Shown: positions 1 to 64,000 of the stretch, one piece after another
How positions within the stretch are numbered: position 1 is the first letter of the stretch
Layout: every line of letters starts with the position of its first letter
Source of the DNA: Candidatus Scatovivens sp.
GTDB lineage: Bacteria; Bacillota; Clostridia; TANB77; CAG-508
Direction: 5' to 3'
Length of the DNA: 64,000 nt
Assembly: GCA_051891335.1 (NCBI GenBank)
Contig: JBJFFD010000022.1
Location: 3,527 to 67,526, forward strand
The notes under the pieces: generated by a model
Database searches by the model: none
Told to the model about the DNA's origin: nothing
Seen by the model: the letters and a program-made list of their open reading frames with translations, nothing else
Position numbers and translations under genes: made by a program

Positions 1-814
1 CTGTTCTTTTATCAGTAAAGCCTACTGGTTTTAATGGTCCATATCTTAATGTATCTATTCCTCTTTTAGCCATAATTTCTATTGGCATGCATCCTTCAAA
101 AATTTCTCTTTTTTCGAATTCATGTAAAACAACGACTTCTGCGTTTATTATCTCATTGTAAAATTTTTCGTATTCTTCTTTATTCATTGGTAAATTTATA
201 TAGCTTGCATTTTGAGCTTTAGTCCTTTCTTTCCACCTTTCTATTTCCTCTTCTTTTTCCCTTTCTTGCACATATCGGTCTCCAAAAAATGCTATATTCA
301 TATCAATCGAGTCTTTTTCAATAATTGGAGCTGCTGCATCAAAAAAAGATAAATTTTCTTCTCCTGTTAATTTTAAAATTTCATTAATAAGATTTTCAGA
401 CGTAAGAGGACCTGTAGCAATAATAACATTTTTATTTTTTGGTATTTTTGTAATCTCTTCTCTTATTAATTCTATATTTTCATTTTTTTGAATTTCCTCA
501 GTTACTTTTTTAGCAAATTCTTCTCTATCAACAGCTAATGCTTGTCCAGCAGGAACTTTAACTTCATCTGCAATTTTCATTAATTCAGATCCTAGAATTC
601 TTAACTCCTCTTTTAATAATCCACATGCATTTGTTATTTTATTAGATTTAAAAGAATTACTACAGACTATTTCAGCAAGATTTTCATTAGAGTGTGCTTT
701 TGAAAATTTATATGGTTTCATCTCATATAATTTTACTTTTATCCCTCTTTTTGCTATTTGAAGTGCAGCCTCACATCCGGCTAGACCTCCTCCTATAATA
801 TAAACTTCTTCCAT
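1..814 (-). CDS. trmFO: tRNA (uracil-5)-methyltransferase TrmFO/Gid, 5' portion (3' end runs off the window edge)
   Basis: Reverse-strand ATG at 814 opens MEEVYIIGGGLAGCEAALQIAKRG..., an FAD-binding GGGLAG Rossmann motif. The frame is open to position 1. It is absent from the ORF track because it is edge-truncated. Confidence 0.8.
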   Translation of the reverse strand, partial: MEEVYIIGGGLAGCEAALQIAKRGIKVKLYEMKPYKFSKAHSNENLAEIVCSNSFKSNKITNACGLLKEELRILGSELMKIADEVKVPAGQALAVDREEFAKKVTEEIQKNENIELIREEITKIPKNKNVIIATGPLTSENLINEILKLTGEENLSFFDAAAPIIEKDSIDMNIAFFGDRYVQEREKEEEIERWKERTKAQNASYINLPMNKEEYEKFYNEIINAEVVVLHEFEKREIFEGCMPIEIMAKRGIDTLRYGPLKPVGFTDKRT

Positions 815-901
815 ATTTATCTCCATTTTATAAAATATATCTATTTATATTTAACATCAATATATTATTATTTTCAAGTGCTTTTAAAATTTCATTTATT
901 C

Positions 902-932
902 GGGCAGACACAAGGCCTGCCCCTACAACATT
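902..932 (-). repeat. REP-like element (hairpin GGGCAG-N9-CTGCCC, then CCTACAACATT on plus; equals GTAG plus hairpin on minus)
   Basis: Inverted repeat read directly from the sequence. It shares the CCCTACA tail with about 9 other loci. Confidence 0.5.
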
Positions 933-985
933 AATTCATAATTATATGTATGGGCAATTTAAATCACCCACAAAAATAGATTAAA

Positions 986-1010
986 GGGCGATTAAATCGC
1001 CCCTACATAT
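986..1010 (-). repeat. REP-like element / probable terminator hairpin GGGCGATT-AAATCGCCC, then CTACA
   Basis: Perfect 8-bp stem immediately 3' of the stop of the 1016..2437 gene. Same CCCTACA tail as the rest of the family. Confidence 0.5.
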
Positions 1011-1015
1011 TTTAT

Positions 1016-2437
1016 TTAATCTTGTGAATGTTTTCCTTTTTTATTTTTTCTTTTTGTAAAATCGTTGTCATTTGCTTCAAATTGCATTTGTTTGTTTTCA
1101 AATATATCGTTTATATAATCTTTATTTTCTTCTTTTTCTTTTATTTCTTCTATATTATTGTTTTCCTCTTTTTCATCTTCTTCTTTATTATCATTATTTT
1201 CTTTTTCTTTCTTTTCTTTTATTTTTATTAATCCATTTTCTTTTAATATTTTTCTTTGTTTATAAGAGTTTATTGAAGATATAAAAGCTATTATAGAAAT
1301 AATTACAATGCTTGCAATTACAATTATTTTTTCTTTTTCTAGTTTATATTCATTTTCTATTGTTTCACCAATAATATTTGTAGAGTCTGATGTATCTTCT
1401 TTAACTTTATATTTAAACACTATTGTATAAATTGCAATTTCTCTTCCATCAGCATCTTTAACTGAAACAATCACTTCATTTTCATCTTTGTTAAATTCTT
1501 CTTCTCCTATAATTTCAAAAGTTCCACCTTCAAAATTTACTTCAGCATTAATTAATTCTTTTGCTTTTTCTAATCCTGATATTTCTTCATCTTCTATCCA
1601 TACTATATATCTATATACATCTGTACTAAATTCTGGCGAAAGTTTCATTCCTTTAACTTCTAACTTTGAAAGTCCTATTGTACTTCCTGAAGCTGTCGTA
1701 TCTGATGTGTCTGATGCAATATTCGGTGTTACCTCAGCACTTGCTACTTTCCTTACTACATTTACTTGGTATGTTTTTTGTGTTCCGTCTTCTGCTGTTA
1801 CTAATATCTTTACTACATTTGTTCCTTCTTTTAAGTTTGTGTTTCCTGTTACTTCATAACTTGCTTTTGAATCAGCAAGTGTTGGAATTACTGTAACTTT
1901 TGTCACATCATTTTCTACTGTTACACTATATCCACTTGTCTTAGAAGATTTAAATCCTGTAAAATCAACTGGTTGTAATACTAAATTTTTCAAGTTAGCA
2001 TTACTTGATTTTGTAGGTGTTGCTGGAGCAGTAGGGGTTTCAGGTTCTGCAGGAGTTTGTGCTGGTGCTGAAACTGAAATAGTTATTCCTGAAAAACTAG
2101 TTATTGTAGTTGAATCAGCATCTGTTATGCTCCCCTTTAATTCAACTTTTTTATTACCTTCTGATGAAGGTGTATATTGTGCAGAAAAATTTATTCCAAT
2201 ATTTCCTTCATAATTCTCAAGTTCTCTATTTGTTGCTAACGCTACACCATCAACATATAAAGTTAAATTCCATTGGACTGCACTTCCTGATACTGTTATT
2301 GTTTTAGTTTCTCCTGCTGTCATTGTAGTGTCGCAAGTAATATTTGCACTTGCTGCAAACGAATTGCATTTTAAACTAATAAATAGTAAAAAAAATATAA
2401 TACCTATTAGCACTTTTATTTTAAATTTTAATTTCAT
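1016..2437 (-). CDS. Secreted, membrane-anchored surface protein with Ig-like/cadherin-like beta-sandwich repeats and a C-terminal TM plus Lys/Glu-rich tail
   Basis: N-terminal signal peptide MKLKFKIKVLIGIIFFLLFISL. Repeated beta-rich segments (SANLKNLVLQPVDFTGF...YQVNV). A C-terminal hydrophobic helix followed by a KE-rich tail. Confidence 0.55.
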   Translation of the reverse strand: MKLKFKIKVLIGIIFFLLFISLKCNSFAASANITCDTTMTAGETKTITVSGSAVQWNLTLYVDGVALATNRELENYEGNIGINFSAQYTPSSEGNKKVELKGSITDADSTTITSFSGITISVSAPAQTPAEPETPTAPATPTKSSNANLKNLVLQPVDFTGFKSSKTSGYSVTVENDVTKVTVIPTLADSKASYEVTGNTNLKEGTNVVKILVTAEDGTQKTYQVNVVRKVASAEVTPNIASDTSDTTASGSTIGLSKLEVKGMKLSPEFSTDVYRYIVWIEDEEISGLEKAKELINAEVNFEGGTFEIIGEEEFNKDENEVIVSVKDADGREIAIYTIVFKYKVKEDTSDSTNIIGETIENEYKLEKEKIIVIASIVIISIIAFISSINSYKQRKILKENGLIKIKEKKEKENNDNKEEDEKEENNNIEEIKEKEENKDYINDIFENKQMQFEANDNDFTKRKNKKGKHSQD

Positions 2438-2491
2438 ATAACCTCTTTCCTGACGAGCTAATCTAACAACTCCTCACATTTTTATATTATC

Positions 2492-2525
2492 GGGTCGATG
2501 TGGTCATCGACCCCTACAACATTTA
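2492..2525 (-). repeat. REP-like element GGGTCGATG-N4-CATCGACCC, then CTACAACATTT
   Basis: Perfect 9-bp stem. The tail is identical to the copies at 59597 and 61472. Confidence 0.55.
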
Positions 2526-4232
2526 TAATCCTATACTTTTTATATCCATAACCTCTCTTTTTAATAAATATGAATCTCCGGTATTTATTGCTCCATCTTT
2601 ATTGACATCCGCTGAAATATAATAAATTCCATCTAAATTTCTATTCCCAACTATGGTTAATTTGATTAAATATGTATCTCCAGTATTTATTAGTCCATCT
2701 CCATTAATATCTCCATATTTTATTGCTGTATACTCTGTTCCATCTATTATAATTTTATATCCTGTTCCTATTGATTCTGCTGCCTCTGATATATCTGTTC
2801 CATCAGCTTTTTGTATTATTGCATTTGGATATGTTTCCTTAATATTTGAAACTGTAACTGATGGTGTCATTTTTAAGTTATTGCCTTCTATTTTAAAATC
2901 TAGCGTATTTACTGGTGGTATTACATTTGAAGTCGTTTCACATTTTACTAAATAACTTGCATCATTTAGAATTACTATTCTATCTTCGTAATTCCATTTT
3001 GCTTTTCCATTCTCATCTGTTCCTCTACTAGTTGCTACCTTTATTTTTAATGTTGCTCTGTTATTTTCAATTGATTGTACTGCTACAATTTGTCCTTTTG
3101 TTAGTTTTCCAACAATATTTCCTGATGCATCACTAACATTTAATGATGAAACATGAACTGTATTTACATAGTATAGTTCACCATCTGCTTCAGTTAATGT
3201 TGTGGGGAAACCTACTGGTACACCTGGCATATTATTATATACTGGTATTGTGAATACCAGGTTTGAATTAGCTAATCCATAGTTAGTATAATATTCCATA
3301 AGCATTCCAGCTTGGCTTGATGGATCTTGAATGTTAGTCATATATTGGTGATTAAAGAAATTTGAAGATGAATATACTTTTTCTTCATTATCTTTTAATA
3401 TTTCATTTCCTACTACATCAAATTTATAAAAATATTTTGTTGTCTGTCCTTGTGATATGTAGCCATTTTTTAATACTTTTTCTGCTCCATCTATTAATGC
3501 TATTTCTGGATTAGTCCAATTCATTTCTCTTGCTTTTTCTAATCCTCTTTCTACTGCTCCATCACCATCATTAGCTCCATAATTATAAAAATTATATAAA
3601 TTTTCATATCCTGGTACTTTTCCAAAAATTGCTTTAGGAGTATCTTTTGTTTTTCCTAATTCCTGAAATATTGTAACTATTATATGCATTGGACTAATTT
3701 CTGTTCTTGATGCTGCTTCTATTATTGTATCTGTATATTTTGATAAATATGTGTCACTAACCACACCTTGTATAATATCTCTGCTAATCTGCACCGAATT
3801 TGACAAATCTAAAAATTGATATATTGAATATTCAGTCAAAGAATTCCTAGGATCTAAATAATAATTTACTGTTTTTGCAGATGCGCAATAATATCCAGCA
3901 TCTCCAGTTCTTCCGCATATACAAAGCATTGTAGGATCCATTAAATCTACTTTTTTTATGGTATTTTTTAAACAAGCATTTTCTGCTGATGAAGATGTAA
4001 CTTCTGTCCAATCTATTCCTGTGTAATAAGCTTTAAAAGTCCAATTAGGATGCATTTCTTGTAATTTTTGTAAATATGGTTTATAACTTTCAGGAAATGA
4101 ATCTATCCCTACTTTTAAAGATTGAGTGTAAGTAGCACTCAGGGCTGAAAGACTTTCAGTCGGTATATATATATAATAAATTATATTAAATAATATTGTA
4201 AAAATTATTATTATTGATATAATTTTTTTCAT
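2523..4232 (-). CDS. Putative cell-wall glycoside hydrolase (glucosaminidase-like) with C-terminal type-I dockerin repeats
   Basis: Signal/TM N-terminus. The C-terminus carries two calcium-binding dockerin repeats: GDINGDGLINTGDTYLIK and ADVNKDGAINTGDSYLLK. The N-terminal catalytic domain resembles glucosaminidase/lysozyme-like hydrolases but was not identified precisely. Confidence 0.55.
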   Translation of the reverse strand: MKKIISIIIIFTILFNIIYYIYIPTESLSALSATYTQSLKVGIDSFPESYKPYLQKLQEMHPNWTFKAYYTGIDWTEVTSSSAENACLKNTIKKVDLMDPTMLCICGRTGDAGYYCASAKTVNYYLDPRNSLTEYSIYQFLDLSNSVQISRDIIQGVVSDTYLSKYTDTIIEAASRTEISPMHIIVTIFQELGKTKDTPKAIFGKVPGYENLYNFYNYGANDGDGAVERGLEKAREMNWTNPEIALIDGAEKVLKNGYISQGQTTKYFYKFDVVGNEILKDNEEKVYSSSNFFNHQYMTNIQDPSSQAGMLMEYYTNYGLANSNLVFTIPVYNNMPGVPVGFPTTLTEADGELYYVNTVHVSSLNVSDASGNIVGKLTKGQIVAVQSIENNRATLKIKVATSRGTDENGKAKWNYEDRIVILNDASYLVKCETTSNVIPPVNTLDFKIEGNNLKMTPSVTVSNIKETYPNAIIQKADGTDISEAAESIGTGYKIIIDGTEYTAIKYGDINGDGLINTGDTYLIKLTIVGNRNLDGIYYISADVNKDGAINTGDSYLLKREVMDIKSIGL

Positions 4233-4392
4233 TTACAATTTTCCTCCTATATTTGTAGAAAATAAAGAATAGTATATTTTAAGTTTTATATATTCGATAT
4301 TTTTCTACAAATATAGTATATATTAACCTTTTTTTTTAGTCAACAGCCCAATATTACATTTAGATTACAAATTATTAGATTGATAATTGTAT

Positions 4393-4417
4393 GGGTGATT
4401 TTAATCACCTACAGAAC
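4393..4417 (-). repeat. REP-like element GGGTGATT-TTAATCACC, then TACAGA
   Basis: Hairpin plus the CCTACA tail of the family. Confidence 0.45.
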
Positions 4418-4520
4418 AAAAGGGGTATGTTTAAAATTCTTTAACTTTTTAACAGACTCACATGCCCCGTCTTTGTTCGCACGCGAAAAATTGCTATGCA
4501 ATTTTTCTGTGGAATGTATT

Positions 4521-4558
4521 TATATTATAGGAAGTTAGGAGAACCTTCCTATAATATA
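4521..4558. repeat. Perfect 14-bp-arm palindrome TATATTATAGGAAG-N10-CTTCCTATAATATA (ATAGGAAGTT motif family)
   Basis: Read directly. The same ATAGGAAGTT/AACTTCCTAT arms recur at 20983-21012 and about 44160-44195. Confidence 0.5.
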
Positions 4559-4588
4559 AAAAATCTGGTTTAAAAACCAGATTTTTTG
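4558..4588 (-). terminator. Rho-independent terminator of topA (bidirectional hairpin AAAAATCTGGTTT-AAAA-ACCAGATTTTTT)
   Basis: Perfect stem flanked by A-runs and T-runs, directly 3' of the topA stop at 4590. Confidence 0.75.
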
Positions 4589-4589
4589 T

Positions 4590-6677
4590 TTATTTTTTTG
4601 CTTTTTTCTTTTTGGTTGTTTTTCTTGTGGTAGCTTTTTTCTTTGTTTCTTTTTCTATTTCATTTTTCTCATCTTCATTTTCTATATATTTTTCACCTTT
4701 TTTAGGCTTGTTCCAAGAAATATAATCACAACCATTATTAGGATTATTTTCACATATATAGTAATTTCTTCTTTTCTTTGTTTTTCGTACTTGAACAGTT
4801 CCTCCGCATTTTGGACATGGTACATCAATAGTTTCTACTATTGGTTTAGCATTTTGACATTCAGGATATCCTGGGCATGCCAAAAACTTTCCATACCTTC
4901 CATATTTAATTACCATCATTCTGCCACATTTTTCACATGGTACATCTGATACTTCATATTCAAGTTTTACATGTTCTAATTCTTTTTCAACTTTTTCTAC
5001 ATTTTCAGAAAATGGCCCATAAAAATCCTTAATTATTTTTTTCCAATTTTCTTTTCCTTCAGCGACTTTATCAAATTCTTCTTCAATTTGTGCGGTAAAC
5101 TCATAATTTATTATGTTTTCAAAATTTTCTACTAATAATTTATTAACAACTTTTCCTAATTCTGTTGGTATTAATTGCTTTTGAACTTTTTCAATATATC
5201 TCCTTGTTAATATTGTAGTTATTGTTGGTGCGTAAGTACTAGGTCTTCCTATTCCTTTTTCTTCTAGAGTTTTTACTAAACTTGCTTCTGTATATCTTGG
5301 AGGTGGTTCAGTAAAACTCTGTTTTGATTCTAAATTCCTATAAATTAATTCTTCTTTTTCTTTTAATTCTGGAATCTTTTCAAATTCTTCATTTTCTTCC
5401 GAATAATTATAAACACTTAAAAATCCTTTAAATTTCAAATTTTGCCCATTTGCTCTAAATTCATATTCATTTCCAACCACACTTACTGTTTTTGTATCAT
5501 ATACTGCTGAAGCCATTTGACTTGCTAAAAATCTATTATATATTAATTTATATAATTTATATTGGTCTTGAGTTAAACTATCCTTTATTTGTTCTGGTTC
5601 TAATTCTATATAACTTGGTCTTATAGCTTCATGGGCATCTTGTGCTTCTGATTTTGATTTATAGAATCTATTTTCATAATAATTAGCCCCATACTTTTCT
5701 GTTATTTTTTGTTTTGCAGCAATTCTTGCTTCCTCTGAAATTCTAACAGAGTCTGTTCTCATATATGTTATAAGACCTGTTTCACCTTTTCCAGGTAATT
5801 TAACTCCTTCATAAAGTCCTTGTGCTACTTGCATAGTTTTCTTAATTGCGAAGTTTAATTTTCTAGAAGCATCTTGCTGAAGTGTACTTGTCGTAAATGG
5901 TGGAGCTGGATTTTTCTTTCTTTCTCCTATTTTTATTTCATTTACAAAATATTTAGCTTTTTCTAGTTTTTTTAATATTTCATCTACTTCTTCTTTTGAG
6001 TGTATTTCTTGTTTTTTTCCGTCTTTTCCTATAAATTTGCATATAAAATCTGTTTTTGTTTTTTGGTCACATACAGTTAAATTTATGTTCCAATATTCTT
6101 CTGGTTTAAAACTTTCTATTTCTTCTTCTCTATCAACAATTAATTTTACTGCAACTGATTGAACTCTACCAGCAGATAACCCTCTTTTTACTTTTTTCCA
6201 TAAAAGTGGGCTCATTTTATATCCTACTATTCTGTCTAGTACTCTCCTTGCTTGTTGTGCATCTGTTAAATTTAAATCTATTGTTCTAGGATTATCTATA
6301 CCATTTTTCACTGCATTTTTAGTTATTTCATTAAATGTTACCCTACACATACTTTTAGGATCTAAGTTCAATATGTATGCAAGATGCCATGCAATTGCTT
6401 CTCCCTCGCGGTCAGGGTCAGTTGCTAGATAAATTTTTTTTGCTTCTTTCGCATCTTTTTTCAATGAATTAATTAATTTTGCTTTTCCTCTTATGTTTAT
6501 ATATTCTGGTTCAAAATTATTTTCAATATCTATACCCATTTTTGACTTAGGTAAATCTCTTATATGCCCCATTGAAGCAACAACTTTGCTTTTTCCTCCC
6601 AAAAACTTTTTTATTGTATTAGCTTTTGCTGGAGATTCCACTATCACTAATTTATCTATCATTATACTTTCTCCCAT
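4590..6677 (-). CDS. topA: DNA topoisomerase I
   Basis: TOPRIM N-terminus (IVESPAKANTIKKFLG...). Active-site region (RTDS). C-terminal Cys4 zinc ribbons (CEKCGRMM...CPGYPEC, CPKCGG...C). Confidence 0.95.
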   Translation of the reverse strand: MGESIMIDKLVIVESPAKANTIKKFLGGKSKVVASMGHIRDLPKSKMGIDIENNFEPEYINIRGKAKLINSLKKDAKEAKKIYLATDPDREGEAIAWHLAYILNLDPKSMCRVTFNEITKNAVKNGIDNPRTIDLNLTDAQQARRVLDRIVGYKMSPLLWKKVKRGLSAGRVQSVAVKLIVDREEEIESFKPEEYWNINLTVCDQKTKTDFICKFIGKDGKKQEIHSKEEVDEILKKLEKAKYFVNEIKIGERKKNPAPPFTTSTLQQDASRKLNFAIKKTMQVAQGLYEGVKLPGKGETGLITYMRTDSVRISEEARIAAKQKITEKYGANYYENRFYKSKSEAQDAHEAIRPSYIELEPEQIKDSLTQDQYKLYKLIYNRFLASQMASAVYDTKTVSVVGNEYEFRANGQNLKFKGFLSVYNYSEENEEFEKIPELKEKEELIYRNLESKQSFTEPPPRYTEASLVKTLEEKGIGRPSTYAPTITTILTRRYIEKVQKQLIPTELGKVVNKLLVENFENIINYEFTAQIEEEFDKVAEGKENWKKIIKDFYGPFSENVEKVEKELEHVKLEYEVSDVPCEKCGRMMVIKYGRYGKFLACPGYPECQNAKPIVETIDVPCPKCGGTVQVRKTKKRRNYYICENNPNNGCDYISWNKPKKGEKYIENEDEKNEIEKETKKKATTRKTTKKKKAKK

Positions 6678-6695
6678 TAATATCTGTTTTTTGTA

Positions 6696-6724
6696 TTTTA
6701 ATTCATAAATATATTTTTTGCAAG
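6696..6724 (-). promoter_or_regulatory. Candidate sigma-A promoter for topA (TTGCAA-17nt-TAAAAT)
   Basis: The -35 TTGCAA is at 6719-6724 and the -10 TAAAAT (minus-strand sense) at 6696-6701, with a 17-nt spacer. It lies just upstream of the topA start. Confidence 0.45.
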
Positions 6725-6779
6725 TACTTTATAAAATTGAAATCTTGTATTTTCCTATTTAATTGCAAAAGAAGAAGTT

Positions 6780-7874
6780 TTACTTCTTCTTTACTCTTAC
6801 AATTCCATTATTTACAGTTATTGTATCTTTTATTCCTAGCTGTTCTATTACACTATATGGTGTGTTTTTCACAAATTCTTGGCTGTTTGAAATATTTATA
6901 TCAACAGTTTTATATTTTGAATTATCTATTATTTTTTTTAGTTGGCTTAAGTCATTTTCTGTATATGTAACTGTTAATCCATAATAATCAAAATAGTTAT
7001 ATTTTGTACCTGTTGGCTCAGATATCAATGAATATTTTCTAATATACTCACTAATATCTATTGGATTTAATCCTATATAAGACATTGCCTCTGAATCTCC
7101 AACAACATAAGTTTCTGTTGAATCAAAGTAATAATAATCATCTAATTTTACTAAATTCCACATTTTTTCTTCGCCTTTTACTATATAAGATTCTATATTA
7201 ACTGCTTGAAACAATATTTGAGCTGTTTTTGCATATCCATATCCAACTTTTTTAGTTGTATTAAAAAATCCATAGTAAGCACTCTGTTCTTTTTCCGAAG
7301 AGTCATCTCCATATTTACTATTTTGTCCTATCCATTCATAAATGTATTTTTCCTTTTCAAAATCAAATTTATCATTGCATTCTTTTTTTATTTCAGCTAT
7401 TTTTTGTTGTACTTTCTTTACCCTATTTTCTATGTTTTTTTCAGTTGTATCATAATAGAAAAATTCTATTCTTATATCAGATCCGCTATTAGAGTATGTA
7501 TATCCTCTTAAGTTTATTAGTTCAGGGTGATCTAGCATTAAACAATCCAATATTTTTATTATAGTTTCTTCATTACATATTACAATTTTGCTGCTTTTAT
7601 TATTTTTTATTTCATTAAAAATCTCTTTATATAAAATTTTTTCTTCATCATTTAATTCATTATTATAATAATATTGGTTAGACATGTATAAGTCATTAAC
7701 ATACCACTCAGATTGTTTATCTATTTTAGAACTTATATATAAATCTTTTTGTTCTATAAATGTTTTATAAACAAAAAATATAATTATTACTATAAGTATA
7801 AGTTTAAATAGAGAAATTTTTCTTTTTTTCTTCATTAGCTTGTCTACCTTTCTAAAAACGGAAAAAATCAGCAC
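6780..7874 (-). CDS. Hypothetical membrane-anchored protein
   Basis: Long ORF with an N-terminal TM helix (LFKLILIVIIIFFVY). No recognised domain. An AAGAAGAAG/CTTCTTCTT hairpin sits at its 3' end. Confidence 0.5.
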   Translation of the reverse strand: MLIFSVFRKVDKLMKKKRKISLFKLILIVIIIFFVYKTFIEQKDLYISSKIDKQSEWYVNDLYMSNQYYYNNELNDEEKILYKEIFNEIKNNKSSKIVICNEETIIKILDCLMLDHPELINLRGYTYSNSGSDIRIEFFYYDTTEKNIENRVKKVQQKIAEIKKECNDKFDFEKEKYIYEWIGQNSKYGDDSSEKEQSAYYGFFNTTKKVGYGYAKTAQILFQAVNIESYIVKGEEKMWNLVKLDDYYYFDSTETYVVGDSEAMSYIGLNPIDISEYIRKYSLISEPTGTKYNYFDYYGLTVTYTENDLSQLKKIIDNSKYKTVDINISNSQEFVKNTPYSVIEQLGIKDTITVNNGIVRVKKK

Positions 7875-9007
7875 TATTTTCCGTTTTTCTTATTTTTTAA
7901 AGCATTAACTATTTCCTTATATATTTTTTCTTCAACATTTTTTGGAGCTATAGTATTAGCCAATTTTCCCATCTCTTCCAACTCAGATTTTTTATTAATT
8001 ATACTATCTATTTCTTTTGCTAAATTATTATATGTTAATTTATCATTTTGTATAATTTTTGCAGCTCCAATTTTTTCTAATACCATTGCATTATCTTCCT
8101 GTCTATTTGCTGATCTGCTAGGCAAGGGTATAAAAATTGCTGGTTTTCCTACAATTGATATTTCAGTTATTGTCATTGCACCACTTCTACAAACTACCAA
8201 ATCTGATATATTAAGTAAATCTTCCATATTATATATGTAAGGGAGTATTTTAGTATTTTTTAAATTATTTATGTTCATATTTGATTTTTCTATTTTTTCT
8301 TTTATTATATCATATTGTTTTGGTCCTGTTGCCCATATTATTTGATAATTTTCATTTATTTTTCTTTCAATTATTCCACTAATTGCTTCGTTTATTTTTT
8401 GGGCTCCCTGACTTCCTCCAAATATTAAAACTATCGGTAAATTATTTCTCACACCTAAATTTTCTTTTATTTTTTCTTTATTTTCTTCAGTAATATTTTT
8501 CTTTCTAATTTTAGTAGGAGTACCTGTAACAACTACATCTTTTGCTCCTGCTAATATTTGTTTTGCTTCTTCAAAACCTACCAAAATTTTATCTACATTT
8601 TTTGAAAACATTTTTACTGCTTTTCCTGGATATGCGTTGCTTTCATGCAATACTGTTGGCACTTTTCTAGATAATGCTGCAGAAAACACTGGTCCACAGA
8701 TATATCCGCCTGTACCTATCACAACATCTGGTTTAAATTCATCTATAATTTTTTTTGCATCTTTAATACTAGAAAATGTTTTAAAAATATTCTTTAAATT
8801 TTTTAATGATATTTCTTTTTTTAAACCATATGCTTCTATTGTTTTTAATTTGTAACCCGCGCGAGGTACTAAATCATTTTCAAGGCCTCTATTTGTTCCT
8901 ATAAAAATAATTTCAGATTTTGGTTCTTTTTGTTTTATTTTATTAGCAATTGCAATTCCTGGGTTTATGTGACCTCCAGTACCTGCTGCTGATATTATAA
9001 CTCTCAT
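7874..9007 (-). CDS. murG: UDP-N-acetylglucosamine--N-acetylmuramyl-(pentapeptide) pyrophosphoryl-undecaprenol GlcNAc transferase
   Basis: N-terminal MRVIISAAGTGGHINP... G-loop and overall GT28 architecture. Sits in dcw cluster context. Confidence 0.95.
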   Translation of the reverse strand: MRVIISAAGTGGHINPGIAIANKIKQKEPKSEIIFIGTNRGLENDLVPRAGYKLKTIEAYGLKKEISLKNLKNIFKTFSSIKDAKKIIDEFKPDVVIGTGGYICGPVFSAALSRKVPTVLHESNAYPGKAVKMFSKNVDKILVGFEEAKQILAGAKDVVVTGTPTKIRKKNITEENKEKIKENLGVRNNLPIVLIFGGSQGAQKINEAISGIIERKINENYQIIWATGPKQYDIIKEKIEKSNMNINNLKNTKILPYIYNMEDLLNISDLVVCRSGAMTITEISIVGKPAIFIPLPSRSANRQEDNAMVLEKIGAAKIIQNDKLTYNNLAKEIDSIINKKSELEEMGKLANTIAPKNVEEKIYKEIVNALKNKKNGK

Positions 9008-9047
9008 TTGACTTCCTTTCTATTTTTTATTACATGTTCGAGAAATA

Positions 9048-10169
9048 TTAAGTAAAACTCCGTACAGATACTAAATTTGTAACTATTGCTGTTCCTCCAT
9101 AACTGAAAAATGGTAACGGCATTCCTGTTACTGGTATTGTTCCTGAAACAACAGCAATATTTATAACAGCTTGAATTCCTATTAAAGAAACTATTCCTAT
9201 TGCTATTAAGCATCCCAAAGTGTCCCTTGATCTCATAGCAATAACAATCCCTCTCCATATAAAAATTAAAAATAAAATTATTACAACAACACATCCAAAA
9301 AATCCTAATTCTTCAGCTAATACTGAAAAAATAAAATCATTTTGTGGTTCTGGCAAATATAAATATTTTTGTTTACTTTCTCCTAGTCCTACTCCAAATA
9401 ATCCACCTGATCCAATAGCATAAAGGCTTTGTATTATTTGCCATCCATCTCCTGTTGGATCTGAAAATGGATTAAGCCATGTTTGAATTCTATCACTTCT
9501 AAATGAACCACTTAATAGTATTCCTATGACTGCGCATGTTCCTCCTAATGCTATTATTATAAAATATTTCAAACTAACGCCAGCCACAAACATTTGTATA
9601 CATGTAATTAAAACAATTATTAAAGTAGCGCTAAAATGATTTTGAACTATAAAAATTGCTACAACTGGTGCTATTAAAAATAGCATTGGAACTATAAAAC
9701 CATTTATTTTATTTATCTTTTTATTTTCTTTTAATTCTGTAAGTACTATAGCAAAAAATATTATAAATGCAATCTTAGCCACTTCTGAAGGTTGAAAATT
9801 AAATCCTGCAATATTAATCCATCTAGTAGCTCCTCCTGCAGACATTCCCATTATACCAACCAAAAATAGTAATCCTACTATTACTATATATATCATCCAC
9901 TTAAATTTTTTATATATACTATAATCTATCCTTGATATAATTATTAGTCCTACTGTTCCAGCTACTGTTGCTAGTAATTGTTTTTTAAAATATTTATAGC
10001 TATCTCCGCTTTCAGATAACGATGCTGGAGAACTCGCAGAAAGAACCATTATTAAACCTAATGCTACTAGCATTATAGTCACTATTATAATTATAGTATC
10101 ACATGAACCTTTTGTGAAAAAATTTATTTTTTTTCCCTTTTGTGACATTTTAAAAATCATTCCTTTCAA
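9048..10169 (-). CDS. ftsW: SEDS-family lipid II flippase/peptidoglycan polymerase (FtsW/SpoVE)
   Basis: About 10 predicted TM helices. Conserved SEDS C-terminus (PLPFFSYGGTAIVTNL). Position between mraY and murG. Confidence 0.85.
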   Translation of the reverse strand: MKGMIFKMSQKGKKINFFTKGSCDTIIIIVTIMLVALGLIMVLSASSPASLSESGDSYKYFKKQLLATVAGTVGLIIISRIDYSIYKKFKWMIYIVIVGLLFLVGIMGMSAGGATRWINIAGFNFQPSEVAKIAFIIFFAIVLTELKENKKINKINGFIVPMLFLIAPVVAIFIVQNHFSATLIIVLITCIQMFVAGVSLKYFIIIALGGTCAVIGILLSGSFRSDRIQTWLNPFSDPTGDGWQIIQSLYAIGSGGLFGVGLGESKQKYLYLPEPQNDFIFSVLAEELGFFGCVVVIILFLIFIWRGIVIAMRSRDTLGCLIAIGIVSLIGIQAVINIAVVSGTIPVTGMPLPFFSYGGTAIVTNLVSVRSFT

Positions 10170-10204
10170 TTAGCTAAAAAGAAGTTATTTGTATTAAATA
10201 AAAG

Positions 10205-11194
10205 TTATACTGCAAATACACTTACTATTGAAGAAATTATTGTAATTATAGAAAAACAGGCAACAACTTTTGTTTCTCTCCAACCAATAAGTTCTAAATG
10301 ATGGTGCAAAGGAGCCATTTTAAATAAACGTCTTTTAGTCATTCTAAAAAACGCAACTTGCAAAATAACAGAAACTGTTTCTAAAACAGGTATAATTGCC
10401 AATATTACTAGTATTATTGGCATATTCAAATATATTGCTATACAAGATAAGGCACCACCTAAAAATAATGAGCCTGTATCTCCCATTATTACTTTAGCTT
10501 TATACATATTATAAATATAAAATCCTAGACATGTTCCACAAATTATAGCTGAAAATATAGATACTCCGGCATTTAGATTTCTATATGCTATTATTGATAA
10601 AGCAGCCATCATTATCGCGGTTATCATTGTTGCCAATCCGTCTACTCCATCAGTTAAATTAATTGCATTTGTTGAACTTAACATTACCAAAACAATAAAT
10701 ACTATATATAACCATTTTGGTAATTGTAGTGTAATTTTTAAAAATGGAATGTATGTACTTGGGTTAAAATCCATTATTCGTATAATTACTATAGAAAATG
10801 TTACTGCTACTAACAATTGTCCTAACATTTTTAATCTAGGACTTAATCCATCAGTATTTTTTAAAATTAGTTTTTTATAATCATCTATAAATCCTACTAA
10901 TCCAAATCCTATTGATGTTATTGCTAAAATTAGTATAACTTTTCTTAAATTATCTTCAACAAAAAAACTTAATACTAATATCGGTATAATTATTGATAAT
11001 ATCATAATTATACCTCCCATAGTTGGTGTTCCCTGTTTTTTTAAATGTGTTCTAGGTCCATCTGTTCTTTCTACCTGACCTATTTTAAATTTTCTTAATA
11101 CTGGAATAATAATTTTTCCTAAAATTGCAGTTATTACAAAAGTAAAAATTAGGTATATTATCTGAAGTTTCATTTTTATATCATACCTTTCCAT
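10205..11194 (-). CDS. mraY: Phospho-N-acetylmuramoyl-pentapeptide transferase
   Basis: Polytopic membrane protein with MraY motifs (GFIDDY..., NAINLTDGVDGLA, HHHLEL). Confidence 0.95.
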   Translation of the reverse strand: MERYDIKMKLQIIYLIFTFVITAILGKIIIPVLRKFKIGQVERTDGPRTHLKKQGTPTMGGIIMILSIIIPILVLSFFVEDNLRKVILILAITSIGFGLVGFIDDYKKLILKNTDGLSPRLKMLGQLLVAVTFSIVIIRIMDFNPSTYIPFLKITLQLPKWLYIVFIVLVMLSSTNAINLTDGVDGLATMITAIMMAALSIIAYRNLNAGVSIFSAIICGTCLGFYIYNMYKAKVIMGDTGSLFLGGALSCIAIYLNMPIILVILAIIPVLETVSVILQVAFFRMTKRRLFKMAPLHHHLELIGWRETKVVACFSIITIISSIVSVFAV

Positions 11195-11209
11195 AAATAA
11201 TATTTAATA

Positions 11210-12682
11210 TTATTTATTTTCTCCTAAAAGTTCTTTAACAATTTGCCTTTCATCAAATGGTATTTTATTTCCATTTATTTCTTGATAAGGTTCATGCCCT
11301 TTACCTGCTAAAATTACTATATCTCTTTTAGTTGCCATTTTTAAAGCTTCCTTTATTGCATCTTTTCTGTCTTCAATTATTACATATTTTCCTTTTGTTT
11401 TTTTGATTCCTTCTTCTATTTCTTTAATTATATCCATTGGTTTTTCAGTTCTTGGATTATCTGTTGTTATTATAGCAAAATCTGCAATTCTCCCTACAAC
11501 TTCTCCCATTAAAGGTCTTTTTGTTCTATCTCTATCTCCTCCACATCCAAACACACAAATTACTTTTCCTTTTGTGTATGTTTTTACAGCTTCTAATATA
11601 CTTTCTAAGCTTTCTGCTGTGTGAGCATAATCAATCATTATTGCTAATTCTTTATTATTTGCAATCAACTCACTTCTTCCAGGAACTGTTATTTCTAATA
11701 AAGCTTCTTTTATTTGTTCAACTGTTGCGCCATATTTCAAGGTCACTGTTATTGCAGCTAAGCTATTATATACACTAAATCTTCCTGGAATATTTACTTT
11801 TATTCTCTCGTTTCTATCTTTTAATTTTACTTTATAATCCACACTTTTATTAGTTATAGTTATATCTTTTGCAAGCATATCTGAGAAATTATCTATTCCA
11901 TATGTTTTGAATTCACAATTTGGAGCACTTGCCATTATTTTTCCAGCTTTAAAATCATCAGCATTTATAACTCCCTGTCTACACATTTTAAATAATTTTG
12001 CTTTTTCATTGAAATACTCTTCAACACTTGCATGTTCTTTTTCACTAATATGATCTTTATAAAAGTTTGTGAAAACTCCTACCTCAAATTCACATCCATC
12101 AACTCTATTTAATTTCAAGCTTTGTGATGATACTTCCATAACAACAATATCTATTTTTTCTTTTACCATTTTAGCAAAAATTCTTTGTAGTTCTAAACTA
12201 TCTGGTGTTGTTCTTGTACTTGCACCTAAGCTTTTATCTCCAATATAATTTGCAATTGTTCCAATTAATCCTACTTTTAATCCAGCTTTTTCTAATATTG
12301 TTTTTATCATATATGTCGTAGTTGTTTTTCCCTTTGTTCCTGTTACTCCAATTAATCTTAATTTTTTAGATGGATTTGAATAAAAATTACTTGCAACCTT
12401 TGCCAAAGCTTTTCTAGTATCTTCTACTATTATTACAGTTACATTTTTTGAAATTTTAACTTTCTTCAAGTCCGCTGATAAATCTAGCATAACAGCCACA
12501 GCGCCATTTTCTATTGCTTCATTTATAAATTCGTGTCCATCAAACTCGAATCCTTTAATAGCTACAAATAGACTTCCAGGTGTTACATATTTAGAATTAT
12601 TTTCAATATTTGAAATTTCTATGTCTAGGTCTCCCTTAGCTTTATAATTTTCTACTCCTTTTAAAATTTTAATAAGTTCCAT
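11210..12682 (-). CDS. murE: UDP-N-acetylmuramoyl-L-alanyl-D-glutamate--2,6-diaminopimelate (or L-Lys) ligase
   Basis: Mur ligase P-loop GVTGTKGKTTTT. MurE-type DYAHT motif (MIDYAHTAESL). About 490 aa. Confidence 0.9.
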   Translation of the reverse strand: MELIKILKGVENYKAKGDLDIEISNIENNSKYVTPGSLFVAIKGFEFDGHEFINEAIENGAVAVMLDLSADLKKVKISKNVTVIIVEDTRKALAKVASNFYSNPSKKLRLIGVTGTKGKTTTTYMIKTILEKAGLKVGLIGTIANYIGDKSLGASTRTTPDSLELQRIFAKMVKEKIDIVVMEVSSQSLKLNRVDGCEFEVGVFTNFYKDHISEKEHASVEEYFNEKAKLFKMCRQGVINADDFKAGKIMASAPNCEFKTYGIDNFSDMLAKDITITNKSVDYKVKLKDRNERIKVNIPGRFSVYNSLAAITVTLKYGATVEQIKEALLEITVPGRSELIANNKELAIMIDYAHTAESLESILEAVKTYTKGKVICVFGCGGDRDRTKRPLMGEVVGRIADFAIITTDNPRTEKPMDIIKEIEEGIKKTKGKYVIIEDRKDAIKEALKMATKRDIVILAGKGHEPYQEINGNKIPFDERQIVKELLGENK

Positions 12683-12771
12683 TTTTCCTCCTTAAGACTA
12701 TATCATTCCAAATGGTATTATATAGTAAAATTTTTAATTTGTATAGTATTTTTCTTTATTAATATTTATTA

Positions 12772-12839
12772 ATTATTATATAATTTATTCTTTAATTTAA
12801 TATAAAAGTGTTAAATTAAAGAATAAATTATATAATAAT
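12772..12839. repeat. 29-bp perfect inverted repeat with a 10-nt loop (ATTATTATATAATTTATTCTTTAATTTAA / TTAAATTAAAGAATAAATTATATAATAAT)
   Basis: Read directly. Lies in the adh-murE intergenic region. Confidence 0.6.
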
Positions 12840-12993
12840 ACTTTTTCATTTTATATTCTAATTCCTATTATGTCAATTATACTAATAAAACAAAGGTGGC
12901 ATTTTTAAACACTTTTGAAATTAACGTATTGGTTGTATAATAGTTATTAGAAAATTATACAATGTAAGAAAACAAGGCAAAAGCCTTGTTTTC

Positions 12994-14145
12994 TTACATT
13001 GCTTCTTTATATAATTTTACAAAATCTTCTTTTGTTACTTCTCTTGGATTTCCTGGTTTACATGGATCTTCCATTGCTTTTTCAGCAAGCATTTCCAAGT
13101 CTTCTTCTTTTCCTCCAACATCTGAAACAGTTTGAGTTATTCCTACTTTAGCAGATAATTCTTTTATTTTTCCAACAAATGTATCTATTACTTCTTCTTT
13201 ACTAAAATTACTTGCATCAATATCTAATCCTTTTAAAATTTCTCTAAATCTTTCATAGCAAACTTCTCCATTAAATCTCATAACTGTTGGAAGCAATATC
13301 GAATTTGCAATTCCATGCGGCGTATCATATACAGCTCCTAGTTGGTGTGCCATAGAGTGTACTATTCCAAGACCAACATTTGAAAATCCCATTCCAGCAA
13401 TATATTGTGCCATTCCCATTTTTTCGATTGCGACTTCATCTTTTTCATTAACAGCTGCAGGTAAATATTTAAATATCATTTGAATTGCTTTCATATGAAA
13501 CATATCTGACATATCGTTTGCACCTTTTGTTATATATCCTTCTACTGCATGCGTCAAAGCATCCATTCCTGTCGCTGCGGCTAAAGCTTTTGGCATTGAA
13601 GCCATTAGTTCAGAATCTATAATTGCTAAAATTGGTATATCATTTGGATCTACACAGACCATTTTCACTTCTCTTTCTTCATCTGTTATTACATAATTTA
13701 TTGTAACTTCTGCTGCTGTTCCTGCTGTAGTTGGTAATGCTATAATTGGCATCCCTCTATTTTCAGTATTAGATAGTCCGTTTAATGATTTAATGTCGCA
13801 TCTTGAAGGATTAGTCATTACTATTGAAATTCCTTTTGCTGTGTCTATACTTGATCCTCCTCCTACTGCAACAATAACATCTGCTCCTGAATTTTTGCAA
13901 GCTTCGACTCCATCTGTAACATTTTTTATTGTAGGATTTGGTTTTATTTCTGAATATAATGAATATTCAATATTTGCTTTTTTTAGTTCTTCTTCAACTT
14001 TACCTGTTACACCAGCTCCTATTAGAGCTTTATCAGATACTAAAAATACCTTTTTAAATCCTCTTTTTTTAATTTCATCTGCAAGAACTTCTCTTGCCCC
14101 TTTTCCGAAATATGATGTTTCATTTAAAACTATTTTTTCAGACAT
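12994..14145 (-). CDS. Iron-containing alcohol dehydrogenase (FucO/DhaT-like)
   Basis: Fe-ADH signatures: GGGSSIDTAKG, conserved His cluster, 383 aa. Confidence 0.85.
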   Translation of the reverse strand: MSEKIVLNETSYFGKGAREVLADEIKKRGFKKVFLVSDKALIGAGVTGKVEEELKKANIEYSLYSEIKPNPTIKNVTDGVEACKNSGADVIVAVGGGSSIDTAKGISIVMTNPSRCDIKSLNGLSNTENRGMPIIALPTTAGTAAEVTINYVITDEEREVKMVCVDPNDIPILAIIDSELMASMPKALAAATGMDALTHAVEGYITKGANDMSDMFHMKAIQMIFKYLPAAVNEKDEVAIEKMGMAQYIAGMGFSNVGLGIVHSMAHQLGAVYDTPHGIANSILLPTVMRFNGEVCYERFREILKGLDIDASNFSKEEVIDTFVGKIKELSAKVGITQTVSDVGGKEEDLEMLAEKAMEDPCKPGNPREVTKEDFVKLYKEAM

Positions 14146-14326
14146 CTTATCAACTCCTTTATTTTTATTTTTTCTTTAAAAACGAAAAAAATACATATAA
14201 TTTTTCATACGTATTTTATATTTAATAATATATTTTTTCAATAGATTAATTATTAATTTGTTAACATTCTTTTTTATACTGTAATATTATATTAATGAAA
14301 TTATAGTATAAAGAGGTGTTTTAAAT

Positions 14327-14782
14327 ATGTTTCCTTATTTTTTTAATACAGCAAAAGCTCATATAAAAGGTGGCAAAGAATATCCAAACATAAATGGTAT
14401 TGTATATTTTAGAGAAACCAAAAATGGAGTTGAACTTACTGCTAATATTAAAGGATTACCAGAGTCTAAAGGTAATTGTAAAGGAAGATTTTTTGGATTT
14501 CATATACATGATGGAACTTCTTGTGACGGAAATGCTGAAGATGAATTTGCAAGTAGCGGTTCTCATTATAATCCTAAAAATTGCCAACATCCATTTCATG
14601 CAGGAGATTTACCTCCATTAATCGAAACCAACGGTTCTGCATATATGAATATTTTATTAACTAAATTTAAAGTTTCTGATATCTTAAACAAAGTAATTAT
14701 TATACATGAAATGCCAGATGATTTCACAACTCAACCTAGTGGAAATTCTGGAAAAAAAATCGCTTGCGGTAAAATAGTATAA
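14327..14782 (+). CDS. sodC: Cu/Zn superoxide dismutase family protein (apparently cytoplasmic, no signal peptide)
   Basis: Motifs GFHIHDGTSCDG, HYNP...HAGDLPPL. RBS AAGAGG upstream. Confidence 0.8.
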   Translation: MFPYFFNTAKAHIKGGKEYPNINGIVYFRETKNGVELTANIKGLPESKGNCKGRFFGFHIHDGTSCDGNAEDEFASSGSHYNPKNCQHPFHAGDLPPLIETNGSAYMNILLTKFKVSDILNKVIIIHEMPDDFTTQPSGNSGKKIACGKIV

Positions 14783-15098
14783 AAAAAGTGGACTTTTTTA
14801 TTAAAATGTACAAATACAGATTATAATTATAACTATCATAAGAATAAAACATTTTATAAAAAAACTTTAAAAGAATTTGAATATTTAAAAAATAGATAAT
14901 ATATTGCAGATTCAATTAATCCTGCAATAGCTCCACCAATAAAAGTGCCTATACCGAATGGTTTTGGTGAACTAATAAGAGAATTAATTACTCCAACAAC
15001 ATAATTTCATTTTTTTACAAATTTAATTTTTTCCAGTATTTTTTTTAATTTATATAGCATATTAAAATTATAATTTATTATTATATGAGGTAAAATGT

Positions 15099-15758
15099 AT
15101 GAATTATATTTATAATTTTCAAGATAATATTGAGTATTCCTCTTTTAATTCTAAGGCAAAAAATATATTAAATTGGATAGAAGAAAACAGAAATATTTTT
15201 GACTGGGCAAAAGATCCTAATGCATATGAAATGGTAAATTTATTTTTGTTTGGAGCAAAGTATTATCATGAAGGAAAGAATATTAATATTGATACTCTTA
15301 CAAAAATGTGGGATATTCGATCTCAAGACTTTAAGAATTGCAATATTTCTCCAAATAATTTTGTTTATAATATTTGCCAAGATAGTTATAAATCTGCTCT
15401 TATTGGAAAAGTACTGATAAATGATGAAAATTACCACCACGCTTTAAGAAAAATGGCTGGAATAGGTTTATATTTAAAGCAACACCAAAGAGATTTTGGG
15501 CAAGTTTCTTATAATAATCCAGAAGAGTTATTACAATTATTAAAATGTTCTAGTACATTAAAAACTTTTCATCCTGACTTATTTGATAAATATGCATTTA
15601 AAGAAAATATTGATGTTTTATGCAAATTACAACTAGAACATGAACTACCTAACGAAATTATCCAATTTATTAAAAACGCTAAAAGTCAAATATATTCTCA
15701 TACTACTAAATTTGAATCTTCAAAAGATACTAAACCTAGCAAAATAGAATTTACTTAA
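15099..15758 (+). CDS. Hypothetical protein
   Basis: 219-aa ORF with no recognised domain. Preceded by GAGGTAAAATGTATG. Confidence 0.45.
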   Translation: MNYIYNFQDNIEYSSFNSKAKNILNWIEENRNIFDWAKDPNAYEMVNLFLFGAKYYHEGKNINIDTLTKMWDIRSQDFKNCNISPNNFVYNICQDSYKSALIGKVLINDENYHHALRKMAGIGLYLKQHQRDFGQVSYNNPEELLQLLKCSSTLKTFHPDLFDKYAFKENIDVLCKLQLEHELPNEIIQFIKNAKSQIYSHTTKFESSKDTKPSKIEFT

Positions 15759-15799
15759 ATATTTAGGTAAAAGTAAATATATTTATAATATATTTACTT

Positions 15800-17770
15800 T
15801 TACTCTGCATATAAGATAACCTTTCCTCCTGAGTTTATTTTTACTCCTTCTTCTGGTATTTGCTTGTATATTTTTGATTCACTGTTTAAGTTTTCGCCAA
15901 TTATTTCTATTTCAAAGTATTGTAATTTTTCTTTTACTTCTTTTATTGGCAAATCTTTTACATTCTCCATAATTATTTCATTTTTTTCTTCCTCTTCTTT
16001 TTTTAAATCCAAATATGGCAAAACTTCTTTTAAAATTGCTCCAGCAACTGGTGCTGCGACACTTCCTCCTTGGTGTCCTCCCTCACCTGTTGGATTATAA
16101 AGTGTTATTAATATTGCAACTTCCGGATCATCTGTATTTGCAACTCCTATAAATGAAGTTACATATTTCCCCGTATTTACTCCATCTTCTGATGTTCCTG
16201 TTTTTCCACCCACTTGATATCCTGCCACTTTAGCGTTTTTTCCGAGTTCCCTCTGATGCAACTGAATTCATCATACTTAGTATTTTTTGTGAAGTATCTT
16301 CTGATATTGCTTGAGCTCCAAACTCTGGTTCTATTTGTGTTACTTCTCCGGTTTGACTATTTATGATTTCTTTTACTATTCTTGGTTTTACATATACTCC
16401 TTTATTTGCAATTGTTGATACCATTGTTATCATTTGAATTGGAGTTACTTCAAATCTTTGACCAAATGATATTGTAGCAAGTTCTACTGGACCAACCTTT
16501 TCTTTTTTTAGAAAAATACTATTTGCTTCTCCTGATAAATCTATTCCTGTTTTCTGTAATAATCCAAATTTTTTTAAATATTCATAATATTTAGAAACTC
16601 CTATTTGTTGACCTAATCCTATAAAAACAGGATTGCAAGAATTCATAAGCGCTTGTCTTAAGCTTTGTGAACCGATGTGGTCTATAATATCTCCAGCATT
16701 TTATTCTTACTCCTGCTATTTCTATTCCCCCTGTACAGCAAAAAGCTCCTTCTTTGTCAGGTTCGGCAATTTTTTCTTCTACTGCTGCTGAAGCAGTTAC
16801 CAATTTGAAAGTAGATCCTGGTTCATATGTATCTGATATAGCTTTATTTCTCCACATTGCTTGCAAAGCTGTATTTTTTTCTGTTATTTCCATAGAATCC
16901 CATAAGCTTTTAAGTTGTTCATCATTTATTGTATATGGAGAATTTAAATCATAAGATGGATATGTTGCCATTGCTAAAATATCTCCATTTTTAGGGTTCA
17001 TTATTATTACATTTCCTCCATCTGTACATATATTATCAATGCAAGCTTCTTCTAAAAATTTTTCTGCTATTGATTGTATTGTCATATCAATTGATAATAC
17101 TAAGTCATTTCCATCTATTGGGTCTATATAACTTTCTCCTTCTTCTCCTAAAATATTTCCCTTAGCATCTGTTTGCTTTTCTATTTTTCCGAATACTTCC
17201 CTTTAATATCTCATCATACTTGGCTTCTATTCCATCTAGTCCCTGATTATCACTACCGCAAAATCCAATTACTTGTGATGCTAATCTTCCATACGGATAA
17301 TATCTTTTTGTATCTTCATCAATATTTATTCCTTGTAGTATATTATTTTCTTGCATCCACATTCTTAATTCATCTGCTTTTTCTTTATCTATTTTTTTTA
17401 CTATATTCTCAATAGAAGTTTTTTTGTTTATGCTCTTATACACTTTTTCATACTCTAATCCAAATATACCACTTAAAGCTTTTGCAACTTTTTCTTTATC
17501 ATCTTGCGAAATATTAACAGGATTAACTGTTACAGTATATACCGTACTACTTACTGCTAAAATATTTTTCCCTGTCGCATCATATATAGTTCCTCTTTTT
17601 GAATTTACTTTTCTGCTAGAACTTATTTGTTCATTTGCTAATCTAGTAAGCTCATCACCTTGTACAAACTGAACTACTATAAGTTTTATTATTACTGCTA
17701 AAAAACCTATCAAAAAAAACAGAATTATCCATCTAGTTCTTTTCTTTAATTTTAATAAACCTTTATCCAT
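15800..17770 (-). pseudogene. SpoVD/FtsI-type class B penicillin-binding protein broken into four ORFs by three single-base frameshifts (possible sequencing artefact)
   Basis: Collinear fragments: N-terminal TM plus dimerisation domain (17162-17770); transpeptidase STFK motif (16591-17085); SCNPVFIGLG segment (16230-16646); KTGT motif plus PASTA-like tail (15800-16261). Frame changes near 17190, 16680 and 16255; the last is an extra A in an A6 run. Confidence 0.7.
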
Positions 17771-17835
17771 AAAAAAACTCCTTAAATAGATTATTATATT
17801 CTATTTAAGGAATTTTATTTTATTCAAACTTATTT

Positions 17836-18318
17836 TTAAAATAAATCTGTTATCTTATTTTTTAGTTTTGTAAACCAATCTGAATTATCTTCTAAAATAA
17901 CCGCTTCTGCAGTAGCTTCAACATAATCTTGTTTTTCTAAATTTAAGTAGATTGTTTGTGAACTTGTTAATTTTTGCATTCCTAATAATTCTTTTGCTGA
18001 AGTTTCAATATTATTTAAATTTATACTATTTTGTATATTAACTTCTAATTGCTCGTTTTCTTTTTGAATAGCAGTAGCTTGTTTTTTTAATCCTTGTAAT
18101 TGGTTAAATGACTCATTAATCATTGAATTTCGGTAAATTATAATAAATAACATAATGAATATAAGTGCCATTGCAAATATTAGATTTGGTTTTTTATTTA
18201 TTTTAGTTTTAGCTTTTGCTTTATTACCTTTAACTAATTTTGGCTTTTGGTTTTTCTTTTTCTTTCTTACTACTGTTTTTTCTTTTCTGGGACTTGTATC
18301 ATATTGATATTCTATCAT
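17836..18318 (-). CDS. ftsL: Cell division protein FtsL-like (septum formation initiator family)
   Basis: Basic N-terminus, single TM helix (LIFAMALIFIMLFIIIY) and coiled coil. Lies between rsmH and the PBP. Confidence 0.6.
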   Translation of the reverse strand: MIEYQYDTSPRKEKTVVRKKKKNQKPKLVKGNKAKAKTKINKKPNLIFAMALIFIMLFIIIYRNSMINESFNQLQGLKKQATAIQKENEQLEVNIQNSINLNNIETSAKELLGMQKLTSSQTIYLNLEKQDYVEATAEAVILEDNSDWFTKLKNKITDLF

Positions 18319-18348
18319 TATAATTTACCTCCTTTCTCAAATGATTTT

Positions 18349-19287
18349 TTATTCTTTTTCAAATATTCTTAATTTTGCACTCTTACTTCTAGAATTTTCT
18401 TTTTGTTCTTTTTCTGTTGGAATTATTGGTTTCTTAGTAATAATTTTCCCTTCACTTTTACTTCCACATACACAGTATGGTAAATCTGGTGGGCAAATGC
18501 ATTTACCTTGAGCTTCTATAAAAGCATTTTTTACAGCTCTGTCTTCCAATGAATGAAAAGTAATAATACATAGTCTTCCTCCAGGATTTAATAGACTTAT
18601 ACATTTATTTACTGTTTCATATAATGGCTTTATTTCATTATTTACTTCAATTCTTATTGCTTGAAATGTTCTTTTAGCTGGATGCCCTTCTTTATTATGA
18701 GATTTTGGAATAGATTTTTCTATAATATTTACTAATTCTAATGTAGTTTCTATTTCTTTTTCTTTTCTATATAAGCAAATATTCTTAGCTATGTTTCTTG
18801 AAAATCTTTCTTCTCCATATTCAAAAATAATTTTTGCAAGTTCTTCTTCTTTATAATTATTAACAACATATTTTGCATCAAGTTTTTGTGATTTATCCAT
18901 TCTCATATCTAATACAGCTTCACCTATATAGCTAAATCCTCTATTTCTTTCATCTAATTGATATGAAGAAACTCCTAAATCCAATAATATCCCATCAACT
19001 TTATTTATTTTTAATTCCCTTAATATATCTTCAATATTATCGTGATTATCTTGTATATATATAACATTATTAAAATTTTTTAATCTTTCTTTTGAAACAT
19101 TAATAGCTGTTATATCCCTATCAATCCCTATTAACTTACCTTTTTGAGATAGTTTACTAACTATATATTTACTATGTCCTGCACCACCTATTGTTCCATC
19201 AACATAAATTCCATCTGGGTTAATATTTAATCCTTCAATGCATTCATTCACCATAACAGGACTGTGATTAAAATTTACTTTTTCCAT
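18349..19287 (-). CDS. rsmH: 16S rRNA (cytosine1402-N4)-methyltransferase
   Basis: N-terminal SAM-binding region (...GIYVDGTIGGAGHS...) and conserved GDILLDLGVSS motif; 312 aa. Position after mraZ. Confidence 0.95.
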   Translation of the reverse strand: MEKVNFNHSPVMVNECIEGLNINPDGIYVDGTIGGAGHSKYIVSKLSQKGKLIGIDRDITAINVSKERLKNFNNVIYIQDNHDNIEDILRELKINKVDGILLDLGVSSYQLDERNRGFSYIGEAVLDMRMDKSQKLDAKYVVNNYKEEELAKIIFEYGEERFSRNIAKNICLYRKEKEIETTLELVNIIEKSIPKSHNKEGHPAKRTFQAIRIEVNNEIKPLYETVNKCISLLNPGGRLCIITFHSLEDRAVKNAFIEAQGKCICPPDLPYCVCGSKSEGKIITKKPIIPTEKEQKENSRSKSAKLRIFEKE

Positions 19288-19363
19288 AACTCATTTTTTC
19301 TTTTTATAATATGCTAAAAGGATGTATCTTTACATCCTTAAAGCTTTTCTCTTAATTTTTAAT

Positions 19364-19550
19364 CTTTTGTATACTAAAATCTTATTCTCATTTGTTTTTT
19401 AAAATCTTTAGTATTTATATAATTTTTACTTTAAGTAAATTATATAGTCTTTTCTTTTGTAAATTACAAATCATTTGTAATTTAAGTTTTCTTAGTTTTT
19501 TTATCTTTTGTATCTTTAAATTTTTTCTTTTGTATTTTTTATCTTTTGTA
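19364..19550 (-). repeat. Five exact copies (plus one variant) of TCTTTTGTA (TACAAAAGA on the coding strand), and the palindrome TTTGTAAATTACAAA, within the 283-bp mraZ-rsmH spacer
   Basis: Exact copies at 19364, 19454, 19505, 19526 and 19542. Variant TCATTTGTA at 19471. Confidence 0.55.
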
Positions 19551-19570
19551 TTTATATAAACTTATAAAAG

Positions 19571-19996
19571 TTATATACCAAGCATTTCCATTTTTTCAGC
19601 AATTTCATCTGCTGAAATATCTTCATCGCATTTACTCCATTTTTCTTTGCTCCAAATTTCAATTCTAGAATCCATTCCAACAATTATTACATCTTTTTCT
19701 AATTCAGCAAACTCTCTTAAATTGCTTGAAATTAAAAATCTTCCTTGTTTATCTATTTCACACTCTATTGCTCCTGCAAAGAAAAATCTAGAAAACTTTC
19801 TTGCATCTTTATTAGATATTGGAAGTGAACGTAGTTTTTCTTCAAAATTTTTCCACTCGGTAATAGAAAAAGCAAATAAGCAACCATCTAATCCTTTAGT
19901 TATTATGAACTTTTCACCTATATCTTCTCTTAATTTTGCAGGCATAATCAATCTGCCTTTTGCATCAAGAGAATGTTCATATTCACCTATAAGCAC
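19571..19996 (-). CDS. mraZ: Transcriptional regulator MraZ (GTG start; the ORF-track 5' extension is rejected)
   Basis: The canonical MraZ N-terminus [23 protein letters not shown] begins at a GTG at 19996, preceded by RBS GGAAGGAGAA. Two SpoVT/AbrB-like halves. About 142 aa. Confidence 0.88.
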
Positions 19997-20016
19997 TATT
20001 ATTTCTCCTTCCTTTT

Positions 20017-20050
20017 TCTTCCACTTCGCACCACTTTCTTCCACTTTCAA
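20017..20050 (-). promoter_or_regulatory. MraZ-box array: three direct AAGTGG repeats at exact 10-bp periodicity in the mraZ 5' leader
   Basis: Minus-strand sequence AAGTGGAAGA-AAGTGGTGCG-AAGTGGAAGA immediately upstream of the RBS. Confidence 0.65.
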
Positions 20051-20054
20051 TTTA

Positions 20055-20083
20055 AGTTTAATATATAACTTTTTTTTTTGCAA
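20055..20083 (-). promoter_or_regulatory. Candidate sigma-A promoter of the dcw operon (TTGCAA-17nt-TAAACT)
   Basis: The -35 TTGCAA is at 20078-20083 and the -10 at 20055-20060. The predicted TSS falls within the MraZ boxes. Confidence 0.4.
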
Positions 20084-20164
20084 TAGTTTTTATAAAAAAT
20101 TTTAATTTTTTTTATATTTTTGTTAATATTATTATATTTATTTTGGAAATTTATTTGAAGAACA

Positions 20165-20196
20165 GGTAATCGAGACGTCTCACCCATCTACAGATA
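20165..20196 (-). repeat. Divergent REP-like element (palindrome GAGACGTCTC, then ACCCATCTACAGA)
   Basis: Perfect 10-bp palindrome plus a CCATCTACA tail similar to the family. Confidence 0.35.
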
Positions 20197-20317
20197 CTTG
20201 AAATTTTATAATTATTTGATAAATTGTAGTATATTTTTTATTTTATTTTTCTATTGATTTTATTTTGAATTAATTATATATTTTTGTTAATAACTATTTA
20301 CTGAAAGGAATTTTCAT

Positions 20318-20935
20318 ATGAGTAAAAAAAATATTTTTATTTTAATTTTTTCAATACTATTTTTTTTATTTGCTTTAGCTTTTTTATTATATACTTTTTC
20401 TATTAATGATACTAATAAAAATAATACTGTTAATTATTCAAATGGAATATTAGATAATTCTGTTAGTGAAACTACTAACAATGCTAATACGGCTAATAGT
20501 TCTGATACTTCTGATACTTCTATTTCAGAGGATTTACCTGATATTGAATATGAATCTTTAATAGATTTTACTTTTTATAATAAAAACAATGAAGAATTTA
20601 ATCTTTCTAGATATAAAGATAAACCTATTGCAATCCTATTTTCTGATTTTTCAGGTAGTTACGAAATATGTGTAGAATATTTGAGTCTATTAAATTCGTA
20701 TTACGAAAAATATAAATCTAATATTCAATTTCTTTGTATAGATAAGTCTAATTTTATTGATTCAGATTCAAATATCGAGATTTATAAAGATAAAGATGGT
20801 ATAGAGAAATATTCAATTGATAAGTTACCTTCTTTAATTTTTATTAATAAAGAAGGAGAAATAATAAATCAAGTTACTTCAATCACTCTTGACAGTCTGG
20901 AAGCAAATCTTGATTTAATAACAGGAAATTTTTAA
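20318..20935 (+). CDS. Hypothetical membrane-anchored protein, possibly thioredoxin-like fold, with an Asn/Ser/Thr-rich linker
   Basis: N-terminal TM (IFILIFSILFFLFALAFLLY) and a low-complexity NNTVNYSNG...SSDTSDTS linker. No CxxC motif. Confidence 0.45.
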   Translation: MSKKNIFILIFSILFFLFALAFLLYTFSINDTNKNNTVNYSNGILDNSVSETTNNANTANSSDTSDTSISEDLPDIEYESLIDFTFYNKNNEEFNLSRYKDKPIAILFSDFSGSYEICVEYLSLLNSYYEKYKSNIQFLCIDKSNFIDSDSNIEIYKDKDGIEKYSIDKLPSLIFINKEGEIINQVTSITLDSLEANLDLITGNF

Positions 20936-20941
20936 AATTCT

Positions 20942-20980
20942 CAAAAAAAGAAGATATAAAAAACTTTACATCTTCTTTTT
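20942..20980 (+). terminator. Rho-independent terminator after the 20318..20935 gene
   Basis: Hairpin GAAGAT...ATCTTC followed by TTTTTT. Confidence 0.6.
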
Positions 20981-21140
20981 TATATAATAGGGAAGTTCTC
21001 CTAACCTCCTATTATATAACAGCTTCGCCAATTTCGTACACAAATTTTATTGCATAAAATTTGGCATGCTAAGAACAAATACGTGGACTTCAAAAATATT
21101 TAAATGATATAAAATATTTTTAAAGTCCACTTTTGTTCTT
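20981..21140 (+). ncRNA. Conserved structured non-coding element, copy A: 5' ATAGGAAGTT palindrome, conserved core, 3' terminator hairpin GTGGACTT...AAGTCCAC plus U-run. Candidate sRNA or 3'UTR element
   Basis: About 85% identical to the reverse complement of 44035-44230. The terminator stem carries compensatory changes (GGAC/GTCC versus GTAC/GTAC). Confidence 0.4.
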
Positions 21141-22061
21141 TTATGCATTTTCTGTTAATATTGGTATTACTTGTTTTTTACGAGATACTATACCCTCTAG
21201 CAATGCTGTATTATTTTCTAGTTTAACATCGTAAGATCTTTCTACTAAATCCGTTGCTTTTCCTAATGCAATTACTTGTGAATTGCTGTTTAGTATGTCT
21301 GTTATTAATAGAATAAATAAATCTAACTTATTTTCATCTATCGTTTTTTGCATACCTTTTTCTAAATCTTCTTTTAATTTCATTACATCTTCTATACTAG
21401 CTGTATTTACTTGATTTATTATTACATTTAAATCTTTTATAGTTGTTTTTTTAGCATCCATTGTTAATATTTCATCTATTGAAAAATCGCTTATATCTGT
21501 TCCTGCTTTTAACATTTCTAATCCATATTCTTCAATATTTATTTCTGCTATTTTAGCTAGTTCTTCCGCAGCTTTTTTATCTTCATCTGTACATGTTGGT
21601 GATTTAAATAATAATGTATCTGATATTATTGCTGAAAGCATTAATACTGCTATTGTCTTTCCTATTTCAACTCCATTTTCTTTATATAATTTATATAATA
21701 CTGTTTCAGTGCAACCAACAGGTTCTGCCCTATAAAACAAAGGTGATGGTGTATTTAATGCTGTTCTATGATGATCAACAACTTTTATAATATTCATATT
21801 TATTAAATTATCTATTGATTCTTCGTAATTAGCGTGATCTACTAATATTACATTTGAACTACTTTCAAGACTTTCTATTAATTCTGGTGGTTCTATTCCT
21901 AAATAATTTAATACAAATTCTGTTTCTTTATTTATTTTTCCTAGCCTACAAGCTTTAGCTTCTCTTCCCAATGCGTTTTCAAAATTTGCCATTACTAAAC
22001 TTGATGTTATTGAATCTGTGTCTGGATTTTTATGTCCAAAAATATATTCTATTTTTTCCAT
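21141..22061 (-). CDS. ppaC: Manganese-dependent inorganic pyrophosphatase (family II, DHH)
   Basis: MEKIEYIFGHKNPDTDSI... DHH motif. VDHH, AEPVGCTETVLYKLYKENGV and the C-terminal DHHA2 region. Start moved to the ATG at 22061, which has RBS GGAGAG. Confidence 0.9.
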   Translation of the reverse strand: MEKIEYIFGHKNPDTDSITSSLVMANFENALGREAKACRLGKINKETEFVLNYLGIEPPELIESLESSSNVILVDHANYEESIDNLINMNIIKVVDHHRTALNTPSPLFYRAEPVGCTETVLYKLYKENGVEIGKTIAVLMLSAIISDTLLFKSPTCTDEDKKAAEELAKIAEINIEEYGLEMLKAGTDISDFSIDEILTMDAKKTTIKDLNVIINQVNTASIEDVMKLKEDLEKGMQKTIDENKLDLFILLITDILNSNSQVIALGKATDLVERSYDVKLENNTALLEGIVSRKKQVIPILTENA

Positions 22062-22194
22062 TTTGTAATCTCTCCATTTCTTTTTTATTTTCTTTACTAT
22101 CTTATAATAAAAAAGTTTAAAAATCAATATTTTTAAACTTTTTTGTCTAATATTTAGATTTTTTGTTCTTTACTAGTTGATATGAAGATTGCCA

Positions 22195-23550
22195 CTATAC
22201 ATTACATTTTGTCAATATTGCATCTGCTATAGCTTTTATATATTCTTCCTGTTCAGATAAAATTTTTTCTAAGTCTGTTTTTATATATCCTAGTTCTATT
22301 TGATAACATTCTATTCCAAAATTTGAATTATAGTACTTATTTGCTGAATAAGAAGTATTTCTACCATCTACATAAGCATTTGTCGCAATTCCTCCAACTT
22401 CTCTTATTGTATATAAATAAGGTGTATCTATATCTATTAAATATGGTTCATATCCTTTATTTTTAGCTGTTTCTTCATATTGTTCTATTACTTTTTTAGT
22501 AAAGTTTTTAACGTATACCCCATCACTTTGCTTATATAAATTATTTGAAGAAAAAGTAATTGATGTATTTGTATTTATATTATTGGACATTAAGTTAGCT
22601 AGCTCCAAATCGCATTTACATGGTGCATATATTTCAAATCCACTTGTTTTTTTCGAATCATTATTAATATGTAATGAAATCATATATTTTGCTCTGCTTT
22701 CACAAGATACAGTTATTCTGCCATTTACATCATACATATTAGTATAATTATAAGTATCATTATTTTCTTCTGTTCTAGTTAATTTTACTTTCAATCCATT
22801 GTCTGTTAAGTACTTTCCTAATTTTTGTGCATAATCTAATGTTATATCTGCTTCATTATATTCACCACTTTTTTCTCCTAAATCTGTTCCACCATGCCCT
22901 GCATCTATTACTATATCATAAATATTTTCTGGAAGACTTTCTTCTGTTTTACTTATAGTTAAAAATTTATATTTTTCGTTTTTATATTCTCTTTCTGAAA
23001 ATTGCACAGATATTTTATTGTTTTTTTCCTTATTAGTTATCGTAAAATATTCTAAACTATTATTTTCTATACTTCCTGTTAAATTATAATATTTGTAGTT
23101 TGTACTATTATTTAATTTTAATCTAAGTAATATATAATAATTTTCTTTCTGAAGCTTTTCTAAGTCTATTGTATTATTTATTTGATTCGCTTCAAATATT
23201 AAGTTCTTACCTTCTATGCTAGTACTAACTTTGTATAATATTTCTTCAAATCCATCCGTTAATACTAATTTTGCCCCTTCTAAATTATCTTTACTTATAC
23301 CAGAAATTTTTCCCTCAACATTTAAAGAAGTACCATAAACATATATTTTTGTTACTTCTGCTTCTTTTTTTTGAATTTTTTCCACAATATTGGAAATTGC
23401 TTTTTTATGAGTATTATCTGGAAGATTTCCTCTTATTCCTATTATTATTCCAATAACTATACCTATTACTATCGGTATTATACATACAATTTTTAGAACT
23501 CTTTTCATACTATATATTTTCCTTTCATAATAGCTAAATTTGTTCTCCAA
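22195..23550 (-). CDS. N-acetylmuramoyl-L-alanine amidase (Amidase_3 domain) with an N-terminal membrane anchor
   Basis: TM segment IVCIIPIVIGIVIGIIIGI. C-terminal amidase motif DAGHGGTDLGE...SLHINN. Confidence 0.75.
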   Translation of the reverse strand: MENKFSYYERKIYSMKRVLKIVCIIPIVIGIVIGIIIGIRGNLPDNTHKKAISNIVEKIQKKEAEVTKIYVYGTSLNVEGKISGISKDNLEGAKLVLTDGFEEILYKVSTSIEGKNLIFEANQINNTIDLEKLQKENYYILLRLKLNNSTNYKYYNLTGSIENNSLEYFTITNKEKNNKISVQFSEREYKNEKYKFLTISKTEESLPENIYDIVIDAGHGGTDLGEKSGEYNEADITLDYAQKLGKYLTDNGLKVKLTRTEENNDTYNYTNMYDVNGRITVSCESRAKYMISLHINNDSKKTSGFEIYAPCKCDLELANLMSNNINTNTSITFSSNNLYKQSDGVYVKNFTKKVIEQYEETAKNKGYEPYLIDIDTPYLYTIREVGGIATNAYVDGRNTSYSANKYYNSNFGIECYQIELGYIKTDLEKILSEQEEYIKAIADAILTKCNV

Positions 23551-24842
23551 TTAAATCATAATCAATAACCTCAGTAATTTTGCACTTTATAAATTCTCCA
23601 ACCGAATTTTTTCCATTATTTTTTATGAATATAACTCCATCTTCATCTGGTATATCCATATAACTTCTTGCTATATAAAATTTTCCATTTTCACTTATTC
23701 CATCTATTAAAGCTTCATATTCATTTCCTATTTTTTCTTCAAGTTTTATCTTTGATATATCTTTTTCTAATTTCATTATTTTTTCAAATCTGCTTTGTTT
23801 TGTCTTTGGATGTATCTGGTTTGGTAGTTTTTCTGCAGGTGTATCATCTTCTTTTGAATACTTAAAAACTCCTAGTTTTTCAAACTTTTGTTCATTAACA
23901 AATTCATATAATTCAAAAAAATCTTCCTCTGTTTCTCCTGGAAAACCTACCATTAAAGTAGTTCTTATTATTACTTCAGGAATCTGCTTTCTTATTTTAA
24001 GAATTAGTTCTTCAATACTTTTCTTATTACTTTTTCTATTCATTCTTTTCAAAACACTATCTGAGATATGCTGAAGTGGTATATCAAAATATTTACAAAT
24101 TTTATCATTATTTTTTACAACATTTATAAGCTCATCTGTTATGCTTTCAGGATATGCATACAAAAATCTTATCCATTTTATTTTGTCTATATTACTTATT
24201 TCTTCTAATAACTCTGCTAGTCTTGTTTTATTATATAAGTCAATTCCATATTTTGTAGTATCTTGTGCTATTACAATAATCTCTTCATAACCTTCATTCG
24301 CCAATTTCTTAGCCTCATCTATAACTTCTTCAAATTTTCTGCTTTTGTATGGTCCCCTTATATATGGAATTGCACAATATGTACACTTATTGCTACAACC
24401 TTCAGCAATTTTTAAATATGCTGTTCTTTTACCTGTTGAAATGTTTCTTTCAAAATAATTTAGTTCAATTTCAAGACTTTTATTATGTTTTTCTATTAAC
24501 TCTAAAACTCTATCCCAAAACTTATCATATTCATCTATTGTTATAAACAAATCTACTTCTGGCAATAATTTTTCTAAATCACTTTTATATCTCTGAACTA
24601 AGCATCCCATTACAATTAAATATTTACATTTTCCGTTTTGTTTTAGTTCAGCCATTTCAAGTATTGTATTTATAGCCTCTTGTTTAGCTGATTCTATAAA
24701 TCCACAAGTATTTATTACTATAATTTCAGCAATATTTTTATCATTAACTATTTCAAAATTATTGTATTTAAATTTTCCTATTGCCATCTCAGTATCTACC
24801 AAATTTTTACTACATCCGAAGTGATACAAACCCTACTTTCAT
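23534..24842 (-). CDS. rimO: Ribosomal protein S12 methylthiotransferase RimO (radical SAM plus TRAM), with an apparent N-terminal frameshift
   Basis: CxxxCxxC radical-SAM motif (AEGCSNKCTYCAIP) and a C-terminal TRAM domain. Canonical MKVGFVSL at the ATG at 24842 shifts frame into ...GCSKNLVDTE near 24815, one extra C. The ORF track instead starts at a TTG. Confidence 0.8.
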
Positions 24843-24858
24843 TCTTATTCCATCCTTT

Positions 24859-25101
24859 TTATATTATGAAGTTAAGAGCTAATATAATTAAAACTGCTGG
24901 TACTCCAAGTATAGCCACCATAACAACCATCCACCAACTTAAAACTAATGTTATTCCTATTTTAGCTAATATAAATAGAATAATTCCACCTAAAAGTATA
25001 TTAATAGCTAATTTAAAAATAATTTTTAATGGTAATGAAATTACTTTTAATACTAAAATAACAATAAAAAAAGTTATAATATATGTTAAAATTGTACTCA
25101 T
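24859..25101 (-). CDS. Small two-TM membrane protein, possibly BofA-like
   Basis: 80 aa, two hydrophobic helices. The C-terminus GVPAVLIILALNFII resembles BofA. Weak call. Confidence 0.35.
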   Translation of the reverse strand: MSTILTYIITFFIVILVLKVISLPLKIIFKLAINILLGGIILFILAKIGITLVLSWWMVVMVAILGVPAVLIILALNFII

Positions 25102-25127
25102 ATTTTTTTCCTCCTTTAATAATTTAT

Positions 25128-26294
25128 TTATGAATTATTATATAAATGTTTTCTTGTAAGTTCCATTAAATTTAATTTTGTAAATCCTTCTATTTGAACC
25201 TTTGACCTATCTTTTTTTATTTCTTTTTTTAATAGTTCTATAATTTTTTTCTTATTTTCTTCTAAATTCATATCTATATAATCTATTATTATAATTCCAC
25301 CAATATCCCTAATTCTAATTTGCTTTAATATTTCTATTGTAGCTTCATAATTCACATTAAATATAGTGTCTTCAGCATTATTTTTTCCAATACTTTTGCC
25401 AGAGTTAACATCTATAGCAGTTAAAGCCTCTGTTTTGTCAATGGTTATAAATCCGCCGCTTTTAAGATATATTTTTCTTTTTTCCGTATTTTTTAATTGT
25501 CTATCTAGATTATAATTATATAATATATTATCTTTATCAATTATTAATTTTACATCTTTATTTAATGTTTCTAGAAATTCTCTTATTTGAGATTCTAAAT
25601 TTTCATCTTCTAGAATAATTTCCTGTAAATCAGAATCTATAATATCTATTAATAATTTTCTTATTATTCCACCACTATCATATATTTGCTTTGGATAATT
25701 ATTTATTGGAGTATTCTTAATCTGGTTCCATTTATTAATTAAATTTTTTATATCTAGAATAATTTCTTCTTCCTTAGCTTTTTCTGCATTTGTCCTTACA
25801 ATAGCCCCTAGATTTGTTGGTAAATTTTCTGAAACTATTTTTTTCAATCTATCTTTTTCTTTTACTTTTTGTGAAACCGTAATAAATGGTGTATTTGGGC
25901 ATAAAACTACAAATCTTCCTGGTATATTTAAGTGAGTTGTAACTCTTACTCCTTTTTTTGTAGTTGTATCTTTCTTTACTTGAACAATTATTGGATCACC
26001 AGGTTTTATCAGCTTATTTATTGGATCTATGTCTTTTTTACTTTTTTTATTTTTAGTAATGTCTTCTTTAGGCAAAATATCTTTTATTGTAATAAAGGCA
26101 TTTCTATTTTTACCTATATTTACAAAAGCCGATTCTAGACCTGGTAAAACATTTTGAACTTTACCAATAAAAATGTTGCCTTCAATATTTCTATTTTCAG
26201 TATTTTCTAAATGTTTCTCTACAAGTATCCCGTCTTCTAATACTAATATTAAATTTTCATTTTCTTCTTTTTTCTTAATTACAATCTGTTTCAT
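25128..26294 (-). CDS. Rne/Rng-family ribonuclease-like protein (S1 RNA-binding domain)
   Basis: N-terminal S1 domain (GNIFIGKVQNVLPGLESAFVNIG) and conserved LMELTRK motif. Shorter (388 aa) than canonical RNase G. Confidence 0.65.
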   Translation of the reverse strand: MKQIVIKKKEENENLILVLEDGILVEKHLENTENRNIEGNIFIGKVQNVLPGLESAFVNIGKNRNAFITIKDILPKEDITKNKKSKKDIDPINKLIKPGDPIIVQVKKDTTTKKGVRVTTHLNIPGRFVVLCPNTPFITVSQKVKEKDRLKKIVSENLPTNLGAIVRTNAEKAKEEEIILDIKNLINKWNQIKNTPINNYPKQIYDSGGIIRKLLIDIIDSDLQEIILEDENLESQIREFLETLNKDVKLIIDKDNILYNYNLDRQLKNTEKRKIYLKSGGFITIDKTEALTAIDVNSGKSIGKNNAEDTIFNVNYEATIEILKQIRIRDIGGIIIIDYIDMNLEENKKKIIELLKKEIKKDRSKVQIEGFTKLNLMELTRKHLYNNS

Positions 26295-26295
26295 A

Positions 26296-26853
26296 TTAAT
26301 TAAATTTATTCATTGCAATATCAACATTATTTTTTAGAATTTCGATTATTGCGTTTTTAGCTTTTTCAACTCCTTTTTCTAAGCTTACTCTATCTTCGTC
26401 ACTTATTTTTCCTATAACATAATTTATCTTATCATTATCGTACTTAGGTTGTCCAATTCCAACTCTTATCCTAATAAATTCTTGATTTTTTAAAATTCCA
26501 ATTATAGATTTCATTCCATTATGAGAACCTGCTGAACCACTTTTTCTTATTCTTATTTTTTCTTTTTCTGTATCAAAATCATCATATATAACAATTAAAT
26601 TATTTATATCAATTTTATAAAAGTTCATAATATCTATAATTGATTCTCCACTTAAATTCATATATGTTTGTGGTTTTAATAGAACTACTTTTTTATTCTC
26701 AATTTCTCCAATACCATATATTCCCTTAAATTTAGCTTTATTTAATTTAATTTTATATTCATCTGCTAACAAATTTATAGTATCAAATCCCATATTATGT
26801 CTTGTGTTAGAGTATTCTGGTTCTGGATTTCCTAGCCCAACTATTAAATACAT
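26296..26853 (-). CDS. pth: Peptidyl-tRNA hydrolase
   Basis: MYLIVGLGNPEPEYSNTRHNMGF... canonical Pth N-terminus. 185 aa. Confidence 0.95.
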   Translation of the reverse strand: MYLIVGLGNPEPEYSNTRHNMGFDTINLLADEYKIKLNKAKFKGIYGIGEIENKKVVLLKPQTYMNLSGESIIDIMNFYKIDINNLIVIYDDFDTEKEKIRIRKSGSAGSHNGMKSIIGILKNQEFIRIRVGIGQPKYDNDKINYVIGKISDEDRVSLEKGVEKAKNAIIEILKNNVDIAMNKFN

Positions 26854-26863
26854 AATTTCTCCT

Positions 26864-27436
26864 TTAAACTTGATTAATTAGTTTTATTATTTTATCATTT
26901 TTATAAAATTCTCTTTTAGGAATTGTATCTGGTATTGTTTTTTCATTCTTATATTTATCTAAGTATATCACAAAATCATATTTTTCCCAATCCTTGTTTC
27001 TCGTTATTAGTGCTTTAGGATATTTAATATTTTTAAAATTTTCAAAATCCTCTTCATCAAATCCATCTCTATCTGTTTGTATTATAAATATTTTATTATT
27101 TATAATTCTTTTTTTTCTTTCATTCCACTTTTCTATTGCCTCTTCTTTTGTTGAATAATGCAAGAAATAAATTTTAATATCTTCTATTATTCCTGTTACT
27201 ATTTGGGTATTTAAAAATATCATATCTTTTGATAAATAATAATCAATATTATTTACAAACTTTATAAAATCTTTTGAATCAAAATATAAATTTATTGTTG
27301 GTGATAAAAATTTCATATTCATATCATGATAAATAATTCCACCAATACAATTTTGAGATATTAAAGAAATATCTTTTCTTACAAAAATACTTTTTTGTTT
27401 CTCAATTATTTTGTCTATATTTACTATTTCTTCCAC
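26864..27436 (-). CDS. Hypothetical protein in the polysaccharide locus (DUF1919-like?)
   Basis: 190 aa. An NCIGG motif is reminiscent of EPS-locus DUF1919 proteins. Weak call. Confidence 0.4.
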   Translation of the reverse strand: MEEIVNIDKIIEKQKSIFVRKDISLISQNCIGGIIYHDMNMKFLSPTINLYFDSKDFIKFVNNIDYYLSKDMIFLNTQIVTGIIEDIKIYFLHYSTKEEAIEKWNERKKRIINNKIFIIQTDRDGFDEEDFENFKNIKYPKALITRNKDWEKYDFVIYLDKYKNEKTIPDTIPKREFYKNDKIIKLINQV

Positions 27437-27453
27437 ATTAACTCCTATATAAT

Positions 27454-28398
27454 TTATTCTTTAACTATATCAATTAGTTTATTAAATTCTTTTTTAAATT
27501 GTTCATTTGAATATTCGGGTTCAACTTTTTTTAGTGTTTTTATTTTATTTTCTAAATCACTTATATTTTTTAAAAATTCTATATAATTTATGTTTTCAAA
27601 CCATTTGTAAAAACTTTCTACTTTATAATTATAATTCTTTAAAGCTATACAAGGTGTTCCTGTTATCATAGCAAAAATCATTCCATGCAATCTATCAGTT
27701 ATTACTAATTCGAATCTTCTGTACTTTTCAAAAATATCAAACAATTTTTTTTCTAAAAATTGTTCTTCATAATATTTTCCTTCAGAAATATCTGTTTTTT
27801 CTATATTATTAAAATGGATCTTTGCTATATTCTGAATTGCAATTTCATCTTCTAATTTTATGCTTTTTTCTCTATCATTTCTTAAAATTAATAATGCACC
27901 ATTTCTATCATTTTGTCCAATTTCATTTAAATATGTCACTATATCTGGCAAATATAATATTCTATTTTTACAAAATTCTCTTTTAATTATCTCTAACGAT
28001 TTTTCTTCTCTTGCTGTTATAATTAAATTTTTATGACTAGAATAAATTCTTTTTGATTTTTCAAGTTCAATTTTTCCTGTTTCATTTTCAGTAAAATATA
28101 TCGTCTGTGGGAACATAATTATTTTGTTATTAGGGAAAAGTTCAATTATTTTTCTTCTATAATTTTCTATAATAATATATTGATTACCAAAGTTTCCTCC
28201 ACCATGTAAAAAAATAATATCTTCCTCTTTAATATTATTTTTTTCTTTTTCAGCATGCTCTATTAGGTTCTCCTCTGGCAAACAAATTAGTTCATATTCT
28301 GGAAAGTTTTCTTTTATAAATTTTTTCTCTGCATATCCAATTGCTACATCACCTAAATTGTCATGATGTGGTATTCCCATTAGTATTATTTTTTTCAA
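27454..28398 (-). CDS. Polysaccharide pyruvyl transferase family protein (CsaB-like)
   Basis: N-terminus MKKIILMGIPHHDNLGDVAIGYAEKKF, typical of the PS_pyruv_trans family. Confidence 0.75.
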   Translation of the reverse strand: MKKIILMGIPHHDNLGDVAIGYAEKKFIKENFPEYELICLPEENLIEHAEKEKNNIKEEDIIFLHGGGNFGNQYIIIENYRRKIIELFPNNKIIMFPQTIYFTENETGKIELEKSKRIYSSHKNLIITAREEKSLEIIKREFCKNRILYLPDIVTYLNEIGQNDRNGALLILRNDREKSIKLEDEIAIQNIAKIHFNNIEKTDISEGKYYEEQFLEKKLFDIFEKYRRFELVITDRLHGMIFAMITGTPCIALKNYNYKVESFYKWFENINYIEFLKNISDLENKIKTLKKVEPEYSNEQFKKEFNKLIDIVKE

Positions 28399-28415
28399 TT
28401 TATTTCCTCCAACAA

Positions 28416-29423
28416 TTAAATTGCTGAAAATCTTTTAATCTTTTCTATAATTTTAAACTCCTCTTCATCAAATGTGTTTTTTATTATAAAATCTATATTA
28501 CTATCATAAAAAATTTTAAATTTTTTTGATAAATATTCAACTTTCAGCTTATTTTCTATATTTTTTTCTTCTTTTTCTATTTTTTCTATTAATTCAATAC
28601 AATATTCCAAATATCTTCTTTTTGCTTTAGCCATTAATATTACTTGATTTTCTTTTTCAAAAAAACTATATACATTTTCATAAGCATCTAAAGTATCATC
28701 TATTCTTTTTTGAGATATACTAGTTCTCATAATACTATTGCTTGTCTGTATATATCCATATATTTTTTTATTTGATTTTATAATTTTTTTTGAATTATAC
28801 AACAATTTATAAGTTGTATATTCGTCTTCATGTAGTCTTCCAATTGGAAAACGTATATTATCAAAAAGGTTCATTTTATATAATTTATTCCATACAACAA
28901 CAAAATCCACATATTCCTCTAGACTTGGTCCATATAGTTTTTCTAATGCTTCTATATTAGATAATGTCTGTACTTTTTCTTCCAAAATTCTATTTTCGTT
29001 TTCTAGTATTTCATTTGTATATTTTATTTTTTCAACATTAATTCTGGAAAAAGAAGCTTGGACAATATCTGGAAAGTTATTTTTCTCTAATATGGATATT
29101 AAGTATTCGTAAAAATCATTTATAATATAATCATCAGAGTCAATAAATGATATATATTTTCCTGTTGCAATATCAATTCCAGCATTTCTTGCTGATGAAA
29201 GTCCTCCGTTTTCTTTATTAATAAGTATTATTCTGTTATCCTTACTTTTAAAATCTTCGCAAATACATTTCGAATTATCTGTTGAGCCATCATTTACTAA
29301 TATTATTTCTAAATTTTTATAAGTTTGACTTACTATAGAATTTAAACAACTTTCTAAAACCTTCTCATTATTATAAATAGGAACTACTATACTAATCTTT
29401 AACTCTTTTTTCATTTTTAGCAC
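28416..29423 (-). CDS. Family 2 glycosyltransferase
   Basis: GT2 signature ISIVVPIYNNEKVLESCLNSIVSQTYKNLEIILVNDGSTD and a DxD (DSDD) motif. Confidence 0.85.
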   Translation of the reverse strand: MLKMKKELKISIVVPIYNNEKVLESCLNSIVSQTYKNLEIILVNDGSTDNSKCICEDFKSKDNRIILINKENGGLSSARNAGIDIATGKYISFIDSDDYIINDFYEYLISILEKNNFPDIVQASFSRINVEKIKYTNEILENENRILEEKVQTLSNIEALEKLYGPSLEEYVDFVVVWNKLYKMNLFDNIRFPIGRLHEDEYTTYKLLYNSKKIIKSNKKIYGYIQTSNSIMRTSISQKRIDDTLDAYENVYSFFEKENQVILMAKAKRRYLEYCIELIEKIEKEEKNIENKLKVEYLSKKFKIFYDSNIDFIIKNTFDEEEFKIIEKIKRFSAI

Positions 29424-29908
29424 TCCTTATAAAAATATTTCTCTCCCGCTTTTGCAAATTCGTCTTGATATTCAATAAATCCATTTTTCTTATAAAATGC
29501 TACTGCTCTTTCTAATTTTTCATAAGTTCCCAAATATATTTTTTTATAACTTTTTAATTCTACAAATTCTAAAAAAGTTTCAAATAATTTTTTTGATATT
29601 CCTTTTCCTCTATGTAATTCATTTAAATAAAAATATTTCAAATAACATTCTTCTACATTTTTATTTAAACAACTAATTGTTCCTATTACTTCATCATTTT
29701 CATTTATTACTATCCAACATCTTTCATTATTGTTTTTTGAATAATTAAAATCTAAATTTTGAATATATTTTCTATGTTCCTCAAACTTAAATTCTTCTAC
29801 AAAAACTTTTTCTATTAAATTAATAAGTTTTTCTTTATATATTTCTTTATATTCTACTACATTATACATAATATCTCCTATAATTCCTGAGTTTTTAATT
29901 CGTTCCAA
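29417..29908 (-). CDS. GNAT-family N-acetyltransferase
   Basis: 163 aa. The acetyl-CoA binding motif region LHRGKGISKKLFETFLEFVE is typical of GNAT. Confidence 0.65.
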   Translation of the reverse strand: MERIKNSGIIGDIMYNVVEYKEIYKEKLINLIEKVFVEEFKFEEHRKYIQNLDFNYSKNNNERCWIVINENDEVIGTISCLNKNVEECYLKYFYLNELHRGKGISKKLFETFLEFVELKSYKKIYLGTYEKLERAVAFYKKNGFIEYQDEFAKAGEKYFYKEC

Positions 29909-31113
29909 ACTTTATTAGTTTTTAAATATTCATCATAATGTTTTTTTACTTTTTTATCATATTCTTTAAGTTCATCTAATAAATAATCAAATTCATTATC
30001 ACCAAATAATTCATTTATTTTAGGTATACTAAGTTCTAATTTTTTATATACTTCTTTTATTTTTTCTTTATATCCATCTTTATCAGTTATATACATTAGT
30101 AATGGCTTATATTTTATCCATCCTTTTGAAGCTTTTAAGAACCTAGATTCAATATTTTCTTCTTCGCTCTTTATTTTTCTAAGTCTTTTAGGTCTTGCTC
30201 CTTTCATTATTTCAGTATATTTTAAGAAGCCATCATGGAAATGATATAATGGAACCTTTATTATTTTAGCATCTCCTAATAATGTTGAAAAAAATGTATC
30301 TTCTCCCCTTGCCATTGGAGGATTGTAAAAAGCTGGTATTTTATCTAAATGTTTTAAATTCAAGCATAATGTTGAACCAACAACCCATTTTGTAATTCCA
30401 ACTTTTTCCTGTTCATAAGCTCCTTTTCCTTCTGCAATTTCTTTTACTGCATAAGTAATACCATTATCTTTTTTCATCTTTTTATTTATTTCTTCCCAAC
30501 TTACAACTTCATTACTTATTGCTTCTATATAATTTTTAAAATCTTCTTCTTTTACAATATCTCCTAGTTCAATATATGGTATTGGAGAAATATATCCACA
30601 ATGATATCCTATTGTAATATCTGCGTTTTCAATATATTCTAAATGTTTTAACACATTATCTTGTTTTTTCCATTCTAAGCTTCCATCTTCTAACTTAATA
30701 TTCGCTATTGGATATTCATCATCATCCCAAAATAGCAGATAATCTATTTTTCTTTTTATTGCATAATACATTATAGTATTTCTACCTTTTGCATGTCCAT
30801 GACCAAAAAATAAATCAATATCTGATTTGTTCATATCATTTCTAGATATTAATTTTTTCTTTTCTTCTTCTATATTCTCTGGAGTTATATATTTAATTTT
30901 AATATTTTTATATACTGACGGAATTATATTATAAAAGTCAGTCCTATTGGAAAATTGGTAATTTAAATCAAACAAGATAAATATTGTAATATTTACTTTT
31001 TTATTAAATCTGCTTACTTGTTCTAAAATTTCTTTATAATAGTTATTAATTATTTTACATACATTAGGTCTTCCTGTTACAAATCCAATTCCTAAATTTA
31101 TCTCTTCTTCCAT
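29878..31113 (-). CDS. Hypothetical protein, possibly GT-A-like glycosyltransferase (WDDDEYP motif)
   Basis: 411-aa ORF inside the glycopolymer locus. The DDD motif suggests a nucleotide-sugar transferase. Family not confidently recognised. Confidence 0.4.
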   Translation of the reverse strand: MEEEINLGIGFVTGRPNVCKIINNYYKEILEQVSRFNKKVNITIFILFDLNYQFSNRTDFYNIIPSVYKNIKIKYITPENIEEEKKKLISRNDMNKSDIDLFFGHGHAKGRNTIMYYAIKRKIDYLLFWDDDEYPIANIKLEDGSLEWKKQDNVLKHLEYIENADITIGYHCGYISPIPYIELGDIVKEEDFKNYIEAISNEVVSWEEINKKMKKDNGITYAVKEIAEGKGAYEQEKVGITKWVVGSTLCLNLKHLDKIPAFYNPPMARGEDTFFSTLLGDAKIIKVPLYHFHDGFLKYTEIMKGARPKRLRKIKSEEENIESRFLKASKGWIKYKPLLMYITDKDGYKEKIKEVYKKLELSIPKINELFGDNEFDYLLDELKEYDKKVKKHYDEYLKTNKVWNELKTQEL

Positions 31114-31466
31114 ATTCTATCTCCTACCAGATAATTATATCATATATTCTTTTTTTCTTCAATATAATCACATCAACAAATATTATACTTAGAATTTTGT
31201 ATTTTTTCTTTATTTTTCTTCTTTTTTCTTTGTTTTTCTATATTGTTTAATTAATAAAGTATAATAATTTATTAATTATTATACTTTTTAAGGCATTATA
31301 CTATAATATTAACATTATTGTCAATTTTATGTTTATTTCGGTCTATTAAAGATTGTTTTCTACTCATTATTTGTTTTATTACTTATAAAAATACACCTTA
31401 AATATTAAATTTTTTATTCAACATTTAAGATGTAATTTCATTTACAAGATTTATCTCTACATGGTT

Positions 31467-32603
31467 TTATTTACTAGAGTCTCTAATCTTTCTATTTTTT
31501 TCTACATATTCTATTATATCTTCTTCATCTGCTCCTATAAGTTTTTGTTTAAAAAACTCTTTATATCCCAACGCAATTATCAAAACAACTAATATTAAAA
31601 AAGATAATGCTTTCCATATTCCACTTTCCATGAGCACTATTGCAAACATTCCAAATGTAGCACTTATTCCATATAATATTAGCACCGTCTGTTTTTGAGT
31701 AAATCCTTTTTTTAGCATCTTATGATGTAAATGATTTGCATCTGGTTCTACAACAGCTTTTAATGATTTTCCTTTTATTATCCTTCTTATTATAGCAAAT
31801 ATTGTATCAAACACAGGTAGTGCTAATACAATTAAAGGAGCTATTATAACTATTGCTGTGTATGTTTTTGCAATTCCTAATATAGATATTATTGCTAAAC
31901 TATATCCTAAAAAGTTTGAACCCGTATCCCCCATAAATGTTCTTGCCGGATTAAAATTATATGGAAGAAATCCCACTAAAGCTCCCCCTAATGCAGTTAT
32001 TAATATTATAGATATTAGAGGCGAACCATTAAGTGAAAATATTATAAGCAAAGATAAGCATGCAATCATTGAAATTCCTGTGGCTAATCCATCTAAGCCA
32101 TCAATTAAATTTAAAGCATTTGTTATTCCAACAATCCAGCCTATTGTTAAAATTATTGAAAATATTTTATCCGTTTCAAAATTTAAGAATGGTAATCTTA
32201 TAGAGTCTATTACTATACCACTTCTAGCAACAATTATAGCTGCAATAATCTGAAATACTAATTTAACTAATGCAGGAACTCCTCTCACATCATCTACAAA
32301 GCAAACTATTGCTATTATCAATCCTCCTATTGCAAATCCAATTAATTTATTTCTATATTCCTGTATTCTTAAATCAACATTCTTTTCTATTGTCATAACT
32401 AACAACAAATACACTACTGAAACTATAAAACCTGCTATTACAGCTAGTCCACCTAATCTAGGCATTGTAACTTTATTTATTCTTCTTGAATCCTTTGGAG
32501 TATCCACTGCACCTAATTTCCTTGCTAGTTTTATAGTATGCGGTGTCATCATAAATGCTGTTATAAATGCTATAACAAATGCTATAGCTATGTCTCCCCA
32601 CAT
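31467..32603 (-). CDS. tagO: Undecaprenyl-phosphate GlcNAc-1-phosphate transferase (WecA/TagO, GT4 family)
   Basis: MraY/WecA superfamily membrane topology. Motifs KLGAVDTPKDSRRINKVTMPRLGGLA and NALNLIDGLDGLA. Confidence 0.85.
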   Translation of the reverse strand: MWGDIAIAFVIAFITAFMMTPHTIKLARKLGAVDTPKDSRRINKVTMPRLGGLAVIAGFIVSVVYLLLVMTIEKNVDLRIQEYRNKLIGFAIGGLIIAIVCFVDDVRGVPALVKLVFQIIAAIIVARSGIVIDSIRLPFLNFETDKIFSIILTIGWIVGITNALNLIDGLDGLATGISMIACLSLLIIFSLNGSPLISIILITALGGALVGFLPYNFNPARTFMGDTGSNFLGYSLAIISILGIAKTYTAIVIIAPLIVLALPVFDTIFAIIRRIIKGKSLKAVVEPDANHLHHKMLKKGFTQKQTVLILYGISATFGMFAIVLMESGIWKALSFLILVVLIIALGYKEFFKQKLIGADEEDIIEYVEKNRKIRDSSK

Positions 32604-32617
32604 ATTTTTTCACATCC

Positions 32618-33064
32618 TCATTTCATATTTTCTTTTTCTATTTCTTCTATCATTTGTAGTCTTTCTAAATATCTTCCACCTTTAAATTCTGTAGCAATCC
32701 AATTTCTAACTATGCAGATAGCTTCATTTGTTGTTAAATAATCTCCTCCTAAAGTTATAACATTTATATCATCATCAGCCTTTGCAAAAATAGCAGCTTG
32801 TCTATCTGTAATAGATGCAGCTCTTATGCCTTTATATTTATTTGCCACCACATTCATTCCAAAGCCAGAGCGACAACATAAGATTCCTTTATCACATTTT
32901 TTTGATTTAATTGCTTCTGCAACTTTTTTTGCATATATTGGATAATCTGTTCTTTCTTCTGAATATGTTCCGAAGTCCTCATATTTAATTTCTTTTTCAT
33001 CTAAATATTTTTTTATTTCCTCTTTTAATTTATAACCACCATGGTCAGAACCTAACGCTATCAT
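32618..33064 (-). CDS. rpiB: Ribose-5-phosphate isomerase B
   Basis: MIALGSDHGGYKLKEEIKKYL... RpiB/LacAB family. Start at the ATG with RBS GGAGGT, not the upstream GTG of the ORF track. Confidence 0.9.
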   Translation of the reverse strand: MIALGSDHGGYKLKEEIKKYLDEKEIKYEDFGTYSEERTDYPIYAKKVAEAIKSKKCDKGILCCRSGFGMNVVANKYKGIRAASITDRQAAIFAKADDDINVITLGGDYLTTNEAICIVRNWIATEFKGGRYLERLQMIEEIEKENMK

Positions 33065-33245
33065 CCTTCGTACCTCCACTATATTTTTCTTTAATAATAT
33101 AACACAATATCAATGTTTTTTCAACTACTTTCAGTCTTGTTGGCATTTTTTATAAAAAATACTAACAAATGCTTGATTTTTGAACTACAACATGTTAAAA
33201 TGTTAAAAGTTAATTTACTTTTTACTATGGGGAGGTGCAAAATAA

Positions 33246-33509
33246 ATGCCAAATATTAAATCAGCTAAAAAAAGAGTACGTATTATAGAAAAGAAAACTT
33301 TACAAAATAATATGATAAAATCAGCATATAAAACAGCTATAAAAAGATTTGAAGTAGCAGTTGAAGCTGGAGATAAAGCAAAAGCTGAAGAAACTTTTAA
33401 ACTTGCAGTTAAAAAAGTTGACCAAGCTTGCACTAAAGGTGTTATAAAGGCAAATACTGCTTCTAGAAAAAAATCTAATTTAGCAAAAAAATTAAATACA
33501 ATTGCTTAA
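33246..33509 (+). CDS. rpsT: 30S ribosomal protein S20
   Basis: MPNIKSAKKRVRIIEKKTLQNN... canonical S20. RBS GGGGAGG upstream. Confidence 0.95.
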   Translation: MPNIKSAKKRVRIIEKKTLQNNMIKSAYKTAIKRFEVAVEAGDKAKAEETFKLAVKKVDQACTKGVIKANTASRKKSNLAKKLNTIA

Positions 33510-33548
33510 TAAATAAAATTTATTATACATTAAAAATGTATTTGTATA

Positions 33549-33586
33549 TAAGTCTAGTTTTTCTACTAGACTTTTTTCATTTTTTG
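33549..33586 (+). terminator. rpsT rho-independent terminator
   Basis: Hairpin AAGTCTAGT-N5-ACTAGACTT followed by a T-run. Confidence 0.75.
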
Positions 33587-33603
33587 TTTATTTGTAAAAA
33601 AAA

Positions 33604-33632
33604 GATCGATGTGAGACATCGACCCATACATA
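33604..33632 (-). repeat. REP-like element (TCGATGT-GAG-ACATCGA, then CCCATACATA)
   Basis: Hairpin plus a CCATACA tail (GTAT variant of the GTAG head). Confidence 0.4.
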
Positions 33633-33674
33633 AATTATTTATCATTTTACAGATTATTTTCAAATATTATCCCC

Positions 33675-34229
33675 CTATAGTATTTTCTTTTCTTTATTAT
33701 TATATATGATTGTTTGTACAATATCTATTAATGAATATATTAATATAAGAACTCCTAGAATTTTAATTAATGCTCCTGAATAAAAAGTAATATATAATCC
33801 CAAGACAATAGATACTATTGAACTAATAACTAAGCAAAGCCATAAGGTACTGTTTAAGTCTTTGAATACTTTTGATTCAAATATCTTAATTAATCCATTA
33901 TAAACCATCCATATTCCTATTGTAATTCTCAAAAGAGATTCTATTATTCCTATGTACATAAATAGAATTAATCCAAATATTATTATCATTATTCCTGTTA
34001 CCAATCCATTGCCATATATTTCTTCTTCAAAACTTTCCTTTTTTATAAAAAACTTTAATATTTTGTATAATCCATATATAATTACTATGCTTCCTAAAGT
34101 TACAGCTATAGCATTTAATGTATTTTCTGGTTTAGCAATTAAAACTATTCCAATTATTGCTAAAATTATTGAAATTATTATATCCATCCATCTTTCTCTT
34201 TTTAAAATTTTATTAATGTCCATAATCAT
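33675..34229 (-). CDS. Hypothetical multi-pass membrane protein (HdeD/DUF308-like)
   Basis: 184 aa with about 5-6 hydrophobic helices. Family assignment is weak. Confidence 0.45.
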   Translation of the reverse strand: MIMDINKILKRERWMDIIISIILAIIGIVLIAKPENTLNAIAVTLGSIVIIYGLYKILKFFIKKESFEEEIYGNGLVTGIMIIIFGLILFMYIGIIESLLRITIGIWMVYNGLIKIFESKVFKDLNSTLWLCLVISSIVSIVLGLYITFYSGALIKILGVLILIYSLIDIVQTIIYNNKEKKIL

Positions 34230-34236
34230 TCCTCCT

Positions 34237-34863
34237 TTATTTTATTCCAAATATTCTATCTCCAGCATCTCCTAATCCAGGTACAATGTAACCTATTTCG
34301 TTTAATTTTTCGTCTATTTGTGCACAATATATCTCTACTTCTGGATGTTCTTTCTCAAGCTTTTTTATTCCTTCAGGAGCTGCTATTAAACATAAAAACT
34401 TAAATTTTTTAACACCATCTTCCTTCATCATTTTTATCGCTGCAGAAGCCGATCCTCCTGTTGCAAGCATTGGGTCTAATAAAATCACTTCTCTTTCTTT
34501 TATATCTTTTGGAACTTTATAATAATATTTTACTGGTTCTAATGTTTCTTCATTTCTATAAAGACCTATTACACCAATTTTTGCATTAGGAATAACTTTT
34601 GTTATTCCTTCAGACATTCCCATTCCAGCTCTTAAAATAGGTACAAATGCATATCTATCTTCATTTATTTGTCCTACTTTTGTTTTTGCTAGCGGAGTTT
34701 CAATTTCTATTTCATCTATTTTTGCATCTTTTAAAGCCTCATAGCATAAAAAAGTTGCTATTTCACTGGCAAGTTCTCTAAATTCTTTAGTACCTGTTTT
34801 CTTATTTCTTAAAATTCCTATTTTATGTTTTATCAAAGGATGATTTAATTCTACTACTTTCAT
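34237..34863 (-). CDS. upp: Uracil phosphoribosyltransferase
   Basis: MKVVELNHPLIKHKIGILRNKKTGTKEFRELASEI..., the PRPP-binding motif DPMLATGGSA, and the C-terminal YIVPGLGDAGDRIFG motif. Confidence 0.95.
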   Translation of the reverse strand: MKVVELNHPLIKHKIGILRNKKTGTKEFRELASEIATFLCYEALKDAKIDEIEIETPLAKTKVGQINEDRYAFVPILRAGMGMSEGITKVIPNAKIGVIGLYRNEETLEPVKYYYKVPKDIKEREVILLDPMLATGGSASAAIKMMKEDGVKKFKFLCLIAAPEGIKKLEKEHPEVEIYCAQIDEKLNEIGYIVPGLGDAGDRIFGIK

Positions 34864-35065
34864 AGATTTTTCTCCTTTTAAATAATTTATTATATTATAT
34901 CATATTATATCATATTGAACTTTAATTTCAACTTAAAAATTTCATACTGTTTAAGAAATTTTTTTATAATCACTTTCATTTTATTTTTTTTATGTTATAA
35001 TGGTATATCTATTTAAAATCATATTATCATTAAGTAATAATATAATTAGGTTAGGGGTGTTAAAA

Positions 35066-35749
35066 ATGTCAACTTTCATTAATCTGATAAATTTAGAGTC
35101 TGTACTAAAATTATTATTGGCTTTTATTCTTTCCGGAATAATAGGAGCTCAAAGAGAAATACATAATAAACCAGCTGGTTTTAAAACGCATTCACTTATA
35201 GGAATAAGTGCTGTTTTATGCATGATTGCAGGGCAACAACTAAAGAATTCTTTAGGCGCAGATGCTTCAAGAATTCCTGCTCAATTAATTTCTGGTATAG
35301 GTTTTATTGGAGCTGGAACAATATTAACTGATGGTTTTAATGTAAAAGGGCTTACCACTGCTTCAAGTTTACTAGGAGTTGCTTGTTTAGGATTAATTAT
35401 CGGTTCAGGAGCTTATATTATTGGAATATTAGCAACTATATTAATATATTTATTGCTTGCATACTCTAATAAATTATTTCCTGACTCTTTATATCATGAT
35501 CAAGTTGAATTTTTGCTAGATATAAAATCAACTTCAAAAATAATGTCTCGTATTGAGCAAATATTTGCAAAGCATTCTCTATTGATAGATAAAATATCGA
35601 CATCACAATTAGATGAGAATAATATGAAAAAAGTTAGGTATGTATGTAAATATAAAAGTTCTTTAGTTTTTAATAAAGTTTTAACAGAGATTTCTAGCTT
35701 AGAAGATGTAATCAATATTGAAATGATAAGTAATTATGAATTATCATAA
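35066..35749 (+). CDS. mgtC: MgtC/SapB-family membrane protein
   Basis: LAFILSGIIGAQREIHNKPAGFKTHSLIGISAVL is typical of MgtC. Start at ATG 35066 with RBS AGGGGTG. C-terminal ACT-like domain. Confidence 0.85.
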   Translation: MSTFINLINLESVLKLLLAFILSGIIGAQREIHNKPAGFKTHSLIGISAVLCMIAGQQLKNSLGADASRIPAQLISGIGFIGAGTILTDGFNVKGLTTASSLLGVACLGLIIGSGAYIIGILATILIYLLLAYSNKLFPDSLYHDQVEFLLDIKSTSKIMSRIEQIFAKHSLLIDKISTSQLDENNMKKVRYVCKYKSSLVFNKVLTEISSLEDVINIEMISNYELS

Positions 35750-35792
35750 AAAAATGAGCTTTTGATGTTCACTTCAAAAGCTCATTTTTTTG
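35750..35792 (+). terminator. Bidirectional rho-independent terminator (AAATGAGCTTTTGA-N7-TTCAAAAGCTCATTT plus T-run)
   Basis: Perfect 14-bp stem flanked by A-runs and T-runs. Confidence 0.8.
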
Positions 35793-35799
35793 TTTTATT

Positions 35800-36021
35800 T
35801 TATCTATCATCTCTATCGTCTGATTTTTTAGTTGGTTTGGTTTCAACTTTGTTTCTTGCAGCAATTGCTTCAGATACTACTTTATCTACTTCTGTTGTTG
35901 CGGTTCTTTCATTAATAGTTTCTATTCCCCAGTCATTTAGTATTTTTTCCATTTCCGTAGCATCTACATATTCAATACTTGGTTTTGTATAATTTTTTCT
36001 ATTGTTTGTATCTTTTACCAT
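35800..36021 (-). CDS. Hypothetical small hydrophilic protein
   Basis: 73-aa ORF of normal composition. The overlapping plus-strand ORF is low-complexity and likely spurious. Confidence 0.35.
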   Translation of the reverse strand: MVKDTNNRKNYTKPSIEYVDATEMEKILNDWGIETINERTATTEVDKVVSEAIAARNKVETKPTKKSDDRDDR

Positions 36022-36249
36022 TAATTATTTTTACCTTTCCTTTTAAATTTATATGTCTAGTATTATTTTAACACATTATGTTCATTTTGTAAAGATTTTT
36101 TCACAAACTATTATTGTAAACTTTATTTTAATATGTTAATATGCTAATATTTTAATATCTTTTTGTGTTTTTATTTTGTTCTATATGTAAATTTTGTGAA
36201 ATAAATCATCCAATAATAAAATTAATTATATTTATATATAATACTTTTT

Positions 36250-37242
36250 TTACTTTATTATTCCTATTTTTTTATATACCTCAGCAATAGTTTTTTCTGC
36301 TATTTTATTTGCTTTTTCAGCACCTTTTTTACACATTTCTTCCAAATATTGTGGATTACTCATAAGTTCATTATATTTTTTATGAAATGGTTCCAATTCT
36401 TTTATTATTGAATCTGCTACTTCTTGCTTAAAAATTCCGTAATTTTTTCCTTCAAATTCTTTTTCAATTTCATCTATGGTTTTATTTTCTATTATTCCAT
36501 ATATCTCCATAAGATTACTTATACCTGGTTTGTTTTCTTCATCATATCTAACTATTCCTTCTGAATCAGTAACAGCTTTTTTTATTTTTTTAGTTATTTC
36601 TTCTGGAGTATCTATAAGCAAAATTGTGTCATTTGGTATTGTACTACTTTTACTCATTTTACTTTTTGGATCTTGAAGACCCATTATTTTTGCTCCAACT
36701 TTAGGAATATATGGTTCTGGTATTTCAAAAGTTTTTCCATATAGTCTATTAAATCTTTCTGCAATATCTCTTGTAATTTCTACATGCTGTTTTTGATCTT
36801 GTCCTGTTGGTACTAAGTTAGCTTGATATAATAATATATCTGCTGCCATTAATACCGGATATGTAAATAATCCTGAATTAATATTGTCTTGATGTTTTTC
36901 TGACTTATCTTTAAATTGGGTCATTCTTGATAATTCACCCATATATGTATAACAATTTAAAACCCATGATAGTTCACAATGTGCTGGAACTTGTGATTGT
37001 ATAAATATTGAACTTTTATCTGGATCTATTCCTGCTGCTATATATGTTGCAATTATTTTTAATGTATTATTCCTTAATTCTTCTGGATCTCTTCTTACTG
37101 TTAATGCATGTAAATTTGCAATCATATAATAACAATCATATTCATCTTGCATTTTGACAAAATTTTTTAATGCTCCTATATAATTTCCTAATGTTAAATT
37201 TCCTGTAGCTTGTATTCCACTTAAAATAACTTTTTTTTCCAT
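36250..37242 (-). CDS. trpS: Tryptophan--tRNA ligase
   Basis: Class I HIGH-like SGIQATGNLTLGNYIGA and KMSKS motif (KMSKSS). 330 aa. Confidence 0.95.
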   Translation of the reverse strand: MEKKVILSGIQATGNLTLGNYIGALKNFVKMQDEYDCYYMIANLHALTVRRDPEELRNNTLKIIATYIAAGIDPDKSSIFIQSQVPAHCELSWVLNCYTYMGELSRMTQFKDKSEKHQDNINSGLFTYPVLMAADILLYQANLVPTGQDQKQHVEITRDIAERFNRLYGKTFEIPEPYIPKVGAKIMGLQDPKSKMSKSSTIPNDTILLIDTPEEITKKIKKAVTDSEGIVRYDEENKPGISNLMEIYGIIENKTIDEIEKEFEGKNYGIFKQEVADSIIKELEPFHKKYNELMSNPQYLEEMCKKGAEKANKIAEKTIAEVYKKIGIIK

Positions 37243-37335
37243 AATAATCCTCTCCTTTTATTATATTATTTATAAAAAGTTATTTTGCCATCGTTTTCCT
37301 ACCATATTATTTATTTTCATTGCAAATCATCTTCC

Positions 37336-37364
37336 TCTTATTTTAAATATTTATAATTATAGCA
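37336..37364 (-). promoter_or_regulatory. Consensus sigma-A promoter of trpS (TTGACT-17nt-TATAAT)
   Basis: On the minus strand, -35 is at 37359-37364 and -10 at 37336-37341. The 177-nt leader has no T-box motif. Confidence 0.6.
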
Positions 37365-37419
37365 TTTTATTTATTTTTAGTCAAAACAATTTTCTAGCTT
37401 TATTATATTTTTGCTAATT

Positions 37420-38958
37420 TTATTCCCATTCTATTGTTGCTGGTGGTTTACTTGTTATATCATAAACAACTCTATTCACATGTTTTACTTCATTCACAAT
37501 TCTACTAGAAACTTTTTCTAAAACATCATATGGAATTCTTGACCATGTAGCAGTCATAAAATCTGTTGTTTTTACACTCCTTAGCGCTATTGTATAATCA
37601 TAAGTCCTATAATCTCCCATTACACCAACGCTTCTAATATTTGTTAATACTGCAAAATATTGATTTAGTTCTTTTTCTAAACCTGCATTTTTTACTTCTT
37701 CTCTAAAAATATAATCTGCATCTCTTAAAATATCTAATTTTTCTTTTGTCAAATCTCCTATAACTCTTATACCTAATCCGGGTCCTGGAAAAGGTTGTCT
37801 ATATACTAAATTCTCCGGTATTCCTAATTCTAAGCCAGTCTTTCTTACTTCATCTTTAAATAAATCTCTTAAAGGTTCTATTATCTCTTTAAAATCTACG
37901 TAATCTGGAAGCCCTCCCACATTGTGATGACTTTTTATAGTAGCAGACTCTCCTAATCCACTTTCTATTACATCAGGGTAGATTGTACCTTGTACTAAAT
38001 AATCCACGGTTCCAATTCTTTTAGCTTCTTTTTCAAATACTCTTATAAACTCTTCTCCAATTATTTTTCTTTTGCTCTCTGGATCTGTTACACCTTTTAA
38101 CTTTTCTAGAAATTGTTCTTCAGCATTTACTCTAATTAAATTTATATCAAATTGTTTTCTAAATATTTCTTCAACTTCATCTCCTTCATTTTTGCGGAGT
38201 AACCCATGATCAACAAATATACAAGTTAAATTTTTACCAATTGCTTTATGTAATAGAACTGCTGCAACTGATGAATCTACTCCACCTGATAACGCACATA
38301 AAGCTTTTTTACTTCCAATTTTATTTTTTAAATATTCAATCTGTTCCTTTGCAAAAGAAGACATTTTCCAATCTCCTTTGCATTTACAAATATTGAATAA
38401 AAAGTTATTTATTATTTTAGTTCCATTTACAGTGTTATTCACTTCTGTATGAAATTGTATTCCGTAAAATCCTTTTTCTTCATCTTCTATTGCTGCAATA
38501 GGGCAGTTACCAGTTTTTCCAATCACTTTAAAACCTTCTGGGACCTTTGAGATAAAATCTGTGTGACTCATTAAACATATATTAGAATTTCCAAGACCTT
38601 CAAATAATTTAGATTTATTATCAATGCTTACCTCTATTTCACCATATTCTCTTTTATCAGCTTTTCGGACTTGTCCGCCTAATGCATGTGTCATAAATTG
38701 CATTCCATAACAGATTCCTAATATTGGAATTCCTAATTTAAATATTTCTTTATCACACATAGGTGAGCCATTTTCATATACGCTAGCAGGACCACCTGTA
38801 AATATTATTCCCTTTGGATTTTTCTTTTTTATTTCTTCTATTGAAATTTTGTATGGTACTATTTCTGAATACACATTACATTCTCTTACTCTTCTTGCAA
38901 TTAATTGATTATATTGTCCATAAAAATCGATAATTAAAATTAATTCTTTTTCTTCCAA
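37420..38958 (-). CDS. guaA: GMP synthase (glutamine-hydrolysing)
   Basis: GATase-1 N-terminus (ILGICYGMQ...), ATP-PPase SGGVDSSV P-loop and a C-terminal dimerisation domain. 512 aa. Confidence 0.95.
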
Positions 38959-39121
38959 TTTTTACCTCCTTTTTATAATTAATTAAATGTTTATATAATT
39001 TAATGATAGTATATCATATATTTATTTAAATTTGTCTACTTTTGCCTCATTTTTGTTATTTGTTATGATAGTTACATCAATTTATAAAGAACACCCCCAA
39101 AGGATGTTCTTATATCTTATT

Positions 39122-39411
39122 TTATCTTATTGAATCCATATACCATTTTTTTTGCGCTAATTTTTCTTGTACTCCATTTAATGCTTCTCCAAATCTTTGA
39201 AAATGGACTATTTCTCTTTGTCTTAAATATTTTAATACATCTACTACATCTGCATCTTCTGCACATAAATTAATTAATTTTTCATATGTTGCTCTTGCTT
39301 TTTGCTCTGCAGCCAAATCCTCTGTTAAATCCGCTACCGGATCGCCTTTTACCGCTATTGTTGTTGCTGTCCATGGTAATCCTGCTGCTGCTTGAGGATA
39401 TACTCCTAATC
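39122..39411 (-). pseudogene. cotJC: cotJC (Mn-catalase family spore coat protein), 3' half, separated from its 5' half by an inserted element
   Basis: The frame is open from the junction: IDNKHTPHGLGVYPQAAAGLPWTATTIAVKGDPVADLTEDLAAEQKARATYEKL...REIVHFQRFGEAL matches the C-terminal half of CotJC/Mn-catalase. No start codon of its own. Terminator hairpin at 39092-39120. Confidence 0.8.
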
Positions 39412-39609
39412 CATGTGGTGTGTGTTTGTTATCTATCCTAAATAAGAAAATTTATAATAACTACTTATTTTGTACAAGAAATTCTGCGCCTACATTTTTT
39501 GTAGGCATTGTTTATTACCTTACAACTTTATTCTGATTATAATCGATTGTTCAGAAAAAACAAATTTAATATGAAGAAGAATTAAATAATTATGAAATAG
39601 AATTATAAA

Positions 39610-39645
39610 AGACAAAATGGAGAAATTATGCTCTCCATTTTGCCT
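39610..39645 (-). terminator. Terminator hairpin AAAATGGAGA-N9-CTCCATTTTG downstream of the element membrane-protein gene
   Basis: 10-bp stem plus a T-run in minus-strand sense. Confidence 0.55.
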
Positions 39646-39700
39646 TGATTTTTTAGTCTTTGTTTTGCATTTCGTTCATTTTATTTCTAAATTCTTCAAG

Positions 39701-49010: not shown

Positions 49011-49604
49011 CTATAGCTCCTCCTTATTTATTTTTTTATAAATTTCATCCCAAGAATTTACAATTTCAAAATTTTCACACTCTTTATTGTATATATTAAC
49101 TTTAGATGCAAATAAAAAGCATTTTATATTAGAATTTGAAATTTCTCTACAATTTTTAATGCTGTCATCTATAAACAGATCCAATTTTTCATTAATTGCA
49201 ATTTCCTTTTTAGACTCAGCTCCCGTATAAATCTTATCATAAGATATATTATATTTTTTTAGCCATTCTTTAGAAATTTCTTCAGAATCACAGTAATCTT
49301 TATTCCATCTAGCTGTAATAATTATTATCTTATGTCCTTCTTGTTTTAATCTATTAATTGTTTCAATTGCTGATTGTTTAGGTTTTACTTTTTTTAATAA
49401 GTCTGCTAAGTTTGCTCTCCAAAAACCTTCCATTTCTTCTGGAGTTATTTTAAGAATGTTTTCAATATAATTAAAGTCTATTGCTTTTGAATAGTCTTCT
49501 ATTACTTCTCTTCCTAGTACATTTTTTAAATATTCTTTTGCTCTTGGGTATGTCTCTTCAAACGTTGATGATATTGTATCATCTATATCTATGCCTATAT
49601 TCAT
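49011..49604 (-). CDS. HAD-superfamily hydrolase (5'-nucleotidase-like) inserted between gatC and gatA
   Basis: HAD motif I DIDDT at the N-terminus (MNIGIDIDDTIS). 197 aa. Confidence 0.65.
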   Translation of the reverse strand: MNIGIDIDDTISSTFEETYPRAKEYLKNVLGREVIEDYSKAIDFNYIENILKITPEEMEGFWRANLADLLKKVKPKQSAIETINRLKQEGHKIIIITARWNKDYCDSEEISKEWLKKYNISYDKIYTGAESKKEIAINEKLDLFIDDSIKNCREISNSNIKCFLFASKVNIYNKECENFEIVNSWDEIYKKINKEEL

Positions 49605-49613
49605 AATATTCTC

Positions 49614-49901
49614 CTAATTTATTACTTTTGGAATTTGAAACATTCCATCTTCTTTACTTGGAGCATTTTTTAATAGTTCTTCTCTATTTTCAAATTTTAT
49701 AACTTCATCTTTTCTAAAAACATTATAATTTTGGTTTGTCATTATTGTTTCATCTATATTACTTGTATCAACATTATTTATTGTTTCTGCGAAGTTCAAT
49801 ATTTCTTCAAGGTCTCCTGTATATTTACTTACTTCTTCTGGTTTTAAATTTAGGTCTGCTAGTTTAGCAATATGGATAATCTCATCTTTATTAATTTTCA
49901 T
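49614..49901 (-). CDS. gatC: Asp-tRNA(Asn)/Glu-tRNA(Gln) amidotransferase subunit C
   Basis: MKINKDEIIHIAKLADLNLKPEEV... canonical GatC. Start at ATG 49901 with RBS GGAGG. Confidence 0.9.
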   Translation of the reverse strand: MKINKDEIIHIAKLADLNLKPEEVSKYTGDLEEILNFAETINNVDTSNIDETIMTNQNYNVFRKDEVIKFENREELLKNAPSKEDGMFQIPKVIN

Positions 49902-49945
49902 AAGAGTTTTCCTCCAATCTCTATAATGTGTTATTATATACTGAA

Positions 49946-49981
49946 AACAAAAAAAAAACAAGGATTTTATATCCTTGTTAA
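49946..49981 (-). terminator. Rho-independent terminator of the TM2 gene (AACAAGGAT-N7-ATCCTTGTT plus T10)
   Basis: 9-bp stem followed by a 10-T run in minus-strand sense. Confidence 0.75.
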
Positions 49982-49991
49982 TATATTTATT

Positions 49992-50276
49992 TTATTTTGT
50001 AAAGTTATCTTCTGTTATATAAGCACCTCTGCAATCTTTAAAATGTTTTACAGATATTAAAAGGAAATCATTTACAACAAAACTTCCTACTACAAGAAAT
50101 GCTAACATACCACATATTGCATTTACAAATAATATTAAGCTAGCACATATTGTTCCATACATCATTAAAAATCCACTACCTAATTTTCCTGCATATATAC
50201 GATGAATTCCTAGAAAACCTAAAAACCAACATAAAATTAAAGTAGTTAACCAACTTTTATTACTTTTTTCTTCCAT
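49992..50276 (-). CDS. TM2-domain membrane protein
   Basis: GxHRIYAGK motif (GIHRIYAGKLGSG) between two TM helices. Confidence 0.7.
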   Translation of the reverse strand: MEEKSNKSWLTTLILCWFLGFLGIHRIYAGKLGSGFLMMYGTICASLILFVNAICGMLAFLVVGSFVVNDFLLISVKHFKDCRGAYITEDNFTK

Positions 50277-50421
50277 CTTTTGTCACCTCTTTAAAATAAA
50301 TTACTTTTTATATCTATTTTTTATATTATAAATCAATTTTTGTCAATGATTTTTAATGATGTTACACAAATGAAATAAAAAAATAGCAAGCATATGCATT
50401 AAATACTTGCTATTTTTTTAT

Positions 50422-51408
50422 CTAATATAAATAATTTTGTGGATTTATTGTTGTTCCATTTAGCCTAATTTCTAAGTGTAAATGAGGTCCTGTTGAATTA
50501 CCAGTTGAACCAACCGCACCAATTAAAGTTGAATTATTTACACTTTGACCAACAGATACATATATTGCACTACAATGTGCATAATATGATTCTATTCCAT
50601 CACCATGATTTATTATTATTAAATTTCCATAAGAACCTTTAGAACTTGCATATGTTACTGTGCCAGATGCTATTGGGCAAATTCCCGTTCCAGCTGATGT
50701 TGCTATATCTAATCCGGTATGAAATCCACTACTTCTACTTCCATATCTTGATGTTACTATACCTGAAACAGGTCTAGATAGTCCTAAATTTCCTAAATAA
50801 GATGATACTTGCGCATTTACTTTTGTAGCAGCAGCTCTAGCCAATTGTTGTTCTTTTAATTTTTTTGCTTCTTCAGCAGCTTTTTTTGCATTATATTCAT
50901 CTACTTTTGTTTTTTTGGTTTCATTAAGAGAAGCAATAACAGTTTCTTCTGCAGTAATATTAAGCTCATTTGAATATTTTTCAATTATTCCTAAATTCAA
51001 GTTAATTTCTTCAGAAACACCTTCTTTTATCTGCGACACAATTTTTTCTGCTTCTTCTTCAGAATTAACTTGGAACTTTTCTTCACCATCTAATGTTATT
51101 GCATAAGTTTTATAAGTAATAATAGATTGTTCTTTAACCTTAGCGAAAACTTCGTTCTCTACGGTATTTGTATTTCTATTTACTAACTTGAATTCATATA
51201 TTGGCATATCCTTTATTTCTACAAAAGATATACAGCCTTCATTATTATTTTTATAATTTTCTATATTATTTTCTACTATTTCTTTTTCTGTTATAAATCC
51301 TAATGTTTCTCCTGATAATGTGACTTGATATGCAGGTTTGTATTTTATTATAACAACAGAGATTATAACTATTATACCAATTATAGCAATTTTAAATAGT
51401 TTTAGCAT
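50422..51408 (-). CDS. M23-family metallopeptidase (LytM-like) with an N-terminal membrane anchor and coiled coil
   Basis: The C-terminal HxxxD...HLHLE motif (FHTGLDIA...PHLHLEIR) is typical of peptidase M23. Confidence 0.8.
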   Translation of the reverse strand: MLKLFKIAIIGIIVIISVVIIKYKPAYQVTLSGETLGFITEKEIVENNIENYKNNNEGCISFVEIKDMPIYEFKLVNRNTNTVENEVFAKVKEQSIITYKTYAITLDGEEKFQVNSEEEAEKIVSQIKEGVSEEINLNLGIIEKYSNELNITAEETVIASLNETKKTKVDEYNAKKAAEEAKKLKEQQLARAAATKVNAQVSSYLGNLGLSRPVSGIVTSRYGSRSSGFHTGLDIATSAGTGICPIASGTVTYASSKGSYGNLIIINHGDGIESYYAHCSAIYVSVGQSVNNSTLIGAVGSTGNSTGPHLHLEIRLNGTTINPQNYLY

Positions 51409-51589
51409 TTCTTTTGTATAATATTTTATCCTTTTATTTATAATAAACTTTCACTCTCCTTTTATATTTTTTTGTGTCACATAAATATTATTATACACTA
51501 TTTTTAGCATTTTTTCAAGTTTTTGAATTGTGCTTAACCATATTATGGATTATTTAACAACTATTTATTCAAAAGAGTATAGGTAAAAT

Positions 51590-53526
51590 TTACCTATACT
51601 CTTTTTTTCTCGTTTTTTCTAACTTTTTCTTGATTTTTGTGATTAACGGCCACCACCGCCGCCACCACCGAAGCCGTCCTCCTCCTCCAGAAGAGAATCC
51701 TCCTCCTCCTCCAGAGCCAGATGACATCGTACTTGATGCAATTTCTGATAAATGTGCGCTGTATCCGCTATATACTGAGTTTTCAAAACTTCTTCCAACA
51801 TTATAATGATTGCAATAATATATAGATGCATAATGAGTTCTAAAATATTCGTCATCTTGTAATTGAGGGAAATATACTCTTAGTTGTTTTAGAACTTTAT
51901 CTGCAATTCCAAAAGTAGTCGCATAAACTAAATATTTCTCCCATAATACTAAATCTGGAACTCTTTTTTCATCAAGCAATGAAAAATCCAACATGAATTT
52001 TCTTAGTCCTTCCCATTTTTCTTTTTCATCTATCCCCTTTTGAGTAAGCCCTTTTAATCTATCCGCAACAATAATACAGGCAATCGTATTAAAAAATGCT
52101 ATTATAGTTGCTAATAGTGCCACTTTTGATGTACTTAGAGATATCAAAGATACTATAGCTATAAAAATCCATATTGCTGTAAATACTGAATATTTTACTC
52201 TTTTTCTAGCTATTTCAGAATCATAATTACCACTTTTCTTGTTACTATCCTTTGCTATTTCTGGTATATCCTCCCATAATGAATATGATGCGGTTTCATT
52301 TTTTTCACAATATTTCTTGAAGTCTTTCATTGTAATTCTTCCACTATCTCCAGCAGCTCGTCTTATAAAATAAAAGATTATTCTTTCATCCTCTTTCAAA
52401 AGTTCTGATCCATCATTATGTATAATCAAAGTAACATTATTTTTACTACCTTCTATTTCTTCGAAAGAAATTAATTTTTTTAAAGATAAATCCAATAAAG
52501 TTGCTGAAATAACTTTCCCTGTTTCAAATTTTTTTCCAAACCTATATAAAATTCTGCTTCTCCTGGAGTTGCATCCTCATTAGGAATATCTCTGTAATAC
52601 TCTAATTCTTGTGATGGAAGTATCTTAGGATTTTTTTCTATTGTATTTTTGGTTTTTACAAATGAAACAATTCCTATTATAAATACAATTATCGATATTA
52701 AAAAAACATTGTTTTTTTAATCTTCTTCTTGATTTTCTAATTGTTCTCGTGCTTCTTGTCTAATAGAGTTTGCTTTATTAGCATATTTAGTTTCTTCTGA
52801 TATTATTGCATCTAACTTATCTTTATTTCTAATATTTGTTGATGATTCAAAAATTGACGGAGGAGTGGCTATCCTAACTTCAATCATTGTATTTACAGAT
52901 ATATTTGAAACTTCAAATTTAGCTATATTATTTCCTTGTTTGTTAATTTCACCAGTCAGTGGCCCATGAGCCCAGACTCTAAATTGTTCTATATCAGTAA
53001 CAATATTTGGAAGTTTTATTGTTCCTGTAAGTTTTCTTACAGGTATTGAAAAATCAGTTCCAACAAACTGCCAATATAGCTCAGCACAATCATTATAAAT
53101 AAAAACAATATTATTTACTGTGTAAGAAATTTGATATTTTTTCGTTGCTCTAGTACCATCTGTATCAACATTCCAAGCAATTTCAAAGTCTCCATCATTG
53201 TTTTCTAGTGCATAATATCCCCCTTTATCAACATGATATTGGAGTTGATTTACATTTCTATACTCTTGATTTATTCCATTTGTTATTTCTTTAACTGAAA
53301 CATCTTTAAAACCACTAGGCGAAGAAGAAAAAGTCTTGAACAATGTATTTGTATCATATAAACTCACATCCCATGTTTCTATGACTTTCATATCACCATT
53401 AGCTTCTAAAGTAACCTCAAAATCTAAACTATTTAGTTCTTGACTTTTTGCTAAAGTTTTCATGTTCCAACATAAAATTAATGCAAAAAATAATATTAGT
53501 ATTATTTTTAGCTTTTTTCTTTTCAT
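51590..53526 (-). pseudogene. DUF2207-family membrane protein disrupted by an in-frame TAA (52717-52719) and a frameshift near 52520
   Basis: Collinear parts: signal peptide plus DUF2207 N-domain (52717-53526); TM helix and linker in the gap (KNNVFLISIIVFIIGIVSFVKTKNT...EAEFYIG); C-terminal domain with LWEKYLVYATTFGIADKV (51590-52495). The Gly-rich tail is ambiguous between two frames. Both disruptions lie next to A7 runs. Confidence 0.6.
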
Positions 53527-53548
53527 TAGTATTCCCCCTAAAAAAAAT

Positions 53549-56500
53549 TTATTTAATTTTCATTGAAAGCAATTTACTTATTCCTTTTTCTTCCATTGTA
53601 ATTCCATATACAGTATCTGCTGCTTCCATTGTTCCTTTTCTATGTGTTATTATTAAGAATTGAGTTTGCTTAGAAAATTTCTTCAAATATTCTGCAAATC
53701 TATATACATTAACATCATCTAATGCAGCTTCAATTTCATCCAATACACAAAATGGTGCTGGATTAATTTTAAGTATTGCAAATAATAATGCTATTGCTGT
53801 AAAAGCTTTTTCCCCACCTGATAATAGCATCATATTTTGCAATTTTTTTCCTGGTGGCTGAGCTTGTATTTGTATTCCACATTCTAATATATTTTCTTCA
53901 TCTTCTAATATTAATTCAGCCTTTCCTCCTCCAAATAATTCTATAAAAACTTCACCGAAATTTTTATTAATAATTTTAAATTGTTCAGAAAATTGTTTTT
54001 TCATTGTTTCTGTAATTTCTAATATAACTTTTTTTAATTTATTAACAGAATTTTCTAAATCTAATCTTTGTTCAGTCATAAAGTCATATCTTTCTTTTGT
54101 TTCTTTATATTCTTTAATAGACTCTATGTTTATATTTCCTAAATCTCTTATTTTTCCTCTTAATTCATTTACTCTTTTTTGAACTTCAGTTGGATTATCT
54201 ATTTTAGGTGCCTCAGAAACATTATTAGGAGTTAATTCATATTCTTCCCACATTTTATTTATAATTTGTTCTAATTCTAATTCTAATTTAGATTTTTTTA
54301 TATCAATTTTATTTATTTGGTTTTTTAATTCTTCTATTTGGCTTGTTTGCTCTAAGATATTTTTTTCCAATATTTCTAATTTTTCATTTTTTAAAGTTCT
54401 TTCTTTTTTTAAGTTTTCTATTTTATCGCTACTTTCTGAAACTTCTTTTTCTAAATCTTCTATTTGAATTTTTATATTTTCTATATCTTTAAGTAATTGT
54501 TCATTATCTATTTCTATTTCTTCCATTGATTTAATCTTTAATTGGATACTATTATTATTTGTATCAACATCTTTGTCTATTCTATCAATAATTTCATTTA
54601 TAGATGCTTCACTTTCATCAAAAGAAGAAACAGAAATTTTCAAATTAGTTATATCAAAATTTAAATCATCAATATATTTTTGGTTGTTTTTATTTATTTT
54701 TGTAAACTCTTCTATTTGGCCATTAAGCTTTTCTGATTCCTCATCTAATGTTTTTAATTTATCACTCAATTCTTCTTGTAATTGCATACATTTTCGCTTT
54801 TCTTCATTTAATTGTTTCGTATCATCTTGCCTCAATTTATCAAGCTTTGAAGTTAGTTTCAGAATTTCTAATTCTAAATTGTCTATTTTTTGTTTTTCTG
54901 TTGCATATATAATTTGTATTTCTTGCATTTTATTTTTATTATTTTCATATTGCTCTAAATTTTCTTTTATTGATTCTTTATATTCTTCTTTTTCTCCTTT
55001 TAATTTATTAATTTTTAATTGTAAACTTTTAAGTTCATTTTCTAACTGTTTTATTTCTTTGCCTCTACCTAATATATTCACTGTCTTTTTAGAAACCGAA
55101 CCTCCAGATATTGCACCAGATGGATTTATAACATCTCCCTCAAGTGTTACAATTTTAAAATTATAAGAATTCTTTTTTGCTAAATTTATAGCAGAATCTA
55201 TATTTTTAACAATTACAGTTTTTCCTAATAAATTTAATATTATCTGTTCATATTTTTTATCACATTCTACTAAATCACAAGCTAATCCTATTACTCCATC
55301 TATATTTTTAGAATCATACTTATTCAATCTTTGGCCTTTTACTGCACTAATTGGTAAAAATGATGCTCTTCCCCAATTATTTACTCTTAAACAATTAACT
55401 AATTTTTTGGCTTGTTCTTCTGTATCTGTAACAATATTTTGAATAGCTCCACCTAAGCACATTTCTATTGCTGTTTGGTATTCATTTTTAACAGAAATTA
55501 AATTAGCTAATACACCATTTACACCTTTTTTTAGTTCACTATTTCTTTCGGTTTCTTCAAGTAATAGCTTCACACTCCTTGTATATCCTTCTTTTTCTCT
55601 TTCTGTTTCTACTAAAAATCTATGCCTAGACTCCTTAATTCTAAATTCTGATTGAAATTTATTTATTTTTTCTTCAAATTCCTCAAGTTTTTTACTATAT
55701 TCAATATTACTTTTTTCTAAATTATCTATCTTTTTTATTAAGTCGTTCCTATTGTTATTAATATCGTAAAATTTTCTATTTAATTCTTCTTTTACTGTTC
55801 TTTGCATGTCTAATTCTGATATTGTATTTTCTATATCTAATTTCAAAAGATTTTCTTTTTTATCTAGATTTTCAAGGTTTGCTTTTTCGGTATTAATATT
55901 TGCTATTATTTCATATCTTAAATCAATATTTTCGTCAACTTTTTTCTTTTTATTTTCAATTTCAACTTCTTTAGTACTAAGTGTTTTAGTATACTTTTCT
56001 AATTCTTCTAATTTTAGATTTAATTCTTCATCAAATTTTACTTTATTTTTAGTTAAATTTTCTTTTTTATCTATTTTTTGTTTCTTTTCTTCTTCTAATA
56101 ATTTATTTCTATTTTTTAATTCTTCTATATCTTTTTGATATCTTTGATAATTTTCTTTATTATTTTCTATTCTTTCTTCATTAACTTTTATTTTACCATT
56201 AAATTGTTCTTTTTTCTTTTCACTTTCAAAGCCCATATTTTGAGTCTGTTCTATAAGAGATATTATTTCATCTAATTTTGCTTTAATTTCATCCTTTTCT
56301 GTTTGATAATTATTTAGTTTTTCTTCTTCCTTAATTTTTTGAGTTTCAAAAACATCAATATTTTCTAAGCTTTCTTTTATTTTTTCTTTAATATTATCTA
56401 TATTATGTAGAAATAATCCAACCTCTATATTTTTTAATTCATCTCTTAAAGCTAAAAATTTTTTTGCCTTTTCTGACTGTAATTTTAATGGTTCTATACT

Positions 56501-57100
56501 TGACTCAATTTCTGATATTATATCATTTATCCTTAAAAGATTTAATTTTGTTTGCTCTAATTTTTTTTCAGATTCTACTTTTCTTGTTCTGTATTTAACT
56601 ATACCTGCCGCTTCTTCAAAAATATTTCTTCTATCTTCTGATTTATTACTTAAAATTTCATCTATTTTTCCTTGCCCAATTATTGAATATCCATCTTTAC
56701 CTATTCCCGTATCCATAAATAATTCTAGTATATCCTTTAATCTACATGGAGTTTTATTTATAAAATATCCAGATTCTCCACTTCTATATATTCTTCTAGT
56801 TACTATTGCTTCTGAATATTCAATTGGTAATTTCCCATCGGAATTATCTATTACAATAGAAGCTTCTGCATATCCTAGTGCCTTTCTAGTTTGAGTCCCT
56901 GCAAATATAATATCTTCTGATTTTGTTCCTCTTAAAGATTTCATACTTTGTTCTCCAAGTACCCATCTTATACAATCTGAAATATTGCTTTTTCCTGAAC
57001 CATTTGGTCCTATTACAGTTGTAATTCCTGGCATAAACTCTAAAGTTGCTTTGTCTGCAAAAGATTTAAACCCATACATTTCTAGCCTTTTTAAATACAT
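53549..57100 (-). CDS. smc: Chromosome partition protein SMC
   Basis: N-terminal Walker A GPNGSGKSN. Long coiled coils. Hinge. C-terminal signature LSGGEKAFTAIALLFAI and the Walker B motif. 1183 aa. Confidence 0.95.
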   Translation of the reverse strand: MYLKRLEMYGFKSFADKATLEFMPGITTVIGPNGSGKSNISDCIRWVLGEQSMKSLRGTKSEDIIFAGTQTRKALGYAEASIVIDNSDGKLPIEYSEAIVTRRIYRSGESGYFINKTPCRLKDILELFMDTGIGKDGYSIIGQGKIDEILSNKSEDRRNIFEEAAGIVKYRTRKVESEKKLEQTKLNLLRINDIISEIESSIEPLKLQSEKAKKFLALRDELKNIEVGLFLHNIDNIKEKIKESLENIDVFETQKIKEEEKLNNYQTEKDEIKAKLDEIISLIEQTQNMGFESEKKKEQFNGKIKVNEERIENNKENYQRYQKDIEELKNRNKLLEEEKKQKIDKKENLTKNKVKFDEELNLKLEELEKYTKTLSTKEVEIENKKKKVDENIDLRYEIIANINTEKANLENLDKKENLLKLDIENTISELDMQRTVKEELNRKFYDINNNRNDLIKKIDNLEKSNIEYSKKLEEFEEKINKFQSEFRIKESRHRFLVETEREKEGYTRSVKLLLEETERNSELKKGVNGVLANLISVKNEYQTAIEMCLGGAIQNIVTDTEEQAKKLVNCLRVNNWGRASFLPISAVKGQRLNKYDSKNIDGVIGLACDLVECDKKYEQIILNLLGKTVIVKNIDSAINLAKKNSYNFKIVTLEGDVINPSGAISGGSVSKKTVNILGRGKEIKQLENELKSLQLKINKLKGEKEEYKESIKENLEQYENNKNKMQEIQIIYATEKQKIDNLELEILKLTSKLDKLRQDDTKQLNEEKRKCMQLQEELSDKLKTLDEESEKLNGQIEEFTKINKNNQKYIDDLNFDITNLKISVSSFDESEASINEIIDRIDKDVDTNNNSIQLKIKSMEEIEIDNEQLLKDIENIKIQIEDLEKEVSESSDKIENLKKERTLKNEKLEILEKNILEQTSQIEELKNQINKIDIKKSKLELELEQIINKMWEEYELTPNNVSEAPKIDNPTEVQKRVNELRGKIRDLGNINIESIKEYKETKERYDFMTEQRLDLENSVNKLKKVILEITETMKKQFSEQFKIINKNFGEVFIELFGGGKAELILEDEENILECGIQIQAQPPGKKLQNMMLLSGGEKAFTAIALLFAILKINPAPFCVLDEIEAALDDVNVYRFAEYLKKFSKQTQFLIITHRKGTMEAADTVYGITMEEKGISKLLSMKIK

Positions 57101-57249
57101 CTTAGTTCCTCCAATAGTTTTCTTTATTATCTGCGTTTACATCTTATCTTAATTTTACAAAAAATTCAACATATAAAATTATTTTTTTCTTGATTTATTT
57201 ACAATTAAAGTATAGAATTGCTTTAGTATTATTCGAAAGGATTCCTAAA

Positions 57250-58191
57250 ATGAAAGAAGATTTTGATTTTTATAGTAAAACTGCTCTAAAATCTTATAAT
57301 TTAAATGAAAAAATAAGATACCAACTTAAAATGCTAGATAGTTTAGATGCATTTACAAGAAGACATTCAGAAAATGTTGCTAACATTACTTGTAGGCTTT
57401 GTGAATATTTAAAGATGAGTGAAGGTTTTACGATATATTGCACAACTTGTGCTTATTTACACGATGTAGGAAAGATTTTTATCCCTCCTGCTGTACTTCA
57501 AAAGCCTGGGAAATTAACACCAGAAGAATATGAAATAATGAAATCACACACAACCATTGGTTATAATATATGTATGAAAGATGAAAAATTAAGGCCTTAT
57601 GCTGCCGGAGCACTATTTCATCATGAATCATTAAATGGTACTGGATATCCAAATGGGGTAAAAGAAAAAGATATTCCATATGAAGCTCAAATAATTAGAG
57701 TTGCAGATGAATTTGAAGCAATTAGTTCAAAAAGGCAATATAAAACTCATATAGGAATTGTCGAAACATTAAATATTTTAATTGAAAATACAAAACCAAA
57801 TCCCATAAAACTATCTGATGGATTAAAAATATTAACTCATGAGACAAAAGTTGGAAAAATAGATAGGAAAATAGTAAAAGCACTTTTTAAAGTTGTTATT
57901 GATGATACAGAATACGAAATTTCTTGTAGGATTAATTATCTAAATTATTTAAAAGAAGAAATAAAAAGAATGGAACAAGCTTATAAATACTATAGAAAAA
58001 TGGATGCTGCTATTACAAGTTCTAAAAAAGAATATTATAGGCAATATACTGTTTCATATCTTAGAAAAAATGAAAAAATAGAGCTTGTTCCTCAAATTTT
58101 ATCTGAGTTAAAACAAGCCTATGAAGCAAAACAAGAACATATTGACAAATTATATTCTGAAGTACATAAAATAAAAAGGTTAGTTGTTTAA
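57250..58191 (+). CDS. HD-GYP domain protein (putative c-di-GMP phosphodiesterase)
   Basis: HD motif (YLHDVGKIFIP) and GYP motif (NGTGYPNG). Start at ATG 57250. Terminator hairpin at 58222-58262. Confidence 0.8.
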   Translation: MKEDFDFYSKTALKSYNLNEKIRYQLKMLDSLDAFTRRHSENVANITCRLCEYLKMSEGFTIYCTTCAYLHDVGKIFIPPAVLQKPGKLTPEEYEIMKSHTTIGYNICMKDEKLRPYAAGALFHHESLNGTGYPNGVKEKDIPYEAQIIRVADEFEAISSKRQYKTHIGIVETLNILIENTKPNPIKLSDGLKILTHETKVGKIDRKIVKALFKVVIDDTEYEISCRINYLNYLKEEIKRMEQAYKYYRKMDAAITSSKKEYYRQYTVSYLRKNEKIELVPQILSELKQAYEAKQEHIDKLYSEVHKIKRLVV

Positions 58192-58281
58192 AAAGGAATA
58201 AAAGTTTCTGGTTTAAAAAATATATAATGATTATTAATATTAGTCATTATATATTTTTTTGTTCTTTTATAATAGATAAAA

Positions 58282-58878
58282 ACGATAGCCTTTTACAAAT
58301 TTTCCTCTTCATTCTCTTTCTCTTCTAATAAATCATCAATAACAATTTGTTCATTTTCATCTAATTTATATCTTGGTAATTCTGGTAATTCATCTAAATT
58401 TGATATACCAAACATTTTTAAGAAATTTTCAGTAACTTCGTATACTCCTGGTCTTCCGTGGTGCATCCAGTTTCCCTGTTTTTTCTATTAAATTAAATTC
58501 TTGAAGCTTATAAATTGCTCCATCTGAGCTGACTCCTCTTATAGCCTCTATTTGAGCTCTTGTTATTTTAGGGTTATATGCAATTATTGCCAATGTTTCT
58601 AATGCAGAATTAGAAAGAGTAGGCTTTGTTCTATTATCAAATAATGGATAAATATATTCATATAATTCTTTTTTTGTGCATAGTTGATATCCGTCTTCAA
58701 CCTTTAAAAGTTCTATTCCACTATCTTTTTTGTCATATTTATCTTTTAATATTTTTATTATTTTTTCTATCTCATCATTTCCAATTTCTAATGCAGTCAT
58801 TATATCCTTATTTCTTATTATGCTTCCTGTGGCAAATAGCATAGCTTCAACAATTGCTAATTCTTTTTCTAATTCCAT
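58282..58878 (-). CDS. scpB: Segregation and condensation protein B, with an apparent single-base frameshift near 58458
   Basis: N-terminal wHTH domains (LEAMLFATG..., AYNPKITRAQIEAIRGVSSDGAIYKL). After ...KTGKLDAP the canonical GRPGVYEVTENFLKMFGISNLDELP continues in the +1 frame to the stop at 58282. One extra C. Confidence 0.75.
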
Positions 58879-59036
58879 TTTTTCATCTCCTATTAGAACA
58901 ATAAGCTTTAAAAGTTATTTATATTACTATATAATTAAATCATGTAATTATTAATATGTCAATAAAAATTGACATTCTAATATAGTATATGATATAATTT
59001 AATTTGTATTTAAATATATCAATTTGGAGGATATTT

Positions 59037-59231
59037 ATGAATAATAATGATGATAAAGAAAAGAATAATAGTGTTGAAGATATCGAAATAATCATTGGTG
59101 ATGATTCTAATTTAGAAATTTCAAATGTGGAAGATTTTATGCCTGAGTTAAAGCCACTTAAAGAAAAAAAGAAAAATCTTGTTATACCTGTTGTAAAAAA
59201 GAAAAATACTTCAAACAAAGACAATTCATAA
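59037..59231 (+). CDS. Hypothetical small acidic/lysine-rich protein
   Basis: RBS GGAGG 6 nt upstream of ATG 59037. MNNNDDKEKNNSVEDIEIIIGDD... Confidence 0.4.
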   Translation: MNNNDDKEKNNSVEDIEIIIGDDSNLEISNVEDFMPELKPLKEKKKNLVIPVVKKKNTSNKDNS

Positions 59232-59312
59232 GATTTTCATATTTTTTTATAATTTTGATTGACAAATGATATTAAAACTATTATAATTAATTGCGTTAAT
59301 TGTCAATTTAAT

Positions 59313-59389
59313 GGCGGGGTAGCTCAGTTGGCTAGAGCACTTGGTTCATACCCAAGGTGTCGAGAGTTCGAATCTCCCTCCCGCTACCA
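59313..59389 (+). tRNA. tRNA-Met (anticodon CAT, elongator-type; the Ile2/lysidine alternative is not excluded)
   Basis: Cloverleaf: acceptor GGCGGGG/TCCCGCT. D-arm TAGCTCAGTTGGCTAGAGCA. Anticodon arm CTTGG-TTCATAC-CCAAG. T-arm GTTCGAATC. Encoded CCA. Terminator hairpin AAAACCGTA...TACGGTTTT at 59391-59423. Confidence 0.9.
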
Positions 59390-59795
59390 TCAAAACCGTA
59401 TTTTATACGGTTTTATTTTTTTATAAATTTTTATTCTCTTCCATAAATTACTAATTTTGTTATTATAATACAATAAAAGGCTATTAATTTCAACGTATTA
59501 TCTGTCTTGCTTATTATAATCTATATAAGGGAAATTAATTTAAATCTCTGTAGGGGCGGAACCCCGTGTCCGCCCGTAAAAAAATACATTGTTTGCGGGT
59601 CGACAGAGGCGTCGACCCCTACAACATTTTCAATAAATTTTATTCCTACAAATTACTAATTATTGTTCTGATTATGCCATAAATGACAGATAATTTTGAA
59701 AAAATTTTTGGTTTTGAATATGATGAATATTTATTTACAAATAAAATTATTATCGAAGAAATAACAAGAATAATTATTTTATATAAATAAATTAA
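59380..59795 (+). repeat. Direct repeat unit copy 1: tRNA-Met 3' end, terminator, an inverted REP doublet, and a remnant of a small ORF
   Basis: Near-identical to 61255-61870, with 1 SNP across the roughly 290-bp core. Copy 2 has an extra roughly 200 bp (N-terminal part of ORF 61599..61865). The tRNA-proximal 40 bp is more diverged. Confidence 0.8.
59548..59629. repeat. Inverted REP doublet: GTAGGGGCGGA-N8-TCCGCCC in plus orientation, and GGGTCGAC-N6-GTCGACCCCTACAACATTTT in minus orientation
   Basis: Two family members in opposite orientation about 20 bp apart. Duplicated again at about 61423-61505. Confidence 0.55.
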
Positions 59796-59869
59796 TTTAA
59801 AAAAAAGCAAAGTTTTTGTATTAGTAGCACAAAAACTTTTTATTTAACTTTTTTTACAAAATCTATTAA

Positions 59870-64000: not shown

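Follow-up and report, generated by a model that had tools for sequence, protein, structure and literature searches.

A dispersed three-hairpin repeat behind transcription terminators of uncultured gut Clostridia, probably a non-autonomous mobile family

REP and BIME palindromic units, and palindrome-associated elements derived from IS200/IS605, are hairpin repeats without terminal inverted repeats or target-site duplications; they are mosaic in build, insert in a defined orientation beside a short conserved target, and are found at gene 3' ends. A REP is a palindrome of 20–40 nt with a 5' tag of the GTAG type, and the RAYT gene is flanked by REPs, while IS200/IS605-derived elements carry similar subterminal hairpins at both ends and insert on the 3' side of a short target of fixed sequence. 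Class C group II introns insert just downstream of the stem-loops of intrinsic terminators, in the orientation of the terminator; they are at least 600 nt long, contain ribozyme domains that are conserved and, in most cases, encode a reverse transcriptase. The pneumococcal SPRITE repeats, described in 2011, are AT-rich, contain an 18-bp duplex with a long U-rich tract, and are enriched at gene 3' ends; they show only A/T runs at their ends and no demonstrable target duplication, and their co-option as terminators has been suggested (PMC3049150). For the BOX elements of S. pneumoniae (boxA-boxB-boxC), terminal inverted repeats and target duplications have been reported, and co-transcription with neighbouring genes is possible, so that these elements may affect expression (PMC3049150). 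Correia elements and the classical bacterial MITEs are IS-derived and have both terminal inverted repeats and target-site duplications; MITEs can also contain boxes that resemble promoters, and the RNA hairpins they can form influence genes next to them (reviewed in PMC10969869).

Here, we analysed a stretch of 64,000 nt (the window) from a 'Candidatus Scatovivens sp.' MAG. The initial annotation had described two inverted copies, A and B, of a structured non-coding element, and had offered them as a candidate sRNA family, as a 3'UTR or 5' leader module, or as a pair that could mediate inversion of the DNA between them. Both copies are present, and a third, copy C, brings the number in the window to three. 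Copy C was found at 4409–4554 (−; 69 bits, E=7e-12) by R1, a covariance model from copies A and B alone; the scores listed below are those of R2, the family covariance model. We consider it probable that A, B and C are SPRITE/BOX-like non-autonomous interspersed repeats that land at terminators and are able to serve as an extra terminator. The units and the features next to them are as follows.

20976–21139 (+): copy A, whole unit, including the abutting T-run 20976–20981; R2, 122 bits, E=6.6e-24
20982–21017 (+): hairpin H1 of copy A, arms ATATAATAGG and CCTATTATAT around GAAGTTCTCCTAACCT (family alignment and consensus fold)
20996–21019 (+): signature TTCTCCTAACCTCCTATTATATAA in H1 of copy A
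21027–21066 (+): hairpin H2 of copy A, CAAATTTTAT-TGC-ATAAAATTTG, with an alternative outer pairing GCCAATTT/AAATTTGGC (from folds)
21074–21139 (+): hairpin H3 of copy A, long and terminator-like, with a T-rich end, AACAAA-GTGGACTT...AAGTCCAC-TTTGTT
20943–20981 (+): terminator of the 205-aa ORF upstream of copy A, GAAGAT...ATCTTC followed by T6
44055–44214 (−): copy B, whole unit, including the T-run 44209–44214; R2, 90 bits, E=4.4e-17
44174–44208, 44128–44166 and 44057–44120 (−): hairpins H1 (degenerate), H2 and H3 of copy B
44209–44241 (−): terminator of the 410-aa ORF upstream of copy B, AGCTACAGA...TCTGTGGCT followed by T6
44000–44054 (−): block directly upstream of cotJA, GAACAAGTTAT...GTACATAATATGTATAAGGAGGG, about 50 nt, kept in the element-free relative L024
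4413–4563 (−): copy C, whole unit; R2, 139 bits, E=1.3e-27
4558–4563, 4522–4557, about 4481–4513 and 4415–4477 (−): T-run, H1, H2 and H3 of copy C

The conserved units of A and B differ slightly from the bounds first drawn for them (20981–21140 and 44035–44230). Aligned with MAFFT, these two copies shared 83% identity over 261 columns with flanks and 89% over the 159-column core, and a repeat finder returned the inverted arms 20994–21064/44129–44199 (86%) and 21074–21137/44057–44120 (88%). The overall identity of 86–89% is far above chance, and the 31-nt core GCTTCGCCAATTTNNTACACAAATTTTATTG occurred exactly twice in the window and in none of 100 dinucleotide shuffles; the relatedness of the two segments, as originally asserted, is real. 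The paired substitution that had been noted in the terminator stem is also a true double change, GTGGACTT/AAGTCCAC in A against GTGTACTT/AAGTACAC in B, in which G-C is replaced by U-A at alignment columns 102/143; two more changes in the inner stem of H3 turn A-U into G-U. Both strands of A and of B folded far below shuffle energy (z from −3.5 to −7.2). A simple terminator scan did not call H3, because its loop and stem are beyond the limits of the scan. A coding function was rejected, as the ORFs over the copies are not conserved and a 1-nt indel between A and B breaks the frame.

Copy C followed the same plan of three hairpins as A and B despite differing stem sequences: its H2 is GAAAAATTGC-ata-GCAATTTTTC against CAAATTTTAT-tgc-ATAAAATTTG, and its H3 inner stem is GGGGCATGT/ACATACCCC against GTGGACTT/AAGTCCAC. 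The 5' modules of C and A are almost identical and contain the palindrome TATTATAGGAAG-gttctcctaa-CTTCCTATAATA. The common plan thus consists of a T-run, H1, H2 and a long terminator-like H3 (AACAAAG...CTTTTGTTCT). H1 is a palindrome of 14–17 bp with the loop TTCTCCNAA, of conserved form TTCTCC(G/T/A)AA, and H2 is a short hairpin of variable sequence. H3 has a conserved foot, AACAAAG/CTTTTGTT, and is made up of 13 consensus pairs and an AT-rich distal stem, followed by the end TTTTGTTCT. H3 resembles an intrinsic terminator that is over-long and partly bidirectional, with termination a predicted activity.

To define the family, we matched the 24-nt H1 signature TTCTCCNAACNTCCTATNATATAA in metagenome contigs. 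It was found in 119 contig stretches, mostly from the human gut, with a median GC content of 27.7%, and it had no match among viral contigs. Most of these stretches showed the full H1-H2-H3 plan, the canonical unit being (T)n ATATTATAGGAAAG TTCTCCGAA CTTCCTATAATATAA, then ..GCACAGAAATTTGC-ttt-GCAAATTTCGCGCAC, then GAACAAAGACGCGGACTT...GTCCGCTTTTGTTCT. Units were 149–164 nt long, and the full-length sequences comprised 51 distinct ones in several subfamilies; one 153-nt sequence was unchanged at six loci with differing flanks, including separate contigs of sample Ga0209694. A search by R2 over 784 kb of signature-bearing loci returned the seeded copies and a few extra. Further copies, which the check proposed at the outset called for, do exist. 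The set also included solo H1 modules, units with internal deletions and pairs arranged head to tail, and in L084, L122 and L065 a unit is followed at once by the 5' arm of another, as would be predicted were the terminator-like end of a unit itself a target. Proteins on the family contigs are named 'MAG: ... [Clostridia bacterium]'. Repeats of 150 nt can give rise to chimeric joins in metagenome assemblies, and any argument from a single flank is weakened accordingly.

The family appears to be previously unrecorded in the collections searched. At the gathering level of Rfam 15, the window and nine loci gave only tRNA (window) and the SAM riboswitch (loci), and in E-value mode all matches of A, B and a canonical copy were far below gathering scores. 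BLAST of copy A and of a canonical copy returned no plasmid or phage match, and the core patterns of A and B found nothing in viral and metagenome scans. The signature was absent from the literature searched, which included the first 200 of the 408 supplements of a human-microbiome structured-RNA survey (PMC8040213). A scan of genome contigs with the A/B-specific pattern GCTTCGCCAATTTNNTACAC gave 13 matches in unrelated phyla, which were set aside as chance; one of them, L014, was unrelated by eye.

Next, we assessed whether the three hairpins are maintained by base pairing, using a structure alignment of 25 copies with less than 97% mutual identity, including A, B and C. Standard pairs were formed in 95.2% of cells, and changes on both sides were present in 13 of the 39 pairs (48 cells). 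None of 500 shuffles reached any of five pairing measures, and pairing fell to 40–46% when the 3' partners were slid by 1–3 columns. Double changes were distributed over H2 (7 of 13 pairs), H3 (five) and H1 (one, at columns 12/39, with U-A in 16 copies and A-U in eight). These results show that the hairpins are kept by compensatory change throughout the family. The selection on RNA structure claimed earlier therefore stands as far as pairing is concerned. RNA as the selected molecule is not established, because folding energy slightly favoured the antisense over the sense strand in 37 of 46 copies, and because the H1 loop flips as DNA palindromes do. The flip was observed in L067 2683–2833 and L142 215–364, in which the loop (TTCTCCNAA) is inverted relative to H2-H3 with the arms unchanged; the H1 palindrome can flip, which argues for DNA-level behaviour of H1.

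Within the window, each copy lies behind a gene that already has a terminator of its own. Copy A is downstream of the 205-aa ORF 20318–20935 (+), after that ORF's hairpin and T6, and starts at the end of the T-run of this terminator. The same arrangement holds for copy B, which starts at the end of the T-run of the hairpin-T6 terminator of the 410-aa ORF 44249–45481 (−), and copy C is placed behind the terminator of topA (4590–6677, −; Pfam assignment). On its other side, H3 of copy A comes within 1–2 nt of the stop codon of ppaC, a convergent gene (21141–22127, −), and is the only hairpin after that stop codon in the window; by this placement, copy A is predicted to terminate ppaC as well, and probably does so from its other side. 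Copy B is followed by the block 44000–44054 and, 55 nt away and in the same orientation, by the start of cotJA (43775–43999, −), upstream of which it had been correctly placed. The 410-aa protein matched no Pfam family. Gut metagenomes encode more than 100 homologues of it, about 320–370 aa in length, several of which adjoin cotJA in close relatives, while more distant ones do not.

To learn how general this position is, we surveyed 68 sites with distinct left flanks and took the nearest upstream ORF within 600 nt. This ORF had the orientation of the unit in 51 of 59 instances (binomial p=9e-9), and its stop codon preceded the unit by a median of 52 nt. A run of at least four T abutted the unit at 61 of the 68 sites, and the 44 nt upstream folded to −8 kcal/mol or lower at 48 of them. 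The initial observation that each copy follows a co-oriented ORF and its own terminator is thus a family-wide rule; a 3'UTR module is excluded for the window, each copy being behind a separate terminator. Where the orientation of the upstream gene and that of the locus majority were discordant, at four sites only, the unit followed the gene at three, including copy A, a number too small to separate the two.

At the left junctions, T occupied each of the last six positions in 64–82 of 83 flanks, and to the right of ...CTTTTGTTCT the sequence was random and AT-rich. The junction tables gave no terminal inverted repeats, as the left end, (T)nATATTATAGG, has no complementarity to the right end, CTTTTGTTCT, and no target-site duplication, as no flank was repeated in 50 right and 83 left junctions. 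No autonomous partner was found within 4 kb downstream of solo H1 modules, and no transposase, including the HUH/Y1 domain, among the window ORFs scanned.

A separate group of loci (L056, L062, L078, L081, L115, L125 and L128; for example, L056 1520–1655) has the same H1, a different H2 and a short H3. Here 30 nt separate the unit from a downstream deoD-like (purine nucleoside phosphorylase-like) gene, and an extended −10 (TGTTATAAT) is located just upstream of the unit. Because this promoter-like sequence precedes the entire unit, the repeat of this group appears to be part of the 5' leader of the deoD-like gene.

Comparison with relatives revealed sites at which the element is lacking. In L024, whose CotJA is 86% identical, the site of copy B is empty, with the upstream gene and terminator as in the window: the locus reads terminator, then TTTTTTTC-ATATAAAG-GAACAAGTTAT...GTACATATTATGTACAAGGAGGGATAAGATATG, and the T-run of the terminator joins the cotJA-proximal block directly. 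In the window, 154 nt of element stand between the T-run and ATATAAT-GAACAAGTTAT, and both flanks agree with those of L024. The seeming ATATATAA repeat in this filled and empty pair is the 5' arm of the unit, not a duplication. In L015, whose 410-aa protein is 89% identical, an H1 module is present at the same locus, followed by the end of the contig; the terminator of the 410-aa ORF is present in both L015 and L024. As for copy A, no element is found downstream of ppaC in L020 (PpaC 92% identical) or L023 (80%), in which ordinary separate or shared terminators lie between ppaC and the convergent small ORF. A weak R2 match at L023 9799–9961 was discarded as an unrelated GC-rich palindrome in the amidase-ppaC spacer; this nested palindrome, GTAGGGGCGATTTTAAATCGCCC...GGCCGACAGAGGCGTCGGCCCCTAC, could be another type of repeat.

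The window contains further features of note. Its cotJC is split over 39125–43551: by tblastn, amino acids 1–104 of the intact CotJC of L032 (197 aa) match 43551–43240 (−) and amino acids 93–196 match 39436–39125 (−). The insert of about 3.8 kb encodes a large serine recombinase (40791–42371, +), a ParE toxin (42861–43220, +) with two small ORFs upstream of it, and a 209-aa ORF without Pfam match (39701–40330, −). The insert resembles a minimal intervening element of the skin/gin type, placed in a sporulation gene (compare PMC5595907). Truncated cotJC calls (65–68 aa), some at contig ends, were obtained in L024 (2053–2259), L026 (3147–3344) and L027 (1861–2058), and cotJC may be a recurrent insertion target in the clade, at a position other than that of the window. 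A tRNA-Met gene (59313–59389) has its 3' end and about 400 nt downstream of it duplicated at 61257–61881 with 85–98% identity, and the duplicates flank an AAA_14/DUF4143 ATPase gene (59870–61063, −); in this region, 59313–61881, a small insertion or duplication may have occurred at the 3' end of the tRNA. A tandem array at 62284–63290, with seven copies of a 108-nt period that are 63–81% identical, is located inside the ORF 61923–63428 (−) and represents the 36-aa Sel1/TPR repeats of the encoded protein, which are ordinary.

Taken together, insertion polymorphism and dispersal were observed: the 64 kb contain three copies, 119 external stretches match, near-identical units have differing surroundings, and sites are empty in L024, L020 and L023. 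These observations favour a mobile interspersed repeat; mobility is here inferred from distribution, not from mechanism. The unit would then be, or recently have been, a non-autonomous mobile element that relies on an enzyme encoded elsewhere for its copying, and it would either target the hairpin and T-tract of terminators or survive only there. The AAA that follows H1 is able to pair with three Ts of the T-run; some of the T-run may for this reason belong to the unit, and the apparent targeting of terminators could partly be a boundary artefact. The position behind terminators could also arise through selection against insertions at other places. The hairpins may be what the mobilising machinery recognises, and they would also fold in read-through RNA. 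The effect on the host would likely be modest, that of a second terminator or insulator behind genes, and at some loci the element may be carried within 5' leaders.

Among the alternatives, that of proliferated sRNA genes deserves the closest attention, even if we find it rather doubtful. It would take TATAAT or TATTAT in the 3' arm of H1 as a −10 element and the H2 and H3 hairpins as an RNA of about 105 nt, trans-acting or protein-binding; start and end, equally doubtful, would fall a few bases past this −10 and at the U-rich tail of H3. Such a hexamer is indeed present in the H1 3' arm of almost every copy, the end of the unit coincides exactly with the end of a terminated transcript, H2 and H3 covary, and G-U pairs of the sense strand are kept at columns 61/96 and 110/162. 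Some downstream genes also begin 15–30 nt past the unit, so transcription must cross the unit or start in it. However, the sigma-70 consensus scan gave no acceptable −35, and no sense −35/−10 pair, on A, B, C or a canonical copy. The best-conserved part of the unit, the H1 palindrome with its loop, would fall upstream of the transcript, and a promoter leaves its symmetry unexplained. Conserved columns are located in H1, the stems and the foot of H3, whereas the loops of H2 and H3 and the linkers vary among subfamilies, and no conserved single-stranded seed is present. The slightly better folding of the antisense strand and the flipped H1 loops of L067 and L142 likewise count against an sRNA, and the extended −10 upstream of the unit in the L056 group makes that unit a part of a leader rather than a gene of its own. 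The sRNA label is probably a misattribution.

A bolder version of the mobile repeat, which we regard as unlikely, would be a terminator-targeting element of a new type, without inverted ends, duplication or enzyme, which would be placed exactly where the T-tract ends and be oriented like the terminator. Two routes can be imagined: the stem-loop of the terminator might be recognised, in single-stranded DNA, by an as yet undescribed enzyme, or the element might be joined to the 3' end of the terminated transcript in an RNA-mediated reaction. If the terminator-targeting reading were true, the element would be a self-spreading 'plug-in' terminator or insulator cassette, common in abundant uncultured gut Clostridia.

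The proposal that the cotJ operon is regulated in cis by copy B, as a 5' leader or attenuator, with copy A the displaced duplicate of copy B, is very improbable. It draws on the position of B, 55 nt upstream of cotJA and co-oriented, and on the terminator-like hairpin at its end. However, L024 keeps cotJA and the proximal block of about 50 nt and lacks the element, which places copy B upstream of this block and not within a cotJA leader module, as had been suggested. From its conservation and a CATA-type −10, the block 44000–44054, located downstream of copy B, is the probable cotJ promoter with its ribosome-binding site. L026 and L032 have a different cotJA spacer of about 180 nt, in which R2 found no match at E≤1, although the MAFFT alignment looked suggestive. 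The unit is, moreover, found behind topA, beside ppaC and by unrelated genes in metagenomes.

We give even less credence to the proposed use of the A/B pair as a substrate for inversion of the intervening 23-kb segment (21–44 kb), for which two inverted copies, 86–89% identical and 23 kb apart, might seem suited. The order and orientation of the genes at the A junction (pth, RNase G, MiaB-like, amidase, ppaC, the opposite-strand small ORF, mraZ and rsmH) are the same in the element-free L023, and the junction of the 410-aa homologue with cotJABC is conserved in L024, L026 and L032; gene order is thus unaltered in relatives without A or B. GC skew is uniformly negative across the segment, the sole exception being the 40–42 kb bin inside the cotJC insertion, to which the nearby serine recombinase also belongs. 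At 13% divergence, the longest exact matches between A and B are about 16 nt, poor for homologous recombination. Finally, chance similarity of AT-rich intergenic DNA, conceivable in a palindrome-rich region of about 25% GC, is ruled out by the absence of the 31-nt core from shuffles, by covariance-model E-values of 1e-17 to 1e-27 and by the 119 exact external matches of the 24-nt signature.

The tempting readings, an sRNA pair private to this DNA, a leader of cotJ or a switch by inversion, give way to a testable one, the mobile interspersed repeat. This reading describes a previously unrecorded family, without match in Rfam 15, the plasmid and phage collections or the literature searched, that is spread through prevalent, uncultured, low-GC Clostridia of the human and animal gut. 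Repeats of this kind interrupt the assembly of metagenomes, pass for sRNAs or terminators during annotation, and are capable of rewiring transcription where genes end. The one feature with the potential to reveal a new mechanism is the tight coupling to the T-tract, from which the usual hallmarks of transposition are missing.

Compared with known systems, the site behind a terminator and the orientation of that terminator are shared with class C group II introns; unlike these, the unit has no ribozyme domains or reverse transcriptase, and no Rfam intron model matched. With REP/BIME and IS200/IS605 derivatives it shares a hairpin-based, mosaic build without terminal inverted repeats or target-site duplications, orientation-specific insertion beside a target-like flank, here the T-run, and location at gene 3' ends. 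In contrast to REPs, H1 has no GTAG-type tag, and no HUH/Y1 transposase was encoded among the window ORFs scanned; in contrast to IS200/IS605 elements, H1 and H3 are unrelated in sequence, and no Y1 (HUH) transposase or TnpA was found nearby. Copy A also differs from the REP/BIME and IS200/IS605 families in being oriented with its upstream gene, against the local majority of gene direction.

Like Correia elements and MITEs, the unit is multi-copy, intergenic and non-coding and, at under 200 bp, stays within the size limit of about 300–500 bp for a classical MITE. As judged from the junctions, it lacks the terminal inverted repeats and target-site duplications of a classical MITE, and no parent IS with matching ends was found in the window or in the 4 kb past solo H1 modules. 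Modular build, subfamilies, partial and solo modules and a strong fold if transcribed are in common with BOX elements, from which the family differs by the lack of terminal inverted repeats and target duplications. SPRITE, compared by description only, is the closest described element: both are small AT-rich non-coding repeats of Firmicutes, with a duplex longer than that of normal terminators followed by a U-rich tract, near gene 3' ends and without target duplication. The present unit has two extra conserved hairpins, the fixed-loop H1 and H2; it abuts the T-run of a prior terminator and is co-oriented with the upstream gene, whereas SPRITE lies mainly between convergent genes; and it occurs in uncultured Clostridia, whereas SPRITE occurs in streptococci. 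We therefore file it among the small structured interspersed repeats of Firmicutes, as a new family.

Follow-up and report, generated by a model that had tools for sequence, protein, structure and literature searches.

In the 64,000-nucleotide window (the whole stretch of DNA analysed here), a cotJA-cotJB-cotJC operon on the minus strand is interrupted within its third gene. cotJC is split between codons 100 and 101, and its two halves lie ~3.8 kb apart. The parts of the operon and the element that separates them are as follows.

43775-43999, minus strand: cotJA, upstream in the operon (cotJA and cotJB profile matches, PF11007 and PF12652)
43551-43799, minus strand: cotJB, upstream in the operon
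43213-43551, minus strand: cotJC 5′ part, with codons 1-101 in host sequence (43250-43551)
39416-43254: cotJC-intervening element, 3,839 bp, one core copy counted
39122-39415, minus strand: cotJC 3′ part, codons 100-196 and the stop codon

The reading frame of the 5′ part runs 11 codons into the arm of the element and then stops (VGLESIQKEFK, stop), with 96 codons of the gene left to the 3′ part. When 39122-39415 is joined to 43255-43551 on the minus strand, the result is a 196-aa Mn-catalase/CotJC ORF (PF05067, E=2e-52), sitting downstream of cotJA and cotJB. The rebuilt gene is colinear with intact orthologues that have an identical YYTDHGLGVYPQ segment, and its product reads AYYTDHGLGVYPQ across the joint, a 12-mer that is the same in the intact orthologues L001, L002 and L032.

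Two copies of CCATG bound the element, one at 39411-39415 within the left junction (atactcctaatCCATGtggtgtgtg) and the other at 43250-43254 within the right junction (aaacccaccCCATGatctgtata). A sequence-only reading of this DNA had picked out CCATG as the stretch common to both junctions, and on this point it was right: its sequences and coordinates match the window, and empty-site relatives break there. Around these copies we delimit the two attachment sites.

39391-39438: attL, with the host B half-site at 39391-39413, TG at 39414-39415 and the element P′ arm at 39416-39438 (TGGTGTGTGTTTGTTATCTATCC)
43230-43277: attR, with the element P arm at 43230-43252 (GGATAGATTCCAAACCCACCCCA), TG at 43253-43254 and the host B′ half-site at 43255-43277

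The host B half-site of attL contains GGATAT, which corresponds to codons for Tyr-Pro.

Comparison sequences throughout this work are metagenome-assembled contigs. A protein search with the rebuilt CotJC retrieved uninterrupted genes of 94-95% amino-acid identity, and the empty-site contigs that carry them, L088 and L089, share ~90% nucleotide identity with the window; in L088, cotJA and cotJB precede the gene. In BLAST, L088 splits into two pieces: 2368-3118, equivalent to window 43999..43250, and 3114-3395, equivalent to window 39415..39134. The overlap of the two pieces is exactly 5 nt, CATGG, and both L088 and L089 break against the window precisely at the 5-mer. The rebuilt gene and L088 agree without a mismatch over at most 80 nt in a row, centred on the crossover; here L088 is the same as the attB proposed earlier (acagatCATGGattagg), which is thus correct, and L089 likewise has a perfect match to this attB. 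As conservative recombination demands, the joined flanks are colinear with L088 and L089, with no duplication or scar. A scarred or frame-broken CotJC was looked for in silico, and the predicted excision is scar-free, keeps the CotJC frame and is colinear with the empty sites. The predicted joints after excision are GGATATACTCCTAATCCATGATCTGTATAATAAGC for attB and GATTCCAAACCCACCCCATGTGGTGTGTGTTTGTTATC for attP.

This colinearity bears on other conceivable origins of the junctions: chimeric assembly, duplication of a transposase target or the action of a tyrosine integrase. A target-site duplication would add 5 bp to the rebuilt gene, whereas the gene with one copy removed lines up perfectly with the empty sites. 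Moreover, the same junctions appear in more than 60 independent assemblies, and the element holds no ORF for a transposase or tyrosine integrase. The shortness of the repeat is the one point in favour of such an origin, there being nothing else to recommend it, and we consider its probability negligible. By chance, an identical run of at least 5 bp passes through 1.6% of random aligned pairs of window positions.

Traces of the excised form were also sought. The attP joint of the excised circle (CCAAACCNACNCCATGTGGTGTGTG) had 0 matches in JGI metagenome contigs and 0 in IMG/VR; exact look-up in a 15-billion-protein collection gave no match for the rebuilt CotJC or for the N-fragment truncated by the insertion; and this look-up found no element-free allele of exactly the window's organism. 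The contig L081 (3,879 bp), considered as a circular form of the element, was rejected, as it equals window 39190-43068 at 100% and includes attL. Excision of the window's copy is predicted, in silico.

The element has a G+C content of 25.5%, versus 26.1% for the window, and contains the following features.

39459-39506, plus strand: left-end module, consisting of copy A of a 20-bp repeat (39459-39478) and then a terminator-like hairpin (39488-39506)
39701-40330, minus strand: cargo protein, 209 aa, hydrophobic, no family match
40584-40718, plus strand: orf44, 44 aa here and 41-44 aa across the family, directly upstream of the recombinase gene
40765-40784, plus strand: copy C of the 20-bp repeat, inverted, in the leader of the recombinase gene, 21 nt upstream of its ATG
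40806-42371, plus strand: large serine recombinase (LSR), 521 aa, probably of the TnpX/TndX-like (DUF4368) type, catalytic Ser10
42473-42685, plus strand: orf70, no family match, present in about half of related elements
42701-43220, plus strand: probable toxin-antitoxin pair, in which a 66-aa antitoxin-like ORF (42701-42901) overlaps a ParE/RelE-family toxin (42879-43220; PF05016, E=4e-11)

The LSR has Resolvase, Recombinase and Zn_ribbon_recom domains (PF00239, PF07508 and PF13408), all above the Pfam cut-off, and a C-terminal match to DUF4368 that is weak (28.6 bits against a cut-off of 25). Ser10 lies within YCRLSRED (MKVAIYCRLSRED). The protein matches a PHROG integrase family (E=2e-103) and the structures of TP901-1, TnpX (N-terminal domain) and A118 integrase, the last weakly (E=6e-6). 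Its nearest named relative is a plasmid-borne tndX, with ~32% identity over the full length. No close relatives were found in the collections of phages (<45% identity) and plasmids (at most 42%). One LSR protein cluster alone has >1,000 member sequences.

Among the other ORFs, orf44 is the sole small gene conserved family-wide. Of 25 non-redundant elements, 23 gave a tblastn match to it, and the other two have a divergent small ORF in the same place. Because differences among its copies concentrate at codon position 3 (627, 569 and 1446 at positions 1, 2 and 3, respectively), we regard orf44 as a real coding gene; it is a candidate directionality factor or regulator. No homology was found between orf44 and known directionality factors. 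The 209-aa cargo protein is unique to the window copy among the 25 elements compared, and searches of Pfam, NCBIfam, PADLOC and PHROG gave no matches for it, for orf44 or for orf70. No phage structural, conjugation, transposase or tyrosine-integrase genes lie within the element, no mobilisation gene was recognised there, and Rfam and tRNA scans of the region returned no matches.

Gut metagenomes contain many LSRs 79-93% identical to that of the window. The LSR gene is flanked by cotJC halves in about 60 contigs, always at the same codon and in the same orientation, with inserts of 2.9-10.6 kb; LSR relatives at 45% identity have no cotJC within 9 kb. From the relatives of 79-93% identity we extracted 50 attL and 49 attR sites, and the same 5-mer and arms recur in 47 of the 50 and in all 49, respectively. 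The element side is conserved to ~23 bp from the core, with arms GGATATATTCCAAACCCACCCCA and TGGTGTGTGTTTGTAAACTATCC, and the lineages diverge beyond; the host side varies like coding DNA. Since conservation of the arms ends at about ±23 bp, we put the length of attP at ~48 bp.

The sites are also symmetric. A repeat search shows that the ends of the element form a terminal inverted repeat of 27 nt, 81% complementary, in which 39416 pairs with 43252 and the centre is the TG at 43253-43254. When 23-bp arms were scored at every centre, in the window and in four other lineages, 19 of 23 positions matched at TG and at most 11 elsewhere. Random pairs of window positions give an arm score of 6.85 ± 2.27, and 1 of 200,000 such pairs reaches 19 (p ~5e-6). 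The dyad about TG (39414-39415 and 43253-43254) reads CACCCCA-TG-TGGTGTG and reaches 23 bp per side. Inverted symmetry had been claimed before for this site, and it is present, but in the register then proposed (CCACC / CCATG / TGGTG) the arms match poorly, the true axis being TG. Likewise, symmetric arms had been described, but as 5 bp long, and their extent is in fact 23 bp each (19/23 matches).

The reconstructed attP is a 48-bp imperfect palindrome with a non-palindromic central dinucleotide, and attB is an asymmetric coding sequence (7-8/23). Canonical sites of serine integrases have an attP that is palindromic around a non-palindromic dinucleotide (PMC3783163, PMC5595907). A search of the element found neither long direct repeats at its ends nor a tyrosine integrase ORF. 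With an intact LSR and such an attP, the proposal that these are sites of the serine-recombinase type is borne out. Such an architecture of att sites is the textbook one for large serine recombinases and will not surprise the specialist.

One further detail of the sites concerns the motif GGATA. In each arm of attP it occupies positions 20-24 bp from the centre, and in the left half of attB, where it encodes Tyr-Pro, positions 15-19 bp from it; the right half of attB has no clear counterpart. In the sites of the A118/LI integrases, the distance of the zinc-ribbon motif from the centre is 5 bp shorter in attB than in attP, and attP is ~50 bp long and symmetric about its central dinucleotide (PMC3783163). 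The 5-bp shift of GGATA fits this model, which is suggestive, as it applies to one attB half only. A difference is that the LSR resembles A118 integrase weakly (E=6e-6).

Natural variation within the family shows where in the 5-mer the strands would be exchanged. Three contigs (L109, L110 and L113) have CCGTG in attL and CCATG in attR. The uninterrupted cotJC of L028, 98.5% identical to the rebuilt L109 gene, has CAC at the insertion codon, and the two can be compared on the coding strand.

L028, empty site: host GAT-CAC-GG (context ...ACAGAT CAC GG CTGGGG...)
L109, attR: host GAT-CA, then element T-GG
L109, attL: element ...CCA-CA, then host C-GG

Host identity switches inside the coding-strand CA, and hence the crossover is at the plus-strand TG. 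At its third base the 5-mer has A in 49 of 49 attR sites, where this base is derived from the element, and G in 3 of 50 attL sites, where it is derived from the host; the pattern in attL matches the CAT/CAC codon variation of intact orthologues. TG is present in all 99 extracted sites and, being non-palindromic, fixes the orientation of insertion. The comparison of natural alleles thus places strand exchange in TG (coding-strand CA), an overlap of 2 bp, and not across the whole CCATG. By the same comparison, the remaining three bases are dispensable and are simply positions at which the left half-sites of attP and attB happen to agree.

It might be argued that the crossover is instead at the CC end (39411-39412 and 43250-43251), or that the entire CCATG is required as the overlap, given that CC is common to every attL/attR pair and that the window is identical across all five bases. 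Exchange at CC, however, would leave the host CAC in the attR of L109, which has CAT, while attL keeps CAC. It also predicts an attR that varies like host codons, at odds with the A in 49 of 49, and the symmetry of attP is 8/23 about CC versus 19/23 about TG. Such a crossover is very improbable.

Taken together, these data lead us to conclude, with a probability of about 0.85, that the junctions are attL and attR of a small, non-phage integrative element inserted by its own LSR at codon 100 (His) of cotJC. The LSR would recognise an attP of ~48 bp, comprising two 23-bp imperfectly inverted arms around TG, and an asymmetric attB inside cotJC. Recombination of attL with attR would yield a 3,839-bp circle carrying attP, together with an uninterrupted, scar-free cotJC. 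Excision would be carried out by the LSR, probably with a small partner, for which orf44 is the best candidate.

How these elements have come to be distributed is informed by the comparison of LSRs with their hosts. Long vertical inheritance under selection, with co-divergence of LSR and CotJC, was considered and rejected, as the distances between LSRs and between host CotJC proteins are uncorrelated (Mantel r=-0.02, p=0.49). For instance, the LSRs of L090 and L093 are 0.8% apart and their host CotJC proteins 22% different; conversely, the CotJC proteins of L096 and L134 are identical, but their LSRs are 11% apart and their cargo differs. LSR distances that do not track those of CotJC point to horizontal transfer between species. 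The element lineage is, judging from these comparisons, horizontally mobile, and its cargo is variable.

Both halves of cotJC are open and full length wherever they are whole on a contig and free of further insertion. Because the elements are recent arrivals, open halves are weak evidence for a link between excision and sporulation. Premature stops in the C-terminal part, at first sight a sign of decay accompanying broken LSRs, were rejected as such; they prove to be further insertions, at codons 137-145. Other elements strike other conserved motifs of cotJC, and two or three elements can occupy one gene (L083, L122).

It is also conceivable that the window copy is a dead relic, with sites and LSR that no longer work and a cotJC that is fixed as a pseudogene. 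Some relatives have frameshifted LSR genes (L146, L148, L152, L154, L155), and the contigs and proteins searched gave no attP or attB matches for the window's organism. Yet the LSR of the window is full length (521 aa), as in relatives, both arms are close to the family consensus and both cotJC halves are open. In addition, a second, independent set of reads contains an identical copy (L081, 100% over 3,879 bp). We view a relic as improbable.

Gene-intervening elements in sporulation genes are well known, examples being skin, SPbeta, vfbin, vrin, gin and yin. The one in Clostridioides difficile sigK, skinCd, is about 14 kb in size. Like the cotJC element, skinCd is clostridial and non-infectious and lies inside a mother-cell sporulation gene; its LSR, CD1231, which acts with the factor CD1234, has a catalytic Ser10, its ends show a ~22-bp imperfect inverted repeat and a short shared motif, and its excision restores an ORF (PMC5025042). 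The two differ in target and content, skinCd having sigK as its target and 19 genes, while the cotJC element is 3.8 kb. They also differ in that the 72-aa CD1234 has been shown to be controlled by sigma-E and SpoIIID, whereas the partner in the cotJC element is a candidate only. The gin element in gerE of Bacillus cereus ATCC 10987 is likewise non-phage, and a small partner gene adjoins its recombinase (GirX and GirC). It has a 27-bp imperfect repeat and a short consensus whose 3′ end is the cleavage dinucleotide (PMC5595907), comparable to the 27-nt repeat and the CCATG ending in TG of the cotJC element. In contrast, gin is an element of the Bacilli, 28.6 kb long, with gerE as its target, three recombinases and a consensus of 9 bp; the excision of gin has been demonstrated in vivo and in vitro, whereas that of the cotJC element is predicted from sequence.

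With respect to the recombinase, the closest comparison is with TnpX and TndX of Tn4451 and Tn5397, given the ~32% identity to tndX, the match to the TnpX structure, the weak C-terminal match to DUF4368 and the small, non-phage nature of the elements. TnpX/TndX elements cross over at GA, use several target sites and carry mobilisation functions, and their enzymes are known to work without a directionality factor, which counts against a partner in the cotJC element. The cotJC element differs in its TG crossover and in its single target codon, seen in all 49-50 sites.

As for cotJC as a target, the literature we located consists of a single sentence in a preprint, according to which cotJC of Laceyella sacchari is interrupted by a skin-like element with a SpoIVCA-like recombinase (bioRxiv 10.1101/2022.02.25.481979); literature searches turned up no account of the clostridial family described here. 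Laceyella sacchari belongs to the class Bacilli, and the likeness, as far as that text describes it, lies in the target gene and the description of the recombinase alone.

Whether excision would serve sporulation is a more finely balanced matter. Under a skin-like model, the mother cell would excise the element as it undergoes terminal differentiation; CotJC would then be made there and the spore would keep the element. We give this about even odds, by analogy with skin, SPbeta, gin and vfbin. As in other sporulation gene-intervening elements, the insertion is inside the coding region, here of cotJC, and excision in silico rebuilds an ORF, here of 196 aa. In B. subtilis, cotJ is expressed in the mother cell under sigma-E, and cotJ mutants have mild phenotypes. 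These mild phenotypes mean that a permanently split cotJC might be tolerated.

Alternatively, the element may be purely selfish, with the same att sites and LSR, such that cotJC is a safe landing site, excision serves for transfer only and carriers live without CotJC. Frequent horizontal acquisition would fit this reading, given that LSR divergence is uncorrelated with the host and that one cotJC allele can hold different elements (L096 versus L134). So would the toxin-antitoxin module, which would enforce retention, and the fact that, among named proteins, those nearest to the LSR are transposon resolvases (TndX) and not phage or skin enzymes. The use of other conserved cotJC motifs by other elements is as expected if conservation, and not function, sets the target. 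Furthermore, inspection by eye of the aligned conserved DNA upstream of orf44 and the LSR gene, which is AT-rich, revealed no convincing sigma-E, sigma-K or SpoIIID promoters. On the other hand, every LSR element tested inside a mother-cell sporulation gene excises during sporulation (PMC5595907, PMC5025042, PMC4191935), and the cotJC halves are open, and full length where readable, a point that is weak given recent transfer. A purely selfish element is thus quite plausible, if somewhat short of an even bet in its own right, and the choice between it and the skin-like model stands at roughly even odds.

A bolder extension of the skin-like model is that cotJC is a multi-lock developmental gene in low-G+C gut Clostridia. 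The 590-bp cotJC ORF would be a landing pad for several unrelated serine-recombinase cassettes, at codons 61-62, 100 and 137-145. Minimal cassettes of 2.9-3.8 kb would consist of a recombinase, a 42-aa partner and a toxin-antitoxin pair, with swappable cargo that includes defence genes. CotJC could be made only once the mother cell had excised every cassette, and the spore germ line would retain the cargo; a small antisense RNA produced at the opposite end of the element might adjust LSR output. We consider this picture doubtful.

The element described here adds cotJC to the mother-cell sporulation genes in which recombinase elements are known to be inserted. attP, attB and crossover are defined computationally for a widespread and uncharacterised LSR of gut clostridia, with attB located in a conserved coding motif and TG pinned by natural variation, and such att sites are raw material for integrase tools. 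The family further indicates that gene-intervening elements can be as small as 2.9 kb, spread horizontally and occur several to a small gene. Should excision prove to follow the timing of sporulation, few gene-intervening elements known to us would be smaller, and the family would be a convenient one in which to study how excision is coupled to the sporulation programme.

Joining the cotJC flanks without the element rebuilds a gene whose overall identity to the empty-site genes L088 and L089 is only about 90%, and yet the longest perfect match to L088 is 80 nt and is centred on the crossover:

80-nt match: positions 250-329 of the rebuilt cotJC (window 43255-43302 joined to 39384-39415)

Against L089, the longest perfect match is 41 nt and again includes the crossover. 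The long match may reflect an additional attB constraint acting at synonymous sites, or this region may simply encode the most conserved motif of the protein.

The crossover is not the only point at which cotJC is interrupted. Codons 61-62 (between GCTAATTC and TTCTG), equivalent to window ~43360, form a second insertion hotspot, at which the elements carry different large serine recombinases, each with sites of its own. Examples among the related metagenome contigs are:

L083, ~3253 onward: insertion with a recombinase of 535 aa encoded on the minus strand (3350-4957)
L122-L124, ~11590-16316: insertion
L135, ~3239-7326: insertion

One attP-like sequence for this hotspot reads GGAACATA-TTC-GTATGTTCC, and the core of the site in L135 is TTCTTCAG. 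An element at this hotspot accompanies the one at the crossover in about 20 of the 66 contigs, so that cotJC lies there in three pieces. Further breakpoints fall in the 3′ part of the gene, inside the conserved DLAAEQKAR motif (equivalent to window ~39290-39305):

L083, ~117: after GCAGCAGA
L122, ~5999: after GCAGCAGA
L154, ~148: 8 nt beyond the L083 and L122 break
L146, ~6243: 13 nt beyond the L083 and L122 break

Past each of these four breakpoints the sequence is unrelated. They are probably additional insertions, in which case some cotJC genes would be interrupted three times.

The right end of the element differs in four contigs (L099, L102, L132 and L135). Immediately outside the conserved arm, this variant end reads AAAGCAGGATTAGGAGATATTACAAACC, which is similar to cotJC's own site-flanking sequence but in inverted orientation; attR thereby becomes a longer palindrome (AAAAAGCAGGATTAG...CTAATCCTGCTTTTT). 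No ParE or antitoxin-like gene was detectable at the variant right end in L099 or L132.

Within the element, the left end and the recombinase leader share a perfect 20-bp inverted repeat, AACTACTTATTTTGTACAAG, and the leader carries a direct copy as well:

39459-39478: copy A, ~44 bp inside the left end
39488-39506, plus strand: terminator-like hairpin, 3′ of copy A
40744-40760: copy B, direct
40765-40784: copy C, recombinase leader, 21 nt upstream of the ATG

Copy C is kept in nearly all related elements, and about half of them have copy A at the left end, accompanied there by the plus-strand terminator-like hairpin. A T in copy A, set against a C in the complement of copy C, would give a U:G wobble on plus-strand RNA. 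Copies B and C are able to pair around a TATAAT box, the corresponding hairpin in L083 having a predicted energy of -21 kcal/mol (z=-4.7). Copy A and its hairpin could specify a small antisense RNA directed against the recombinase leader, or the copies could be a repeated operator. Even divergent left ends contain an AACTACT motif, at ~+43 to +52.

Variable cargo occupies a single slot, from the left-end module to orf44, the small conserved ORF upstream of the recombinase gene:

Window, 39701-40330: 209-aa membrane protein without matches
L084, 383-4674: several proteins, among them a Septu PtuA-like AAA ATPase (PADLOC E=1e-29)

In L084 a 292-aa protein adjoins the ATPase, and the cargo also includes an Apyc1-like protein of the metallo-beta-lactamase fold. 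The smallest elements (2,915 bp; L106 and L108) lack cargo altogether. In five contigs (L146, L148, L152, L154 and L155) the recombinase gene falls into two reading frames, the cause being a genuine frameshift or else a mistake in assembly; in L146 the left arm is degenerate too.

Intercomparison of L090-L156 revealed no correlation between recombinase divergence (up to 12%) and host CotJC divergence (up to 36%). Different species carry near-identical recombinases, and one cotJC allele can hold different elements. These patterns mean that the elements, which lack obvious transfer genes, have been transferred horizontally, recently and repeatedly.
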